This document shows positions 1-64,000 of a stretch of 64,000 nt of DNA, one piece after another. Position 1 is the first letter of the stretch, and each line of letters starts with the position of its first letter. The position numbers and the translations under genes were made by a program. Origin of the DNA: a bacterium (lineage in GTDB: Bacteria > SAR324 > NAC60-12); the NCBI GenBank assembly GCA_965205865.1, contig CBDBHR010000030.1:736001-800000 (forward strand). The letters are read 5' to 3'. Below the pieces are notes generated by a model that saw only the letters and a list, made by a program, of their open reading frames with translations, did no database searches and had not been told where the DNA came from.

Positions 1-26
1 ATTGCCAACAAATTCAACGAAGCAGA

Positions 27-878
27 ATGACGATGTCCCCCTTCATTACAGGGAAAACCAAAGTATATGGAATACTTGGTTTCCCCATATCTCACACTTT
101 CTCACCTCCTCTTCATAACTCGGCTTTCCGCAAGTTCCGAATTGAAGCTGCTTACCTGCCCTTCGAAGTCCAGCCTGAGTCCTTGCAAGCAGCAATCGAG
201 GGAATCCGCAGTTTGCAAATTGCGGGGGTGAACGTGACCATTCCCCACAAAATCAATGTATTGCCATTTCTTGATGATATCACGCCGACCGCGCGCTTGA
301 TAGGCGCAGTCAATACAATCCGCAATGACCGCGGCCGCCTGATTGGTACCAACACCGATGGTCATGGATTCATTCGCTCCCTCTCCCAATTTTACTTTGC
401 GCCTGAAAATCAAACTATTTTGATGCTCGGAGCCGGGGGATCGGCTCGCTCCATTTTGGTGGCATTGGCAGAAAGCAAGGCAAAGCGTATATTTCTTATC
501 AACCGCACTACCGAAAAAGCTCAGCTGCTTGCTGAAGAATTTTCTCCCCATTTTCCGGATACGGAAATACGAGTGGAGACCTTATCGAACCTTTTCCATC
601 ATCCTGTTGATTTGCTGATCAACACCACCAGCCTGGGCATGAAAGACGAGGGAGTTCCAGTGGATCTGGCCCAATTTCAGACTCTTGGTCGCGTCATCGA
701 TATCATTTATTCTCCTCGACAAACGCTCTTGCTAAAACAAGCGGAACAGCTTAAAATCCCTTTCGTCAACGGAATTGGAATGCTTCTCTACCAAGCATGT
801 GAAGCATTTGAATTTTGGACGAATCGAAATGCGCCTGTTGCTTCCATGGAAAAACAACTATTAGCCATCTTGCATTAA
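27..878 (+). CDS. aroE: Shikimate dehydrogenase
   Basis: Motifs SPPLHN, GVNVTIPHK, GAVNT, NTDG, GAGGSAR, NRT, DIIY, GMLLYQ. Confidence 0.95.
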   Translation: MTMSPFITGKTKVYGILGFPISHTFSPPLHNSAFRKFRIEAAYLPFEVQPESLQAAIEGIRSLQIAGVNVTIPHKINVLPFLDDITPTARLIGAVNTIRNDRGRLIGTNTDGHGFIRSLSQFYFAPENQTILMLGAGGSARSILVALAESKAKRIFLINRTTEKAQLLAEEFSPHFPDTEIRVETLSNLFHHPVDLLINTTSLGMKDEGVPVDLAQFQTLGRVIDIIYSPRQTLLLKQAEQLKIPFVNGIGMLLYQACEAFEFWTNRNAPVASMEKQLLAILH

Positions 879-925
879 GGCGTCGCCCTCTTTACGGCTC
901 GACTTCTTCCATCCCGAATCAAATC

Positions 926-2329
926 ATGTCTTCCATCGTTTTTGAAATTGACGTTGCTGTTGAAAACGGATCATCCGGAGATACGGAATCATCTCCCACC
1001 ACCCCGACGGTATGGACTGTATCGCAACTAACGCGGCATATCCGTCTCACTATAGAGAAACAATTCCGATCTCTCTTGTTGGAAGGGGAACTTTCCAATT
1101 TCAAACGATCCGCGCAAGGCCATCTTTATTTTCAGATTAAGGACGACCGGAGTCAAATCCGCGGGATCATGTTTCGACAGGCAGCCAACTCCTTAAGATT
1201 CAAGCCTGCAGATGGACTTGAAGTCATTGTTCAGGGGCGCATCACGGTCTATGAACCAAGGGGAGAATACCAGATCCGGGTCTCTTCTATGGAACCCAAA
1301 GGATTGGGTTCGCTGCAACTTGCTTTTGAACAGTTGAAGGAAAAACTGCAAGAGGAAGGATTATTTGATTCCAGTCACAAACAAAAGATTCCGTTTTTTC
1401 CAAGGCGTATCGCAATTGTGACCTCGGCAACCGGTGCGGTGATCCATGACATGCTCCAAGTGCTCAAGCGCCGTTGTCCGAGTGTGTCAGTGCTGATTTA
1501 TCCGGCTGCCGTTCAGGGTGAGCAGGCGGTTCCTTCCCTGGTCGAAGCAATTGAATATTTCAATTCTCTTCAAGAAACGCAACAAATCGATGTGATGATC
1601 GTCGGTCGCGGCGGCGGATCGATTGAAGATTTATGGGCATTCAATGAGGAGAAAGTGGCGCGCGCCATTTTTCATTCCAAAATCCCCGTTATTTCCGCAG
1701 TCGGTCATGAAACGGATTTCACGATTGCCGATTTTGTCGCCGATGTGAGGGCGCCAACTCCATCGGTTGCCATGGAATTGGCCGTTCCTTCGCTGCAGGA
1801 TCTGCTGCAGATGCTGATGCTTCAGGAACAACGATTGCAGCGGGTGATGCAGCAACAAATTCAACAAAATCTGGATCTTATCCGCGCCAAAACCCGGCAA
1901 TTGCGCATTCCTGATTTTATTGTACACCAACACAAACAGCGTCTGGACGAACTTTCCCTGCGACTTCATCATCACATCACGCGCCCCTTGCAAACGCAGG
2001 AACAAAATCTCCGCCGTTTACACGAGCAGCTTGTTTTATTGAACCCACTCCAAATAATCGAATTACATCAAAACAATCTGGCAAGACTGGAAGAGAGACT
2101 GCACTATCTGCTTGAAAATCAATTACGGCAAACTCGGGAACGGATGAATCAACGCATGTCACTTCTCGACTCATTGAGTCCTATCAAGGTCATGCAACGA
2201 GGATATGGGGCTCTATTTAACAGTGCAAAGCAACCCATCCATTCTGTTGACTCGATTGAAGTTGGAGAAGCGCTTTCCGTCCATTTACAAGATGGCACTC
2301 TGAACACTGTTGTTCAAAATAAAACGTAA
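926..2329 (+). CDS. xseA: Exodeoxyribonuclease VII large subunit
   Basis: GELSNF..GHLYF, TSATGAVIHD, GRGGGSIEDLWAFN, SAVGHETDFTIADFVAD, SP..RGY. ATG at 926 preferred over 815. No xseB follows. Confidence 0.95.
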   Translation: MSSIVFEIDVAVENGSSGDTESSPTTPTVWTVSQLTRHIRLTIEKQFRSLLLEGELSNFKRSAQGHLYFQIKDDRSQIRGIMFRQAANSLRFKPADGLEVIVQGRITVYEPRGEYQIRVSSMEPKGLGSLQLAFEQLKEKLQEEGLFDSSHKQKIPFFPRRIAIVTSATGAVIHDMLQVLKRRCPSVSVLIYPAAVQGEQAVPSLVEAIEYFNSLQETQQIDVMIVGRGGGSIEDLWAFNEEKVARAIFHSKIPVISAVGHETDFTIADFVADVRAPTPSVAMELAVPSLQDLLQMLMLQEQRLQRVMQQQIQQNLDLIRAKTRQLRIPDFIVHQHKQRLDELSLRLHHHITRPLQTQEQNLRRLHEQLVLLNPLQIIELHQNNLARLEERLHYLLENQLRQTRERMNQRMSLLDSLSPIKVMQRGYGALFNSAKQPIHSVDSIEVGEALSVHLQDGTLNTVVQNKT

Positions 2330-2582
2330 TTATTCAGACGTAGGGACTGCTCTTGAAGAGACCTTAAAAAAACATGAATAAGGAACATATTTGATTCAGC
2401 GATTCACTCCTGGTGAGAAAGCCTATACGCGAAAATTCAAAACATGCTTGAAAAGATTGCATGAACAATCCTTAATAATTGGGAAGTGCGCCACTGTTAA
2501 AGAATCTTTTTTGCCTTTTCCTAATTTCGATGCTCTATAGAACCAATCAAGAGAAATTTAACAATAAAAAACAAAGGAAAAC

Positions 2583-2777
2583 ATGAACGCCATCATTACG
2601 GAAATCTCTCCCCAGCTCCAACTGAGTATGCAAAAACTGGTTGATGAAGGATAGTTCAAGAATATCAATGAACTAATGGAAGAAACGATACGGCGTTACT
2701 TAGAGTTTCACTCAATGGATTTGATGGAGCAATTCATCCAAGAAGATATTGCTTGGGGACTCCATGGCAAGGACTAA
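2583..2777 (+). pseudogene. RHH/CopG-like antitoxin remnant
   Basis: Reads MNAIITEISPQLQLSMQKLVDEG*FKNINELMEETIRRYLE..WGLHGKD with an in-frame TAG at 2652; overlaps a PIN-like ORF. Confidence 0.5.
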
Positions 2778-3000
2778 ATCTCAATCATCCGTTGTCTGTG
2801 ATGTAGATCCCCTAATTCATCTAGATGAACTAAATCAGCTAGACCTACTTGAAGATTTTTCTAAAGTATTTATTACCAATACGGTATGGAATGAAGTACA
2901 AAAGTATTGATCTATCGACTTTTCTGAAGCCCTGTTTGAAGTAATTGCAGATCCTCCAATTGATGCTCAATTAACCACAATATCACGGGCATTTTTGTCT
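2764..3000 (+). pseudogene. PIN-domain (DUF3368-like) toxin remnant
   Basis: VVCDVDPLIHLDELNQLDLL..VFITNTVWNEV then an in-frame TGA at 2908; truncated. Confidence 0.55.
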
Positions 3001-3063
3001 ACATCCCTGAGAAATCTCGACAATAGCAATAGCTCGTAAGCAGCAAAATCTACGGCGGCCCCT

Positions 3064-4038
3064 TTACTTGTATTGGATTCGTGGATCCAGGTAGAAGTAG
3101 AGGAGGTCGATGAACAGGTTGGTCGTCATGACCACGGAGGCAAAGAAGAGGTTGATCCCGGAGATCAGCGGGTAGTCCCGGTCGGAAAGCGCATCGATCA
3201 TCAGACGTCCCAGGCCCGGGATGGCAAACATCTGCTCCATGATCACCGAGCCGCCGACGAGGATCGGCAGTTGCAGACCGACGAGCGTCACCACCGGGAT
3301 CAGCGCGTTCTTGATGGCGTGCCGGAAGATGACCAGGCGCTCTCTGAGTCCCTTGGCCCAGGCTGTACGGATGTAATCCTGCCGGAGCACCTCCAGCATC
3401 ATCGTGCGGGTCATGCGCATCGTGCCCGCTGCCAGATAGGTCCCCAGGATCAAACCCGGAGCGATGAACATACTAAGGTGGGTGAGGGGGTCGTCGCCAA
3501 TGCGTCTGAGCCGCAGCGGCGGAGACCAGCCCCACCAGATCCCCGGAAAGATGAGGATGATCAAGGCCAGCCAGAAGTTGGGCGTGGCCAGTCCGAAGAT
3601 GGCGAAGGAGCGGCCCACGTAGTCGCCCAGGGTGTTCTGCTTGATTGCAGAGTAAATCCCGATGGGCACTCCGATCAGCAGACCGATGAGGATCGACACC
3701 AGACCCAGCTCGATGGTGACCAGTAACCGGCGAGTGATCAGCTGGCCGACCGGTTCTGGCCGCAGCAGTGGTTTGCCGAGGTCGCCGTGCAGCAGGATGC
3801 CGCCCATCCAGCGTGTGTACTGCACGTACGCCGGCACGTCCAGCCCCAACCTGCGCTCGAGCTCCGCCCGGAGTTGGGCGTCGTTTTCAGCTGTACTACC
3901 CGACGATTCAACCATTCTGAACATGAGGAGGTCGATGACGTTGCCGGGGATGAAGCGCACCGAGAAAAAGACCAGGATGGTGACCAGGAAAAAGGTGGGA
4001 ATCATCAGCAGGACCCTCCGGATGATGTACGTTCTCAT
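3064..4038 (-). CDS. Peptide/nickel-type ABC permease (DppB/OppB-like), cassette 1
   Basis: MRTYIIRR N-terminus, GLD.P..QY, EAA loop QDYIRTAWAKGL, HAIKNALIP, DPRI end. Confidence 0.93.
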   Translation of the reverse strand: MRTYIIRRVLLMIPTFFLVTILVFFSVRFIPGNVIDLLMFRMVESSGSTAENDAQLRAELERRLGLDVPAYVQYTRWMGGILLHGDLGKPLLRPEPVGQLITRRLLVTIELGLVSILIGLLIGVPIGIYSAIKQNTLGDYVGRSFAIFGLATPNFWLALIILIFPGIWWGWSPPLRLRRIGDDPLTHLSMFIAPGLILGTYLAAGTMRMTRTMMLEVLRQDYIRTAWAKGLRERLVIFRHAIKNALIPVVTLVGLQLPILVGGSVIMEQMFAIPGLGRLMIDALSDRDYPLISGINLFFASVVMTTNLFIDLLYFYLDPRIQYK

Positions 4039-4165
4039 GGCCTCTATCGCATGGTTTCTGACGGAGCTGCGCCGGAGTGCAGCTCCGTTATTGCAATGAT
4101 AACTGATTGGGCTCCAACCGCATCCATCGAACTGACAGAATCCAGCTCAGAACCCAATCCTTGCT

Positions 4166-5974
4166 TCACTCCTTGTCGATCCAGAGGTACTGGAAGATGG
4201 TGCTGCGCTGATGCCCACCGAGTTCGTTTTCCCCGTTGTAGCCCTTGATCCACGGCTGGGTGGCACCAAACAGGGGAGAGATGGGCCCCCTGATGGTCCA
4301 CTGCTGCTCGATGACGCGCATGTCGGCCTTCCGCATCCACTCCTTCTGCTCCTCTATGGTAGTAGCGGCCGCTGCGTTCTCGTAGTTCTCGTCAAACACG
4401 GGGTCGCTGTTGTTCTGGGGATGCCAGCCGTTTAGCGACCAGTACGTCGCGAGGGAGCCCATGACACTGGGATGCGCCATGCCCCATACATCCGAGCGCA
4501 TACCGAGCATTGTGTGCTTCTGGGCCTTCTGAACCATGTCCGCAAGTTGTACGATCTGGATCTCGACGTCGATGCCAATCTGCCTGAGGTAATCCATGGC
4601 GATCTGGTAGTAGCCAAGGTCAAAGTACTCAAAGTGCTCATAGATGGTTTTGAAGCGAACGCCGTCCGCACCGCGCGGATAGCCGGCCTCGTCCAGCAGG
4701 TTTTCCGCCGCCTCGGGGTCATACCGATAGTACTGCTTGACCTCGTCGGGCCACTCCTCGGAGGGCATGAAATACCCGAGCACCGCTTTGCCAACACCGC
4801 CGACCAGGCTCGCATCGCCCCAACCCTGCATGTAGTTCTTGGCGATGGCCTCGAAGTCGATGGCCATGCTGATGGCCCGGCGCACCCGGATGTCGTCGAA
4901 GGGCGGTTTCTGTTTGTTCCAATTGATCGCCGTCTCCGCACGATAGGCAAACGGCCAGAGCACCAGGTCGGGATTGGTTTTCTGTAGATTCACCGCCTGG
5001 TCGACATTGGTGAGGTGCGAGTTCATCCCAAACCCAATCCAATCCGCCTGACCCGAGCGCATCAAGGACAGTATCGCCGCCGGGTCGTTGACGATAACGT
5101 ACTCGACCTGGTCTGCGTAGGGCAACCGGTTGTCGGGAAATTTCGGATCGTTGCCCCAGTAGTTATCGTTCTTGGTAAAGGTCCACGAGCTTCCCTCCAC
5201 CACGTCGGTCAGCTGATAGGGCCCCGTTCCGGTGACGTTGCGCCAGTCTTGAATGTCCCCGAATTGCTCGACTACCTCGCGGGCGACCACGTACGATAGC
5301 TGCTCGACGAGTATACTCTTCAGGGCGATGAGACTGGGCTCGCTCAACTTGAATTCCACGGTGAAATCGTCGGTAGCGGTAACCGACTCCCACTTGAGTT
5401 TCCCCACGTCAAATTGCGCTATAATCGGGCTCGGCTCACCACCGCTGAGTCCCAGGACCCGGTGAAAGGTGTACTCGACATCATGCGCAGTCAGGGGCCG
5501 GCCGTTCACCGGCGCCTTGTCGTGCCAGAAGACGCCGTCGCGGATCTTGAACACGTAGGTGAGCGGATCCGGGGTCTGCCAGCTCTCAGCTAACTGCCCG
5601 GTTAGGGCCTCCTCGGGCAGGTATAGCGTGTCAAAGCCGACGACGCTCCGGTCGGCTGCCCAGTCCGCGATGCCCAACTTCTCGTTGACCAGCCCGATCC
5701 ACCATCCCGCAGTACCCGAGAAATAAGGGTCGCTTCCCAGCGTCTTCCAATTCAGGATCGGTGTGATCGTGCCGCCATATTTGGGCACGGTCACCATCTT
5801 CCCGGTGGATGGGTCTTTGACCATCTTCTGCGCGGCCACCACAGCCGGAAAAACCCCGAGGGTGGCCACCATCAGGGTCAGGGTTAACAACACTGCTTGT
5901 ATTTTTGCAGCAGACCAGGAGCCTGCTGGGATGAGCCCCAATACGGGGGCGACAAGTTTCTTTATACTACTCAT
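4166..5974 (-). CDS. ABC substrate-binding protein family 5, cassette 1
   Basis: LAESW..PDP, GTGPY, KNDNYW, PPFDDIRVRRA, LLDEAGYP. Start 5974 has an RBS; the frame stays open upstream to 6103. Confidence 0.92.
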   Translation of the reverse strand: MSSIKKLVAPVLGLIPAGSWSAAKIQAVLLTLTLMVATLGVFPAVVAAQKMVKDPSTGKMVTVPKYGGTITPILNWKTLGSDPYFSGTAGWWIGLVNEKLGIADWAADRSVVGFDTLYLPEEALTGQLAESWQTPDPLTYVFKIRDGVFWHDKAPVNGRPLTAHDVEYTFHRVLGLSGGEPSPIIAQFDVGKLKWESVTATDDFTVEFKLSEPSLIALKSILVEQLSYVVAREVVEQFGDIQDWRNVTGTGPYQLTDVVEGSSWTFTKNDNYWGNDPKFPDNRLPYADQVEYVIVNDPAAILSLMRSGQADWIGFGMNSHLTNVDQAVNLQKTNPDLVLWPFAYRAETAINWNKQKPPFDDIRVRRAISMAIDFEAIAKNYMQGWGDASLVGGVGKAVLGYFMPSEEWPDEVKQYYRYDPEAAENLLDEAGYPRGADGVRFKTIYEHFEYFDLGYYQIAMDYLRQIGIDVEIQIVQLADMVQKAQKHTMLGMRSDVWGMAHPSVMGSLATYWSLNGWHPQNNSDPVFDENYENAAAATTIEEQKEWMRKADMRVIEQQWTIRGPISPLFGATQPWIKGYNGENELGGHQRSTIFQYLWIDKE

Positions 5975-6189
5975 AAAAACCTCTTTTAATTGAGGGTGTT
6001 GAGAACGATTCACCCGCCAGGGGGCGAATCGGATTTTCGCGGCAGACACGACGTCTGCCACGCTAAGCCCCATGACGGGGGCGACAAATTTCTTAAAATA
6101 CATAGGGTTCTCCTGATAAAAAGTTGAAGGAATAACAATTTATTTTCGGCTGACTTGATTTCAGCATAGGCTTCTCCTTATAAAAAAAT

Positions 6190-6650
6190 GTAACTATTCA
6201 GGTCTCTGAAAAACCCTTTTAGTTAAATATCATTAAAAAAGATTCCCGGGGAGGATCGATCGTTTTCAATTCCTCTCACGATATTGTTCAATCGATCGGG
6301 AACCCTCTCATTCACTAAAATAACTCAGTGAAGGCACGATACTAGCACAACAACAACAACGCAATGTCAACCCCCTGAGGTAAAATAAATGTGGGATTCG
6401 CAAAAAAAAATAAAAATCAATAAATCTGCTCAAATCCGGGGACAGTCAGAAGCCGTTTAGTTCAATAACTTTGAAAAAAGATTCCCGGGAAGGATCCATC
6501 GCTTTCACGTTCTTTCACGATATTGTTCAATCGATCGAGCGGGAACCCCTCTCCTTCCCTAAAACTACAAGGCATGATTTTAGCACTACTGCACAGCCTC
6601 AAGCCCCAAATGAAAAAATGCGGAATTCGCAAAAAAATCAAAAAATCAAG
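6190..6650 (-). promoter_or_regulatory. Tandem ~240-bp leader module (copy A) upstream of SBP
   Basis: Two units (about 6215-6445 and 6448-6650) homologous to 41190-41490, 47675-48120 and 54160-54583. Confidence 0.7.
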
Positions 6651-6964
6651 AAGGGGGGTGATTGATTTATTTGAAAATTGTGTAAGGCAAGGGCTCATGA
6701 GCTTCCTTTGAGCAGCGAAAGAGCAGGAACGGAGAGCAATGCTCGTGGGGTAACGGGTTGAGATCATTTTGCCAGTGTATTTCAACCCCATTTCCTCTCA
6801 AGGGAATTCGTTGAACATTGGTAAAATCGTTTGGAGCAGGTATTCCAGCAGATTGGTGGCATCAATGTGTTTCATCGTTTCTCTAAGATATGAAGATTCC
6901 ATAACATATTGAATTTATTAAATTCTTATCTCGAACTCAGGTTAGCTTAAGAAAAGAAAATCGA

Positions 6965-7263
6965 ATCGGGTAGGTAGTGGTTTTTCTCCGCTATTTCAAC
7001 ACACCACACTGCATGTGGACCCGCACAGGGCGGTTCTTTGTATTGAAGCGGACTTTGATCCATAATTGTTTGACCAACAATAATCTTTGCTCGTCAAACC
7101 ATTTGTTCGTCATTCCATGTTGGGTGGCTAAGGTTCTCGAAAGGAACCAGTAACTTTTGCTACTGAGACCGGACAAGATTGCTTGCCTCTTGTTGGCTCC
7201 CAGCTCAAGGAGATTTCGGATTCTATTTTTCGGACGTTTCCATTGTTTCCAATCATAGTTCAA
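6965..7263 (-). mobile_element. Group IIC-like intron 3' remnant (maturase C-terminus, degenerate DV-DVI)
   Basis: WKQWKRPKNRIRNLLELG..SSKSYW maturase tail, then GAACCGCCCTGTGCGG.. and the end CTACCTACCCGAT. Confidence 0.8.
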
Positions 7264-7381
7264 TGTCAGGCAATACCCGCTGAGCTAAACGTTGCGCTTC
7301 AAGGTTTTTCCATTCATGAGCAATGGCAGGATCTAATTTGCTCCAACGGAGCATATAAGGTAAAGAGGTCAAGTCTTGACT

Positions 7382-8295
7382 TTAACCCATTTTGAAAGGG
7401 TTGATCAGTCGGGCCAGGGGGCCTCTTTGTTTGATTGTCGCCCCATAGCGGCCTCCTCCACCCCGCAGCCGGGGGTCGAGCAGGTCCCGCATGGCATCGC
7501 CAAACATGTTGAGACTATAGACGACGATTGTCAGGCAAAGTCCCGGCCAGAGCGCCATCCGGGGTGCCATCTCCATGAACTCCCGCCCTTCCCGGCTGAG
7601 CATCCCTCCCCAGCTCGGCACTTTGAGGGGCAGCCCGAATCCGAGGAAGCTCAACGACGCCTCACTGATAATCACCGCCCCGATGTTGATGGAAAAGATG
7701 ATGATGACCGGAGGGACAATATTGGGCAGGACATGGCGCATCAGGATTCTCCCTTTCGAGCAGCCAATCGCCAAGGCGGCCTCAAAATAGACATTCTCTT
7801 TGATGCCAATCACGGCGCCCCGGACCACTCGGGAGCTGCCGATGCCGCCGGCGATCCCCAGGACCACGATGATCTGAGGGAGACCCCGTCCGGCGATGGA
7901 CATGATGGTCAACAACAAAAGCAGCCCCGGGAAGGCCATCCAGGCATCGACAAAGCGCTGCACCGCCAGATCCACTTTTCCTCCCAGGAATCCGGAAATG
8001 CTGCCGATCAGGATGGCGAGGAGCACATTGAGCGCGGTTGCGGCCAGACCGACCGTTAAGGAAATTTGAGCCCCGTAGAGCAGGCGGCTGAGGAGGTCTC
8101 GTCCCAACTGGTCGGTCCCCAGGAGATACTTGTCGGATGGCTCCTGCATCCGGTCAAAGATGCTGACTTTATCATAGGGAAGCGGCGCCAGCACATCGGC
8201 AAAGACCGCCAAAAAAATAAAGATCAAGACAATGATCCCGCCGAACGTCCCCAGCGGTTTCTCTTTAATAACCGCCTGATGATATAGATTCTCAT
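7382..8295 (-). pseudogene. DppC-like permease fused out of frame to the first codons of a dppB gene (cassette 2)
   Basis: MRIYIIRRLL start is joined out of frame to EKPLGTFGG..LLGTDQLGRD..EASLSFLG..GDAMRDLLDPR. Confidence 0.8.
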
Positions 8296-8304
8296 GGGAT
8301 ATAC

Positions 8305-8400
8305 CTCTTTCCCCCCTTTCGCAAAAGGGGGGCCAGGGGGGATTTCATTGTACATGGCCTGTAAAATCCCCCTAAATCCCCCTTTTTCAAAGGGGGACTT
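8305..8400. repeat. REP-like palindrome pair (CCCCCTTT..AAAGGGGG type)
   Basis: Inverted units cccccctttcgcaaaagggggg and ccccctttttcaaaggggg. Confidence 0.7.
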
Positions 8401-8411
8401 GTCTATAAACA

Positions 8412-8717
8412 CTAATGCCCCATTTCTTTCTTCATCGCACTATCTATCCAGAGGCGGGCGAAGACATGGAGATCCGCATAATCTACAAGCTTGCTTTCAC
8501 CGTTAAAACCTGTGAGCCACGGCTGGACCGCCACAAAACTTTGGGCCATCGGAGTCCAGATCTGCCAGAACTCCTCTATTGCCCACATATTCAACTCATT
8601 AGACAGCCTGTTCATCTCCTCGATGGTAGTAGCTTCTGTGGCAGCTTTCCACTTGGCGTCATACTCAGGCAGCGAGACGTTGGAGGAGTTCCATAACGCT
8701 TTCGTTGTATAGATCAT
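8412..8717 (-). pseudogene. C-terminal fragment of family-5 SBP (cassette 2)
   Basis: QPWLTGFNGE..ARLWIDSAMKKEMGH matches the C-termini of the intact SBPs; the 5' part is missing. Confidence 0.85.
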
Positions 8718-8780
8718 AGGGGGACTTTGGGTCGGACCGGATTATTTTATAGGTTTGACCGTTCGCAGCAGTCATATTTT

Positions 8781-8960
8781 AGTCCCGGAGGGACGAAAGG
8801 AAATAGCCCAGCCATTTATGACTGGGGATAGATTTTGATGGTGGATCCAGTCCTGGAGGGACGACACTGAAAGCGCACTGAAGAAAAAGTGTCGTCCCTC
8901 TGGGACTAAAAAGGTTTTGTGGCATGACCCAGCCATAAATGGCTGGGCTATGCTCTGTCA
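8781..8960. repeat. IS200/IS605-associated-type palindromic element
   Basis: agtcccggagggacga / tcgtccctctgggact and tagcccagccatttatg / cataaatggctgggcta inverted units. Confidence 0.65.
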
Positions 8961-9112
8961 CCCTTCCAGGGTTTTCTCACCTTCACCTGTGTGAGATCGA
9001 GTTGATCAAATTGCACTTTTTCCTTTGATGAAAATGATGTCTGGTCTTATTACTCAGAAACGACGGGTAGCGTCATATTTTGTTGGTATTCCTGAAAAAC
9101 GTTGTCCCTGTG

Positions 9113-9928
9113 ATAGGAGTCAGGAAGGCATTAGCCTCCCTGCCCTCCGAACCGTGCGTGCGGTTCTCCCGCACACGGCTCTCCAGTCGTTGGTTTCCTC
9201 ATCGGGATTGGCTCGCTACCCATCGGGCTTCTTTCATGGTGAAAAGTCCGAGTTGCGCAAAGAAGAGATCTCCTTTGACTCCGTTACCCAGAGCCGCCAA
9301 CATACGTTCGATCCATATCGTTGTTTCCACCCAACTCCAATGAGGAGAGGCTTCTGTTTCCAGGTTAGTCATCTCCGACACTTTGGAAACTCCTTTCTCT
9401 TGAGGATCAACTTGATGAACTTCTCGTATCCAACTTCCTACCCCGCTTCCCTCTTCGGGATTTTGCTTCTCCCGCCTTTCATGAAGCCTGCCTGTCAATT
9501 CAGGTTCGTGTTTGTTTTCCCTGTTAGCCATCTGCTTTCCCGATGGTGTCACAATATCCTCACCTTGTTGAAAGACACAACTCCATTACGGTACTATCAG
9601 GGTTCTGACTCCTCTACCTCTCACCAAAGGCAGAGGTCTCCCTGCTTCTCTCGCTTAACCTTCCTGATGTTCCGTCCCCAACCACGTTATGCGCCTGACC
9701 CTCGTTTTATCCACCACCGCAACGGGATCAGTGAGTTTCAGACTTCGCCACGAATGAGCAAGCTCGTCGCTAACATGCCGCCGAATCGGGTTCGTTCTCC
9801 TACGGACCACCATTTCGCCTCCGGTTGCTCCCCACCCCGCCTCATGGCGACGCAGTTACCTTCGGCTACAGCTGGTTTACCATGGCACGGACTTCCACCG
9901 CGCTGATTAAGCGCCTTCCCAGGCGCAC
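9113..9928 (-). mobile_element. Group II intron, 816 nt, RT ORF internally deleted
   Basis: 5' GTGCGCCTGGGAAGGCGC; DV GAGCCGTGTGCGGGAGAACCGCACGCACGGTTC; 3' CCTAT; fused RT N- and C-terminal scraps. Confidence 0.92.
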
Positions 9929-10016
9929 TCATCCTCGCGAAAGCGGGGATCCAGAGGGCTGGAGCTTAAAACCCTGGAACGCCAGCCCGGTGGATTCCCG
10001 CATGCTCGGGAATGAC
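9929..10016. repeat. GTCAT..ATGAC REP-like element (split by the intron)
   Basis: tcatcctcgcgaaagcggggatccag..ggattcccgcatgctcgggaatgac; same family at 29768-29843, 37411-37490 and 45628-45700. Confidence 0.8.
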
Positions 10017-10279
10017 AATTTAGACAAGTTTCAAAAAACACGTTGAGCCTAGTGTTTTTCAGCTTTGGTCAGCATTACCCGTCGTTTCTGATTTATTAAG
10101 CTGTCAAGAGCGACTTGAGGTTTGAAATAAAACCTTCAGCCAAAGGCGATTTCATTGAGAACTATCAAAAAAGGAAACGAAAGACAAGCAGAAATTCTTT
10201 AACCCTCTTTCTCCCTGCAGATTCAGCGGACAATCCTCTCTTTTTGAGATCCTTGAAAAACTCTCTCCAGTTGGAAGCG

Positions 10280-10486
10280 GATTCCTTGTCTCCACCAAGC
10301 GCAGTAGGGAAAACAATTCATCAGGACTCTGAAGTTGATTGAACAATTCTTTGAACTCCGCTACACTCACTTCTAATTGCATGGGTCTTTCTCCTTATTG
10401 ATGGTTAATGTATGGCTACGCCAACCTACTGGGAAAGCCCCATGTCTTCAAGTCTTTCAAAAATTCACACAATTTATTTTACACCA
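10280..10486 (-). mobile_element. IS256-family left-end remnant
   Basis: End GGTGTAAAATAAATTGTGT followed by RBS and MQLEVSVAEFKELFNQLQSPDELF, which breaks off. Confidence 0.6.
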
Positions 10487-10491
10487 CTGAA

Positions 10492-10680
10492 ATGTCGCCC
10501 ATTGTTGAAACTCGTAATTAAATAGGATTTTCACAATCAGATTTTGCAAAATTATTAGGTGTGTCTAAACGAACTTTACAAGATTGGGAGCAAGGGAGAC
10601 GGAAACCTAGTGGTCCAGCGAGATCTTTATTGATACTTGCCGAAAAGCGTCCAGAGGTGTTGCAGGAAGTTTTTTGTTAA
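10492..10680 (+). pseudogene. XRE/HigA-like HTH antitoxin remnant
   Basis: GFSQSDFAKLLGVSKRTLQDWEQGRRKPSGPARSLL; in-frame TAA at 10519. Confidence 0.75.
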
Positions 10681-10740
10681 AAAGTAACACTTTTTGCTAA
10701 CCGGTCCCAATCATGATTCCTTCAAAATGTTCAACATATT

Positions 10741-10900
10741 AAGGAATGAAATTTAAATAAGTTAGAAGTATGGATACGCAAAATTAGGGGACACGTAACA
10801 GCAGGCATAAAATAGTAGAGTTGGGATGCGCAGCGGTGTACATGTCCCCCAATTTTGCTCACACCATTGGAATAATTACAGGTTATTTAAGGTTTGTTCC
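10741..10900. repeat. ~160-bp dispersed repeat with internal IR; inverted copy at 41017-41172
   Basis: Direct comparison of the two copies; IR aaaattaggggacacgta / tacatgtcccccaatttt. Confidence 0.8.
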
Positions 10901-10983
10901 TAAATTGAGCTGGAGATTGAGCGGCCTCACCCGGTGATCAACCGGAGCGCCTTCTGCGCCCGGTATGCGTTTCGGTCGCATAG

Positions 10984-11115
10984 CAGATTGGGCGATTGAT
11001 TGGAGCTGACTCTGACGAGATAATATTAACCTCGGGGGCAACCGAGTCCAACAAACTCGCTTTATTGGGAGTAGCCAAGCGTGCCTTGCCTAACTCGTGG
11101 CGTTCGCTAACCTAG
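10984..11115 (+). pseudogene. Cysteine desulfurase (IscS/DndA-like) internal fragment
   Basis: Translates [31 protein letters not shown]. Confidence 0.75.
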
Positions 11116-11162
11116 CATTGAGATGGAAACATTTTATCCTTCACCATTGCATGATAAATTGT

Positions 11163-12257
11163 ATGACTTCTGCTGATAAAATCACTGTTGGGTTGTTATG
11201 CGGTGGCCGCAGCGGAGAGCACAAAGTTTCTCTGATCTCAGCCTTGAACATTCAAAAAGCACTTGATCCCGACAAATATAACGTTGCAGTTATCGGTATC
11301 GAACGATCAGGAAATTGGTATTTGAGTTGGGACGAAACCTACATTCACCACTCCCAAGACATTCGACATGTCTCATTGAACGTGTCGAAACCGGTTGTAC
11401 TGCCGCTTCTCAATGGAGATTTGATCGAAAAAGAGACTCAAAGAAGTCTTGCAAAAATAGATGTTTATTTCCCAATCACCCATGGTCCATACGGAGAGGA
11501 TGGAACACTGCAAGGATTTTTGCGTTCTTTGCAAGTTCCTTATGTGGGAGCCGATGTGACAGGATCCGCAATCAGCATGGACAAGGATGTCAGCAAGCGT
11601 CTCTTGCGAGACAGTGGAATGCCTGTTACTCCCTTTATCACCGTCAAAGAGCCTCATGCAATCTCGTTTGAAGAAGCATCAATGCAATTGGGAACTCCCT
11701 TATTTGCCAAACCCTGCCGCCTGGGTTCTTCTTTGGGAGTTTCTAAAATTTCCAATCCTGCCGATTTTGAGCAGGCAACCAACAAAGCATTTCAGTACGA
11801 TCGAAAAATCTTGATAGAGCAAGCAGTGGAGGGAAGAGAAATCGAATGCGCTGTTTTGGGAAATACTGATCCTAAGGCCTCGGAGGTATTAGGAGAAATC
11901 GTTCCCAGGGACGAGTTTTATTCTTATCAAGCAAAATATGTTCAAGAGGACGGAGCGAAATTGTTCGTTCCTGCCCAACTGCCTGCCGATGTCACTGAAA
12001 ATGTACGCCTGGCAGCAATTGCAGTTTACACCATCTTGGAATGTGAAGGGATGGCACGGATTGACTTCTTTGTGAAGGACGATGGTTCTTTTATCATCAA
12101 TGAAGCAAACACTCTCCCTGGATTTACCAATATCAGTATGTATCCCAAATTATGGGAAGCCTCGGGGCTCTCACAAAGGCAGTTACTGGACCGCTTGATT
12201 AAATTGGCCCTTGAGCGTTTTCAAAGAGAAAAAAAGCTGCTCATTTCTGAAAAGTAG
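11163..12257 (+). CDS. ddl: D-alanine-D-alanine ligase
   Basis: GGRSGEHKVS, HGPYGEDGTLQG, GSSLG, GREIECAVLG, NEANTLPGFT. Confidence 0.96.
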   Translation: MTSADKITVGLLCGGRSGEHKVSLISALNIQKALDPDKYNVAVIGIERSGNWYLSWDETYIHHSQDIRHVSLNVSKPVVLPLLNGDLIEKETQRSLAKIDVYFPITHGPYGEDGTLQGFLRSLQVPYVGADVTGSAISMDKDVSKRLLRDSGMPVTPFITVKEPHAISFEEASMQLGTPLFAKPCRLGSSLGVSKISNPADFEQATNKAFQYDRKILIEQAVEGREIECAVLGNTDPKASEVLGEIVPRDEFYSYQAKYVQEDGAKLFVPAQLPADVTENVRLAAIAVYTILECEGMARIDFFVKDDGSFIINEANTLPGFTNISMYPKLWEASGLSQRQLLDRLIKLALERFQREKKLLISEK

Positions 12258-12259
12258 AG

Positions 12260-12739
12260 ATGATGAGATTGTTAACTTCTCCTCATTTAAACGTGGTTTT
12301 GGTTGAACCTCAAATTCCTCCGAATACAGGCAATATTGCCCGGCTTTGCGCGGCAACGCAATGTCATCTCATTTTATTGGGAGAACTGGGCTTTGAACTT
12401 TCAGATCGATATCTCAAACGAGCAGGGCTTGATTACTGGGAATTTGTCAGTTGGGAGCATCAACTCGATGCCGAATCATTTTTTAACTCGTTCCCTGCCG
12501 AACGCTTTCACTTTCTGACAGTCCATTCCAATCGCCCTTACACTAAATGTATTCCCCAAAAAAGTGACTATTATTTTTTTGGAAAAGAAACATCCGGACT
12601 TCCCAAAAAATGGCTTTCACAATATGAGGATCGTTGCTATACCATCCCCATGTGGAATTCTCAAATACGTAGCCTGAATTTGTCCTCCGCAGCTGCCATT
12701 GTGATTTATGATGCCCTTCACCGCATCCTTCATTTCTAA
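12260..12739 (+). CDS. trmL: tRNA (cytidine34-2'-O)-methyltransferase
   Basis: PQIPPNTGNIARLCA, RAGLDYW, FGKETSGL, RSLNLS. Confidence 0.95.
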   Translation: MMRLLTSPHLNVVLVEPQIPPNTGNIARLCAATQCHLILLGELGFELSDRYLKRAGLDYWEFVSWEHQLDAESFFNSFPAERFHFLTVHSNRPYTKCIPQKSDYYFFGKETSGLPKKWLSQYEDRCYTIPMWNSQIRSLNLSSAAAIVIYDALHRILHF

Positions 12740-12759
12740 CCCGACTCTAAAATATTTTT

Positions 12760-13383
12760 ATGTTATTGAGTATCAACCCTGTAAGTCCTCAACAACGCTT
12801 GATTGACAGAGCCGTTTCCATTCTGCAGAACGATGGAGTGATTGTCTATCCGACAGATACGGTTTATGGCCTTGGATGCAGTATATTCAGCAAAAAAGCA
12901 ATGGCTCGTATTTGTCAGATAAAAAATAGAGATCCAAAAAAACCTATGAGCTTCATCTGTAGCAGCGAAAGTCAAATTCAAGAATACACTCAAGGGATCC
13001 CAACTCCTATTTTTAAAATCATACGCCGGTATCTGCCAGGCCCTTACACTTTTATTTTCAATGCATCCAAGGTAGTTCCACAAATGATGCTTACCAGACG
13101 AAAAACCCTAGGATGCCGATGGCCGGATCATTCCATTGCAATCAAACTTGTCGAAACATTGGGAAATCCTATCTTGAGCACCAGTTTACTCACTTCCGAA
13201 GAAACACTATACGACGATGCTGTCTATTTGCATGAAGAATACAAAAAACTTGTTGATTTGGTTATCGACGGCGGGACTATTTTTGCTGAATATTCAACTA
13301 TTGTCGATTTCACGATTTCTCCCCCCGCAGTGGTTCGGCAAGGAAAAGGGGAGACGAATTGGATAGAGAAAATTTTTGTATGA
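12760..13383 (+). CDS. YciO/TsaC (Sua5/YrdC) family protein
   Basis: YPTDTVYGLGC, K.R...KP, LPGPYTFI, STS, ST.VD, RQGKG. Confidence 0.9.
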   Translation: MLLSINPVSPQQRLIDRAVSILQNDGVIVYPTDTVYGLGCSIFSKKAMARICQIKNRDPKKPMSFICSSESQIQEYTQGIPTPIFKIIRRYLPGPYTFIFNASKVVPQMMLTRRKTLGCRWPDHSIAIKLVETLGNPILSTSLLTSEETLYDDAVYLHEEYKKLVDLVIDGGTIFAEYSTIVDFTISPPAVVRQGKGETNWIEKIFV

Positions 13384-13703
13384 AATGAAAGCATTTTGTT
13401 GTAACCTCGTGGACAGGATTAGAACGGTATTCTGTGAAGTCACTTCATCTCTCAATATCGTCTATCGGAGAAATATAGAGACTCTAATTGTTAAACTGAC
13501 AGAAAAAAATCATAGATTTTCAAAACTTTAAAGACTGATCCCAATTTCATGAAAATCCCTCAAAGTAATCGTTAAAATTGTTAAAATTACAATTTGCTTG
13601 AAAACCAGTGACAATTATTTTTTTAAATTATTTTTTAATATCAATAACTTAAATTTAAATTTACAAATTTACAAACATTACTGATATTACGATGAAATAA
13701 TTA

Positions 13704-14840
13704 ATGGAAATTCTAATTAAAAAAGAAATCTTAATCAGTGCCCTTCAGTCTATCCATTCCATAACCGATAAGAGTTCTGCCAAACCAATTCTTTCCAATT
13801 TCCTTTTAAAATCTTTGGACGATGAGCATGGCATTGACGGGGAAAGTTGCGTTGAATTCTCTTCCACTGATTATGAAATCACAATTATTGGAAAATTCCC
13901 TGCTCAGATTATCGAACATGGGAGCATTTGTATTAGTGCGCGAAGAGTGTATGACATTTGTAGAGAGTTTCCAGGAGAAGAAATCCATATAAAATCCACA
14001 GACCAACTGTGGATTCATGTCACTAGCGGAGTTTCTCAGCTCAAACTTCCTTCTATTGATGTTGGTCTTTATCCACAGGCAAATTTGGAAAATTTACCTG
14101 AAAAAGTGATCACAACAGCAGAAGACCTGAAATATTTTATTGAAGCTACTTTGTTTGCTGCGCAGACGAATGAATCTCGCAGAAACTTGATGGGCGTGTG
14201 TCTGTCAATAATTGATGAAAAGACAACACGTTGGCTTGCCACGGATGGACATCGATTGGCTCAGTTCATTGGTAGCGTACCTTCTACGGTTTCTGAAAAT
14301 GTGTTCGAGGTAATCATTCCGAGGAAAGCACTGCAGGAAGTCAGTAAAGCGGCAGATCTATTTATTGATCCCGTCGAAGTTTCTTTTGATGATCGAACGC
14401 TTCAATTTTTCAGTTCATGCTTTACGATTCAGACGCGTCTGATTGAAGGAAAATTTCCAAATTGCGATCCAATCATTCCCAAAGACAATGATTTTTCTAT
14501 CGTGGTGGATCGAGAACGATTGATGAGTTCCTTAAGGATCGTTTCTTTGATCAGCAATGAAAAACTGAAGCCTGTCAAAGTGACGATTTCTCCTGAGAAG
14601 CTTATTTTGGAAAGCGAAAAAGCGGAATATGGAGAAGTGCGGGATGAAATTGTAATCAATCATTCCGGAGAGGAATTCCAGATTGGCTTCAATGCCAGGT
14701 ATTTACTGGATGTGCTCCATGTGCTGCATGGCGAAGAAATTCTACTGGAATTCAAGAATGCCATGAGTCCTTGTCTGATCAAAGATCCTACGGATGATTC
14801 TTTCCTTTCCGTAATCATGCCTTTGCGAATTGAATGGTGA
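13704..14840 (+). CDS. dnaN: DNA polymerase III beta clamp
   Basis: STDYE, ATDGHRL, IIPRK, RLIEGKFP, GFNARY, VIMPLR. Confidence 0.96.
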   Translation: MEILIKKEILISALQSIHSITDKSSAKPILSNFLLKSLDDEHGIDGESCVEFSSTDYEITIIGKFPAQIIEHGSICISARRVYDICREFPGEEIHIKSTDQLWIHVTSGVSQLKLPSIDVGLYPQANLENLPEKVITTAEDLKYFIEATLFAAQTNESRRNLMGVCLSIIDEKTTRWLATDGHRLAQFIGSVPSTVSENVFEVIIPRKALQEVSKAADLFIDPVEVSFDDRTLQFFSSCFTIQTRLIEGKFPNCDPIIPKDNDFSIVVDRERLMSSLRIVSLISNEKLKPVKVTISPEKLILESEKAEYGEVRDEIVINHSGEEFQIGFNARYLLDVLHVLHGEEILLEFKNAMSPCLIKDPTDDSFLSVIMPLRIEW

Positions 14841-14930
14841 ACTCCATAGAAGTAAAGAAAAGAGGGGCCTGATGCGTAACAATGTCGTTCCAAAATCAGA
14901 AGACTTCCTGATGCAACAAAGGAAAGTTTG

Positions 14931-16010
14931 ATGGTCATCCATGTCTTGGAACTGCATCATTTTCGCAATTATACCCGTCTAAAAATTGAATTTTCTCCTC
15001 GGATAAATTTTATTTGGGGGAGCAACGGACAAGGGAAGACGAATCTAGTCGAAGCGCTGTATTATCTCTGCAACTTGGATTCTTTCCGCACTCGTAAAAT
15101 TATTCCACTTTTACAGGATAGAAAAGAGTTTGCCTTGCTCAAATCTTCGATTGAGCGAAACAACGTCCTGCTTTCCGTTCAAATCAATCTTTCCAAAAAA
15201 GGGAAAAAAGTCTTATTGAACCAAAAACTTTCTCGTAAGACTTCGGAGCATATCCTTTCTTTCTTTTCTCTTGCCTTTACTCCGGAAGATGTTCCTTTGT
15301 TTCGGGCGTATCCCCATGAAAGAAGACGCTTTTTTGACCGGACTCTATCATTTGTGGATGCTTCTTATTTTTCTGATATACAGGAATTGAATCAATTGTA
15401 TGCACACAAAAATGCCCTCCTGAAAAGAAAAGAAAGCTCTCAAATTCCTCTTTGGAATGAACTCCTTTTGAAGATCAGTCAAAAAGTAACGAGACGGAGG
15501 TATGATTTCATTCAGGCGCTCAATTGCGATTTGAGCAATTATTTTAAGAAAATGACGGGAAGGCCTGAAAGATTGGTTTTGGAGTATCAACCTTCTTTTG
15601 GAGAAAAGTGTTATGACCATCCCGAGTTGATGAAAGAGATGTTGCGGAAAATCATGGAAAGGGAACTGAATTACGGGTATGCCCTGCTTGGGCCTCATCG
15701 AGACGATTATCGTTTGTTTCTGGACGATCGCGGAGATCGTGACTTTTTTTCACAAGGAGAACTACGCGTTACGAATTTGTCTTTAAAAATGTCAATAAAT
15801 CAACTATTATCAAAGAGATATGGCTTTTATCCCGTACTCATTTTCGATGACCTATTCTCAGAGCTGGATCCTCATGTGAATAAGAACGTATTGCAATTAT
15901 TCACTGAATTGAAAAACCAGATTTTCGTCACCTCTGCAGATATTTCTCCAAATTTGATAGCTCATGGAAAAACCTTTCATATTGCGAATGGCAGCCTCAG
16001 CAATTGCTGA
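14931..16010 (+). CDS. recF: DNA replication/repair protein RecF
   Basis: FRNY, GSNGQGKTN, GPHRDD, SQGE, DDLFSELD; lies between dnaN and gyrB. Confidence 0.95.
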   Translation: MVIHVLELHHFRNYTRLKIEFSPRINFIWGSNGQGKTNLVEALYYLCNLDSFRTRKIIPLLQDRKEFALLKSSIERNNVLLSVQINLSKKGKKVLLNQKLSRKTSEHILSFFSLAFTPEDVPLFRAYPHERRRFFDRTLSFVDASYFSDIQELNQLYAHKNALLKRKESSQIPLWNELLLKISQKVTRRRYDFIQALNCDLSNYFKKMTGRPERLVLEYQPSFGEKCYDHPELMKEMLRKIMERELNYGYALLGPHRDDYRLFLDDRGDRDFFSQGELRVTNLSLKMSINQLLSKRYGFYPVLIFDDLFSELDPHVNKNVLQLFTELKNQIFVTSADISPNLIAHGKTFHIANGSLSNC

Positions 16011-16147
16011 AAATTGGAATTCTCTTATTTTTGCGAGCAATCAAGAATATTGGTTTTTAATGGAGTGAAAATATGCTTTTCAGACTGAATGAAAGGATCA
16101 GCAAGTTTTTGAAAAATGCTTTGGACACAATTATGTCGCTTCAATGA

Positions 16148-18550
<2,403 letters not shown>

Positions 18551-18566
18551 CCCTGATTAGGAGACC

Positions 18567-19931
18567 ATGTCTCAGTCATTACCGATTCTCGCCATTGTGG
18601 GGCGCCCCAACGTAGGAAAATCAACACTTTTCAATCGTCTGCTCAAACGTCGTGCTGCCATTGTAGAAAACACTCCAGGTGTCACCAGAGATCGAAACTA
18701 TGGAACGGCCCATTATGGAAACTATTTGTTTTTACTCATTGATACAGGAGGGTTTGAGCCTGAAACAAAAGGAATCATGGAGCAAATGCGTCTGCAATCC
18801 CAACTGGCCGTGCAAGAAGCGGATGCAATCATTTTTTTGACGGATGCGCGAGAAGGTTGGACACCGGATGATGCGGCGATCTACCGCTTTCTCAGTCAAT
18901 CCGATAAACCAGTTTATTTTGCCGTCAATAAAGCAGATAGCGCAAAACAGCAATTCGATGTTTATGATTTTTATCAATCGGGGACTGACAACCTCTTCGC
19001 CATCTCTGCCCAGCATGATTTGGGCATGGAAGCGCTTTTAGAAGCAATCCATCAAACCATTCCCCTCGTCTTTTCTGAGCAAGAGGAAAGTTTCTCATCT
19101 CAAATCAAGGTGGCGCTTGTCGGACAGCCCAATGTGGGGAAATCCTTGCTGATCAATGCGATTCTTCAGGAAAGCCGAATGGTGGTTGATGAATCTGCAG
19201 GAACCACCAGGGATCCCATTGATAGTCAATTTCGACGTGGTACTGATGAATTTTTACTGATCGATACGGCAGGGATTCGACGAAAGAGCAAAGTCAGTCA
19301 GAAAATAGAAACATTCAGCATCGTATCGGCACTGAGGGCAATCGAACGGTCTGACGTGGTACTATTGGTAGTTGATGGAACTCAGGAAATCACCACCCAA
19401 ACCGCAAGGATTGCCGGCTACGTTTGCGATCGTAAAAAAGCAGTTGTGATTGTCGTCAACAAATGGGATTTGGTGAAAAATCACCGATCTGCTCAGGAAA
19501 TACTCAAGGAGGCCGTTTATGCAAAACTGCCTTTCATCGAATATGCGCCAATTGTTTTTGTAAGTGCTAAAACAAGCCAGCGCGTCTTAAATATATTCGA
19601 TTTGGTGATCCGGATTCATCAGCAGTATATCCGCCGTATCCAAACTTCGGACTTGAACACGATTTTGGAACTAATTGTCCGCAAACATCCTCCTCCTATC
19701 AAATCCGGACGACCAACCCGGATATACTACGGTAGTCAAGTCGTAACCTCTCCTCCTACTTTTGTTTTTATGACCAATAATCCCGACAAAACCAACTCCA
19801 GTTATGAACGTTACATGGTCAATCAATTGCGTTATCATTTTGGCTTTCAAGGAACACCATTAGAAATTATTTGGAGAAAACGAACTTCCAAATTCAGCAA
19901 GCCTTATCCGGCGCAAAAAAAATTGTCGTGA
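18567..19931 (+). CDS. der: Ribosome biogenesis GTPase Der
   Basis: Two GTPase domains (GRPNVGKS, GQPNVGKS; DTGG/DTAG) plus KH-like C-terminus. Confidence 0.96.
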   Translation: MSQSLPILAIVGRPNVGKSTLFNRLLKRRAAIVENTPGVTRDRNYGTAHYGNYLFLLIDTGGFEPETKGIMEQMRLQSQLAVQEADAIIFLTDAREGWTPDDAAIYRFLSQSDKPVYFAVNKADSAKQQFDVYDFYQSGTDNLFAISAQHDLGMEALLEAIHQTIPLVFSEQEESFSSQIKVALVGQPNVGKSLLINAILQESRMVVDESAGTTRDPIDSQFRRGTDEFLLIDTAGIRRKSKVSQKIETFSIVSALRAIERSDVVLLVVDGTQEITTQTARIAGYVCDRKKAVVIVVNKWDLVKNHRSAQEILKEAVYAKLPFIEYAPIVFVSAKTSQRVLNIFDLVIRIHQQYIRRIQTSDLNTILELIVRKHPPPIKSGRPTRIYYGSQVVTSPPTFVFMTNNPDKTNSSYERYMVNQLRYHFGFQGTPLEIIWRKRTSKFSKPYPAQKKLS

Positions 19932-19970
19932 ATTTTCAAAGTTTAAGGATCAGATTTCCAAAAGGAAAGA

Positions 19971-21143
19971 ATGCCTCATTATCTGTGGAAAGGGGTGAAT
20001 GTTCATGGCTACCCTGAAGAAGGCGCCATTGAAAGTCCTAATACAGGAAAAATCCTGGATGAACTTAGAAAGAAAAACATTTTCAAAGTCCACTTTCACC
20101 GTATTTTTAATCGCAGACTTCAATTACCTCTCAATCAGGACATAATAGTCCATTTTTTAACCCAATTGTATCGGTTGTTGGATTCCGGGATAGAACTGGT
20201 GGACAGCCTGAGCTTCATCATTCGTTACCAGGCCAATACCTTGTTTGGCTATATTCTCTGCGCATTGAGACAGGATATTCAAGAAGGCAAATCGTTGTCG
20301 GATGCGTTTTTGCGTTTTCAAGCCAATTTCCCCCCTATCTTTCTCCATTTGATTGCAGTGGCGGAAAAATCGGGAAATTTGAAAGGAGTGGTGGAGGAAT
20401 TGTTGATTTTTTTTGCATTTCAAAACAGATTTGCTCAAGAACGGCGTAAACTGCTGACCTATCCTCTCATTGTTTCCGGGATCGTTGTGATCTTGTTTTT
20501 GGGTATTTTATTTTTTGTCATTCCCAACTTTAAAAGTATGTTCGCCGCTTTAGGTGATGACTTACCTCTGACGACCCGGGGATTGCTCATTCTCAGTGAT
20601 TCCTTGCTTACAACACCTCAGTATTGGGTTGCAGGCGGGGCAGTGGGTATTGCCGGATTCGGCTATTATTGGCGTATTGCTGATTGGGGAAGGATCTTAT
20701 TTTTCGTTCCCGGTCTGCATGGGATTGAACAATCCATCCGTTTGCTTTTTTATGCTCGCTCCATGATGATTATGTTGAAATCGGGTATGCAATTGAGAGA
20801 GGCATTAGCAATCTCAGAATCTTTGTTTTCAAAACGCTTGCGAGAGGAAATACGGGGAGTGCATCAACAAATCGATTCCGGAAAGTCGTTGGTGGACGCT
20901 TATAGCAGTAGCTCCCTCTTTCCTCCCCTTTTTGTCCATTTGGTCGCTGTCGGAGAATCCAGCGGACATTTGGTGCCCACTTTTGATCGCATTGCAGCTC
21001 TTTATCAGGAAATGCTTGAAAAACGGATGAATTTGCTCAATTCCTTGATAGAACCAATTTTTACGGTGGTATTGGGTTTGGGAATTCTGATTATTCTGCT
21101 TTCCATTTATTTGCCGATTTTCGAAATGGCCGGTCGTTTCTGA
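19971..21143 (+). CDS. Type IV pilus/T2SS platform protein (PilC/GspF)
   Basis: Two T2SSF repeats (AEKSGNL, GESSGHL), YP, IEP, IYLPIF. Confidence 0.9.
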   Translation: MPHYLWKGVNVHGYPEEGAIESPNTGKILDELRKKNIFKVHFHRIFNRRLQLPLNQDIIVHFLTQLYRLLDSGIELVDSLSFIIRYQANTLFGYILCALRQDIQEGKSLSDAFLRFQANFPPIFLHLIAVAEKSGNLKGVVEELLIFFAFQNRFAQERRKLLTYPLIVSGIVVILFLGILFFVIPNFKSMFAALGDDLPLTTRGLLILSDSLLTTPQYWVAGGAVGIAGFGYYWRIADWGRILFFVPGLHGIEQSIRLLFYARSMMIMLKSGMQLREALAISESLFSKRLREEIRGVHQQIDSGKSLVDAYSSSSLFPPLFVHLVAVGESSGHLVPTFDRIAALYQEMLEKRMNLLNSLIEPIFTVVLGLGILIILLSIYLPIFEMAGRF

Positions 21144-21157
21144 AGGGAAGGTTGTTG

Positions 21158-22324
21158 TCAGAGTCGATAGATTAATGTTTTTGGTATCACCCATTTGTAA
21201 TGGGGGATCAACCATATTCCTGCTACGTCTGCAGTTTCTATCAACTGTCCTTGCGTATTTCGAATGTAAATCGGTACAATTCTAAGTCTCCTGCCCTCCG
21301 GTGTAATAAACAACAGTTCTTCATCTGCATGAAAGGGTTGTCTTGAAATCAGGGCAATATGTTGGTCCTTGATCGATTCGACGACATACGCCACTAGATT
21401 CTTTCCGTGATCACTCAAGTGTTTGTTTTTTAAACGCTGAATGGGACGGTCGGTTCGATTGGATCTAAAAAATCCATGGATTGTATGGACCGGCCATTGT
21501 GCCTTGATTGATTTGACCAGTTCTCCATCGTAATTTTCTCTGAGGGAATCAATCTTTTGAATCCATTCAAAGGATTTGACGAACCTCAAATCAATTCTAA
21601 GGGTATGGAGCGCTGTTTCCCGCAATACGGGCAGGAGGTCCAACAGAAACAGGTCGTAGTAATGAAACATGAAGGTGCCATGACGGTTTTCCAGGGTGGG
21701 ATAATGATGGTGCTGTTGAGTATCACTGGCTACGATTGTTTCAAAAGAAGATTGGGAAGTGTTTGGGAAGGGACGTAGCAATGAGCGTGGCGTATAAAAT
21801 AAAAGAATTCTGCCCAATCCAAGGATTTCACAAGAAGATTCTAACTCGGAACAGTATTGTTTCAAAGTCGTTCCCGGAAGCTCCGTAGAAAGCACCAGAC
21901 GTTTCAGTTGTTCGCCAAAATAGTCGCGCCACTGCTGGAGACTGACCAAATTGTGATTGCCGGTTTCAACAATCAAATGAAGAGGTACATCAGGGAAGTG
22001 CTGACGTATCCACTGGGCAATCCCGACATCCTGTACTCGAACCGCAGCAATTTTAGATAAAGGCAGTTGATTGAAAATTTTTGCCCCACGGAGCAAATCG
22101 GATTCGCTGGCCAGGATATCCCATTGCGCAATCGGAGAAAATCCTTGTTTAATGGCCTCGGGGATCAACGCTTTTATTTCAGCGGTATCAAGTGTTCCAA
22201 AACGACTGAGATCTTCATGCTCCAGGATAATTTCACGGATGGAAGTCGGTTGTAGAAGTGACAGTTGGCCAGGGGTGGTCACATATGTATTGAAGGTCAA
22301 TCTTGCTGGAGCCATAGACGGCAT
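21158..22324 (-). CDS. Peptidase U32-like protein
   Basis: VRVQDVG, RLVLSTELP, LFYTPR.L, ENRHGTFM, LRID pattern. Confidence 0.65.
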   Translation of the reverse strand: MPSMAPARLTFNTYVTTPGQLSLLQPTSIREIILEHEDLSRFGTLDTAEIKALIPEAIKQGFSPIAQWDILASESDLLRGAKIFNQLPLSKIAAVRVQDVGIAQWIRQHFPDVPLHLIVETGNHNLVSLQQWRDYFGEQLKRLVLSTELPGTTLKQYCSELESSCEILGLGRILLFYTPRSLLRPFPNTSQSSFETIVASDTQQHHHYPTLENRHGTFMFHYYDLFLLDLLPVLRETALHTLRIDLRFVKSFEWIQKIDSLRENYDGELVKSIKAQWPVHTIHGFFRSNRTDRPIQRLKNKHLSDHGKNLVAYVVESIKDQHIALISRQPFHADEELLFITPEGRRLRIVPIYIRNTQGQLIETADVAGIWLIPHYKWVIPKTLIYRL

Positions 22325-22998
22325 TGCTCTGAGGTGATTTGAAAGGCGGGTACGTCATGGCGGATTCTGCGTTGCCGTATGACAAGCACACGGTTGGATA
22401 ATTCCAAACCTAACTCATATTGATGAGTGACCATCAATATGGTGCCCCCTTCTTGATGGAATCGTTTTAAATATTCTTGAAACAACTTGGTGGAGTTTTG
22501 ATCCAATCCTGAATACGGTTCATCCAGAACAAGAAGTTCTGGTTCGCACAAGATCAACTTTGCAATGGTTAAACGTTTGACCATCCCACTGCTGAAAGTG
22601 TAGACAGGCAAATGTCTCGCGTAATCCAAGGCAACGAATTTCAGAGTTTTTTCAATTTGCCGGGATAGATTTTTGACAGCATGAAGATTCCCAAACACTC
22701 TTAAATTTTCAGTGGCGGTTAAATCCGCATACAAGCGGCTTTCGTGAGCAATACTGGCAGTCGCCTGGCGCAGTTGATGAGCAACTTCCCGAAAACGGCT
22801 GCCTTTGAAAAAAATTTCTCCTTCACTGGGACGTGTCAGAGAACAAATGATTTGCAATAACGTGGTTTTTCCAACTCCGTTGTTTCCTAACAAAAGGGCG
22901 CAGTCCCCCATCATGATATCAAGATCGATGTTATGCAAAACAGTACGAAAACCATAACGTTTAGAAACATTGCGCAAGTTAATCAAAGGTGAATTCAT
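22297..22998 (-). CDS. ccmA: CcmA-like ABC ATPase
   Basis: GNNGVGKTT, LY.DLTA.ENL, FSSGM.KRL, LDEPY.GLD. Confidence 0.75.
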   Translation of the reverse strand: MNSPLINLRNVSKRYGFRTVLHNIDLDIMMGDCALLLGNNGVGKTTLLQIICSLTRPSEGEIFFKGSRFREVAHQLRQATASIAHESRLYADLTATENLRVFGNLHAVKNLSRQIEKTLKFVALDYARHLPVYTFSSGMVKRLTIAKLILCEPELLVLDEPYSGLDQNSTKLFQEYLKRFHQEGGTILMVTHQYELGLELSNRVLVIRQRRIRHDVPAFQITSEQCRLWLQQD

Positions 22999-23023
22999 GG
23001 AAGATCTGCGTGTGACAACCAAC

Positions 23024-23866
23024 TCATGGGATATGAAAATTTTGGTTAAACACAATTTTATTATTTTTATCCCATATGATAATGCGTATCGCTGTAAATG
23101 AACTTTGTTTTGGTTTTTCCAATCTTTTTGAAAAAGGGAGGAAGTGTTTGATTGAAAAGGGAAGCGCGGTTTTGGAATCAAACTCAATCTCTTGATTCAA
23201 TCGTTCTGCTGTCAAAGGAAGAATGTTCACAAATCCGGATTGTGCTTCTTTATGGGTGCTTCTCAGATTGAAGCGGACAGCAAAACTATTTTTATCGGAT
23301 TTAATTTGCGTCTGATCGATGAAGAATGTTTTATTTTCGTTACCGGAGAAATCGCCGGGTGCTGAAGAGAACTTATTTAGTTGTTTTTCCAAATCCTGCA
23401 ATTGTCTGGAAAGAGATTGGGTATCCTGCAAGTATTCTTGTTGTTGATTTTCAAGAGTTTTAACTTGGATGTCGCTATTTTTGATCATGAAGCTTAGATC
23501 ATTGATTTCCAATTGATATTCAAAAATTTTTTCCCGGATTCCCAGTTGAGTTTGAGAATTTGAGTGTTGGGTGGTTTGCAGAGTTGTCAGGGAATCGCTT
23601 GTCTCTTGCAGTTCTTTTTGCAACGTGGATATTTGTTGTTGGAGTTGTGCTGAGTTCTCTTCGAGTTTTTGAGTGAAAGAATTTTCAGTTTCATGCGTGT
23701 TATGCAGCGCTGCTGTTATATTTTCGTGGATGAGAAATTGATATACCGTGAGAAAAAACAGTGCCAGGTAGATCACCGTTATGGAAACTCCCGTTTGAAT
23801 AACTGCAGTGCGCTTGATTTCCCAATGACCCCGGGGACCGATGATATGATATTTGACTTTGTTCAT
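23024..23866 (-). CDS. Hypothetical membrane-anchored coiled-coil protein
   Basis: N-terminal hydrophobic helix and Q/E/L-rich heptads; coupled to dprA. Confidence 0.7.
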   Translation of the reverse strand: MNKVKYHIIGPRGHWEIKRTAVIQTGVSITVIYLALFFLTVYQFLIHENITAALHNTHETENSFTQKLEENSAQLQQQISTLQKELQETSDSLTTLQTTQHSNSQTQLGIREKIFEYQLEINDLSFMIKNSDIQVKTLENQQQEYLQDTQSLSRQLQDLEKQLNKFSSAPGDFSGNENKTFFIDQTQIKSDKNSFAVRFNLRSTHKEAQSGFVNILPLTAERLNQEIEFDSKTALPFSIKHFLPFSKRLEKPKQSSFTAIRIIIWDKNNKIVFNQNFHIP

Positions 23867-25041
23867 CGTCCTGAGATAGTAATTGGTTTTTTGGAATTAT
23901 TCTCGAGTTGGAACGCTTCATTGAGTTGATATCGCTGCCCTTCCAGGGACTGCACGGTTTCCGTTAGTTCCAATTCAACCAGCAATCCTAACAATTCATT
24001 GATTTCTATTCGAGTTTCTGAATAAAGAGAATCGATATCCTGCATACCTGAATCAAGCGCTTTTATTATTTTGCGTTGATGTTCAGAAAATGCTGAAAGG
24101 TCAATGCTCCGATCTGGGGTAAAATCGAAAGAGAACTTTGTTTGCAAATTTTTGGAGTAAGAAACTTGTAATTCCTCCAAAATGTCTTTGGCGTGAACAA
24201 CGAGTTTGGCGTGATGTCGGGAAATCAATTGATTAGCGCCCCGACTGGTGGAGGCCTCTACGTTTCCTGGCAAGGCAAAGACCTCCCGATTGTGTTGAAG
24301 TCCGAATGCCGCCGTAATGAGGGCTCCACTTTTTTGACCTGCTTCTGTCACCACAATTCCCTGGGACAATCCACTGATAATTCGATTACGGATTGGAAAA
24401 TTACGGGCCAAAGGTTTCATGCCCATGGGGAATTCTGAAATCAAAGCGCCTTTAGACTGGATTTCTTGTGAGAGGCGATAATTTTCAGGGGGATAGATAT
24501 GCTTTAAGCCACCGGCCAGAACCGCAATTGTGGACAATCCTGCATCCAAAGCCGATTGGTGGGCCACGGTATCAATTCCCCGAGCCAACCCACTGACGAT
24601 AACCAAATTGGGCATTACTTCCGCCATTTCGAATATCAAACGCTTTGTATTCTTTTTTCCATAAGATGTGCAAATCCTTGAACCCACCACCGCAATGCAA
24701 GGAGATTCTATTTTTTGCAAATCTCCTTGACAATAAAGGATTGGAGGAGGCGCTGGTATTTCTCTCAATTTTTCCGGATAGCGGGGTGATTCGAGGCAGA
24801 TCAATTGAATGCCATTTTCCTCGATCAACCGGCGTTCTATTTGAAAACTGACCATGTCTTTCGCATTTGCAATGCGATTGGCCATCTTCACTGAAATGCC
24901 ACTTTGCCGGACTAGTTCTTCTGCGGACACACGTAGCAGGTTGTCGATACTCTTATAATGCCGAAGAAGTTGGCGAAGGGTTTGAATCCCCAGATCCGGA
25001 ATCAAATTCAACGCCAACCAATTCATTTCCGGAGTGTCCAT
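23863..25041 (-). CDS. dprA: DNA-processing protein DprA
   Basis: AVVGSR, VSGLARGID, FPIRNRIISG, SGALITA. Confidence 0.96.
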   Translation of the reverse strand: MDTPEMNWLALNLIPDLGIQTLRQLLRHYKSIDNLLRVSAEELVRQSGISVKMANRIANAKDMVSFQIERRLIEENGIQLICLESPRYPEKLREIPAPPPILYCQGDLQKIESPCIAVVGSRICTSYGKKNTKRLIFEMAEVMPNLVIVSGLARGIDTVAHQSALDAGLSTIAVLAGGLKHIYPPENYRLSQEIQSKGALISEFPMGMKPLARNFPIRNRIISGLSQGIVVTEAGQKSGALITAAFGLQHNREVFALPGNVEASTSRGANQLISRHHAKLVVHAKDILEELQVSYSKNLQTKFSFDFTPDRSIDLSAFSEHQRKIIKALDSGMQDIDSLYSETRIEINELLGLLVELELTETVQSLEGQRYQLNEAFQLENNSKKPITISGR

Positions 25042-25085
25042 TGGGACTCCTGTTTTCTGAAGAATCATTGAGGTAATGGGATCAA

Positions 25086-25541
25086 CTAACGAAAGAACTT
25101 CAGTGCCCGTTCCACTTCCCGGTCCTCATCTTTTCGCTTCATGCTCTCGCGTTTATCATAGATTTTTTTCCCTCGTACCAAAGCCAATTCTACTTTGACT
25201 TTCCCATTTTTAAAGTAAAATCTCAGAGGAATCAAGGTTCGCCCTTTTTCTCGAAGCTGTCCGTAGAGTCTGCGAATTTCTTGTTTATGCAACAACAGCT
25301 TACGTTCTCGGAGGGGTTCATGATTGACCCGGTTTCCAAATTCATAAGGACTGATGCGCAAATGGAGCAAGAAAATCTCCAAGCGCTCATTGATCCGACA
25401 ATAGCTATCACTTATATTGATCCCGCTGTTACGCAGGCTTTTTACCTCAGTTCCCTTCAATGCAATGCCTGCTTCAAAAGTTTGAATGATTTCATATTCA
25501 AATCGTGCTTTTCGGTTTGTAGCGATGATTTTAATACTCAT
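25086..25541 (-). CDS. smpB: SsrA-binding protein
   Basis: NRKARFEY, EAGIALKGTEVKSLR, RKLLLHK, GKK.YDKR. Confidence 0.97.
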   Translation of the reverse strand: MSIKIIATNRKARFEYEIIQTFEAGIALKGTEVKSLRNSGINISDSYCRINERLEIFLLHLRISPYEFGNRVNHEPLRERKLLLHKQEIRRLYGQLREKGRTLIPLRFYFKNGKVKVELALVRGKKIYDKRESMKRKDEDREVERALKFFR

Positions 25542-25632
25542 CAAATAACTGTGGCGAGGAAGGAAAAGGCAATGAGGAATGCCTGACAAATCGGTTGTTA
25601 CAAATCACAACGTCAGAATCACGGATATCCAT

Positions 25633-27039
25633 TTATAAAGAGTCGTGTTCCTGCAAATCAGCAGGAGTTTTAAGTCGCGTCTCAGCCCATCGCATGGCAT
25701 CATGCAATTGATTCAATTTACCGTCCAACTGCAACTCAAAACTTTCTCGAATCAATTGTCCTACCAGCGGTCCGGGAGTCATGCCTAATTTCAGCAAATG
25801 ACGACCTTTCAAGATAGGGTGAGGCGCATTATCTTTGACATCAAGAGCTTCGGCACGCTCCAGCAACCAATCTCGGGCGGGAAATACTCTTGCGAGAGCC
25901 TCCTGAGTGGTCCTGCCAAAGTGATCTGCAGTGGCAACGCGGATCAACTCGGGAATAGGCACCCGCATGGCAAGACGTCGAATCGCGCCATCTGTCACCC
26001 GCGTCCTCGCTTGGTACAGCAAGGCAGGTTTCAAATGCTCTCTCACATAGATTTTCACCGACTCAATTAGAATCTGTTCGTCGCTGAGACGTCTGAGAAA
26101 GGATTCTGTGGGTTCCAAACCTTTTACATCATGAGCAGGGCTTCTCCAGTGTCCTTCTTTGAAAACCGTTGTTGCTGGTTTTCCAAAATCATGACAAAGC
26201 GCACCAAACATGAGACGTATGTCCTTCTTTTCGTCATTCTGCCTCAATTTGGCGGATTCATCCATCACCATGAGCGTGTGAGTCCAGACGTCTCCTTCCG
26301 GATGCCAGACAGGGTCTTGGGGAACGCCGATCAATGCTCTTAATTCCGGAAAAAATTTCAAGACACCTAAATCCAGCGCCGCTTTCAGGCCGATAGAGGG
26401 AAATTTTGCCCTGAGAAACAATTTTTTAAACTCTTCGAATAATCTTTCTTTAGGGAGTTCCTGCAGATCAAGATTTTGACAGATTTTAAGCGTTTCCGGC
26501 GCAATTTTTAATTCAAAACGAGCCGCAAACTGCATGGCCCGTAGAACTCGTAAGGGATCTTCCGTAAAAGCGGGACCAATATGTCGAAGCGTGCCTTGCT
26601 GCAGATCCAGTCGACCTTGAAAAGAATCGTATATTTTGCCGTTGAGAATATCATACCCCATTGCATTAATAGTGAAATCCCGTCGAGCAGCAGCACTGGC
26701 AAAATTCATGTTTGGATCAACATCGATCATAAATCCTTTGTGACCTGGTCCGCTTTTATTTTCGGTACGAGGCAGGCTGAAATCATATTCATTTCGAGAG
26801 GTTGATAATTTGAAGATTCCAAAGTGTTTTCCAACTGCGGCAACATGACCAAACGTCGTTAAAACGGATTCCAACCTCGAAGGTAAAAGATGATAAACTT
26901 CGATGTCTAAATCTTGGGGAATGGGATGTTGTAAGAGAAAATCACGGACGGACCCACCGATGAGTAACGCTTTTCCCCCTGCATTTGAAATTGCCCGGGC
27001 AATAGCAATGATCTCCGAATCCAATTTGATTTCCGGCAT
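25633..27039 (-). CDS. cca: CCA-adding/tRNA nucleotidyltransferase with HD domain
   Basis: GGSVRD, DLD, RRDFTINA, EDPLRVLRA, HPEGDVWTH, HDFGK. Confidence 0.92.
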   Translation of the reverse strand: MPEIKLDSEIIAIARAISNAGGKALLIGGSVRDFLLQHPIPQDLDIEVYHLLPSRLESVLTTFGHVAAVGKHFGIFKLSTSRNEYDFSLPRTENKSGPGHKGFMIDVDPNMNFASAAARRDFTINAMGYDILNGKIYDSFQGRLDLQQGTLRHIGPAFTEDPLRVLRAMQFAARFELKIAPETLKICQNLDLQELPKERLFEEFKKLFLRAKFPSIGLKAALDLGVLKFFPELRALIGVPQDPVWHPEGDVWTHTLMVMDESAKLRQNDEKKDIRLMFGALCHDFGKPATTVFKEGHWRSPAHDVKGLEPTESFLRRLSDEQILIESVKIYVREHLKPALLYQARTRVTDGAIRRLAMRVPIPELIRVATADHFGRTTQEALARVFPARDWLLERAEALDVKDNAPHPILKGRHLLKLGMTPGPLVGQLIRESFELQLDGKLNQLHDAMRWAETRLKTPADLQEHDSL

Positions 27040-27161
27040 AATTGTCACCAGTGCGAGCAAGAAAAAGATTGGGTTAAAAACCTGTTTCCAGTCACCGTTA
27101 ATATCGAAACTTGACAAGATTGCGGTTTTTAACCAGTCGGAGAAGGCAGACTATTTAACGG

Positions 27162-28091
27162 TCACAAGTGCTTGATGAAATAAGGAATCGTGTTTTCAAG
27201 TCCCTCTGCCAGGGAAACCATTGGCTGCCAACCAAGCTCCTTTTTTGCCAATGCAATATCGGGTATCCGCCTGAAGGGATCGTCGTCTCTTTTTGATTTC
27301 AGCATAATTTTAGATGGGGATCGTGTCAGTTCGATAATTTTTTCTGCTAATTCCAAAATGCTAAACTCCACTGGATTACCAAGGTTGACAGGTCCCACAA
27401 AATTTTCTTTGCGCATCATGGAGACGATCCCTTTCACAAGATTGTCAATGTAACAAAAGGAACGTGATTGCTCACCATTACCATAAATGACAAGAGGCTC
27501 TCCCTTCAGTGCAGCTACAATAAAATTGCTCACAACCCGACCATCATCAAGATTCATGCGAGGACCATAGGTATTGAAAATTCTTATGATTTTGCAGTCA
27601 ACTTGGTTTTGACGATGGTAATCCATCGTTAAGGTTTCTGCCACTCGTTTTCCTTCATCGTAGCAACTGCGAATGCCAATCGGATTTACCGAACCCCTAT
27701 ATTCTTCAGGCTGCGGATGAATTTCAGGATTGCCATAAACCTCAGATGTGGATGCCTGCAAAATCCGGGCTTTCACCCGTTTTGCCAATCCTAACATATT
27801 GATTGTACCCATTACGCAGGTTTTAATTGTTTTAACAGGATTGTACTGATAGTGAATCGGGGAAGCCGGACAGGCAAAATTAAAAATCCAATCCGCTTCC
27901 AACAAGATGGGTTCCACAATATCGTGTCGGATGATTTCAAAACCAGGATTGGCAAGAAGGTGTTCCACATTCTTTTTACTTCCAGTAAAAAAATTATCCA
28001 GACAAATGACTTCATGCCCTGCATTCAAGAGATACTCACAGAGAAACGAGCCAATAAAACCGGCACCTCCCGTGACCAATGCCTTTTCCAT
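27162..28091 (-). CDS. UDP-glucuronate decarboxylase (SDR)
   Basis: [37 protein letters not shown]. Confidence 0.93.
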
Positions 28092-28560
28092 AGATTGTTA
28101 TAAAAAAAGTCATAATTTGTATTTTATTTAACATTTCCAGCAAATGAAATAAATTAAATTTCATTCAAATTCAGGGTATAGCACGAAGGTCATGGTTGTT
28201 TATCTCCATTTTGGTTTGAGAAGTGATTCAAAAGGAGGAAGAATATTAGAGCGGTCCGAGGTATCCCTTCTTGGAAGATTATGATAGAAACTTATGTATT
28301 TCCACATTCAATTATATCGATACCTTGATAAACAAGTCAAATTTCAATGAATGCGTAGCAAGAAATGGAAAAGCAACTCACCATTTGTCCTGTTGCGCAT
28401 CTATGATACGTTCCATTTGAATCCGAGTCTGCCCTGATTTTTTAGGAATTTGGGTTGAGAGACTCCCCCGTTCGTTACCCTCCTGTCAAGGTCAGTGAGA
28501 TTAGCAGGTGGAATTCGCAAGGGGGTTGATGAGATCTTAACATCCAGATAAGAGGAAAAA

Positions 28561-29613
28561 ATGTTTCAAGAAGATAAGAAAAAAGAATTACAATTAGCCA
28601 TTTCACAAATCGACCGCCAATTTGGCAAAGGTTCGATAATGAGATTGGATGATACCAGTACGGCTCATTTCCCCTCCGTCAGTACCGGCATAATCGGATT
28701 AGACATTGCATTGGGGATTGGCGGATTTCCCAAGGGGAGAATAACGGAAATCTATGGACCAGAAGGAACCGGGAAAACCACAGTTGCGCTTTGTGCTATT
28801 GCTGAAGTTCAAAAACTGGGTGGCACGGCCGCTTTTATCGATGCAGAACATGCATTGGATGTGGCAAATGCAAAAAAACTCGGGGTTAAAATTGATGAAC
28901 TCCTTCTTTCCCAACCCGATTATGGGGAGCAAGCTTTGGAAATATCAGATATTTTGGTACGCAGCAAAAGTGTCGACATTGTCGTCGTCGATTCAGTAGC
29001 TGCCTTGGTACCAAAAAATGAGTTGGAAGGAGAAATGGGAGACTCCCATGTTGGATTACAAGCACGCTTGATGTCCCAAGCATTGCGAAAATTGACGGGC
29101 TCTGTGGCCAAATCAAACACCCTCTTTATATTCATCAATCAATTGCGGATAAAAATTGGTGTAATTTTTGGCAATCCAGAAACCACAACGGGAGGAAATG
29201 CGCTCAAATTTTACTCCAGTATGCGGCTGGAAGTGAGAAAGGGGTCTTTAATCAAAAAAGGTGATGAGACGACTGGACATCAAATGAAAATAAAAATTGT
29301 CAAAAATAAAGTAGCCCCTCCCTTCCGTACAGTCGAGTTTGACCTTTTTTACAATAGGGGCGTGTCTAAGCTGGGAAGCCTTTTGGATTGTAGCGTTTCG
29401 GACGGAATCGTACAAAAAAGCGGGACCTGGTATTCTTATGATGGGGAAAGAATGGGACAAGGGCGTGAAAATTCTGAAAGGTTTTTAGAGGAAAACCCAA
29501 AGATGATAACAGAAATTGATCGTAAAATTAGAGAAGCCCATCATCTTGCAATTCCATCAGAAGGAATAAGCCCATCTTCTTCTGAGGAAAGCAAAGAACA
29601 ACCTGTAAGTTAA
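28561..29613 (+). CDS. recA: Recombinase A
   Basis: [44 protein letters not shown]. Confidence 0.98.
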
Positions 29614-29767
29614 AATCTTGCGAGCAAGCTAATAAACTCGCTCATCCCTCCTTAGGGAATAGGACGTACCAGTGTGAGAGAAATATCGATCATGGCGAAA
29701 TCAGCGGTGGCAAAACCGGCAACAGGATTGCCATCCGGAGTCATACTGATATTTGGAAAGTGTATAT

Positions 29768-29843
29768 GTCATCCTCGCGAAAGCGGGGATCCGGATTTCA
29801 GTCTGGTTGCATACCTCCGGATTCCTGCTTTCGCAAGAATGAC
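29768..29843. repeat. GTCAT..ATGAC REP-like element
   Basis: gtcatcctcgcgaaagcggggatcc..ggattcctgctttcgcaagaatgac. Confidence 0.75.
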
Positions 29844-30069
29844 AAGGTTTCTCTAAGATATGAAGATTCCATTTTCTGGTAGTCGACAAGGACTGCGATG
29901 TTCAGATTCGTCTGTGATTTCGCTGGTTGCAATTAATGCAAGGTTTCTCAGAAAGTGACAAGGACTGCGACAGATGTGTCAGAACATTGTCAGAACCACC
30001 AACCGGTGTAATGGTCCATTCGGCACTCAGACCCTTCTCTCCCTTTTTTCCTGAAGAAGGGCCGACATA

Positions 30070-31050
30070 ACCTGAATGTAGAGAAGATCCGATACACCTT
30101 CGACGACGAGGCTGTTTGGGCCAATGAAAAGTGTTTGATAAATCTCGTAACCAAGGGCTCCTTGCAGTGGAAATAGACTGTCTGGTGTTGCATCAAGAAC
30201 TTCAGTGATGACCTGTGTCCCTTGTTGTTTATCGGAGAGATTGTCTTAGTTTGGCTCAATGCTCAGGTCCTGGACAATGCGCACTCGATCAAAATACTTA
30301 GCCTCGACCATGAACGGTGAATGAGTCGTATAGATGAGTTGATGATGGGGTTTGAGTTCCTTTTCAAAGTAGCGAAGAAGGTCTTCCTGAGCTTTCGCAT
30401 GCAAAGAGAGACCTGGTTCGTCCAAAAGTAGAATAATCTTCTCATTCTTTTTGCGAAGCTGAGAATACCATGCGAGGAAAGAAAAGAACCAGACAAAGCC
30501 CCGGGAACGGGTACCAAGCGCCGTGCTCACCATGTGTTTCATGTCGTTTACACGACCCCAGATGTTCATTCCCTTTGTCATATGCGGTGGGTCATTGAGT
30601 AGGGCTGGGCGGATGTCAAACTTCAACCGAAGGTGTTGATTCTGGGACCAATAAGTGAGCACTTTCTGCGTAAGTTGATTTTCGGCCGCTTCAAGCTTGG
30701 CAAGCAACGCTTCCGTCCGCCCCGGCGCAACAAGTTGGTTCAAGTCCAATCCGGCAAGGTCGATTAATCCCAGGAGTGGATGGTCTGGCTCTTCAAGAGC
30801 ATCGTTTTTGCCTCGTTCCATGAGAGCATCAAGGTTGTCCTGCCCCTTCATCTGGTAATACTCGTCGAAGTAGAGAAACTTCGGAATACGGATACTGAGA
30901 GTATGTTGGTAAACGATGCAATTTACACCGTCGTCAGAGATATCTTGAAGCATCGACTTGAGCTCCTGCACAACTTCCGTCTCCTGCCCTCTATCACTGC
31001 ATATGAGTTGATAGTCTCTGAAAAAGTCTCTTTATTGACAATTGCCAATT
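30070..31050 (-). pseudogene. OLD-family ABC-ATPase/TOPRIM nuclease fragment
   Basis: LLDEPGLSLH, YTTHSPFM, then after a frameshift (about 30250) LVVEGVSDLLY; both ends missing. Confidence 0.8.
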
Positions 31051-31189
31051 TCAGACAGAGAGCAGTGCAGAGAAATCGAGAAAATGACTGTGAGACAAAG
31101 CGAAAATAAATAAATCTCGCTGTTGCCCAAACACTTTGATATACTTATTGAAAATTAGTGTTTTGTTGTTCTCTTCTTTGAGGAGTATC

Positions 31190-32041
31190 ATGCTGAGACA
31201 TCCCATTTCTCCGACGGTAGACTGTATCTTCAAGGCCATTTTAGGGGCAGAGGAAAACAAAAATTTACTGGTTGATTTTCTCAATAGTGTTCTTGCTCCG
31301 CAGTCTCCCATTTCGGATGTCGAAATCCTCAATCCTTACAATGAACGTGAATTTTATAAAGATAAGTTGACGATTGTCGATATCAAAGCCAAAGATGAAA
31401 ATGGGACGGCCTACCAGATAGAAATTCAATTATCGGTTTTTTCTTATTTGCCGGAGAGAATGCTCTACACGTGGAGCGACATCTACCAGTCCCAGCTAAC
31501 AAGCGGGGAAAAATTCTCAGAATTACGTCCGGTTATCTCCATTTGGCTGTTGACTGAAAACCTGTTCCACCAAAGCCCAGCTTACCATCATCACTTCCAA
31601 ATGCTCGATGAAGCGCACCAACAACGATTATCGGAGCATTGCTCAATCCACACGTTAGAATTGGAGAAATGGCAGTTTTCCGAGACACTGAACCCTGAAG
31701 GTGAATGGCTTTATTTTTTTAAGGAAGCCGAGAATTGGAGAGAATTACCCGAAATCATCAACACCCCTAAAATGAGGCAAGCGATGGCAGTCTTAGAGAG
31801 ATTTTCTGAAAAAGAAGCGAATTATCATTTATACCAAGCCCGTCAAAACGCCATCCGTGAGGAACAAACAAGGCAGAAACTTTTAGAAGAAGCTCTACGA
31901 GATAAGGAAGAAGCGGTGCGAGACAAAGAAGAAGCGGTGCGAGACAAAGAAGAAGCAGTGCGAGACAAAGAAGAGGAGAAAGCGAAAAATAATCGTCTCA
32001 AGGAACTCTTGAAAAAAGAAGGAATTGATCCAAGTGTATAA
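31190..32041 (+). CDS. Rpn/PD-(D/E)XK_2 family nuclease with C-terminal 21-bp repeats
   Basis: DCIFKAILG, IVDIKAKD..YQIEIQ, RMLYTWS; (RDKEEAV)n at 31898-31975. Confidence 0.9.
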   Translation: MLRHPISPTVDCIFKAILGAEENKNLLVDFLNSVLAPQSPISDVEILNPYNEREFYKDKLTIVDIKAKDENGTAYQIEIQLSVFSYLPERMLYTWSDIYQSQLTSGEKFSELRPVISIWLLTENLFHQSPAYHHHFQMLDEAHQQRLSEHCSIHTLELEKWQFSETLNPEGEWLYFFKEAENWRELPEIINTPKMRQAMAVLERFSEKEANYHLYQARQNAIREEQTRQKLLEEALRDKEEAVRDKEEAVRDKEEAVRDKEEEKAKNNRLKELLKKEGIDPSV

Positions 32042-32614
<573 letters not shown>

Positions 32615-32649
32615 TTTCTCTAAAAGATAAAATGGGCACAACAACAGTC

Positions 32650-33401
32650 CCGAGGCGCGCAATGCACTTGGCGACGAACTCACGCCAGCGCTGCGTCTCA
32701 TGATCGAACACCCAGTCGAAAGGATCCTTGGCGGCCGCGCGCGCCGGATCGGCGACCACGCTGCCCACTAATGATTTGAATTTCGGATTGGGTGCGTCCT
32801 TTACGCGCATCTGCTCGAACGAGTGATAGGAAAAGCGCAAAGGCACGCCTCTGGTGAGCGCTTCAGCTTTGACCGTCTCGCGGAATGATTGATCCGCCAT
32901 CAGTTGTTCGTAGCGATCAGTACCGAGCGCTTCAATCGCCGGGCGCCAAGCAAGCATCGCATGAAATGGGTAGGGCAATGCCATTGAGAATTCCATTTCG
33001 TGCGGAGAGCAGCCGATCTGGCCCCACAGTTCGCGCCCGTGCTTGCTCGCAGCTTCGATTTCACCGAATTCGCGCATGACGCGTTCCGGATCGTTGAGGT
33101 CGGTAAACATCGCAGCGATCATCACCGGGTGCCCATTGCGCGCCGCGACATCCTCCAGCCACAGCACCGTGGTGGTCATACCCTTGGTCAGCATGAACAC
33201 GCCCTTGCCGGTGTCACCGAGCGCTCCGGTGAGTTCCAGCATTTCATTTTCGTCAGCAAAGCGCGACGGCACGGGGATGTCGCGGTCACCATTGTGCTGC
33301 TCGAGCGTGGAAGTCGAAAAGCCGACTGCACCCGCATCCAGAGCGTCGCGAACTATTTTTTTCATCTGCGTAACTTCGGCCGGCGTGGCGGTGCGCTCCA
33401 T
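32650..33401 (-). pseudogene. N-acyl-D-amino-acid deacylase/amidohydrolase internal fragment
   Basis: ERTATPAEV..M..ALDAGAVGFSTS, PVPSRFA; GC-rich, truncated on both sides. Confidence 0.75.
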
Positions 33402-33416
33402 ATTTCCATTTTTTTT

Positions 33417-34205
33417 AAAAGGAGATTGATGTATTCAAGCAATTTAAGCGATCAACAATGGTCTGAGATTGAACATTTTTTGCACGTTCCGACCCCCTGG
33501 GGGCCAGGAGTATTGATAGCAAACATACCATCGTCAATGCGGTTTTTTATGTAGTGAAAACGGGTTGTCAGTGGAGATTGCTTCCCCATGATTTTCCTCC
33601 CTGGCAAAGCGTTTATGATCATTATCGCCGCTGGATTCAAAGAGGGATTTGGCAAGAAGTTTTGGATTTCCTCAATGCCCGCACTCGCGTGAAACAGGGC
33701 AAGAAGCCTTTTCCCAGTCATGCCATCGTCGATTCTCAAAGTGTGAAAACCCAATACGCTTCCAAAGAGCGGGGTATTGATGGGGGAAAAAAATCAAAGG
33801 GCGTAAACGCCATATCAGTGTCGATACTTTGGACAACCTTTTATATGTGAAAGTCCATGCGGCGAACCAATCCGATACCAAGGAAGGGTGTGCCGTTTTT
33901 GAGCAAACCACTCGCAAATATCCAAGCTCGAGAGCTTTTTCCGCTGACCAAGGATATTGTGGCGCCTCGCGGGAGTTTGTTGAAAAGGTGTTGGGACTGA
34001 AACTCGACATCGCAAAAGGAATCAAGGGCCAATGGGCGCTCTTGAAAAAACGTTGGATTGTGGAACGCGCATTCGCTTGGTTCGGGGGCTTCAGAAGATT
34101 AGCCAAAGATTTTGAAATCCTCACGAACACTGCTGAAAATATGATTCGTATTGCCATGATCAAAGTTAGCTTAGCCAAGTGTGTTTGTTAACCAAACGGC
34201 TTCTA
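33417..34205 (+). mobile_element. IS5-family (IS1031-like) element, degenerate
   Basis: MYSSNLSDQQW, KTGCQWRLLPHDFPPWQSVY, VDSQSVK, A7 slip at GIDGGKK, ADQGY, RWIVERAFAW; right end aaccaaacggcttcta. Confidence 0.9.
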
Positions 34206-34665
34206 AAGCCAGCGCGAGTTGGGCACGACTGATTCACAAGATCTTCGAGGTGGATCCTCTCTTATGTCCCAATTGCGGCAAAGCAATGAAAATCATCGCT
34301 TTTATTACCAGCCATCAGGAAATCAAGAAAATTTTAAAGCATATCGGAGAGGAAACGGACAGGGCCCCTCCCCTCCTCCCTTCTATCACTGCATCTGAGC
34401 CGGAGGACTCCTATGACTTTGCGGGGGTTTTCCCTCCGGATGAAGCTTATTTTTATGAGGAAGAATGGGGCGCTTAAACCTCAGGGATCGCTTTGTCTAA
34501 AATCCGGCTTTTTCAAACCTGCACAGAAGAAAAGTGGCGAAAAATTCAAGAGACCAGCCATCCCTTTAAGAAACCTGCCAAAAATCAACAAAATCCCCTG
34601 TCAATTCTCCTTGACATTCCTAATTTTCAAATGGTATTGTCTTCTGTAAATTTTTGATTTTCCTA
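34206..34665 (+). mobile_element. IS91-like transposase C-terminal remnant and end
   Basis: WARLIHKIFEVDPLLCPNCGKAMKIIAFI..IKKIL.H..RAPP; end-like ttgattttcctac near 34655. Confidence 0.75.
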
Positions 34666-34693
34666 CTAGAACTATGATCAAGGAGGGGGAAAG

Positions 34694-34993
34694 ATGGTTC
34701 CCGCCATTGCGGAACATGCCGATGAACTTGGGGATCTGTGCCGCCGCTATAGCGTCCTCCGGCTCGACCTGTTCGGTTCATCCGCCGTCGGGGAATACCG
34801 GCCGGGCGAAAGCGACCTGGACTTTCTGGTCGAGTTTCTCCCGCCGGCGTTGACGGCCTATGCGGACTCCCACTTCGGCCTGCTTCAGGAGTTGGAAGAG
34901 CTTTTCGGCCAGCCGATGGACTTGGTGGTCGGCCCGGCGATCAGGAATCCCTACTTCTTGCAGTCGGTTGAAGAGACCAAGATGACCATCTAG
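34694..34993 (+). CDS. Minimal nucleotidyltransferase (MNT antitoxin), no HEPN partner
   Basis: LFGS, SDLDFLVEF, DLV..I.NPY. Confidence 0.85.
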   Translation: MVPAIAEHADELGDLCRRYSVLRLDLFGSSAVGEYRPGESDLDFLVEFLPPALTAYADSHFGLLQELEELFGQPMDLVVGPAIRNPYFLQSVEETKMTI

Positions 34994-35212
34994 TGCTTGC
35001 CAGAAAAATACTCAAATTGCTGATATTAAATGACATTTCTTCAATTTCATAGGATGAAGATTTGTTTGATACAGTGTTCAGATGGCCGAAATCAGCAAAA
35101 AATGGGATTTTTATGAGTTTCTCCAAAATCTTCGTTTCTTAAAAAGAGGTGAATACCATTAAATTATGTATAATACCCTGGATCAGGTTTGTCCAGACAC
35201 TCTTTTTGCCCG

Positions 35213-35285
35213 TGTCATCTCGAACGAACGTGAGAGATCTTTTCCATGCCGAGACTCTAGATTTCTCCCATTCGGTCGAAATGAC
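35213..35285. repeat. REP-like palindrome (GTCATCTCGAAC..GTCGAAATGAC)
   Basis: Inverted halves visible in the sequence. Confidence 0.65.
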
Positions 35286-35369
35286 GCACAACAGCATTTT
35301 CTATGCCAAGATAAATCTCATTCACTCTAGTATAGAAGTTTTGCGATCCGATTGGGGAGAGGGCTCCTC

Positions 35370-36329
35370 CTAAGAGAACGGGTTGATCAGCCGGGCGAGG
35401 AGGCCTCGTTTGCGTTTCCTCGTCGCAGCGCCGTAACTGCCCTGCCCGCCCCGCAACCGGGGATCCAGCAGGTCTCGCACCGCGTCGCCGAACATGTTGA
35501 GGGAGTAGACGACAATCGTCAGGCAAAGTCCAGGCCAGAGGGCGAGCCATGGCGCATCGTCCATGTATTTACGCCCTTCCCGGCTGAGCATCCCTCCCCA
35601 GCTGGGAACCTCTGAAGGCAGACCGTATCCGAGGAAGCTCAAAGAAGCCTCAGACATAATCACCGCCCCGACGTTGATACTGAATATGATGATTAGGGGA
35701 GGGGCAATATTGGGAAGCACATGTCGGATAAGTGTTCTCCATTTCGAGCAGCCAATCGCCTCCGCCGCCTGAAAATAGACATTCTCTTTTACAGCAATAA
35801 CCGCCCCTCTGGCTACTCTTGAGCCGCCGATGCCTCCCGATATGCCCAGGACCAGTATGATCTGCAGCAGACCCCGCTCCACTACGGACATAATCGTCAA
35901 CAACAGCAGCAGCCCCGGGAAGGCCATCCAGGCATCGACAAATCTCTGCACCGCCAGGTCCACTTTACCACCAACGAATCCTGAAATGCCGCCAATCAGC
36001 ACAGCCACCACAACATTGAGCGTGGTGGCTGCCAGACCCACAGTTAAAGAAACACGAGCCCCGTAGATAAGGCGGCTCAAGAAGTCTCGCCCCAGATAGT
36101 CGGTGCCCAGGAGATACTGGGCTGATGAGCCCTGAAACCGGTCTCTCAGGTGCACTTCATCAAAGGGATAAGGCGCCAGCAAATCGGCGAAGATCGCGAC
36201 GAAAATCAAGAGCAGGACGATCATCCCGCAGAACGTCCCCAGCGGCTTCTCCTTGAGAAGCCTGCTGAAGAAATCCACAAACCGGCCCCGTCGCTTGGGC
36301 TCACGGATGGGGGAGGATTTCTCACTCAT
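35370..36329 (-). CDS. DppC-like ABC permease, cassette 3
   Basis: LGTDYLGRD, RHVLPN, EASLSFLG, GDAVRDLLDPR. Confidence 0.93.
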   Translation of the reverse strand: MSEKSSPIREPKRRGRFVDFFSRLLKEKPLGTFCGMIVLLLIFVAIFADLLAPYPFDEVHLRDRFQGSSAQYLLGTDYLGRDFLSRLIYGARVSLTVGLAATTLNVVVAVLIGGISGFVGGKVDLAVQRFVDAWMAFPGLLLLLTIMSVVERGLLQIILVLGISGGIGGSRVARGAVIAVKENVYFQAAEAIGCSKWRTLIRHVLPNIAPPLIIIFSINVGAVIMSEASLSFLGYGLPSEVPSWGGMLSREGRKYMDDAPWLALWPGLCLTIVVYSLNMFGDAVRDLLDPRLRGGQGSYGAATRKRKRGLLARLINPFS

Positions 36330-37278
36330 ACCGCACTCTCGGGTCCAAATAGGGATAAATCAGGTCGATGAGGAGATTGAACAGCACCACCCCGGTGGCG
36401 AAAAACAGGTTCACTCCGGAGACCACCGGGTAGTCTCTGTCTTCGAGGGCAATCAGAAAGAGGCGCCCGATCCCCGGCAGGTTAAAGATGTTCTCCATGA
36501 TAACGGCGCCGCCTACCAGCAAAGGTAACTGCAGGCCGATCAGGGAGACCACCGGGATGAGGGCATTTTTGATGGTGTGTCGGATAATCACGACCCGCTC
36601 CTTGAGTCCCTTGGACCAGGCGGTGCGGATATAGTCCTGCCTTAAGACCTCCAGCATCATGGTGCGCGTCATCCGCATGGTGCTGGCCGAGAGGGCCGTC
36701 CCCAGGATCAGGCTGGGGATGAGAAACACCTCCAGATTCCCCAGCGGGTCTTCGGAAAAAGGAATCAGCCGCATCGGTGGCGACCAGTTCCACCAGATTG
36801 CCGGGAAGACCATGACCATAGTTCCCAGCCAGAAGTTAGGCGTTGCCAGGCCGACGATGGCAACCGAGCGCCCCACGTAGTCGGCGGCCGTATCCTGGCG
36901 GACCGCCGAGTAGATGCCCACCGGCAGGGCGATCACCAGCCCGATGACGATTGCCAGGAGACCAAGCTCAAGGGTTACTGGCAGTCTACTTATTATCTTT
37001 TCCTCCACCAACCACTCGCCAAGCATTGATTTGCCGAGGGTGCCGTGCAGGAGAATACCGCCTATCCAGCGTGCATACTGCACGTGCACAGGTACGTCTA
37101 ATCCCAGGGCACGCTCAAGAGCTTCACGGTCTACCTTACCAATGATGATGGCCGTCCTGCCCAACATGGCATCTATGACATCACCCGGGATGAAGCGGAC
37201 AGAAAGAAAGACTAAAACGCTCAATATGAACAGGGTGGGGATGATGAGCAATAACCTCCTGATGATATAGGCTCTCAT
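36322..37278 (-). CDS. DppB-like ABC permease, cassette 3
   Basis: MRAYIIRR, QDYIRTAWSKGL, DPRV. Confidence 0.93.
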   Translation of the reverse strand: MRAYIIRRLLLIIPTLFILSVLVFLSVRFIPGDVIDAMLGRTAIIIGKVDREALERALGLDVPVHVQYARWIGGILLHGTLGKSMLGEWLVEEKIISRLPVTLELGLLAIVIGLVIALPVGIYSAVRQDTAADYVGRSVAIVGLATPNFWLGTMVMVFPAIWWNWSPPMRLIPFSEDPLGNLEVFLIPSLILGTALSASTMRMTRTMMLEVLRQDYIRTAWSKGLKERVVIIRHTIKNALIPVVSLIGLQLPLLVGGAVIMENIFNLPGIGRLFLIALEDRDYPVVSGVNLFFATGVVLFNLLIDLIYPYLDPRVRYE

Positions 37279-37675
37279 GGGACACACCTTACCATTCGCC
37301 GGATTAGAAGTGAATTCACAGCGTTAATATATTTCCCGGCATTCTTACATTGTTCGACAGTTGTAAGTTCTCGTAAGTCATTGAAATTATTAAGTCTGTC
37401 TTAAACACTTTGTCATTCCTGCGAAAGCAGGAATCCAGAGTATTTTCAAGGGGTTACGCAGACTGGATCCCGGATCAAGTCCGGGATGACACAAGAACTT
37501 ACGACTCTTGAGTTACATTGATTGTGGGATGGCAGGCTTGTGCCGCCATCCCACAGTTCACAGTTGCTGCCCGCCTGGCTGCATCAATTTCCTCATCGCC
37601 GCCTGGACAGTATGGGTTCGCCCCTGGCGGCGTGGGCAGAGATCAGCTATACTACGATGCGAACAGGCGGAAATA

Positions 37676-39457
37676 CTAGTAGCCCATTTCTTTCTTCAGT
37701 TCCTGGTCAATCCAGAGGCGGGCCCATACGATCCCACCGTAGTTCATCCCTCCGAGAGTGACTTCGCCATTAAAACCTACCACCCACGGTTGGGTCGCAT
37801 GGTAATATGGAACCATGGGACCCCATGTATACCAGTGCCTCTCTATCCCGTACATGTCGGCCTTACTGATCTGCTTCTTCAGCTCCTCAGTCGAGGTAGC
37901 GGCTTTGGCGGCTTCAACGATGGCGTTGTAAACCGGATCGTCGACTCCCTGGCGGTTCCAATCATGCCCCGTTTCGAATATGACTATGTTGCCGAGTGGG
38001 TAAGTAGCGGCACCTGCAAGATGACGAGTCATCCCGCCGTAACCCTTATTCCTGACGTGAGCTATAAATGTAGGAACGTCCACCACATTGAAATCGACTT
38101 CAACCCCAATCTCAGACCAGTAGTTGATAGAAAGCTCTACCCACTCTCGTTCCCTTTCAAAGGCTTCAAGGGAGGTCCTGATTCTGATGCCATCCGCGCC
38201 GCGCGGATAGCCGGCCTCATCCAGGAGCTCTTCGGCCCTCTGCGGGTTGTACGTGTACTCTGCCTGGAGCTCTTGCGGCCACTCTTCAAATGGGACAAAG
38301 TACCCGTCCCACCAGGGGCCGATCATCCCTCGAGGTTTCCAATCGCCTTTGCCATTGAAGAACACCTCGTTAATCTCTTCAAGGTCCATGGCCATCTGCA
38401 TTGCAGTTCGCACCCTGATGTCGTTAAAGGGAGGCTGGGTTACGTTAAAGGCCCAAGTTTGATCTGATCTATAAGCGAAGGGCCACAGATCGATTTCCGG
38501 GTTGGTCTCCTGGAGTTTTGTTGCCGTTGCTAAAGGCATATCCCAGAGGGCGCCATGACCTAAGAAATCAACCTTACCCGTGCGCATTGCCGCGAGACGT
38601 GTTGTTTCCTCCATGATAATCAGGCCCTCTATCTCGTCGAAATAAGGCAGGCGGTTCTCCGGGTATTTTTCGTCAAAGCCCCAGTAGTTAGGATTCTTGA
38701 CCCAGGTGATAGAGCTGGCGTCAACCCAGTCTGTCAGCATGAAGGGCCCGGTGCCGACCACCTTCCTCCAGTCATTGACGTCGCCGTGTTCCTTGATGAC
38801 CTCGGGGGGCAGCATATAGGCAAGACCGTCGTCGACTATAGTCCGGAACGCGGTGAGGGACGGAGTCTTCAGCTTGAAAACAACCGTATATTTGTCGGTG
38901 GCCGTTATGGATTCCACTGGCACAGTGGGCAGTTCCATAGTAAAGCCGGGAGGTTCGGTGAAGCCGCTGCCCAGACCCATCAGACGATGATAGTTAAATA
39001 CAATGTCATCAGCAGTTAGCTCTCTCCCGGACATTGGTGCCTTATCATGCCAGTGAACGCCCTTGCGGATGTGGAAGATGATCGTGGTTGGGTCGGGGGT
39101 AAACCACCGTTCCGCCAGCGCTCCAGCAAAGGCGATATCAGGCACCAACTCGGTCCTGTAGCCATATACATCCCTCTCTATGCCCCAGTCCCCCATGGCA
39201 AGCTTCTCATTAACGCCACTGAGGAGAAACCCCGCCCAGTGATTGGCCACAGAGGGGTCAGTGCCCCGGGGCTGATTGGCATAGCCTGCAATGAACGTTC
39301 CGCCATACGTTGGTGCTGTCACCATTTTACTAGTGGTGGGATCTATGACCATCTTTTTCTCAGCCCCGACGGCCGAACTGACCCAAAAGGCGGCCACCAT
39401 CAGGGTGAGGGTGAGCAGGATTGTACTGAAGGTTGATTTGCTTTTTTGATTTTCCAT
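37676..39457 (-). CDS. ABC substrate-binding protein family 5, cassette 3
   Basis: GTGPF, KNPNYW, PPFNDIRVR, LLDEAGYP. Start at 39457 or 39562. Confidence 0.92.
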   Translation of the reverse strand: MENQKSKSTFSTILLTLTLMVAAFWVSSAVGAEKKMVIDPTTSKMVTAPTYGGTFIAGYANQPRGTDPSVANHWAGFLLSGVNEKLAMGDWGIERDVYGYRTELVPDIAFAGALAERWFTPDPTTIIFHIRKGVHWHDKAPMSGRELTADDIVFNYHRLMGLGSGFTEPPGFTMELPTVPVESITATDKYTVVFKLKTPSLTAFRTIVDDGLAYMLPPEVIKEHGDVNDWRKVVGTGPFMLTDWVDASSITWVKNPNYWGFDEKYPENRLPYFDEIEGLIIMEETTRLAAMRTGKVDFLGHGALWDMPLATATKLQETNPEIDLWPFAYRSDQTWAFNVTQPPFNDIRVRTAMQMAMDLEEINEVFFNGKGDWKPRGMIGPWWDGYFVPFEEWPQELQAEYTYNPQRAEELLDEAGYPRGADGIRIRTSLEAFEREREWVELSINYWSEIGVEVDFNVVDVPTFIAHVRNKGYGGMTRHLAGAATYPLGNIVIFETGHDWNRQGVDDPVYNAIVEAAKAATSTEELKKQISKADMYGIERHWYTWGPMVPYYHATQPWVVGFNGEVTLGGMNYGGIVWARLWIDQELKKEMGY

Positions 39458-39905
39458 CTTTTTCCTTTCGATTGCATGTTCAAAATTAAGGATTGCTTTA
39501 AAACCTGCTTTGATTCCCGAAAGCACGTTCTCGACAATTTCTCTACTTTTTTGACGGTTCATGGTGCTCCTTTCTGCTTTTTGATTAAATACAAGATTGC
39601 GGGTTGCTTTAAACCTGCTTTCGTTCCCGAAAGCACGTTGTCGACGATTTCTCTACCCATTGGGTCTCCTTCATTTTGGAGTGATCAAAAAACCGATTCA
39701 TTGGCTCCAGGATTGGGCAATGAACCATAAACCGACGCACTCAGGCGCCGATGATTTGCCAAATTCCCCATTGCCCTTGCGTTCCTGGAATTTGGAACGT
39801 GGGACTTGGAACAAGGAATCTTAAGGATCTCTCCCTGATGTCGAGATAATATAAGAGGGTAGAACTTGGGATTGGGGACTTGTGACTTGTTGCTTGGAAC
39901 TTATT

Positions 39906-39974
39906 ACTGGGAACTGGGAACTGGGAACTGGGAACTGGGAACTGGGAACTGGGAACTGGGAACTGGGAACTGGG
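39906..39974. repeat. Heptamer tandem repeat (ACTGGGA), about 10 units
   Basis: Nine full units plus 6 nt; degenerate units extend to about 39785. Confidence 0.95.
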
Positions 39975-40564
39975 TATTTGAGTTTACTCTCATATCCACC
40001 TCATTATCAAGGGATTTTTTAAAAAGATGATTCATTAATAATTGAGTATTTTCTTATGGTTGTTTAAAGAGTTTACGGACATTTGGGAAGATAAGAATAA
40101 TTTGATTATTCACTCATCCCTTTAAATATCATGCCTGATTATAAAATAAAAGTAAAATTTGATTATTTGTTAATAGCACTGACAAAGTGCAGCAAAAACG
40201 TTAGTATCAACGTACAATACTCCCCATTAGTCTGAAGTGCAAGAGCAATCGTTTTTCTTTTTCAATATTCTTGATTTTGATTCTTCCATTTTCTTTCTCA
40301 CTTTTATCCTCCTTTGATCCTGCTCTTCTTCTTTCTATTTTCTTCCTCTTCCCTGAGTGAATCTTAGTGGGTGTTCAGTGAAGCTCATTCAATCTAACGT
40401 GTAGCAGCAATCATTTTTTTAAAATCTATCAAAAAAGAAAACGAAAGACAAGCCGAAATTCTTAAAAACCTTCAGCCCAAGGCGATTTCTTGAAAACGAT
40501 CACAAAAGAACGATGATGGCAAAATCCTGGTAGATTTCATTATCCTCTTCAGTATCCTCTCAAT

Positions 40565-40825
40565 ATAAAAATATTTAGAGGATGTCAATAGATTTTTTTG
40601 CTCCTCTTAACTCCTCAGTGGCGAGTGCTTGTCTCATCCTGGACTTGATCCTCGCTCCTATCTGTATCAGTCCCTGAAAATAGCGAAGGCATCCTTCCAG
40701 CACAATACAAAAATATTTAGAGGATGTCAATCGTTTTTTTTGCTCCTCTTAACTCCTCAGTGGCGAGTGCTGGTGTCATCCTGGACTTGATCCTCGCTGC
40801 TCTCTGTGTCAGTCCTTGAAAATAC
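40565..40825. repeat. Tandem duplication (period about 140 bp) carrying TTGACA on the minus strand
   Basis: aaaatatttagaggatgtcaat..tgctcctcttaactcctcagtggcgagtgc..tcatcctggacttgatcctcgc occurs twice. Confidence 0.85.
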
Positions 40826-41189
40826 GGGGCAATCCTGCCCTTCCCGGAACGAAAAGCATGGGATGCAGAGCAAATCATTTCAAGGATTGATGCGCACTCG
40901 GCACGCGTGAGATATGAAAATAATCTGGATTAATTGTCAGTCAATCAATCCAATTATTGGAACAATTTTTGTGGTAAGTCAGGAATCTTCAGGATGTTTT
41001 TAAGTCCTTTTGGTAAGGAACAAACCTTAAATAACCTGTAATTCTTCTAATGGTGTGAGAAAAATTGGGGGACATGTACAGCGGCATCCCAACTCTACTG
41101 TTTTATGCCTGCTGTTACGTGTCTCCTAATTTTGCGTATCCATACTTCTAACTTATTTAAATTTCATTCCTTAGTGAAGACATGCTTGT

Positions 41190-41830
41190 AGCACAACAAC
41201 AACAACGCAATGTCAACCCCCTGATATAAAATAAATGAGGGATTCGCAATAAAAATAAAAAATCAATAAACCTGCTCAAATCCGGGGACAGTCAGAAGCC
41301 AAATAAACGTTCAGTTCAATAACGTTGAAAAAAGCTTACGGGAGTACATTCCCGGCAAGGATCCATCGTTTTCACATCCTCCCAGGGTATTGTTCAATCG
41401 ATCAAGCGGGAACCCTCCCACAGCCAATTTTGAATCAAACGAGCGGAAATCCTCTCCTTCCCTGAAACAACAAGGCATGATTTCAGCACTACTACGCGGC
41501 GCAAAGCCTATAGCAAGTTTGGATCAGGAGAATTGCGCAACAATGGAGGTCAGCTATAAAAAGATATATTGCGGTCCATCTTCGGCATGAGCCAAAAAGC
41601 GAATGTTCGCTCCACAATCCAGCGTTTTTTCCAACGGCGATAATGATCGTAAACGCTTTGCCAGGGAGGTAAATCATGGGCAAGCATGCTCCACTGACAA
41701 CCCGTTTTCAGGACATACAAAATCGCATTGACGATGCTATGTTTGCTATGAATACTTTTGGCCACGCAGGGGGCGGAACGTTTAAAAAAAGGAGAGTTTC
41801 AGTAACAAGGAGGAGCAGGTGAAGCCTGTC
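41190..41830 (-). mobile_element. Leader module (copy B) fused to an internally deleted IS5 transposase; near-duplicate of 47830-48448
   Basis: VLKTGCQWSMLAHDLPPWQSVYDHYRRW joined directly to KKRWIVERTFA, followed by the 240-bp unit. Confidence 0.8.
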
Positions 41831-41849
41831 CCGGACTTGATCCGGGGGA

Positions 41850-42198
41850 TGCAAAGCCTGAGTGAGCAACTCGAGCATGGATTTCCCCTGTTTTCTGCTA
41901 GTGGAAATGGGTTCAGATACAAAAAACCTGCGTTCCTTCAGCAATTCGGAAGCCGCCTGAAATTTTCTGTCTCGAGAACTTCAATACGTTTGAGGAGTTC
42001 TAAGCGCTCTTGCTTCCATTACTCACTTTCTTTTTCAAAGAGTTGACATGCTTCTTGAAGAGCCTCGAAGTGGGGAGTCGATGAAATAGAATCAATATAT
42101 TTTTGAACTTTTGAGAGCATATAATCCTTTCTACCTTCTGCGAAATGCAAAATTCGTGCTTAAATCGATGGGTTCTCTGAAGTTACCTGAATAGTTAC
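41850..42198 (-). mobile_element. IS66 (ISBst12-like) internally deleted remnant
   Basis: End GTAACTATTCAGG at 42198; coiled-coil N-terminus fused to ISTSRKQGKSMLELLTQAL. Confidence 0.65.
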
Positions 42199-42496
42199 CA
42201 TTTTATCTCTTTCTCCAGCAATCCAATGGCACAAAGTATGAATTATCATCATCATGCAGTCGAGATAAATATGCACTTTGGATTATTTTTTTGATTTTTT
42301 TTTTGGGGGGGGGTTTTTAGGGCAGTGGTTCTGTTTAATTTGAGAAGCAGAATTAGTCATTGCGAGCAACTCTATCAAATATCTTTTCTCAGATTCCCTG
42401 CTGAACAGACGACGCAAGAAATTGCAGTCCTCCGCCCAATGTGTTATTCTTTTGAAAAGACGACAAATTTCACTTCTCATTCCCATTGAGGACCTC

Positions 42497-43348
42497 ATGG
42501 CTTCTTTAGAATCCATCAAAAACAACACCACTCCAACACGGTTTCCTCCATCTGCCAGGGAGCCCCTCAGGGTGAGTGAGGCAGAGTATTGGAAGACGTA
42601 CTATGAACACCCGGATAGTCAATATGAATGGAACAATGGACTCTTGGAGGAAAAGCCCATGCCAGATTTTTTAAGCATCTCTCTGTATCAATGGTTCTTG
42701 CGCTTATTAGAAGAATATTTAACCGTCTTCCCTCAAGGGCGAATCATGGCATTGGAAATGGGCTTTCGTTTGGAACTGGGAAAGAAAAAGGTGAGTATTC
42801 GCAAACCGGATCTGGCCGTGATTCTTCACTCCAATCCTGTCGAGGCCAAACTGTTGGATCGTTCGTTTGATGGAGTGTGTGACCTCTGTATAGAGTTTTT
42901 ATCCGACTCGACTCCCTCGGAGGTGGAACGGGATACGGTTCACAAAAAAGAAGAATACGCCAAAGCGGGGGTAGCGGAATATTATATATTAGACCGTTTG
43001 CGCAAGCATACCGCCTTCTATGCTCTCAATGAGCAGGGGGTTTATGAAAGGATGAAGAGCAAAGAGCCCGGCGTGATTCATTCCAGGGTCTTTGATCGAT
43101 TCGCATTTCGTCTTCAGGATTTGGAAAAACAGGTGGCCTTTGAAAAATTAATCGATGATCCCCTCTACCAGCCGTTCCTCTTGAAAAGCTTCCAACAAGA
43201 GCGACAAGAAAAAGAAAACGCCTTGCAAAGAGAAGAAAAAGAGCGAAAAGAAAAAGAAAAAGAGCGAAAAGAAAAAGAAAAAGAGCGACAAGAAAAAGAA
43301 AACGCGCTTGTGGAAGTCGAACGGCTGCGTGCTCTCCTTCAAGAGTAA
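42497..43348 (+). CDS. Uma2-family endonuclease with C-terminal heptad repeats
   Basis: YEWNNG.LEE, RKPD, DLCIEFLS, K..EYA..GV.EYYILD; (ERKEKEK)n. Confidence 0.9.
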   Translation: MASLESIKNNTTPTRFPPSAREPLRVSEAEYWKTYYEHPDSQYEWNNGLLEEKPMPDFLSISLYQWFLRLLEEYLTVFPQGRIMALEMGFRLELGKKKVSIRKPDLAVILHSNPVEAKLLDRSFDGVCDLCIEFLSDSTPSEVERDTVHKKEEYAKAGVAEYYILDRLRKHTAFYALNEQGVYERMKSKEPGVIHSRVFDRFAFRLQDLEKQVAFEKLIDDPLYQPFLLKSFQQERQEKENALQREEKERKEKEKERKEKEKERQEKENALVEVERLRALLQE

Positions 43349-43642
43349 AGATATCGATCCCGGCTAAAATTCGGATGGGCGGGATCGGGTCGGACCGGAT
43401 TATTTTTTCTATAGCACTGTTCTCCATAGATATATTCAAAAAATTAAGCTAAAAACGGCTCTTAGCCTTCTCTTTTGAGGAGCAAAAGAAGCGTTTAAGA
43501 AAAGAAGGGCTCTTTACACTGATCATTGTGACCTTCCTGGTTTTCAGCATCGTGCATTTCCTCCCAGGCACTGAATAACCACTCATGCGCTTATTTGTGA
43601 TCAGGTCTATTGTAGTCCCGGCACGAGGTCAATAGTTTCCTT

Positions 43643-44610
43643 CTAAGAGAACGGGTTGATCAATCTGGCCAGGAATCCTCGTTTGCGTTTCATCTTTGCG
43701 GCGCCGTAACTTCCCTGCCCACCCCGCAGCCTCGGGTCGAGCAGATCCCGCATAGCATCGCCGAACATGTTGAGGCTGTAGACCACGATGGTCAGGAAGA
43801 TCCCCGGCCACATCGCCAGCCATGGCGCCACCTGCATGTACTGGCGTCCTTCTCGGCTCAACAGGCCACCCCAGCTGGGAACGTCCAATGGCAGTCCAAA
43901 GCCCAGGAAGCTCAGGGAGGCCTCGGTGATGATGACGGTGCCAATGGTGATGCTGAAAATGATGATAATGGGGGCGAACACGTTCGGCAGCACGTGGCGC
44001 AGCAGCGTGCGCCAACCGGGATTGCCTACGGCCTTCGCGGCTTCGAAGTAGACGTTCTCTTTGATGCTGATCACCGCGCCCCGGATCACGCGCGAGTTGC
44101 CGATCCCATAGACGAAGCCCAGCACGATGATGATCTGCAGCACGCCGGTCCCCACGATCGACATGACCGTCATGAGCAGCAGCAGTCCCGGAAAAGCCAG
44201 CCAGGCATCGACGAATCGTTGCGTCACCATGTCGAACCTGCCCCCGATGAACCCCGAGAGGGCGCCGATGGCGGTGGCCACCAGCACCGCCACTGCGGTT
44301 GCCGCGAAGCCCACGAGCAATGACTGGCGAGCACCGTAGATGTTGCGGCTCAGGAAGTCGCGCCCGATATGATCGGTCCCCAGTGGATGCTCGACCGATG
44401 ACCCCTGCAGCCGCCGGGTCACATCCTGTTCAAGCTCGGGGTCAGGCGCCAGATAGTCGGCAAAAACGCTCGCCAACACAAACAGCGCAATGATCACAGC
44501 GCCGAGCAAGCCCAGCGGCTTCTCCCGAACCAGCCGGTAAAAGAAGTCGGCAAAAGGGCCACGTCTTTGCTGTTCGGCGGCGAGATCTGTCTTTTGGCGA
44601 GGTCTGTCAT
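43643..44610 (-). CDS. DppC-like ABC permease, cassette 4 (frameshift just after the ATG at 44610)
   Basis: HPLGTDHIGRD, EASLSFLG. The ATG coupled to dppB is out of frame by one base at gccaaaaga. Confidence 0.85.
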
Positions 44611-45566
44611 TGGTACCGAATTCTGGGGTCGAGGTAGGCGTAGAGCAGGTCGATCAGCAGGTTGTTGACCAGGATGAAAGTGGCAAAGAAGAGGTTGATG
44701 CCCGAGACCATCGGATAGTCACGGAGCCCCAGCGACGCGATGAGCAGCGATCCCAGTCCGGGCAGGTTGAACAGCGTCTCGATGATGACAGAGCCCCCCA
44801 CCAGGATCGGCAGCTGCAGCCCGATGAGGGTGACCACCGGGATCAGCGCGTTCTTGATGGCGTGGCGGACGACGACTATCCGCTCGCGCAAACCCTTGGC
44901 CCAGGCCGTCCGGATGTAGTCCTGCCGCAACACCTCCAGCATCATCGTGCGCGTCATCCGCATCGTCGCGGCAGAGAGGCCGGTGCCGAGGATGAGGCCG
45001 GGGATGATGAACATGCCGACGTGGGCCAACGGATCCTCGCTGAAGTCAAGCAGTCTGAGCCGCGGCGTCCAGCCCCACCAGATGCCGGGAAAGATGAGAA
45101 CTATGAGGGCCAGCCAGAAGTTGGGGGTGGCCAGCCCGAAGATGGCGACGCTGCGCCCCACGTAATCGCCGAGGGTGTCCTGGCGCACCGCCGAGTAGAT
45201 GCCGACCGGCAGCGCGATCACCAGGCCGATGATCAGCGCCGTCGCCCCCAGCTCCAGGGTGACGGGCACTCTGGCAAGGATCTTCTCCTCCACGGGCCTA
45301 TGGCCCCGGAGCAGGGACTGACCGAGCGTACCGCGCAACAGGATCCCCGACAACCAGCGCACGTACGCTATGTGCGCTGGGACATTCAGCCCCAGCATCT
45401 CGCGCAGCCGCTCCTTGTCGTCCTCGGTCACGCCTATCTGATGGTCGGTCAGCAGGACGTCGACGATGTCGCCGGAGAGCTGGCGCACAGAAAAGAACAC
45501 CAGCATGCTCAGGATGAACAGGGTCGGAATGAACAGCAGCAGGCGCCGGATGACGTAGGTACGCAT
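44607..45566 (-). CDS. DppB-like ABC permease, cassette 4
   Basis: MRTYVIRR, QDYIRTAWAKGL, DPRIRY. Confidence 0.93.
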   Translation of the reverse strand: MRTYVIRRLLLFIPTLFILSMLVFFSVRQLSGDIVDVLLTDHQIGVTEDDKERLREMLGLNVPAHIAYVRWLSGILLRGTLGQSLLRGHRPVEEKILARVPVTLELGATALIIGLVIALPVGIYSAVRQDTLGDYVGRSVAIFGLATPNFWLALIVLIFPGIWWGWTPRLRLLDFSEDPLAHVGMFIIPGLILGTGLSAATMRMTRTMMLEVLRQDYIRTAWAKGLRERIVVVRHAIKNALIPVVTLIGLQLPILVGGSVIIETLFNLPGLGSLLIASLGLRDYPMVSGINLFFATFILVNNLLIDLLYAYLDPRIRYQ

Positions 45567-45728
45567 AAAGCTAGTGCTTTGTTAATAATGTTTTGATGTC
45601 TATGAAAAGTATAGTGATTTTAGCAATGTCATTCCTGCGGAAGCAGGAATCCAGGGTTTTAAGCTCTATCCCCTGGATCCCCGCTTTCGCGAGGATGACA
45701 AAGAATAATATATTAGTTTCACAAGGTA

Positions 45729-47495
45729 CTAGTTCAACTCCTCCTTGAGCTGACTATCGATCCACACGCGAGAGTAGGGCCCGTTCCACTGGCAGTTGCC
45801 GAGCCCCATCTCGCCGTTGTAGCCGACGATCCACGGCTGCGCAACGTTGAACGTTGCAAACTTCACACCCCAGAGGTAACGGTGCTGCTCGATCACGTAC
45901 ATGTCGAGCGCCTTCGCCAGCCGTCGGTACTCGTCGCCAGTCGCAGCCTGTAACTCCTCCCACTTGGCCTCGAACACCGGATCGGTGAAGATGCCGCCGG
46001 TGTCGACGGAGACCGCGCGAAACCTGCCGAGACTTTGAGTGAGGTTCCCGTAGTCGGCGCCGGCGGACCAGAAGTCGATTAATCCGTCGAAATCTGACGC
46101 ATTCGCCCGTCCGGTGAACGTGGGGGTGTCGAGCGTCTCGATCTCGACTTCCACGCCGATCTTCTTCCAGTAGCCGGCGACGAGCTCCATGTAGCCGACA
46201 TCGGCCAGTTCGCTGTTAGTCATGATCGAGGTCCGGAAGCGGACACCGTCCGCCCCGCGTGGGTATCCGGCCTCATCGAGCAGTCGCTCGGCACCCGCCG
46301 GGTCGTAGGACCAGAACTTCTTGAGCTCCTCGGGCCAGGTATCGAAGGGGTTGTTGAAGCCGGTCACGTCCGTCCCGATCGGCCCCATCGGCTGCCACTT
46401 TCCGTAGCCGTAAAAGTAGTTGTCACTGATGGTCTTCAGGTCGATCGCCATCTGCAGGGCGTGGCGCACCCTGATCTCGCTGAGGGGCGGCTCTTCCGTT
46501 TTGATGCCCAGGCACGTCTCGCAGCGGAACCCGATCGGGAAGAGCTGCATGCCCGGGACATCTTTCTTGAGCTGCACCGCGTTGTCGATCGTCTTGATCC
46601 GCGAGACACCCGTCTCCCCGCTGATATCGATTTGGCCCGACCGCAGTGCCGCAAGTCTGGTCGCCTCGTCGCTCATCATCAGCAGCACGAGCTTGTCGGC
46701 GTAGGGCAGGCGGTTCCCCGGGAACTTCTCGTCGTCCTTCCAGTAGTTGGGGTTCCTGTCAAACGTGATCGAGGTGCTGCTGACGAACTCGTCCACCATG
46801 AAGGGCCCGGTGCCGATCACGTTGTTGGCGTCGGCGATCAGGTCGAAGGTCTCGGGCGCATATACCTTGTCTCCGCAGTCGTCCAACAGCGCCGCGAGCG
46901 TGCCCTGGTGCGGCTGCGACAGCTTGATCTCGAAGGTCAGCTTGTCGGTGGCCGTCACCGACTCGAAGGGGAGAGTCAGTCCCCACGGCGCGGGCTCTTC
47001 ACCGGCAAACCTGCCGATGCCGTACCGTCGATCGTAGTTCGCGGCCAAGTCGTCGGCGGTCAGCTGGCGACCGGATACCGGCGGCTTGTCGTGAAAGAAC
47101 ACGTTGTCGCGGATCTTAAACACCCACGTCAAAGGATCCGGGTTCTCCCAGCTCTCCGCCAGGTGCCCCACCAGGGCGCTCTCGGGATAGTAGACCACTA
47201 AGGAGTTGACAGTGCGGTCGATTGTCCAGTCCGCCAGGCCTAACCTGTCCAGCGCCGATCCCATGAAAAGCCCCCCTCCGCCAAAGACCCACATGTCGCC
47301 GTGCTCAATCGCGAGTGTTATCAGCGCAGCGGTAATGGTCCCGCCGTATTCCGGCTTCAGCACCTGCTTGCCGGTTGCGGGGTCTTTGACCATCTCTTTG
47401 GCAGTCACTGCTGCCGAACTGACCCAGAATGCGGCCACCATCAGGGTGAAGGTTAACAATATTGATTGAATTATTCCGTTTTTTCCAGTTTTCAT
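45729..47495 (-). CDS. ABC substrate-binding protein family 5, cassette 4
   Basis: LAESWENPDP, GTGPF, RNPNYW, LLDEAGYP. Start at 47495 (RBS) or 47648. Confidence 0.92.
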   Translation of the reverse strand: MKTGKNGIIQSILLTFTLMVAAFWVSSAAVTAKEMVKDPATGKQVLKPEYGGTITAALITLAIEHGDMWVFGGGGLFMGSALDRLGLADWTIDRTVNSLVVYYPESALVGHLAESWENPDPLTWVFKIRDNVFFHDKPPVSGRQLTADDLAANYDRRYGIGRFAGEEPAPWGLTLPFESVTATDKLTFEIKLSQPHQGTLAALLDDCGDKVYAPETFDLIADANNVIGTGPFMVDEFVSSTSITFDRNPNYWKDDEKFPGNRLPYADKLVLLMMSDEATRLAALRSGQIDISGETGVSRIKTIDNAVQLKKDVPGMQLFPIGFRCETCLGIKTEEPPLSEIRVRHALQMAIDLKTISDNYFYGYGKWQPMGPIGTDVTGFNNPFDTWPEELKKFWSYDPAGAERLLDEAGYPRGADGVRFRTSIMTNSELADVGYMELVAGYWKKIGVEVEIETLDTPTFTGRANASDFDGLIDFWSAGADYGNLTQSLGRFRAVSVDTGGIFTDPVFEAKWEELQAATGDEYRRLAKALDMYVIEQHRYLWGVKFATFNVAQPWIVGYNGEMGLGNCQWNGPYSRVWIDSQLKEELN

Positions 47496-47674
47496 ATTTC
47501 CTCTTACAATTGAGGTAAAATAAAAAGATTCGCCACAGCATGGGACGAATCGGATCCCCGCTTTCGCGAGGACAAGTTTTTGAACGGCAGACACAGCGCC
47601 TGCCACGGTCAGCCCAACGAAGCGGGCCAGAAATTTCTTAAGATACATTGGAACCTCTTCTTACATAATTGAGT

Positions 47675-48448
47675 GTAACTATTCAGGTCTCTGAAAAACC
47701 CGTTTAGTTAAATATCATTAAAAAAGATTCCCGGGGAGGATCGATCGTTTTCAATTCCTCTCACGAAATTGTTCAATCGATCGGGAACCCTCTCCTTCAC
47801 TAAAACAACTTAGCGAAGGCATGATCCTGGCACAACAACAACAACCCAATGTCAACCCCCCAAGGCAAAATAAATGAGGGATTCGCAAAAAAAAAACAAA
47901 AAATCAATAAATCTGCTCAAATCCGGGGACAGTCAGAAGCCGTTCAGTTCAATAACGTTGAAAAAAGATTCCCGGGAAGGATCCATCGTTTTCACATCCT
48001 CCCGGGGTATTGTTCAATCGATCGAGCGGGAATCCTCCCACAGCTAATTTTGAATCAAACGAGCGGAAGTCCTCTCCTTCCCTGAAACGACAAGGCATGA
48101 TTTCAGCACTACTACGCGGCGCAAAGCCTATAGCAAGTTTGGATCAGGAGAATTGCGCAACAAAGGAGGTCAGCTATAAAAAGATATATTGTGGTCCATC
48201 TTCGGCATGAGCCAAAAAGCGAATGTTCGCTCCACAATCCAGCGTTTTTTCCAACGGTGATAATGATCGTAAACGCTTTGCCAGGGAGGTAAATCATGGG
48301 CAAGCATGCTTCACTGACAACCCGTTTTCAGGACATACAAAATCGCATTGACGATGCTATGTTTGCTATGAATACTTTTGGCCACGCAGGGGGCGGAACG
48401 TTTAAAAAAAGGAGAGTTTCAGTAACAAAGAGGAGCATGTGAAACCTG
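47675..48448 (-). promoter_or_regulatory. Tandem leader module (copy C) plus deleted IS5 remnant
   Basis: Homologous to 6190-6650 and 41190-41830. Confidence 0.7.
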
Positions 48449-49055
48449 CAGGCGGATATTGACGGGAATCTCGGTCTTGAAAACTTGATCCTTGTAATGT
48501 CCCCGGATCATTGCGACGATTTCCCTGGCAACGTTGGTACGGTAATCAACCAGCGTCAACAACAATCCCTGCAACTCCGCCTTCGTTCCGATCCTTTCAC
48601 GGATCCTGTCGACAGCTTCCAGCAGGTTGACCAGACCTTCCAATGCCAGGTATTGCGGAACAAGAGGGACAATGAAGGCATCAGCTGCCACCAACGCATT
48701 GATTGACAACAGGGACAGCGACGGGGGACAGTCCACCACCATGTAGTCATATTCCTGAATGATAATCCGCACTGCATGCTCCAAACGATTCTCATGTCCC
48801 TGAACGTCGGCAAGTACCAGGTCGGCATTGGCCAACTCCATCGAACCGCTTAGTAAGTCCAGGTTTGCGATGCCGGTTTGCCGGATGACCTGATCAATAG
48901 GATCCCTTCCAGAAGAACGTCGGCAGCGGAAGGTTTCAGGTCGCCCCTCGCAACCCCCAGGGACAACGACGCGGATCCCTGACTGTCCAGATCAATCAAC
49001 AGAACCCGGTATCCCCTCCTCGCCAGTTCAGCGGAAAGATTGACGGAGGTGGATG
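48419..49055 (-). pseudogene. ParA/Soj family ATPase remnant
   Basis: TSVNLSAELARRGYRVLLIDLDSQG, DCPPSL, LALEGL; Walker A and C-terminus missing, frameshifted. Confidence 0.85.
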
Positions 49056-49059
49056 AATG

Positions 49060-49230
49060 GAGATGTTACCGGAGAGCTCGTAAAAGAATCATAGCTTGTC
49101 CGACAGCTCATCAAGTCGGGAAAAGGGACGCAGGTCCTTGACCCCTTTTCAGGCATTGGTACAACAACTCTGACAGCAATGGGTATGGGGCTGCAGGGAA
49201 CAGGCATAGAGATTTTACCCTTGGGCAATG
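49060..49230 (+). pseudogene. DNA methyltransferase fragment
   Basis: VLDPFSGIGTTTLTAMGMGLQGTGIEI (motif I). Confidence 0.7.
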
Positions 49231-49263
49231 CGGTCGCGGGGCGCCCATTGGCAAGTGAGTTTC

Positions 49264-50551
49264 TTACCCCGGAATGTTATCGACTTCGAGCCATAGCTCT
49301 TCGACTCCACGCAGTACCAAGCGATCTTGAAACTTCGGTTCATGAAGGATTTGAATAGAGGAAAAACGATCGAGAATTCTGGAAAATGCAACGCGGGCTT
49401 CAAGAATAGCTAGTGGCGCCCCCAGGCAATAATGAATACCACGCCCGAAGGAGACGGGGCTTTGTCCTTGTCGTCTGATGTCGAACACACTTGGGGATGT
49501 GAATACTGTGGGGTCATGATTTGCCGCACCAAGCAGGCAGAGAACGCGCTGAGAGAACGCGCTGGCCGGCTTTGATTTTTTTGTCACCTATAGATACGTC
49601 TTGGAGGGCTTCCCGGCTGTCTAACTGTACAGGGCTGTCATACCTGAGCATCTCATTTATCGCGGAGATCATAAGGTCAGGGTGATCGCGCAGCCGTTGG
49701 AGTTGTATTGGGTGTTTGAGCAGCGCGAGCATTCCGTTGCCTATAAGATTGCGTGTGGTTTCGTGACCTGCGACGAGGAGTAGAAGTAATGTGTCGATCA
49801 GTTCCCGATGAGTAAGGCGATCTCCCTGATCTTCAGCGGCGATCAGCGCACTTGTCATGTCGTCACCGGGATCAAGCCGGCGACGTTCTACCAGATCCTC
49901 AAAATAATCCTCGAGATTATTCCTGGCTTCGGCGATCTTGCGGCTTTGTCGATCGTTCAGTATTGGCTCGATGCTGAATGCTATATCATTAGACCACTCT
50001 CTAAACTTATTGACATCCTCGGACGGGACGCCGAGCATCTCGGCGATCACTGTGACTGGCAGTATATAGGCGAATTCGGTGATAAAGTCGAAGCGGTCAT
50101 AATCACTGATGGAATCAAGCAGGTCATCTACAATCCAATGGATTTTCGGCTCCAGAGCAGCGACTGAATGCGGGGTAAATGCTTTGGAGACCAATGATCT
50201 CAGCCGCGTGTGATCCGGAGGGTCGACGAACAACATACTCTTATAATCGATCTGTGGATTCCAATTCTCGCGCCCGAATATTCTATGCTCTCTGAGAACA
50301 TGATTCACATCTTCATAACGAGTGAGTACCCATCCATTGATCATCCTTAGCCGGTGAACAGGGTCTTTTATGCGAATCTGCTCGTACATGTCATATGGAT
50401 ACGCCTTAATCTCTTTCGAGAGCATATTGTAGCTGACTCCGGACTCTAATTGTTCCCAAGTGAGTAGTGCGTGGAGAGCCACAAATTGAACTATATTTTG
50501 TATGGTTTGGGGAATAATACTATAACGCTGATTTGAAGACGTAACGTCCAT
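49264..50551 (-). pseudogene. Cytochrome P450, frameshifted by a 13-bp duplication near 49540-49565
   Basis: DPPDHTRLR, AGHETT, EMLRYDSP, and in the second frame FGRGIHYCLG. Confidence 0.9.
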
Positions 50552-50699
50552 AACATAGAAAGGAATACAAAGAGATTACAGGCATCACGCCGGTTGGTAT
50601 GCCGGATGCGTCAATTATAAGGGTATTCATCATCAAACTTCATCCTTCGATTGTAATCACGGAGTGATGTGATTACGATCGTCCGTTATTGCGACAACT

Positions 50700-50880
50700 C
50701 ACAGCTAAGCCAGACACTTTTTTGCTTTTCACCTCTTCGCTTGCGCCGCTTTGCGGGCAATGGCGCTTCGCTGCCCGGCAGTCAATTCCCCCACGCTGGG
50801 CATAGTCTACGTCTTTTCCAAAAGCATTTTGTACCACAGTCGGATAAGATGTAAAAGCGTCGGAAGTCAATTGAATACGA
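50700..50880 (-). mobile_element. IS1-like transposase fragment
   Basis: QLTSDAFTSYPTVVQNAFGKDVDYAQ. Confidence 0.6.
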
Positions 50881-50913
50881 TTTCATCAGGAACACGAGAC
50901 AGATAAATTTTCT

Positions 50914-51225
50914 TCATTTGACGCAAGGCCACAATGATTGCGCTTCGATCCAACCTTTTCGACTCAATACCCACATCCCGCGACTTGCGTCAGTTCGGAA
51001 CAATCCTCGTTTTTTCATTCGAGTGTAAGCCTCGCGCGCCATGTTCTCACAACGGCGTTGACCGGATTCATTTTTCTCCAAATCCCCCGATTTTAAAATC
51101 CCGTCGGCCGTCATCAAACACAGCATTTCATTGACGACTTGAGATGTCTCGCCATGCCCGCCTAATGCGCGCATCGCTTTGAGGGGAGCTACCCCGCAAG
51201 TTAGGATTTGGATTCTTGTATTCAT
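50914..51225 (-). CDS. Mrr N-terminal-like winged-helix protein
   Basis: LKAMRALGG.G, SGQRRCEN, RGMWVLS pattern. Confidence 0.6.
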   Translation of the reverse strand: MNTRIQILTCGVAPLKAMRALGGHGETSQVVNEMLCLMTADGILKSGDLEKNESGQRRCENMAREAYTRMKKRGLFRTDASRGMWVLSRKGWIEAQSLWPCVK

Positions 51226-51644
51226 CGGATAACCCGACAAATGTCCAAGTACTGTTTGCAAAAAGGCAATATAGATAAAATCTGAATGAAACGCAAAAAT
51301 GAAAGCCAGGGCGATACTCCCTGAAGCGCTGGAATTGGAAATGAAGGCCTCTGTCTCGAACTGGTGCGAAAAGTGCTGGGCGGTGGCTGGAGGTTACAAT
51401 GGACGGATGTTTGCCAGTTTTGACTCAAAAAGGGCCTTTGGATGCGAATCCGGAAAATTCAGATACTCTCAATTCGACCGTGGTGCCAAGTTTTCAGGTA
51501 GGTCAATAAGGTAGGGTAGGGAATTGGAGGTACACCGGCCACTCCGGCCATTGTTTCAATCTGTCGACCGGATGATATTTTTATAAAAGTATCATATAAT
51601 TTCTAAATGCGCCTTTCGACTTGCGCTATCATTGACAGGAATGA

Positions 51645-52425
51645 ATGAAAATGAAAAATACGAATCGAGTCTTGAAAATCATAGCCTTTTTGCTCTCCTT
51701 CGGGCTCATTGCCTGTACAATCTCCATCAAACTACTGCCACCGGATGAAGTCAACCAGATGGGAGCCCAAACATTCAGTGAGATAAAACGGGAGGCTCAC
51801 CGGGAAACAGACACCCGCGAAAACGCCTATGTCCAGTGTGTCGCGAAACGGATTCTAAAGCATTCCGGGGAAAATTCCGCAATCGATCAATGGGAAGTCG
51901 TCCTGTTCCGGGACCCGGCTGTTAACGCCTTTGCGCTCCCGGGAGGAAAAATCGGCATCTACACCGGACTACTGAATATGGTCGCAAATCAGCACCAGTT
52001 GGCGGCGGTGCTCGGGCATGAGGTCGGACACGTCATCCTGGAACACGGTAATTAAAAAATCTCTCAGGACCTCCTGGTTAAAGGAGGGTTGGCGGCTATT
52101 GAGCGCCTTATCAAAGACAAGGACCCGCAGGAAAAAAAGAGATCCTGGCTGGTTTGGGGCTTGGCGCGCAGATCGGTCTCGCGCTTCTTTACAGTCGCCA
52201 TCATGGATTCGAAGCAGACCAGGTTGGACTTGACCTGATGGCAAAAGCAGGATTTGATCCCCGGGAAAACCTTACGTTTTGGGAAAATATGAATCAGAGT
52301 GGCGGTCAGCCACCTGAATTCCTCTCCACTCATCCTTCCGATGAAAATCGAATCAAGGATCTGAAATCGAGAATGACGGACGCCTTGAAGCTTTACGAGC
52401 AAGCGGAAAAAGCGGATTGTGGCAA
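51645..52425 (+). pseudogene. M48 family metallopeptidase (broken near 52053)
   Basis: NAFALPGG, HEVGH, EADQVG, FLSTHP. Confidence 0.88.
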
Positions 52426-52429
52426 CGTT

Positions 52430-53835
52430 CGACTAACACTCGGAGAATGGAGTTTTTGGACCTATGAAGACGGCAGTCGTTACAAAGACCCGGTGCATGT
52501 GTGGAAGTTTCTTGATCGGAACCTGGGAGATCCTGAAGACGACTGTCAACATTCTATTGGTAGTCGGATCGGGAAAATTAATAAATAACCCCGATATCTA
52601 CGTCTTCAGGAAGTCGGACAAGTTCGTAGTAGCGTGAGCAGCCGACAAGGCTGTGGATTTTGGAGAGTGAAAGTCTCTCTGTCGTCAGTTTCCCATTCGG
52701 GCGACTAGCATATCCGGTGCGCTTAGCAGGTAACTGCTTTGCGTTCTGCCCGGAAGTAAAAGTCACCGTCTGCTTTGGACGAGAGTCCATAGTGGGAGCC
52801 AACAGGGTGGCGAGCAAACCTGGAGGCCTGAACATTAGTGAATGATTGCAGCTCCGAAAGAGACTTCCGTCGTGAATTGGCTTGACGGTGTGTTGCCCAA
52901 CCGCCGACCCGCTCGCTACTCGGGGAAGGCCGAAGTTCCAAGGGAAGTAATGGGAACAGGCACCTTGGAGGGAGCCGGAGTATGGATCCAAGCATCCAGG
53001 GAAAGATCCACAGAGATAACGTCGGGAAGGGCCAACTTCCAGCAGGGACTCGCAATAACCTGCAAGGACCTACCGTATAGGGTAACACCGAAATCGGCAG
53101 GAGGATTTTGGTCTGGCGCATGAGTCCGTATGAGCGATGAAGACCGGGTAACGCTGGTCGAGGGGATGCTTGGACATCTCCCTTTTGGAGGTAACACCTC
53201 TAAAAGGCAAAGGGGCTCTCGGTAAATGGCGGGCATTTCATGAACCACTGCCGAACTTGTGTCGGTCAAGAGTGTCACCACAAAGAATGTCGAGCTGGAG
53301 ATCAAATCACTCACTCCAGGGGTGAATGCAGGCGAGTGCTTAAGCTTCGGATTGGGTGGGAAGGGTTTCTGGGGAAACGCTGTTGCTGCCAACCGGACTC
53401 GGGAAATCCGACCGTCCGGGATGAGAGGGGGGGCTTGCGGAAACGTGATGCAGGGTCTGACGCCCTTTTGCCACGAAACCGGAAACGGGGGATACATTGG
53501 AAGTCGTTGACCTAAACATGCGCGCGCCGTATTTCTACCCGGCATGAAGCGGCGAACAATGAGATCATTTGTAGAGAGTAATAATGCAAAGGAAATCAAC
53601 GGAGCCTGTGGAGCAAAGGGACTTGGCTGAGAGGAATTCTGCTTGCCCTCCTGTGTTCGGAACTCAGAGGCCGGTAAAATCAGAGAGCGGTTTAAGCAGG
53701 GTGCGCCAAACGGCAACGTTTGAGCGTCTGACTCGAAGCAGGAGCCGGATGCGTTAGCAGCGCACGTCCGGATCTGTACCGGAGGAATGACGAAAGGTGG
53801 CTGGAAACCACTATAAGTCAGTTCTTTACGGTGAC
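52430..53835 (+). mobile_element. Outer ORF-less group II intron (5' end uncertain), interrupted by an inner intron
   Basis: GGAACCTGGGAGATCC, GTAGTAGCG|ATGAAG, DV GAGCCGGATGCGTTAGCAGCGCACGTCCGGATC, 3' TTTACGGTGAC. Confidence 0.88.
52635..53543 (+). mobile_element. Inner ORF-less group II intron, 909 nt
   Basis: Absent from the allele at 63285-63705. Variant DV AACCGGACTCGGGAAATCCGACCGTCCGGGAT, long DVI, end TTTCTACCCGGC. Confidence 0.85.
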
Positions 53836-54159
53836 TTTGATTATTTGATTAGGAACGAGTCCAGTTTTTTTGCCCCCTTTTCATTTAATCAAAGGCCTGA
53901 CCCCTTTTTGACCCCCTTTTCAGACCCTTTTTCTGATAGGAGTTTGGCGGTTTTGAAAATATTCTTTCACAGAGAGAACTGACTCTTCAACCTTTTTAAA
54001 GAGTTTAAGAATTTCTGCTTGTTTTTCTTTTTCTTTTTTGATAGTTCTCAACGAAATCGCCTTTGGCTTAAGGTTTTATTTCACCTGGCATACGGCGATA
54101 ATATCGAGAAATTAAGAAAAATGACACTTAAATTTCGCTAATATTTTAGCCGAAAGTCA

Positions 54160-54583
54160 TGCATTAGGGGCTTGACGCTGCGTAGTAATGCTAAAATCAT
54201 GCCTTTACTAAGTTGTTTTAGTGAAGGAGAGGGTTCCCGCTCGATCGATTGAACAATATCGTGGGAGGACTTAAAACCATGGATCCTCCCTGGGAATTGT
54301 GTTCAACGATATTTAACTAAACCGCTTCTAACTGTCCCCGGATTTGAGCAGATTTATTGATTTTTTTTTTTGCGAATCCTGCATTTTTTGCATTTGGGGC
54401 TAGACATTGCGTATTAGTTGTGTTAGACTCATGCCTTCGCTAAGTTGTTTTAGCGAAGGAGAGGGTTCCCGCTCGATCGATTGAACAATATCGTGGGAGG
54501 ACTTGAAAACGATCGATCCTCCCCGGGAATCTTTTTTAAATGATATTTAATTAAACAGGTTTTTCAGAGACCTGAATAGTTAC
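54160..54583 (+). promoter_or_regulatory. Tandem leader module (copy D) upstream of SBP
   Basis: TAGACA-17-TAGACT, hairpin CCTTCGCTAA/TTAGCGAAGG, multi-stem region, U-tract, end CCTGAATAGTTAC. Confidence 0.72.
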
Positions 54584-54608
54584 AACTAAAGAATATAAGG
54601 AGAATAAA

Positions 54609-56426
54609 ATGAAACTCTTAGCAAGTATAGAAACCTTAATAAAAACCTTCGCGGCTGGGCTGATCTTAATCTTCGTGGCCACAGCATCGTGGGCAGGCGA
54701 AATGGTGGACGTCAAGCTCACCAAGCTGGACGGAACCACCATGATAAAAAAGATGGAGAAGCCGCGATATGGTGGCTGGGCCGACGAGAATCCCAGACCC
54801 GAAACGCCTGGCTGGTCGCCGGATGGTCCCATGTTTCAGAATTGGCCTCTGCAAGTCACTCTTGATCGACTGCTGTCCTTTGACTTTTATAGGGGGCCAA
54901 CCGGCACAGATGAATACTCGTTTATCGGAGGCGCCCCCCCTAATGTAGCACTTATAGGAAATGTAGCTGAAAGCTGGGAACAGACCGACTTGACAACCAT
55001 GATCCTCAAAATTCGCAGGGGGGTTCGCCACTGGGATAAGAGCGACGTGGCGCGGCCCCATATGCTGCTGGAGTCGGCCTATGGCCGGGAGCTTGATGCC
55101 TATGATATTGAATACTCCTGGAATAGGATTGTAGCGGCTCCTACTTCTGGCCAGACCGGCCGGCAAGAAAAATATAAGGCCCTTGATAAATGGACGCTTG
55201 AAATAAGTTGGGAAAAACCGGATGGCACTTTGATGCCCGCTAATTTGTCGGGTACGGTCCTCATCCGGCCAGTTGAAGTCACGGACGAGGTGAACAGCGC
55301 TGACTGGCAGAATGCCATAGGCACAGGACCCTTCATCCCGATAGGTTATGTCGAGGGGAGTGTGGCAACCTACAAAAGGAATCCGAACTACTGGCAGCAC
55401 GACCCCTTCTTCCCCGAGAACCAACTTCCCTATCTGGACGGTTTTCGGCATGTAGTCTTAAAGGAAGATGAGGCGATTCTTGCGGCACTGCGGACAGGCA
55501 AGCTTGAACGAGCTCCTGGTCTTGCGGGCATCAACTGGCGTCACGCGGAAAGCCTGGCGAAAAGCAACCCTGAGCTCAAGCACGACGTGTTTTATAGCAG
55601 CATGAGAGTGATGCATGTGCGCGTAGACCTCGAGGATAGTCCCTGGCAAGATATCAGGGTGCGACAGGCAGCCATGCTGGCCGTTCCCCACCAACAAGTA
55701 GTTGACGGATTCTACAAGGGTAATGCCGGTCTTTATGGTTGGCCGGCCTGTCCGGGTCATGCCCCGTTGTATGTCCCCTATGAAGAGTTGCCCACAGAGC
55801 CAACACTACCCGATTCAGGGGCTAGCGCGAAAGAGCTGATCGAATATCATCCGGATAAGGCACGTCGACTTCTCGCCGAGGCCGGCTATCCTGACGGTTT
55901 CGAATTCGAATTGCTTACCCCGCCTGAATTCCAGGAGTGGGCCCAGCTTTATGCCGGCTTCTTTGACGCTGTCGGTCTGCATGCGAAAATCCGGGTTGAA
56001 GAATCCGGTGTCTACTCGTCCATGCTGGTCAAGGGAGAGGCCATGGAAATGGCAGCTAACGATTGGGGTGGCTGTGGGAATGCACTTTTGCCCTTCAACT
56101 ATTATTACCAACCGGGACACCAGTACAACTATTCCCATGTCACCATGGAGCAAGGCTTGGATGTGGTTCTGGATAAGTATGCCGAAATTGCGGAAACCTT
56201 GGACCCAAAGGAGTTCATCAGGAAGTTCCGGGAGCTATTGATCTACACGATAGAAAAAGCCCATGTGATCGGCCTGCCACCGGAGTCGGTACTGCTTTAC
56301 TGGCAACCGTGGCTGAAAGGTTTTAGCGGTGAAGGTAGCGTTGACACTGAGAGTGCTCATTCCATAGTAAAGCATTTCTGGATTGACCAAGACCTACAGC
56401 TTGAGATCACCGGAAGCAACGAGTAA
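54609..56426 (+). CDS. ABC substrate-binding protein family 5, cassette 5
   Basis: Sec signal ending ASWA, VAESW, GTGPF, RNPNYW, DIRVRQA, LLAEAGYPDGF. Confidence 0.92.
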   Translation: MKLLASIETLIKTFAAGLILIFVATASWAGEMVDVKLTKLDGTTMIKKMEKPRYGGWADENPRPETPGWSPDGPMFQNWPLQVTLDRLLSFDFYRGPTGTDEYSFIGGAPPNVALIGNVAESWEQTDLTTMILKIRRGVRHWDKSDVARPHMLLESAYGRELDAYDIEYSWNRIVAAPTSGQTGRQEKYKALDKWTLEISWEKPDGTLMPANLSGTVLIRPVEVTDEVNSADWQNAIGTGPFIPIGYVEGSVATYKRNPNYWQHDPFFPENQLPYLDGFRHVVLKEDEAILAALRTGKLERAPGLAGINWRHAESLAKSNPELKHDVFYSSMRVMHVRVDLEDSPWQDIRVRQAAMLAVPHQQVVDGFYKGNAGLYGWPACPGHAPLYVPYEELPTEPTLPDSGASAKELIEYHPDKARRLLAEAGYPDGFEFELLTPPEFQEWAQLYAGFFDAVGLHAKIRVEESGVYSSMLVKGEAMEMAANDWGGCGNALLPFNYYYQPGHQYNYSHVTMEQGLDVVLDKYAEIAETLDPKEFIRKFRELLIYTIEKAHVIGLPPESVLLYWQPWLKGFSGEGSVDTESAHSIVKHFWIDQDLQLEITGSNE

Positions 56427-56447
56427 GACAGGTTACAGAAAGCAGCA

Positions 56448-56487
56448 CGGGGGCTGGGGGGACTCTCTCCCGCCCCCTTTTTCTTTA
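56448..56487 (+). terminator. GC hairpin plus U-tract between SBP and permease
   Basis: gggggctggggg..ctcccgccccc followed by tttttcttt. Confidence 0.6.
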
Positions 56488-56506
56488 TCATTGTGAGGCC
56501 TCATTA

Positions 56507-57466
56507 GTGCGGACATATATAATCCGAAGACTGTTATTGATTATTCCCACCGCCCTCATTGTGACCATCATCGTCTTCTTTACGTTTCGTCTCATCCCCG
56601 GGGACATAGTAGACCTGATGGCGGCGTTGCAAATAAGTCAGGGAAGCGGATCGGGTGACCAACGGGAGGCGTTGAGGCGCGAACTCGGGCTGGATCTGCC
56701 GATTCATATCCAGTATGGCCGTTGGTTATCAGGTGTGCTGAGAGGGGACCTGGGAAAATCCTTATGGACAAAACTACCGGTAGCCGAGAACATCATCAAT
56801 CGATTGCCGGTATCCCTTGAAGTTGGCATCCTGGGCTTAATCATATCGTTGGCCATCGCCTTACCCGTGGGCGTCTTGTCCGGCATGCGGCCGGAAACGA
56901 ACATGGATTATCTCCTGCGTAGCATAGCCATCCTCTTTATCTGCATTCCCAATTTCTGGCTGGCGACGATCGTTTTGATCTACCCGTCCGTCTGGTGGGC
57001 CTGGTCGCCACGGATGACGTATATTTCTTTCATGGAGGACCCCCTTGCCAACCTGGGCATGTTCATCATCCCGGCTGCCATCCTGGGGATGTGGCTCTCG
57101 GGAGTCACCATGAGACTGATTCGCACCATGATGCTGGAGGTGCTCAGGGAGGATTACGTCAGGACGGCCTGGGCCAAGGGGCTGAAGGAGAAAGTGATCG
57201 TGCTGAGGCATGTCCTGAAGAATGCGCTGATCCCGGTGGTCACCATGCTGGGGCTTCAGCTACCCGTCATGATTGGTGGTGCGGTGATTGTGGAGTATAT
57301 TTTTTCTCTGCCCGGGCTGGGTTCGCTCACGGTCGACGCGATTAATCGGCGAGACTATCCCATTGTCTCCGCAATCAATCTGTTTGTCGCGGGCTTTGTG
57401 CTCGTGATTAATATCCTCGTGGACATCAGCTACGCCTGGCTTGACCCCAGGATCAGGTATCAATAG
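56507..57466 (+). CDS. DppB-like ABC permease, cassette 5
   Basis: EDYVRTAWAKGL, HVLKNALIP, DPRIRY. Confidence 0.93.
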   Translation: MRTYIIRRLLLIIPTALIVTIIVFFTFRLIPGDIVDLMAALQISQGSGSGDQREALRRELGLDLPIHIQYGRWLSGVLRGDLGKSLWTKLPVAENIINRLPVSLEVGILGLIISLAIALPVGVLSGMRPETNMDYLLRSIAILFICIPNFWLATIVLIYPSVWWAWSPRMTYISFMEDPLANLGMFIIPAAILGMWLSGVTMRLIRTMMLEVLREDYVRTAWAKGLKEKVIVLRHVLKNALIPVVTMLGLQLPVMIGGAVIVEYIFSLPGLGSLTVDAINRRDYPIVSAINLFVAGFVLVINILVDISYAWLDPRIRYQ

Positions 57467-57480
57467 AGGAGAAGAGGGAA

Positions 57481-58419
57481 ATGGCGCTTAGAGATGAGGA
57501 GTTGGCAACGCAAGCAGCCGTACAGGTAAAAAGGAGACCGCTTCGTAACTTCCTGTCCAGGCTCTTCCGGGAGAAGAAGCTGGGTGCGGTTGGCTTGATT
57601 ATCGTCCTGGCATTTCTGGTGGTGGGTATCTTTGCTCCCCTGATTGCCCCCCATGGCATGTACGACTATAACCTGATGCATGTGATGGAAGGCCCCTCAG
57701 CCGAGTTTCTCATGGGGACAGATCAGTACGGGCGAGACCAGGTCAGCCGTATTATCTACGGGGCTCGTATCTCTATGATTGTCGGGCTTTCCGCCGGTGT
57801 TCTTGCGGTGGGGATTCCTATTTTTCTTGGCATTTTCTCAGGGTACTGGGGCGGTAAGTTTGACCTCATTTTGCAGCGGTTTGTTGATGCCGTACAGTCT
57901 TTTCCATGGCTTTTCATTATCCTGGGCGTCATGTCTCTGCTGGGACCCGGTATGGTCCAGGTCATCCTTGTTTTGGGGGTGTTTTGGGGTATCACCAATA
58001 CCAGGATGGTCAGGGGCGTGGTTTTGAGCACCAAGGAGAACGTGTATGTACAGGCAGCGATTGCTACTGGCTGCAGCACCTGGAGAATCCTCTTTAGGCA
58101 CATCCTGCCTAATATTTGGGCGTCGGTCATCGTTTTGTTTACCGTTACCGTCGGTTCAGCAATTATCGCCGAGGCCACCATCAGCTTCCTGGGATTTGGG
58201 ATTCCTCCACCCCAGCCCAGCTGGGGCGGCATGCTTAGCCTGGAAGGCCGTAAATATATGTACCAGGCTCCCTGGCTGGCATTGTGGCCCGGTCTCTGCC
58301 TGGCCATCGTCGTCTACGGGGTAAACATGTTCGGCGATGCGCTCCGGGACCTGCTCGATCCCAGGCTGAGGGGGGGCGTTGGGCGTTTGGGCGCCTTTGA
58401 CACGAAGTTGCTTAAGTAA
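57481..58419 (+). CDS. DppC-like ABC permease, cassette 5
   Basis: MGTDQYGRD, RHILPN, EATISFLG, GDALRDLLDPR. Confidence 0.93.
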   Translation: MALRDEELATQAAVQVKRRPLRNFLSRLFREKKLGAVGLIIVLAFLVVGIFAPLIAPHGMYDYNLMHVMEGPSAEFLMGTDQYGRDQVSRIIYGARISMIVGLSAGVLAVGIPIFLGIFSGYWGGKFDLILQRFVDAVQSFPWLFIILGVMSLLGPGMVQVILVLGVFWGITNTRMVRGVVLSTKENVYVQAAIATGCSTWRILFRHILPNIWASVIVLFTVTVGSAIIAEATISFLGFGIPPPQPSWGGMLSLEGRKYMYQAPWLALWPGLCLAIVVYGVNMFGDALRDLLDPRLRGGVGRLGAFDTKLLK

Positions 58420-58463
58420 AGTGCTCAAGAGAAAAGAAGCAAAGGCTATTCAATGAAGGTGAA

Positions 58464-58832
58464 GGGGTCAGGCTTGCAAGTTTGCAAATTTAAGAAAACG
58501 TTTTTAGGTTGAGTTCTTTTAACCGCTTTTGGAGATTTGTGGATTCCTTCAATCTTTCTCACAACTTATGCACTCCACGAATGATAGTAGAATCATCTCG
58601 ATTGAGAGCATTTGCCACTCCCCGGATTGTTGCAGATTTCCAATCGAAAACTGATAAAAGCGACGAGAGTCGCTGTCATCGAAAAAGTATGTTGCCCCCC
58701 ATTGCCTCGAAGTATCACATGATAAAGCGCACCAGGGTAGTACAAACGTGGTTTCCGAGACAATTTGGCAAATTGAAAAAGGTTAAAATTTAAAAAAATA
58801 CTCTATTTTTGCAAACTTGCAAGCCTGACCCC
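58464..58832 (-). mobile_element. MITE derived from a RAYT/Y1 transposase element, 25-bp terminal IR
   Basis: IR GGGGTCAGGCTTGCAAGTTTGCAAA; minus strand reads SRKPRLYYPGALYHVILRGNGGQ fused to a C-terminal HTH scrap. Confidence 0.85.
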
Positions 58833-59136
58833 GATTCGAAAATACCATTGTACGAGCATGACCCTCAACTCCAATCTTATCCGCAAATATAGCTTGATCC
58901 TATCTTACCAATTTTATAAAAACCCATTTATGAAAATCATAAAATTCTATCCGGGTGTTTTGTATGGGGAACATGAGAAAAACTTGAACGATCATTCGGA
59001 ACTAAATGCAAGAAAACGATTTAATCAATAAAAATGCTGTCATTGAAGGAACAATCTTCGACTGTCTCCAAATCGACAAACTGCTTAAAACATCCTCAAA
59101 TTCAGGGATATATTAAAACTGTCCAGACTTAATAAG

Positions 59137-62100
59137 ATGCGTTTCATGCATCCGGAAGCAATCTTTTCGTCCTATTTGAGTGATCTCGCCGCTGTGGCCC
59201 AACAAGGCGATGCCCGGGAGGAGAGTTTTTACCCGGCGCTTGCTGAAATGCTGAAGCAAATCGCCAAAGCGACCGGGAAATCGCATATACACGTGACCAC
59301 CCTTCCCAGACCGACCGACGGGGGGAATCCGGATTTTCGTCTCTGGAATGGCAAAGATCACATCATCGGCTATATCGAAGCCAAGAAACCGAGCGAAGAG
59401 CGACTGGACAGTATCGAGAAATCCGAACAGCTCAAGCGTTATCGATCCACGTTTCCGAATCTCATACTTACCAACTTTCTCGAATTCCGCTTGTACCGTA
59501 ATGGCAACCTCGAGCGTTCGGTTCTGGCAGCCCGGCCATTCGTACTCAACACCTTGCATACGACACCGGCCCTTGAAAAATCCGGTGAACTATTAGCCCT
59601 TTTCGAGCACTTCCTGGATTTTGTTTTACCCCAAACGTTCACGGCCGAATCGCTTGCCATTGAGCTGGCAAAACGTACGCGCCACCTGCGCGACGTCGTC
59701 GCCGAGCAGTTTCAAGACGAACGGCACAAACGAGGTATGCTATCCGGCTTTTTCGAAGCCTTCCAGACCTATCTTATCGGCTCACTTACAAGTGAGGATT
59801 TTGCCGACTTGTTCGCCCAGACCATTTCCTATGGACTTTTCGCTGCCCGTATCCGCGCCGAAAATGGTTTCAACCGGCGTGCCGCTTTCGACAACATTCC
59901 CCACACAATCGGTGTCTTGCGTGACCTTTTCCGCTTCGTCTCACTAGGCGATTTTCCTGCCGCCCTCGCCTGGTGCGTGGATGACATTGCAGAGGTGCTG
60001 GCCGTGGCAGATGCCCCCGGAATTCTGGATCATTACTACCAGGAAGGCAAGGGCAATGACCCGATCGTGCATTTCTACGAGACCTTTCTCGCGCAGTACG
60101 ATCCCGAAGAACGTGAACGACGCGGAGTTTACTACACTCCCGAACCGGTGGTGAAGTACATCGTTCATTCCCTTCATGGCCTTCTCAAGACGGAATTCGG
60201 CCGGCACGATGGTCTCGCTTCCGATGGCGTGACCCTCCTCGATCCGGCGGCGGGAACGATGACATTCGTCGCCCGAGCCGCCCAACAGGCGGTGTCCGAA
60301 TTCGAGGCTAAATATGGCAGTGGTGGCCGGCAAGACTTCATCCGTCACCATATTCTGAGAAACTTCTATGCCCTCGAATTGATGATGGCACCCTATGCTG
60401 TTGGCCATCTCAAAATGAGTTTTATTCTGGAAGAACTCGGCCACCGTCTCGAGGACAACGAACGTGTTCCGTTCTACCTCTCCAATACCCTCGACATGGA
60501 AGAATTGGAAGAAAGCCATTTTCCGGGACTTTCCGCTCTTGTCGAGGAATCCCGGCTGGCTGGAACGATCAAAAAACAGGCCCCGATCCTGCTCATCCTT
60601 GGTAATCCTCCCTATTCGGGTCATTCCAGTAACAGGGGCGAGTGGATACGGAAGATGATCGAAAATTACAAACAAGTGGACGGGAGTCCCCTGGGAGAGA
60701 AAAACCCGAAGTGGCTGCAGGATGACTACGTCAAGTTCCTGCGATTCGCCCAGTGGAAAATCGAGCAAGCCGGGCAAGGTATCGTCGGCATGATCACCAA
60801 TCACAGCTACCTCGACAATCCCACTTTTCGTGGCATGCGGCGGAGTCTGATGCATACATTCGATGACATCCATATCCTCGACCTGCACGGCAACTCTCTC
60901 AAGAAGGAGAGATGCCCGGATGGCAGTCCCGACCAGAATGTTTTCGATATCCGTCAGGGCGTGACCATCGCCTTCTTCATCCTGCGAGGCGGAAAAAAAG
61001 AAAGTGATGCCCGGGTTTGGCACGCGGAACTCCACGGGACGCGCGCGAGCAAGTATGACTGGCTGGATGCTCATGACCACGGTGACACTGGCTGGCGCAA
61101 ATTAAACCCCACTGCCCCGTTCTACCTGTTCATACCCCGTGACGATGCGCTCGCAGTTGGTTATCAGCGATTTATCCCGGTTCCCGACATTTTTCCGGTC
61201 AACAGCGTCGGTATCGTGACCGCGAGAGATCACCTGACGATTCGCTGGTCGAAACAAGAGGTGTGGGAAACCGTCCGTCCTTTTTCGGGATTGGACCCGG
61301 AACTGGCCCGGCAGGGTTATGCTCTCGGTAAAGATACGCGAGACTGGAAAGTGACGCTGGCGCAGAAGGACTTGCGGGACTCCGGTCTCAAACATCAAAA
61401 AATCGTTCCGATCCTTTATCGACCCTTTGACGTGCGCTACACCTATTACACCGGCCGGTCACGCGGTTTCATCTGCATGCCTCGTCCTGAGGTCATGCGC
61501 CACATGTTGGCTGGGGAGAATTTGGGACTAATGATGCCTAAACAACATAAGAATGAATTTGGCGCTTTAGTAACTCAATTCATTAGCGCTCACAAATCGG
61601 TTGCAGCATACGATATCAATTATCACTTCCCTGTCTACATTTACCTCGCGACAGACCACAATAATCTTTTCGCTCAAAACGAGTCAGCCGAACGAAAGCC
61701 GAACCTGAACTCCGAGTTGGTGACGGCACTGGCGAAGGCGCATGACAAAAAACCCTCTCCCGAGGCGATCTTCCACTACGTCTACGCTGTTTTGCATGCC
61801 CCGGCATATCGCAATAAATACGCTCAATTCTTGCGCACCGATTTCCCGCGTATCCCGTTTACTACAGACAAAGATTTGTTTGACAAGCTCGCCGGTCTGG
61901 GTTCACGACTGGTCGCCTTACATCTCCTCGAGTCACCGGAACTCGATCCGCCAACCTGCCACTTTGAAGGCGAAGGTAACGATACAGATGGTTGCACGGA
62001 CAAAGGCGCAGGGCTTTCGCTACGACGCCGCTGAGCAACGTATGCACGTCAACAGAACGCATTACTTCAGCCCCCTCCCTCTGGAAGTTTACGAATACCG

Positions 62101-62283
62101 CATCGGTGGCTATCAAGTCTGTGAAAAATGGTTGAAAGACCGCAAGGAACGTCGTCTCAAACCACCGACATCCGTACCTACTGCCGGATGGTGACTGCCA
62201 TCGAGCGCACAATCACAATCCAACAACAGCTTGACATTGCTTATGCCGATTTGGAAGATAACTGCGTGTCGCTCAAGGAATGA
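59137..62283 (+). pseudogene. Type IIG/ISP-like fused restriction-modification enzyme (no helicase), frameshifted in the last ~100 codons
   Basis: PDF..GYIEAK nuclease, GVYYTP, LDPAAGT, GNPPY, YRPFD, DFPRIP; IGGYQVCEKWLKDRK in another frame. Confidence 0.85.
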
Positions 62284-62576
62284 ATGTATACTACTCGTCA
62301 ATCACTATGCTAAAAAAGTGACTGGACAGGAAGAGATTCCAATGAACGGTTCACAACGCTTTATACGATTTGAGGTACAACCTGATGAACCACCACATTT
62401 AACGGTTAAATAGCTTTTTCAGAATTACTAATATTTTCTGTATATTCTCATAGGAAAATTTACATTCCTGCCTCGGTAGATAAAGAGGGCATAGAAGTTT
62501 CTCAGAATGTGGTGGCGGATAAAGTCTTCTCGGCCATTACTACCATATTTAATCTCGAATTGGGCACTGCATTGGC

Positions 62577-62890
62577 TTTAATGACGATAAAGCCAGTAAC
62601 CGAAATAATGTGCTTCATAGACCACTTCCATAGGGAGCGCGTTGAAGGGAATCTACAGCTTTTGTGACGCCGACCAACTAGCCGGTATCGACTGAAAGCT
62701 CATCTCCATTCAAGGTGCGGAGGGTTACGTGAAAACTCTTCTTATGCGCATCAATGCCAACAAATAGGGTTTGACCTGATAAAGATTCAATGTAAACTTT
62801 TTCCATGACAGTCTCCTCTAAAGGTTGTTTGTAATTTGAGAAATTTCATTTTTTATCACACTCTTCGGAAGCTGTCTGTTTTACATAGTA
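62577..62890 (-). mobile_element. IS110-family left-end remnant
   Basis: FVGIDAHKKS..VYEAHYFGYWLYR with stops; ATG at 62806. Confidence 0.75.
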
Positions 62891-62926
62891 AATATGTGGA
62901 CTATTTTTCAGGCTGTGGCTCATGAA

Positions 62927-63284
62927 GGGGTAAGGCTTGCAAGTTTGCAAATTTAAGAAAACGTTTTTAGGTTGAGTTCTTTTAACCGCTCTTGGAGATT
63001 TGTGGATTCCTTCAATCTTTCTCTCAACTTATGCGCTCCACGACTGATAGTAGAATCATCTCGCTTGAGAGCATTTGCCACTTCCCGGATTGTTGCAGAT
63101 TTCCAATCGAAGACTGATAAAAGCGACGAGAGTCGCTGTCATCGAAAAAGTATGTTGCCCCCCATTGCCTCGAAGTATCACATGATAAAGCGCACCAGGG
63201 TAGTACAAACGCGGTTTCTGAAACAATTTGGCAAATTGAAAAAGGTTAAAATAAAAAAAAATACCTTATTTTTGCAAACTTGCA
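62927..63284 (-). mobile_element. Second copy of the RAYT-derived MITE; right IR cut by a group II intron
   Basis: Near-identical to 58464-58821. Confidence 0.88.
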
Positions 63285-63705
63285 GTCACCGTAAAGAACT
63301 GACTTATAGTGGTTTCCAGCCACCTTTCGTCATTCCTCCGGTACAGATCCGGACGTGCGCTGCTAATGCATCCGGCTCCTGCTTCGAGTCAGACGCTCAA
63401 ACGTTGCCGTTTGGCGCACCCTGCTTAAACCGCTCTCTGATTTTACCGGCCTCTGAGTTCCGAACACAGGAGGGCAAGCAGAATTCCTCTCAGCCAAGTC
63501 CCTTTGCTCCACAGGCTCCGTTGATTTCCTTTGCATTATTACTCTCTACAAATGATCTCATTGTTCGCCGCTTCATCGCTACTACGAACTTGTCCGACTT
63601 CCTGAAGACGTAGATATCGGGGTTATTTATTAATTTTCCCGATCCGACTACCAATAGAATGTTGACAGTCGTCTTCAGGATCTCCCAGGTTCCGATCAAG
63701 AAACT
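63285..63705 (-). mobile_element. 5'-truncated ORF-less group II intron (empty allele of the outer twintron)
   Basis: Reverse complement matches 52506-52634 joined to 53544-53835. Confidence 0.9.
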
Positions 63706-63869
63706 CATTTTAGAAGTGGCTTATGATTTTGACAACTCTCCTCTCAACTCAACATATCTTTATCCGTACAGGTCGAAATTTTTTATTAACGCCAAACCCG
63801 TTGATCAGATGGGCACCAACGACTGCCGGCATGTGATAAACAGTCGGTCCAATTGCAAGCGCTCAAATG

Positions 63870-64000
63870 TCCGTCAAGCGGAACTCGACAAGCACGGCAA
63901 GAACCGCACCTTCCACATGCGCAGCGATGCCGGCCACGCCTTCTTCGCCGATTACCGCCCCAGCTACTGCGCCACCTCGGCTCAGGACATGTGGCTATAC
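63870..64000 (+). pseudogene. Dienelactone hydrolase C-terminal fragment
   Basis: ELDKHGK..FH...DAGHAFFADYRPSY; runs off the window. Confidence 0.65.

Follow-up and report, generated by a model that had tools for sequence, protein, structure and literature searches.

The locus analyzed here raises the question of whether a piece of DNA lodged inside a group II intron can itself be a group II intron without any protein of its own and, if so, how it arrived there. The window, a stretch of 64,000 nucleotides from a genome of the SAR324 lineage NAC60-12 (assembly GCA_965205865.1, contig CBDBHR010000030.1), contains a 909-nt insert (hereafter i909) at positions 52635-53543 on the forward strand. 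It interrupts the sequence GTAGTAGCG|ATGAAGCGG, and comparison with an uninterrupted form showed that a target duplication is absent. The flanking stretches 52506-52634 and 53544-53836 are 100% complementary to 63577-63705 and 63284-63576, respectively, and the boundaries are fixed, with no sliding possible at either neighboring base. The original prediction of a 909-nt insertion without target duplication is thus confirmed by exact boundaries and by fully complementary flanks at 63284-63705 on the reverse strand, and the non-canonical ends that it described, TGAGC...CCCGGC, are present in the window copy. The locus comprises the following elements:

52483-52634, forward strand: 5' piece of the outer intron, covering unit positions 259-410 with the last part of DI, the DII hairpin, and the beginning of a DIII-like motif (blastn)
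52634, forward strand: end of the outer 5' piece, ..AGUAGCG, which is the 5' exon of the inner intron
52635-53543, forward strand: i909, UGAGC...CCCGGC, four copies with at most one difference
53544-53836, forward strand: 3' piece of the outer intron, unit positions 411-703 (match to Rfam Intron_gpII with 31 bits and E 9.5e-4, short of the gathering score), comprising what remains of the DIII-like region, a DIV whose ORF-deletion joint lies at 53714/53715, and DV-DVI (53740-53835)
53836, forward strand: first 3'-exon base of the outer intron
53837-53905, forward strand: dispersed repeat of ~70 nt, often found 3' of the outer intron
63284-63705, reverse strand: second outer copy, inverted, unit positions 282-703, with the target at 63576/63577 unoccupied

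The interrupted element belongs to a repeat family that was found by blastn of the 422-nt uninterrupted form against the genome of the window, with hits chained and one copy extended. Its repeat unit is 703 nt long and consists of a conserved 10-nt 5' exon (GGGTCAGGCY), an intron of ~692 nt (GTGCG...GGTGAC), and a subsequent T. The outer intron occurs at 41 loci, 16 of which are full length and uninterrupted, and the full copy at C28:322271-322973 serves as the reference unit. Since the Rfam model group-II-D1D4-6 matches a full copy with 164 bits (gathering score 49), the outer element is a bona fide group II intron; the DV-DVI region of the full copy additionally matches RF00029 with 30-31 bits. 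Five outer copies carry an RT-encoding insert at unit position 581 (1264 nt, in one copy 1346 nt; RVT_1 ~128 bits), and the outer intron shows identity to an RT-bearing sibling on both sides of the deletion joint. The RT insert in these siblings shows that the 692-nt form derives, by loss of its ORF, from an RT-bearing intron of ~1.96 kb present in this genome. That neither intron encodes an RT, as originally stated, is therefore correct for both elements at this locus, but does not extend to the outer family with its five full-length RT-bearing siblings.

Both outer copies in the window are truncated at the 5' end, copy 1 starting at unit position 259 (window position 52483) and copy 2 at unit position 282. 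The outer element had been proposed to begin at 52430; it actually starts at 52483 and is a 5'-truncated fragment of the ~692-nt intron. The copy hosting i909 lacks unit positions 1-258, i.e. the 5' 248 nt of the intron including the 5' splice site, and outer domain I is nearly all missing from the window. Because the outer copy is without its 5' end and splice site, the locus is unable to splice as a twintron, contrary to what had been proposed; the host copy is dead and the nested arrangement debris. Intact nested copies, in which the inner intron lies within a complete outer one, are found at two other loci (C30:1205892-1207501 and C29:627015-628625). Likewise, the form at 63284-63705 on the reverse strand is continuous, as predicted, but it is another truncated member of the 41-locus family and not an empty allele. 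At its end, the dispersed repeat at 53837-53905 carries the conserved 5' exon of the outer intron in reverse complement, GGGTCAGGCC.

Four full copies of i909 are present in the genome (30 contigs), all of them at unit position 410/411 of the outer intron and all oriented as their host; across the whole genome, this target site is occupied in 4 outer copies and empty in 32. The three copies outside the window show no difference along their 908 nt, whereas the window copy is one G longer in the run at 53427-53433 (7 G vs. 6 in the other three). The three full-length hosts differ mutually at 8-14 of 586 positions (1.4%-2.4%), with different informative SNPs; none is the nearest relative of another, and together they form no clade. 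This combination of identical inner elements and diverged hosts is what Mohr et al. 2010 interpreted as recent independent insertion (PMC2882425), although gene conversion within the 41-locus outer family could produce it as well. In addition, a 196-nt 5' fragment of i909 with 96% identity was found at C29:45405 within a transposase-like ORF. As this fragment, which lies at another site, also has a U at position 1, the U1 form of i909 has reached at least two different sites. A 45-nt scrap is a further remnant of i909 in the genome. None of 44 genomes of the same family had a DNA match, and i909 shows neither RT similarity in any frame nor ORF remnants.

Two other explanations of the 5' junction were rejected. 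Shifting the boundary so as to yield GUGAGC would require the empty-site sequence to change, and a loss at the junction via microhomology (the exon ends in G) was dropped in view of the related introns described below, which also have 5 nt before the AGCC stem, and of the U in the C29:45405 fragment.

Group II intron ribozymes fold into six helical domains arranged around a central wheel. An alignment of i909 and 40 relatives (MAFFT/RNAalifold) yielded a 41-member consensus model with this six-domain architecture, DI-DVI, the structure and all helix counts coming from this one alignment. Of 50 sequences, nine (L008, L016, L045, L057, L060, L062, L072, L075, and L082) had been left out, either for an evidently misplaced 5' motif or for a 3' end outside the locus, and the 3' end of L007 was trimmed 4 nt too long by the script. 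All 29 helices in the model are 85%-100% canonical, and 26 of them contain at least one compensatory double change. The folding check suggested by the original prediction thus returned a group II fold with covariation support from 41 lineage members, in which the domains of i909 are placed as follows:

52642-53025, forward strand: DI, i909 positions 8-391 (lineage alifold)
53026-53117, forward strand: DII, i909 positions 392-483 (lineage alifold)
53122-53218, forward strand: DIII, i909 positions 488-584 (lineage alifold)
~53219-53389, forward strand: variable DIV (lineage alifold)
53390-53423, forward strand: variant DV, i909 positions 756-789, CAACCGGACUCGGGAAAUCCGACCGUCCGGGAUG (alifold; compensatory change in L010)
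53431-53536, forward strand: DVI, i909 positions 797-902 (lineage alifold)
53431-53543, forward strand: DVI and 3' end, ..CUACCCGGC

Canonical domain V carries an AGC or CGC triad and a 2-nt bulge. In the DV of i909, AAC replaces the AGC triad and its middle A lies opposite an asymmetric G-A loop, while the 2-nt bulge (CC) is retained. This hairpin is conserved in at least 112 genome loci, a conservation that is partly built in since lineage members were selected by their DV pattern. The predicted long DVI was also recovered, with a length of ~106 nt, and is followed by a bulged A at 53537 (i909 position 903), unpaired between two helices and 6 nt from the end. The Rfam model group-II-D1D4-4 matches at 52661-52837 with 33.2 bits (E 3e-5), below the gathering score of 49; of 20 loci of relatives that were scanned, it matches 10 and passes the gathering score in 3. 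Within 53370-53560, a stretch of ~190 nt at the 3' end of i909, there was no Rfam match even at E<=10, in line with the variant DV that the original prediction had pointed out. In these 20 loci, the DVs matched by the pattern all went without an RF00029 match, and the sole match of that model was the DV of a host intron.

Target recognition by i909 can be read from a short loop in DI:

52914-52920, forward strand: loop CGCUACU (EBS1) of the conserved hairpin CCGACC..U[7 nt]CGGGG at 52904-52925

This loop pairs 7/7 by Watson-Crick pairs with the end of the 5' exon, AGUAGCG (52628-52634), and the pairing puts the 5' junction exactly where the empty site does. Throughout the lineage, the conserved hairpin CCGACC..U[7 nt]nGGGG presents a 7-nt loop complementary to each member's own last 7 exon nucleotides. 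Contiguous loop-exon pairing averaged 5.88 bp over the 41 rows vs. 3.79 bp (maximum 4.24) in 200 exon shuffles, with ~11 low-scoring rows mis-anchored by the script; in the 8 Bacillaceae rows the script picked another 7-bp match, although visual inspection showed 7/7 pairing for the conserved loop as well, one of the pairs being G-U. The loop originally suggested for this role, CGCAAT (53051-53056, in the hairpin at 53042-53063), belongs to inner DII and pairs at 5/6 positions, and is replaced as EBS1 by 52914-52920. Pairing of the A at +1 with the U that precedes EBS1 (delta-delta') was also considered and set aside, as the U is conserved in most relatives irrespective of the +1 base.

The position of the target within the outer intron also differs from what had been proposed. 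The insertion point at unit position 410/411 lies 143 nt beyond the D1D4-6 match (unit 45-267), past a long hairpin at unit 308-386; from there it is another 170 nt to the point of ORF insertion in DIV. The split target motif is CGUAGUAGCG|AUGAAG, which recurs in the relatives and in i909 itself:

53127-53142, forward strand: motif CGUAUGAGCGAUGAAG, 5' strand of DIII in i909, within the DIII helix set at i909 positions 488-584 (alifold)

Compared with the target motif, CGUAUGAGCGAUGAAG has two mismatches within the 7-nt stretch that pairs with EBS1. Because the motif forms the 5' strand of the DIII helix set in the model of the inner lineage, the target is probably a DIII-like motif and not, as originally thought, part of domain I; this placement is drawn from motif homology and position. 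The same motif of the same outer family also hosts a second ORF-less intron (innerB, 903 nt), which is inserted at unit position 406/407, 4 nt upstream of the i909 site, in 3 outer copies. Unlike i909, to which it has no sequence similarity, innerB has a canonical DV (RF00029, 44 bits) and the 3' end ..GAC. A blastx search of i909 and innerB against the four RT proteins of the genome returned nothing below E 0.2.

i909 is part of a widespread lineage. Distant relatives were detected by blastn on plasmids of Niallia, Mycobacterium, Bacillus, and Cupriavidus, and share the near-invariant hairpin GAACCGGACUSGGGAAAUCCSACCGUCCGGGAUC. Searching genomes with a degenerate pattern of this DV hairpin revealed at least 112 loci, in Bacillota, Actinomycetota, Acidobacteriota, Planctomycetota, Desulfobacterota-type genomes, Gammaproteobacteria, Chlamydiae, Omnitrophota, and two archaeal MAGs; in metagenomes, the lineage is present at no fewer than 119 loci. 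The 80 loci retrieved contained 76 distinct matches, of which 49 (and 3 found later) have a GAGCAGCC-type 5' motif 690-890 nt upstream, a distance to DV that is too short for an RT gene. The remaining matches, to which no 5' motif was assigned, may represent contig ends, truncations, or other insertions. Lineage members are 805-966 nt long.

The survey of flanking sequences proposed in the original prediction supports its view of a non-autonomous intron that parasitizes a conserved motif of other introns. In addition to the four i909 copies at one site (4/4) and the 7/7 EBS1 pairing, at least 24 of the 40 trimmed relatives lie in or against other group II introns, as determined by reading the flanks and by Rfam, with shared sites assigned by representative loci. 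Nine of the 40 split a hairpin resembling a host DV (e.g. ..GAGCCGUGUGCGGGAG | AACCGCAUGCACGG..), and all nine are in the orientation of the host. The 8 Bacillaceae copies occupy one common site, at which the flanks of L014 match D1D4-6, and the 5 Solirubrobacteraceae copies share a site directly next to sequence matching D1D4-6 (161 bits for both L033 and L037). Host matches to D1D4-6 and/or RF00029 also lie beside L011 and L058. The first nucleotide of the relatives was placed by the 5' motif and the EBS1 register, not by empty sites. Copies arranged head to tail were observed at two loci (L067 and L084).

Group II introns canonically begin with 5' GUGYG and end with 3' AY. i909 departs from this at both ends (UGAGC...GC), and it also departs from its own lineage, whose 5' ends are GGAGC, GUAGC, or GGGAC and whose 3' end is ..GAC (consensus ...AC). 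Position 1 is a U in i909 and a G in all 40 genome relatives and in the 37 metagenome relatives with a 5' end (37/37). The penultimate base is a G in i909 and an A in 80 of 80 metagenome matches, for which the search pattern had left this base free; most of the 40 trimmed genome relatives also have a penultimate A (..GAC/..AAC/..GAU). Two studies report an interaction of the first nucleotide with the penultimate one in the second step (PMC3669008, PMC4238363), and one of them describes the triad G as invariant and used a G-to-A change to inactivate the Oceanobacillus iheyensis intron (PMC3669008). U1 and the penultimate G may therefore represent a compensatory swap, an attractive idea that we infer from sequence comparison, the alternative being two disabling mutations.

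A trans-acting RT, which the original prediction had asked to be located, has candidates in the same genome. There are 11 RVT_1 matches from three RT-bearing intron families: six matches belong to the outer type (five of them in copies with both intron flanks preserved) and three to a second type, and intron X represents the third family. In local alignments with its counterparts from the outer intron and intron X, the DIV of i909 scored no better than shuffled sequences. Intron X (C30:877953-880079) had been considered as the closest RT-bearing relative on account of a shared AAC triad and ..CUACCCGGAC end, but this link is weak because its DI is of the D1D4-6 type (105.8 bits) and not D1D4-4. 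As for expression, 18 runs hold at least half of the sampled words of the stretch. Contigs from 4 metatranscriptomic libraries (2 studies) cover i909, one of them crossing the 5' junction, and show neither ends nor strand. The 909-nt skip is seen in 4/4 libraries, which is uninformative on splicing given the 32 empty DNA copies and possible DNA carry-over.

Taken together, we consider it probable that i909 is a ribozyme-only, non-autonomous group II intron that moves by EBS1-guided reverse splicing with an RT supplied in trans. Its EBS1 loop CGCUACU would recognize AGUAGCG in the DIII-like motif of another group II intron; reverse splicing would insert the element exactly and without duplication, and a trans-acting RT, most plausibly from an RT-bearing group II intron of the same genome, would then fix it as DNA. 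Ribozyme activity, reverse splicing as the route, and the source of the RT are the parts of this reading that go beyond direct observation. The DV has an A at the invariant triad G and no Rfam DV match, and the DI match is below the gathering score, which is a counterpoint to reading i909 as a ribozyme. The absence of an ORF and of a target duplication, along with the one specific site, would also suit a site-specific element other than an intron, such as a non-autonomous IS200/IS605-like or IS110-like element. This is very improbable in view of the covariation-supported six-domain fold, the Rfam group II DI match, the DV-like hairpin with its 2-nt bulge followed by a DVI with a bulged A, and the exon-complementary loop that covaries across the lineage. 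U1 and the penultimate G could also be inactivating, and i909 might then have entered once by reverse splicing, lost its activity, and spread passively. The 41 outer copies might have exchanged it through gene conversion or recombination, or the outer RT might have driven retromobility of a composite outer-plus-inner RNA. i909 alone departs from G1 (40/40 genome relatives) and from the penultimate A (80/80 metagenome matches), repeat homology of 410 and 292 nt flanks the insert, and the SNP patterns of the outer copies look mosaic; moreover, composite mobility is named as a possible route by Mohr et al. 2010, as described there (PMC2882425). Yet composite mobility predicts ~12-22 differences among inner copies where the three copies show 0, the hosts of i909 form no clade, and U1 is also present in the 96%-identical C29:45405 fragment at another site, which makes this passive history rather unlikely.

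Reverse splicing into the RNA of a host intron may also suffice for the preferred reading's mobile intron to spread, if the composite is then copied to DNA as the host retrohomes with its own RT. Such hitch-hiking on RNA would explain why the lineage is ORF-less everywhere and mostly found inside other introns. Consistent with it are the at least 24 of 40 relatives in or against group II introns, the host orientation of 9/9 insertions in DV loops and of 4/4 i909 copies, the presence of one nested copy in a 5'-truncated host, as expected of an incomplete composite cDNA, and a DIV in i909 unlike those of the outer intron and intron X. These data are, however, equally compatible with homing at the DNA level. 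A near-identical empty sibling (1 difference in 700) exists only for the host at C30:1205892, the other hosts being 6 and 11 differences away from the nearest full-length copy, and insertion into a catalytic domain (DIII or DV) should impair the very host ribozyme that is needed for retrohoming. Thus, we give the RNA route a low, though appreciable, probability.

For the reading of i909 as a trans-mobilized intron, precedents are available. Nesting of bacterial group II introns is already known, and nested bacterial and archaeal group II introns as well as trans-mobilized ORF-less introns are established in the literature (PMC2882425, PMC4424553). The closest parallel is Thermosynechococcus elongatus, in which, as far as described, an ORF-less intron (TeI3, F3) is inserted at one conserved site of a mobile intron (TeI4, F1), inner copies are identical while outer copies have diverged, and the outer family has RT-bearing and ORF-deleted members in one genome, as is the case here (PMC2882425). 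Mohr, Ghanem & Lambowitz 2010 concluded by the same reasoning that TeI3 had inserted independently into TeI4, and the RT of that system acts in trans, as we propose for i909 (PMC2882425). According to the same description, the two T. elongatus introns are closely related and go back to one ancestor, ORF remnants persist in the inner intron, and its insertion site is in DIV between two start codons (PMC2882425). In contrast, i909 is unrelated to its outer intron (no blastn match >16 nt), has no ORF remnant and non-canonical ends and DV, and targets a DIII-like motif. It also shows no sequence identity to an RT-bearing sibling across a deletion joint, as found for a derivative of the TeI3 type.

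Other described systems share individual features. The nested introns of Methanosarcina acetivorans resemble those reported here in their repeated site-specific homing into group II introns, including ORF-less ones, and in that no host gene is involved, but by their published description they home into the ORFs of related introns, whereas the site of i909 lies in a ribozyme domain (PMC4424553, PMC2882425). The Trichodesmium twintron with ORF-less mini-introns is described from a housekeeping-gene context with sequential splicing shown, while the host of i909 is truncated (Pfreundt & Hess 2015, PMC4649490). HYERs, like the i909 lineage, are ORF-less group II-type ribozymes that were identified by comparative genomics and use a short guide-like loop for target recognition (PMC12990946, bioRxiv 10.1101/2024.08.31.610620). 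They are set apart by their published description as class IIC elements with a 6-nt recognition site and a length of 637 nt for HYER1 (PMC12990946), compared to 805-966 nt, a D1D4-4-type DI, and a 7-nt EBS1 in the i909 lineage. In the literature searched, we found no description of an ORF-less lineage with such a DV and 5' end.

What makes this locus of interest is the lineage it points to and the paired terminal changes of i909, the window locus itself being a dead nested copy. It is conceivable, although we incline to doubt it, that the lineage constitutes an unrecognized, widespread ribozyme-only class with an altered DV (A in place of the triad G and the purine moved to the opposite strand) and a GGAGC start, acting as hyperparasites that exploit the RT, and perhaps the RNA, of their host introns, within which the termini of i909 co-changed while it was still mobile. 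Genome surveys depend on Rfam RF00029 for domain V, as described for Miura et al. 2022 (PMC8919778), and this lineage, which is ORF-less throughout and abundant in various bacterial phyla and some archaea, is invisible to that model. If its RNAs are active, the "invariant" triad G would not be invariant, and i909 would be a naturally occurring case in which to test how the first nucleotide contacts the penultimate one. Furthermore, the lineage would then represent a layer of introns parasitizing introns, and counts of group II introns in genomes would change.

Besides i909, the 909-nt ORF-less inner group II intron inserted in a truncated outer copy, the window's own genome (G000, including contigs C26, C28, C29 and C30) encodes other introns and intron-like elements, among them a second ORF-less intron (innerB) and a reverse transcriptase (RT)-bearing intron (intron X, L243).

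Other introns and associated elements in G000
C28:326614-327516, C30:654282-655114 and C29 near 729061: innerB, 903-nt ORF-less intron
C30:877953-880079: intron X (L243), RT-bearing, with a 463-aa open frame spanning the RT
Window 9113-9183, minus strand: canonical group II domain V (DV), 50.9 bits
Window 8781-8826, minus strand, and 8928-8973, plus strand: two Acido-Lenti-1 RNA matches

InnerB is unrelated to i909 and occupies the same motif, inserted 4 nt further upstream; it starts with GCGCAC, and GUGCG is completed by the last GU of the exon. In the DV of intron X, which ends in ..CUACCCGGAC, AAC replaces AGC, yet the score against the Rfam DV model RF00029 is still 41 bits. The canonical DV in the window adjoins the two Acido-Lenti-1 RNA matches (together 8781-9183), and none of the loci of its multi-copy family has a match to the RT profile RVT_1. 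A 196-nt 5' fragment of an i909-like intron (96% identity) is found at C29:45405-45599, where it breaks a transposase-like ORF (..KKVKGFHPLH); the sequence beyond the break point is unrelated.

Several ORF-less relatives of i909 with an AAC-type DV are arranged head to tail or one within another on genome contigs (L067, L084, and L020), and the 5' end of the next copy forms the 3' exon of the preceding one. In sponge RNA libraries (runs X15-X18), contig depth is maximal over the conserved DV (window 53369-53432). Since the loose contig ends at this position run into different sequences, further members of this lineage are present in these libraries.

Tandem arrangement is also found for the outer intron, with a pair at C26:238999-240180 in which the second copy begins right after the final base of the first. 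A dispersed repeat of ~70 nt, present at window 53837-53905 and at many other genome loci, often follows the outer intron. As its terminal bases are the reverse complement of the intron's 10-nt 5' exon, this repeat may provide an opposite-strand homing site.

Beside the nested intron, two separate ORFs (window 51645-52588) make up a split Peptidase_M48 gene, the first matching profile positions 2-80 and the other 127-185. This other ORF continues within the truncated intron fragment for ~35 codons until it meets a stop. A 9.4-kb segment is flanked by the two truncated outer copies, which match each other perfectly as inverted repeats over 293 nt (window 53544-53836 and 63284-63576) plus a further 129 nt. 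On this segment lie genes for a peptide ABC transporter, namely SBP_bac_5 plus two permeases, along with a Type ISP-like methylase/restriction gene. Judging from this repeat arrangement, the segment could be inverted via the outer copies.
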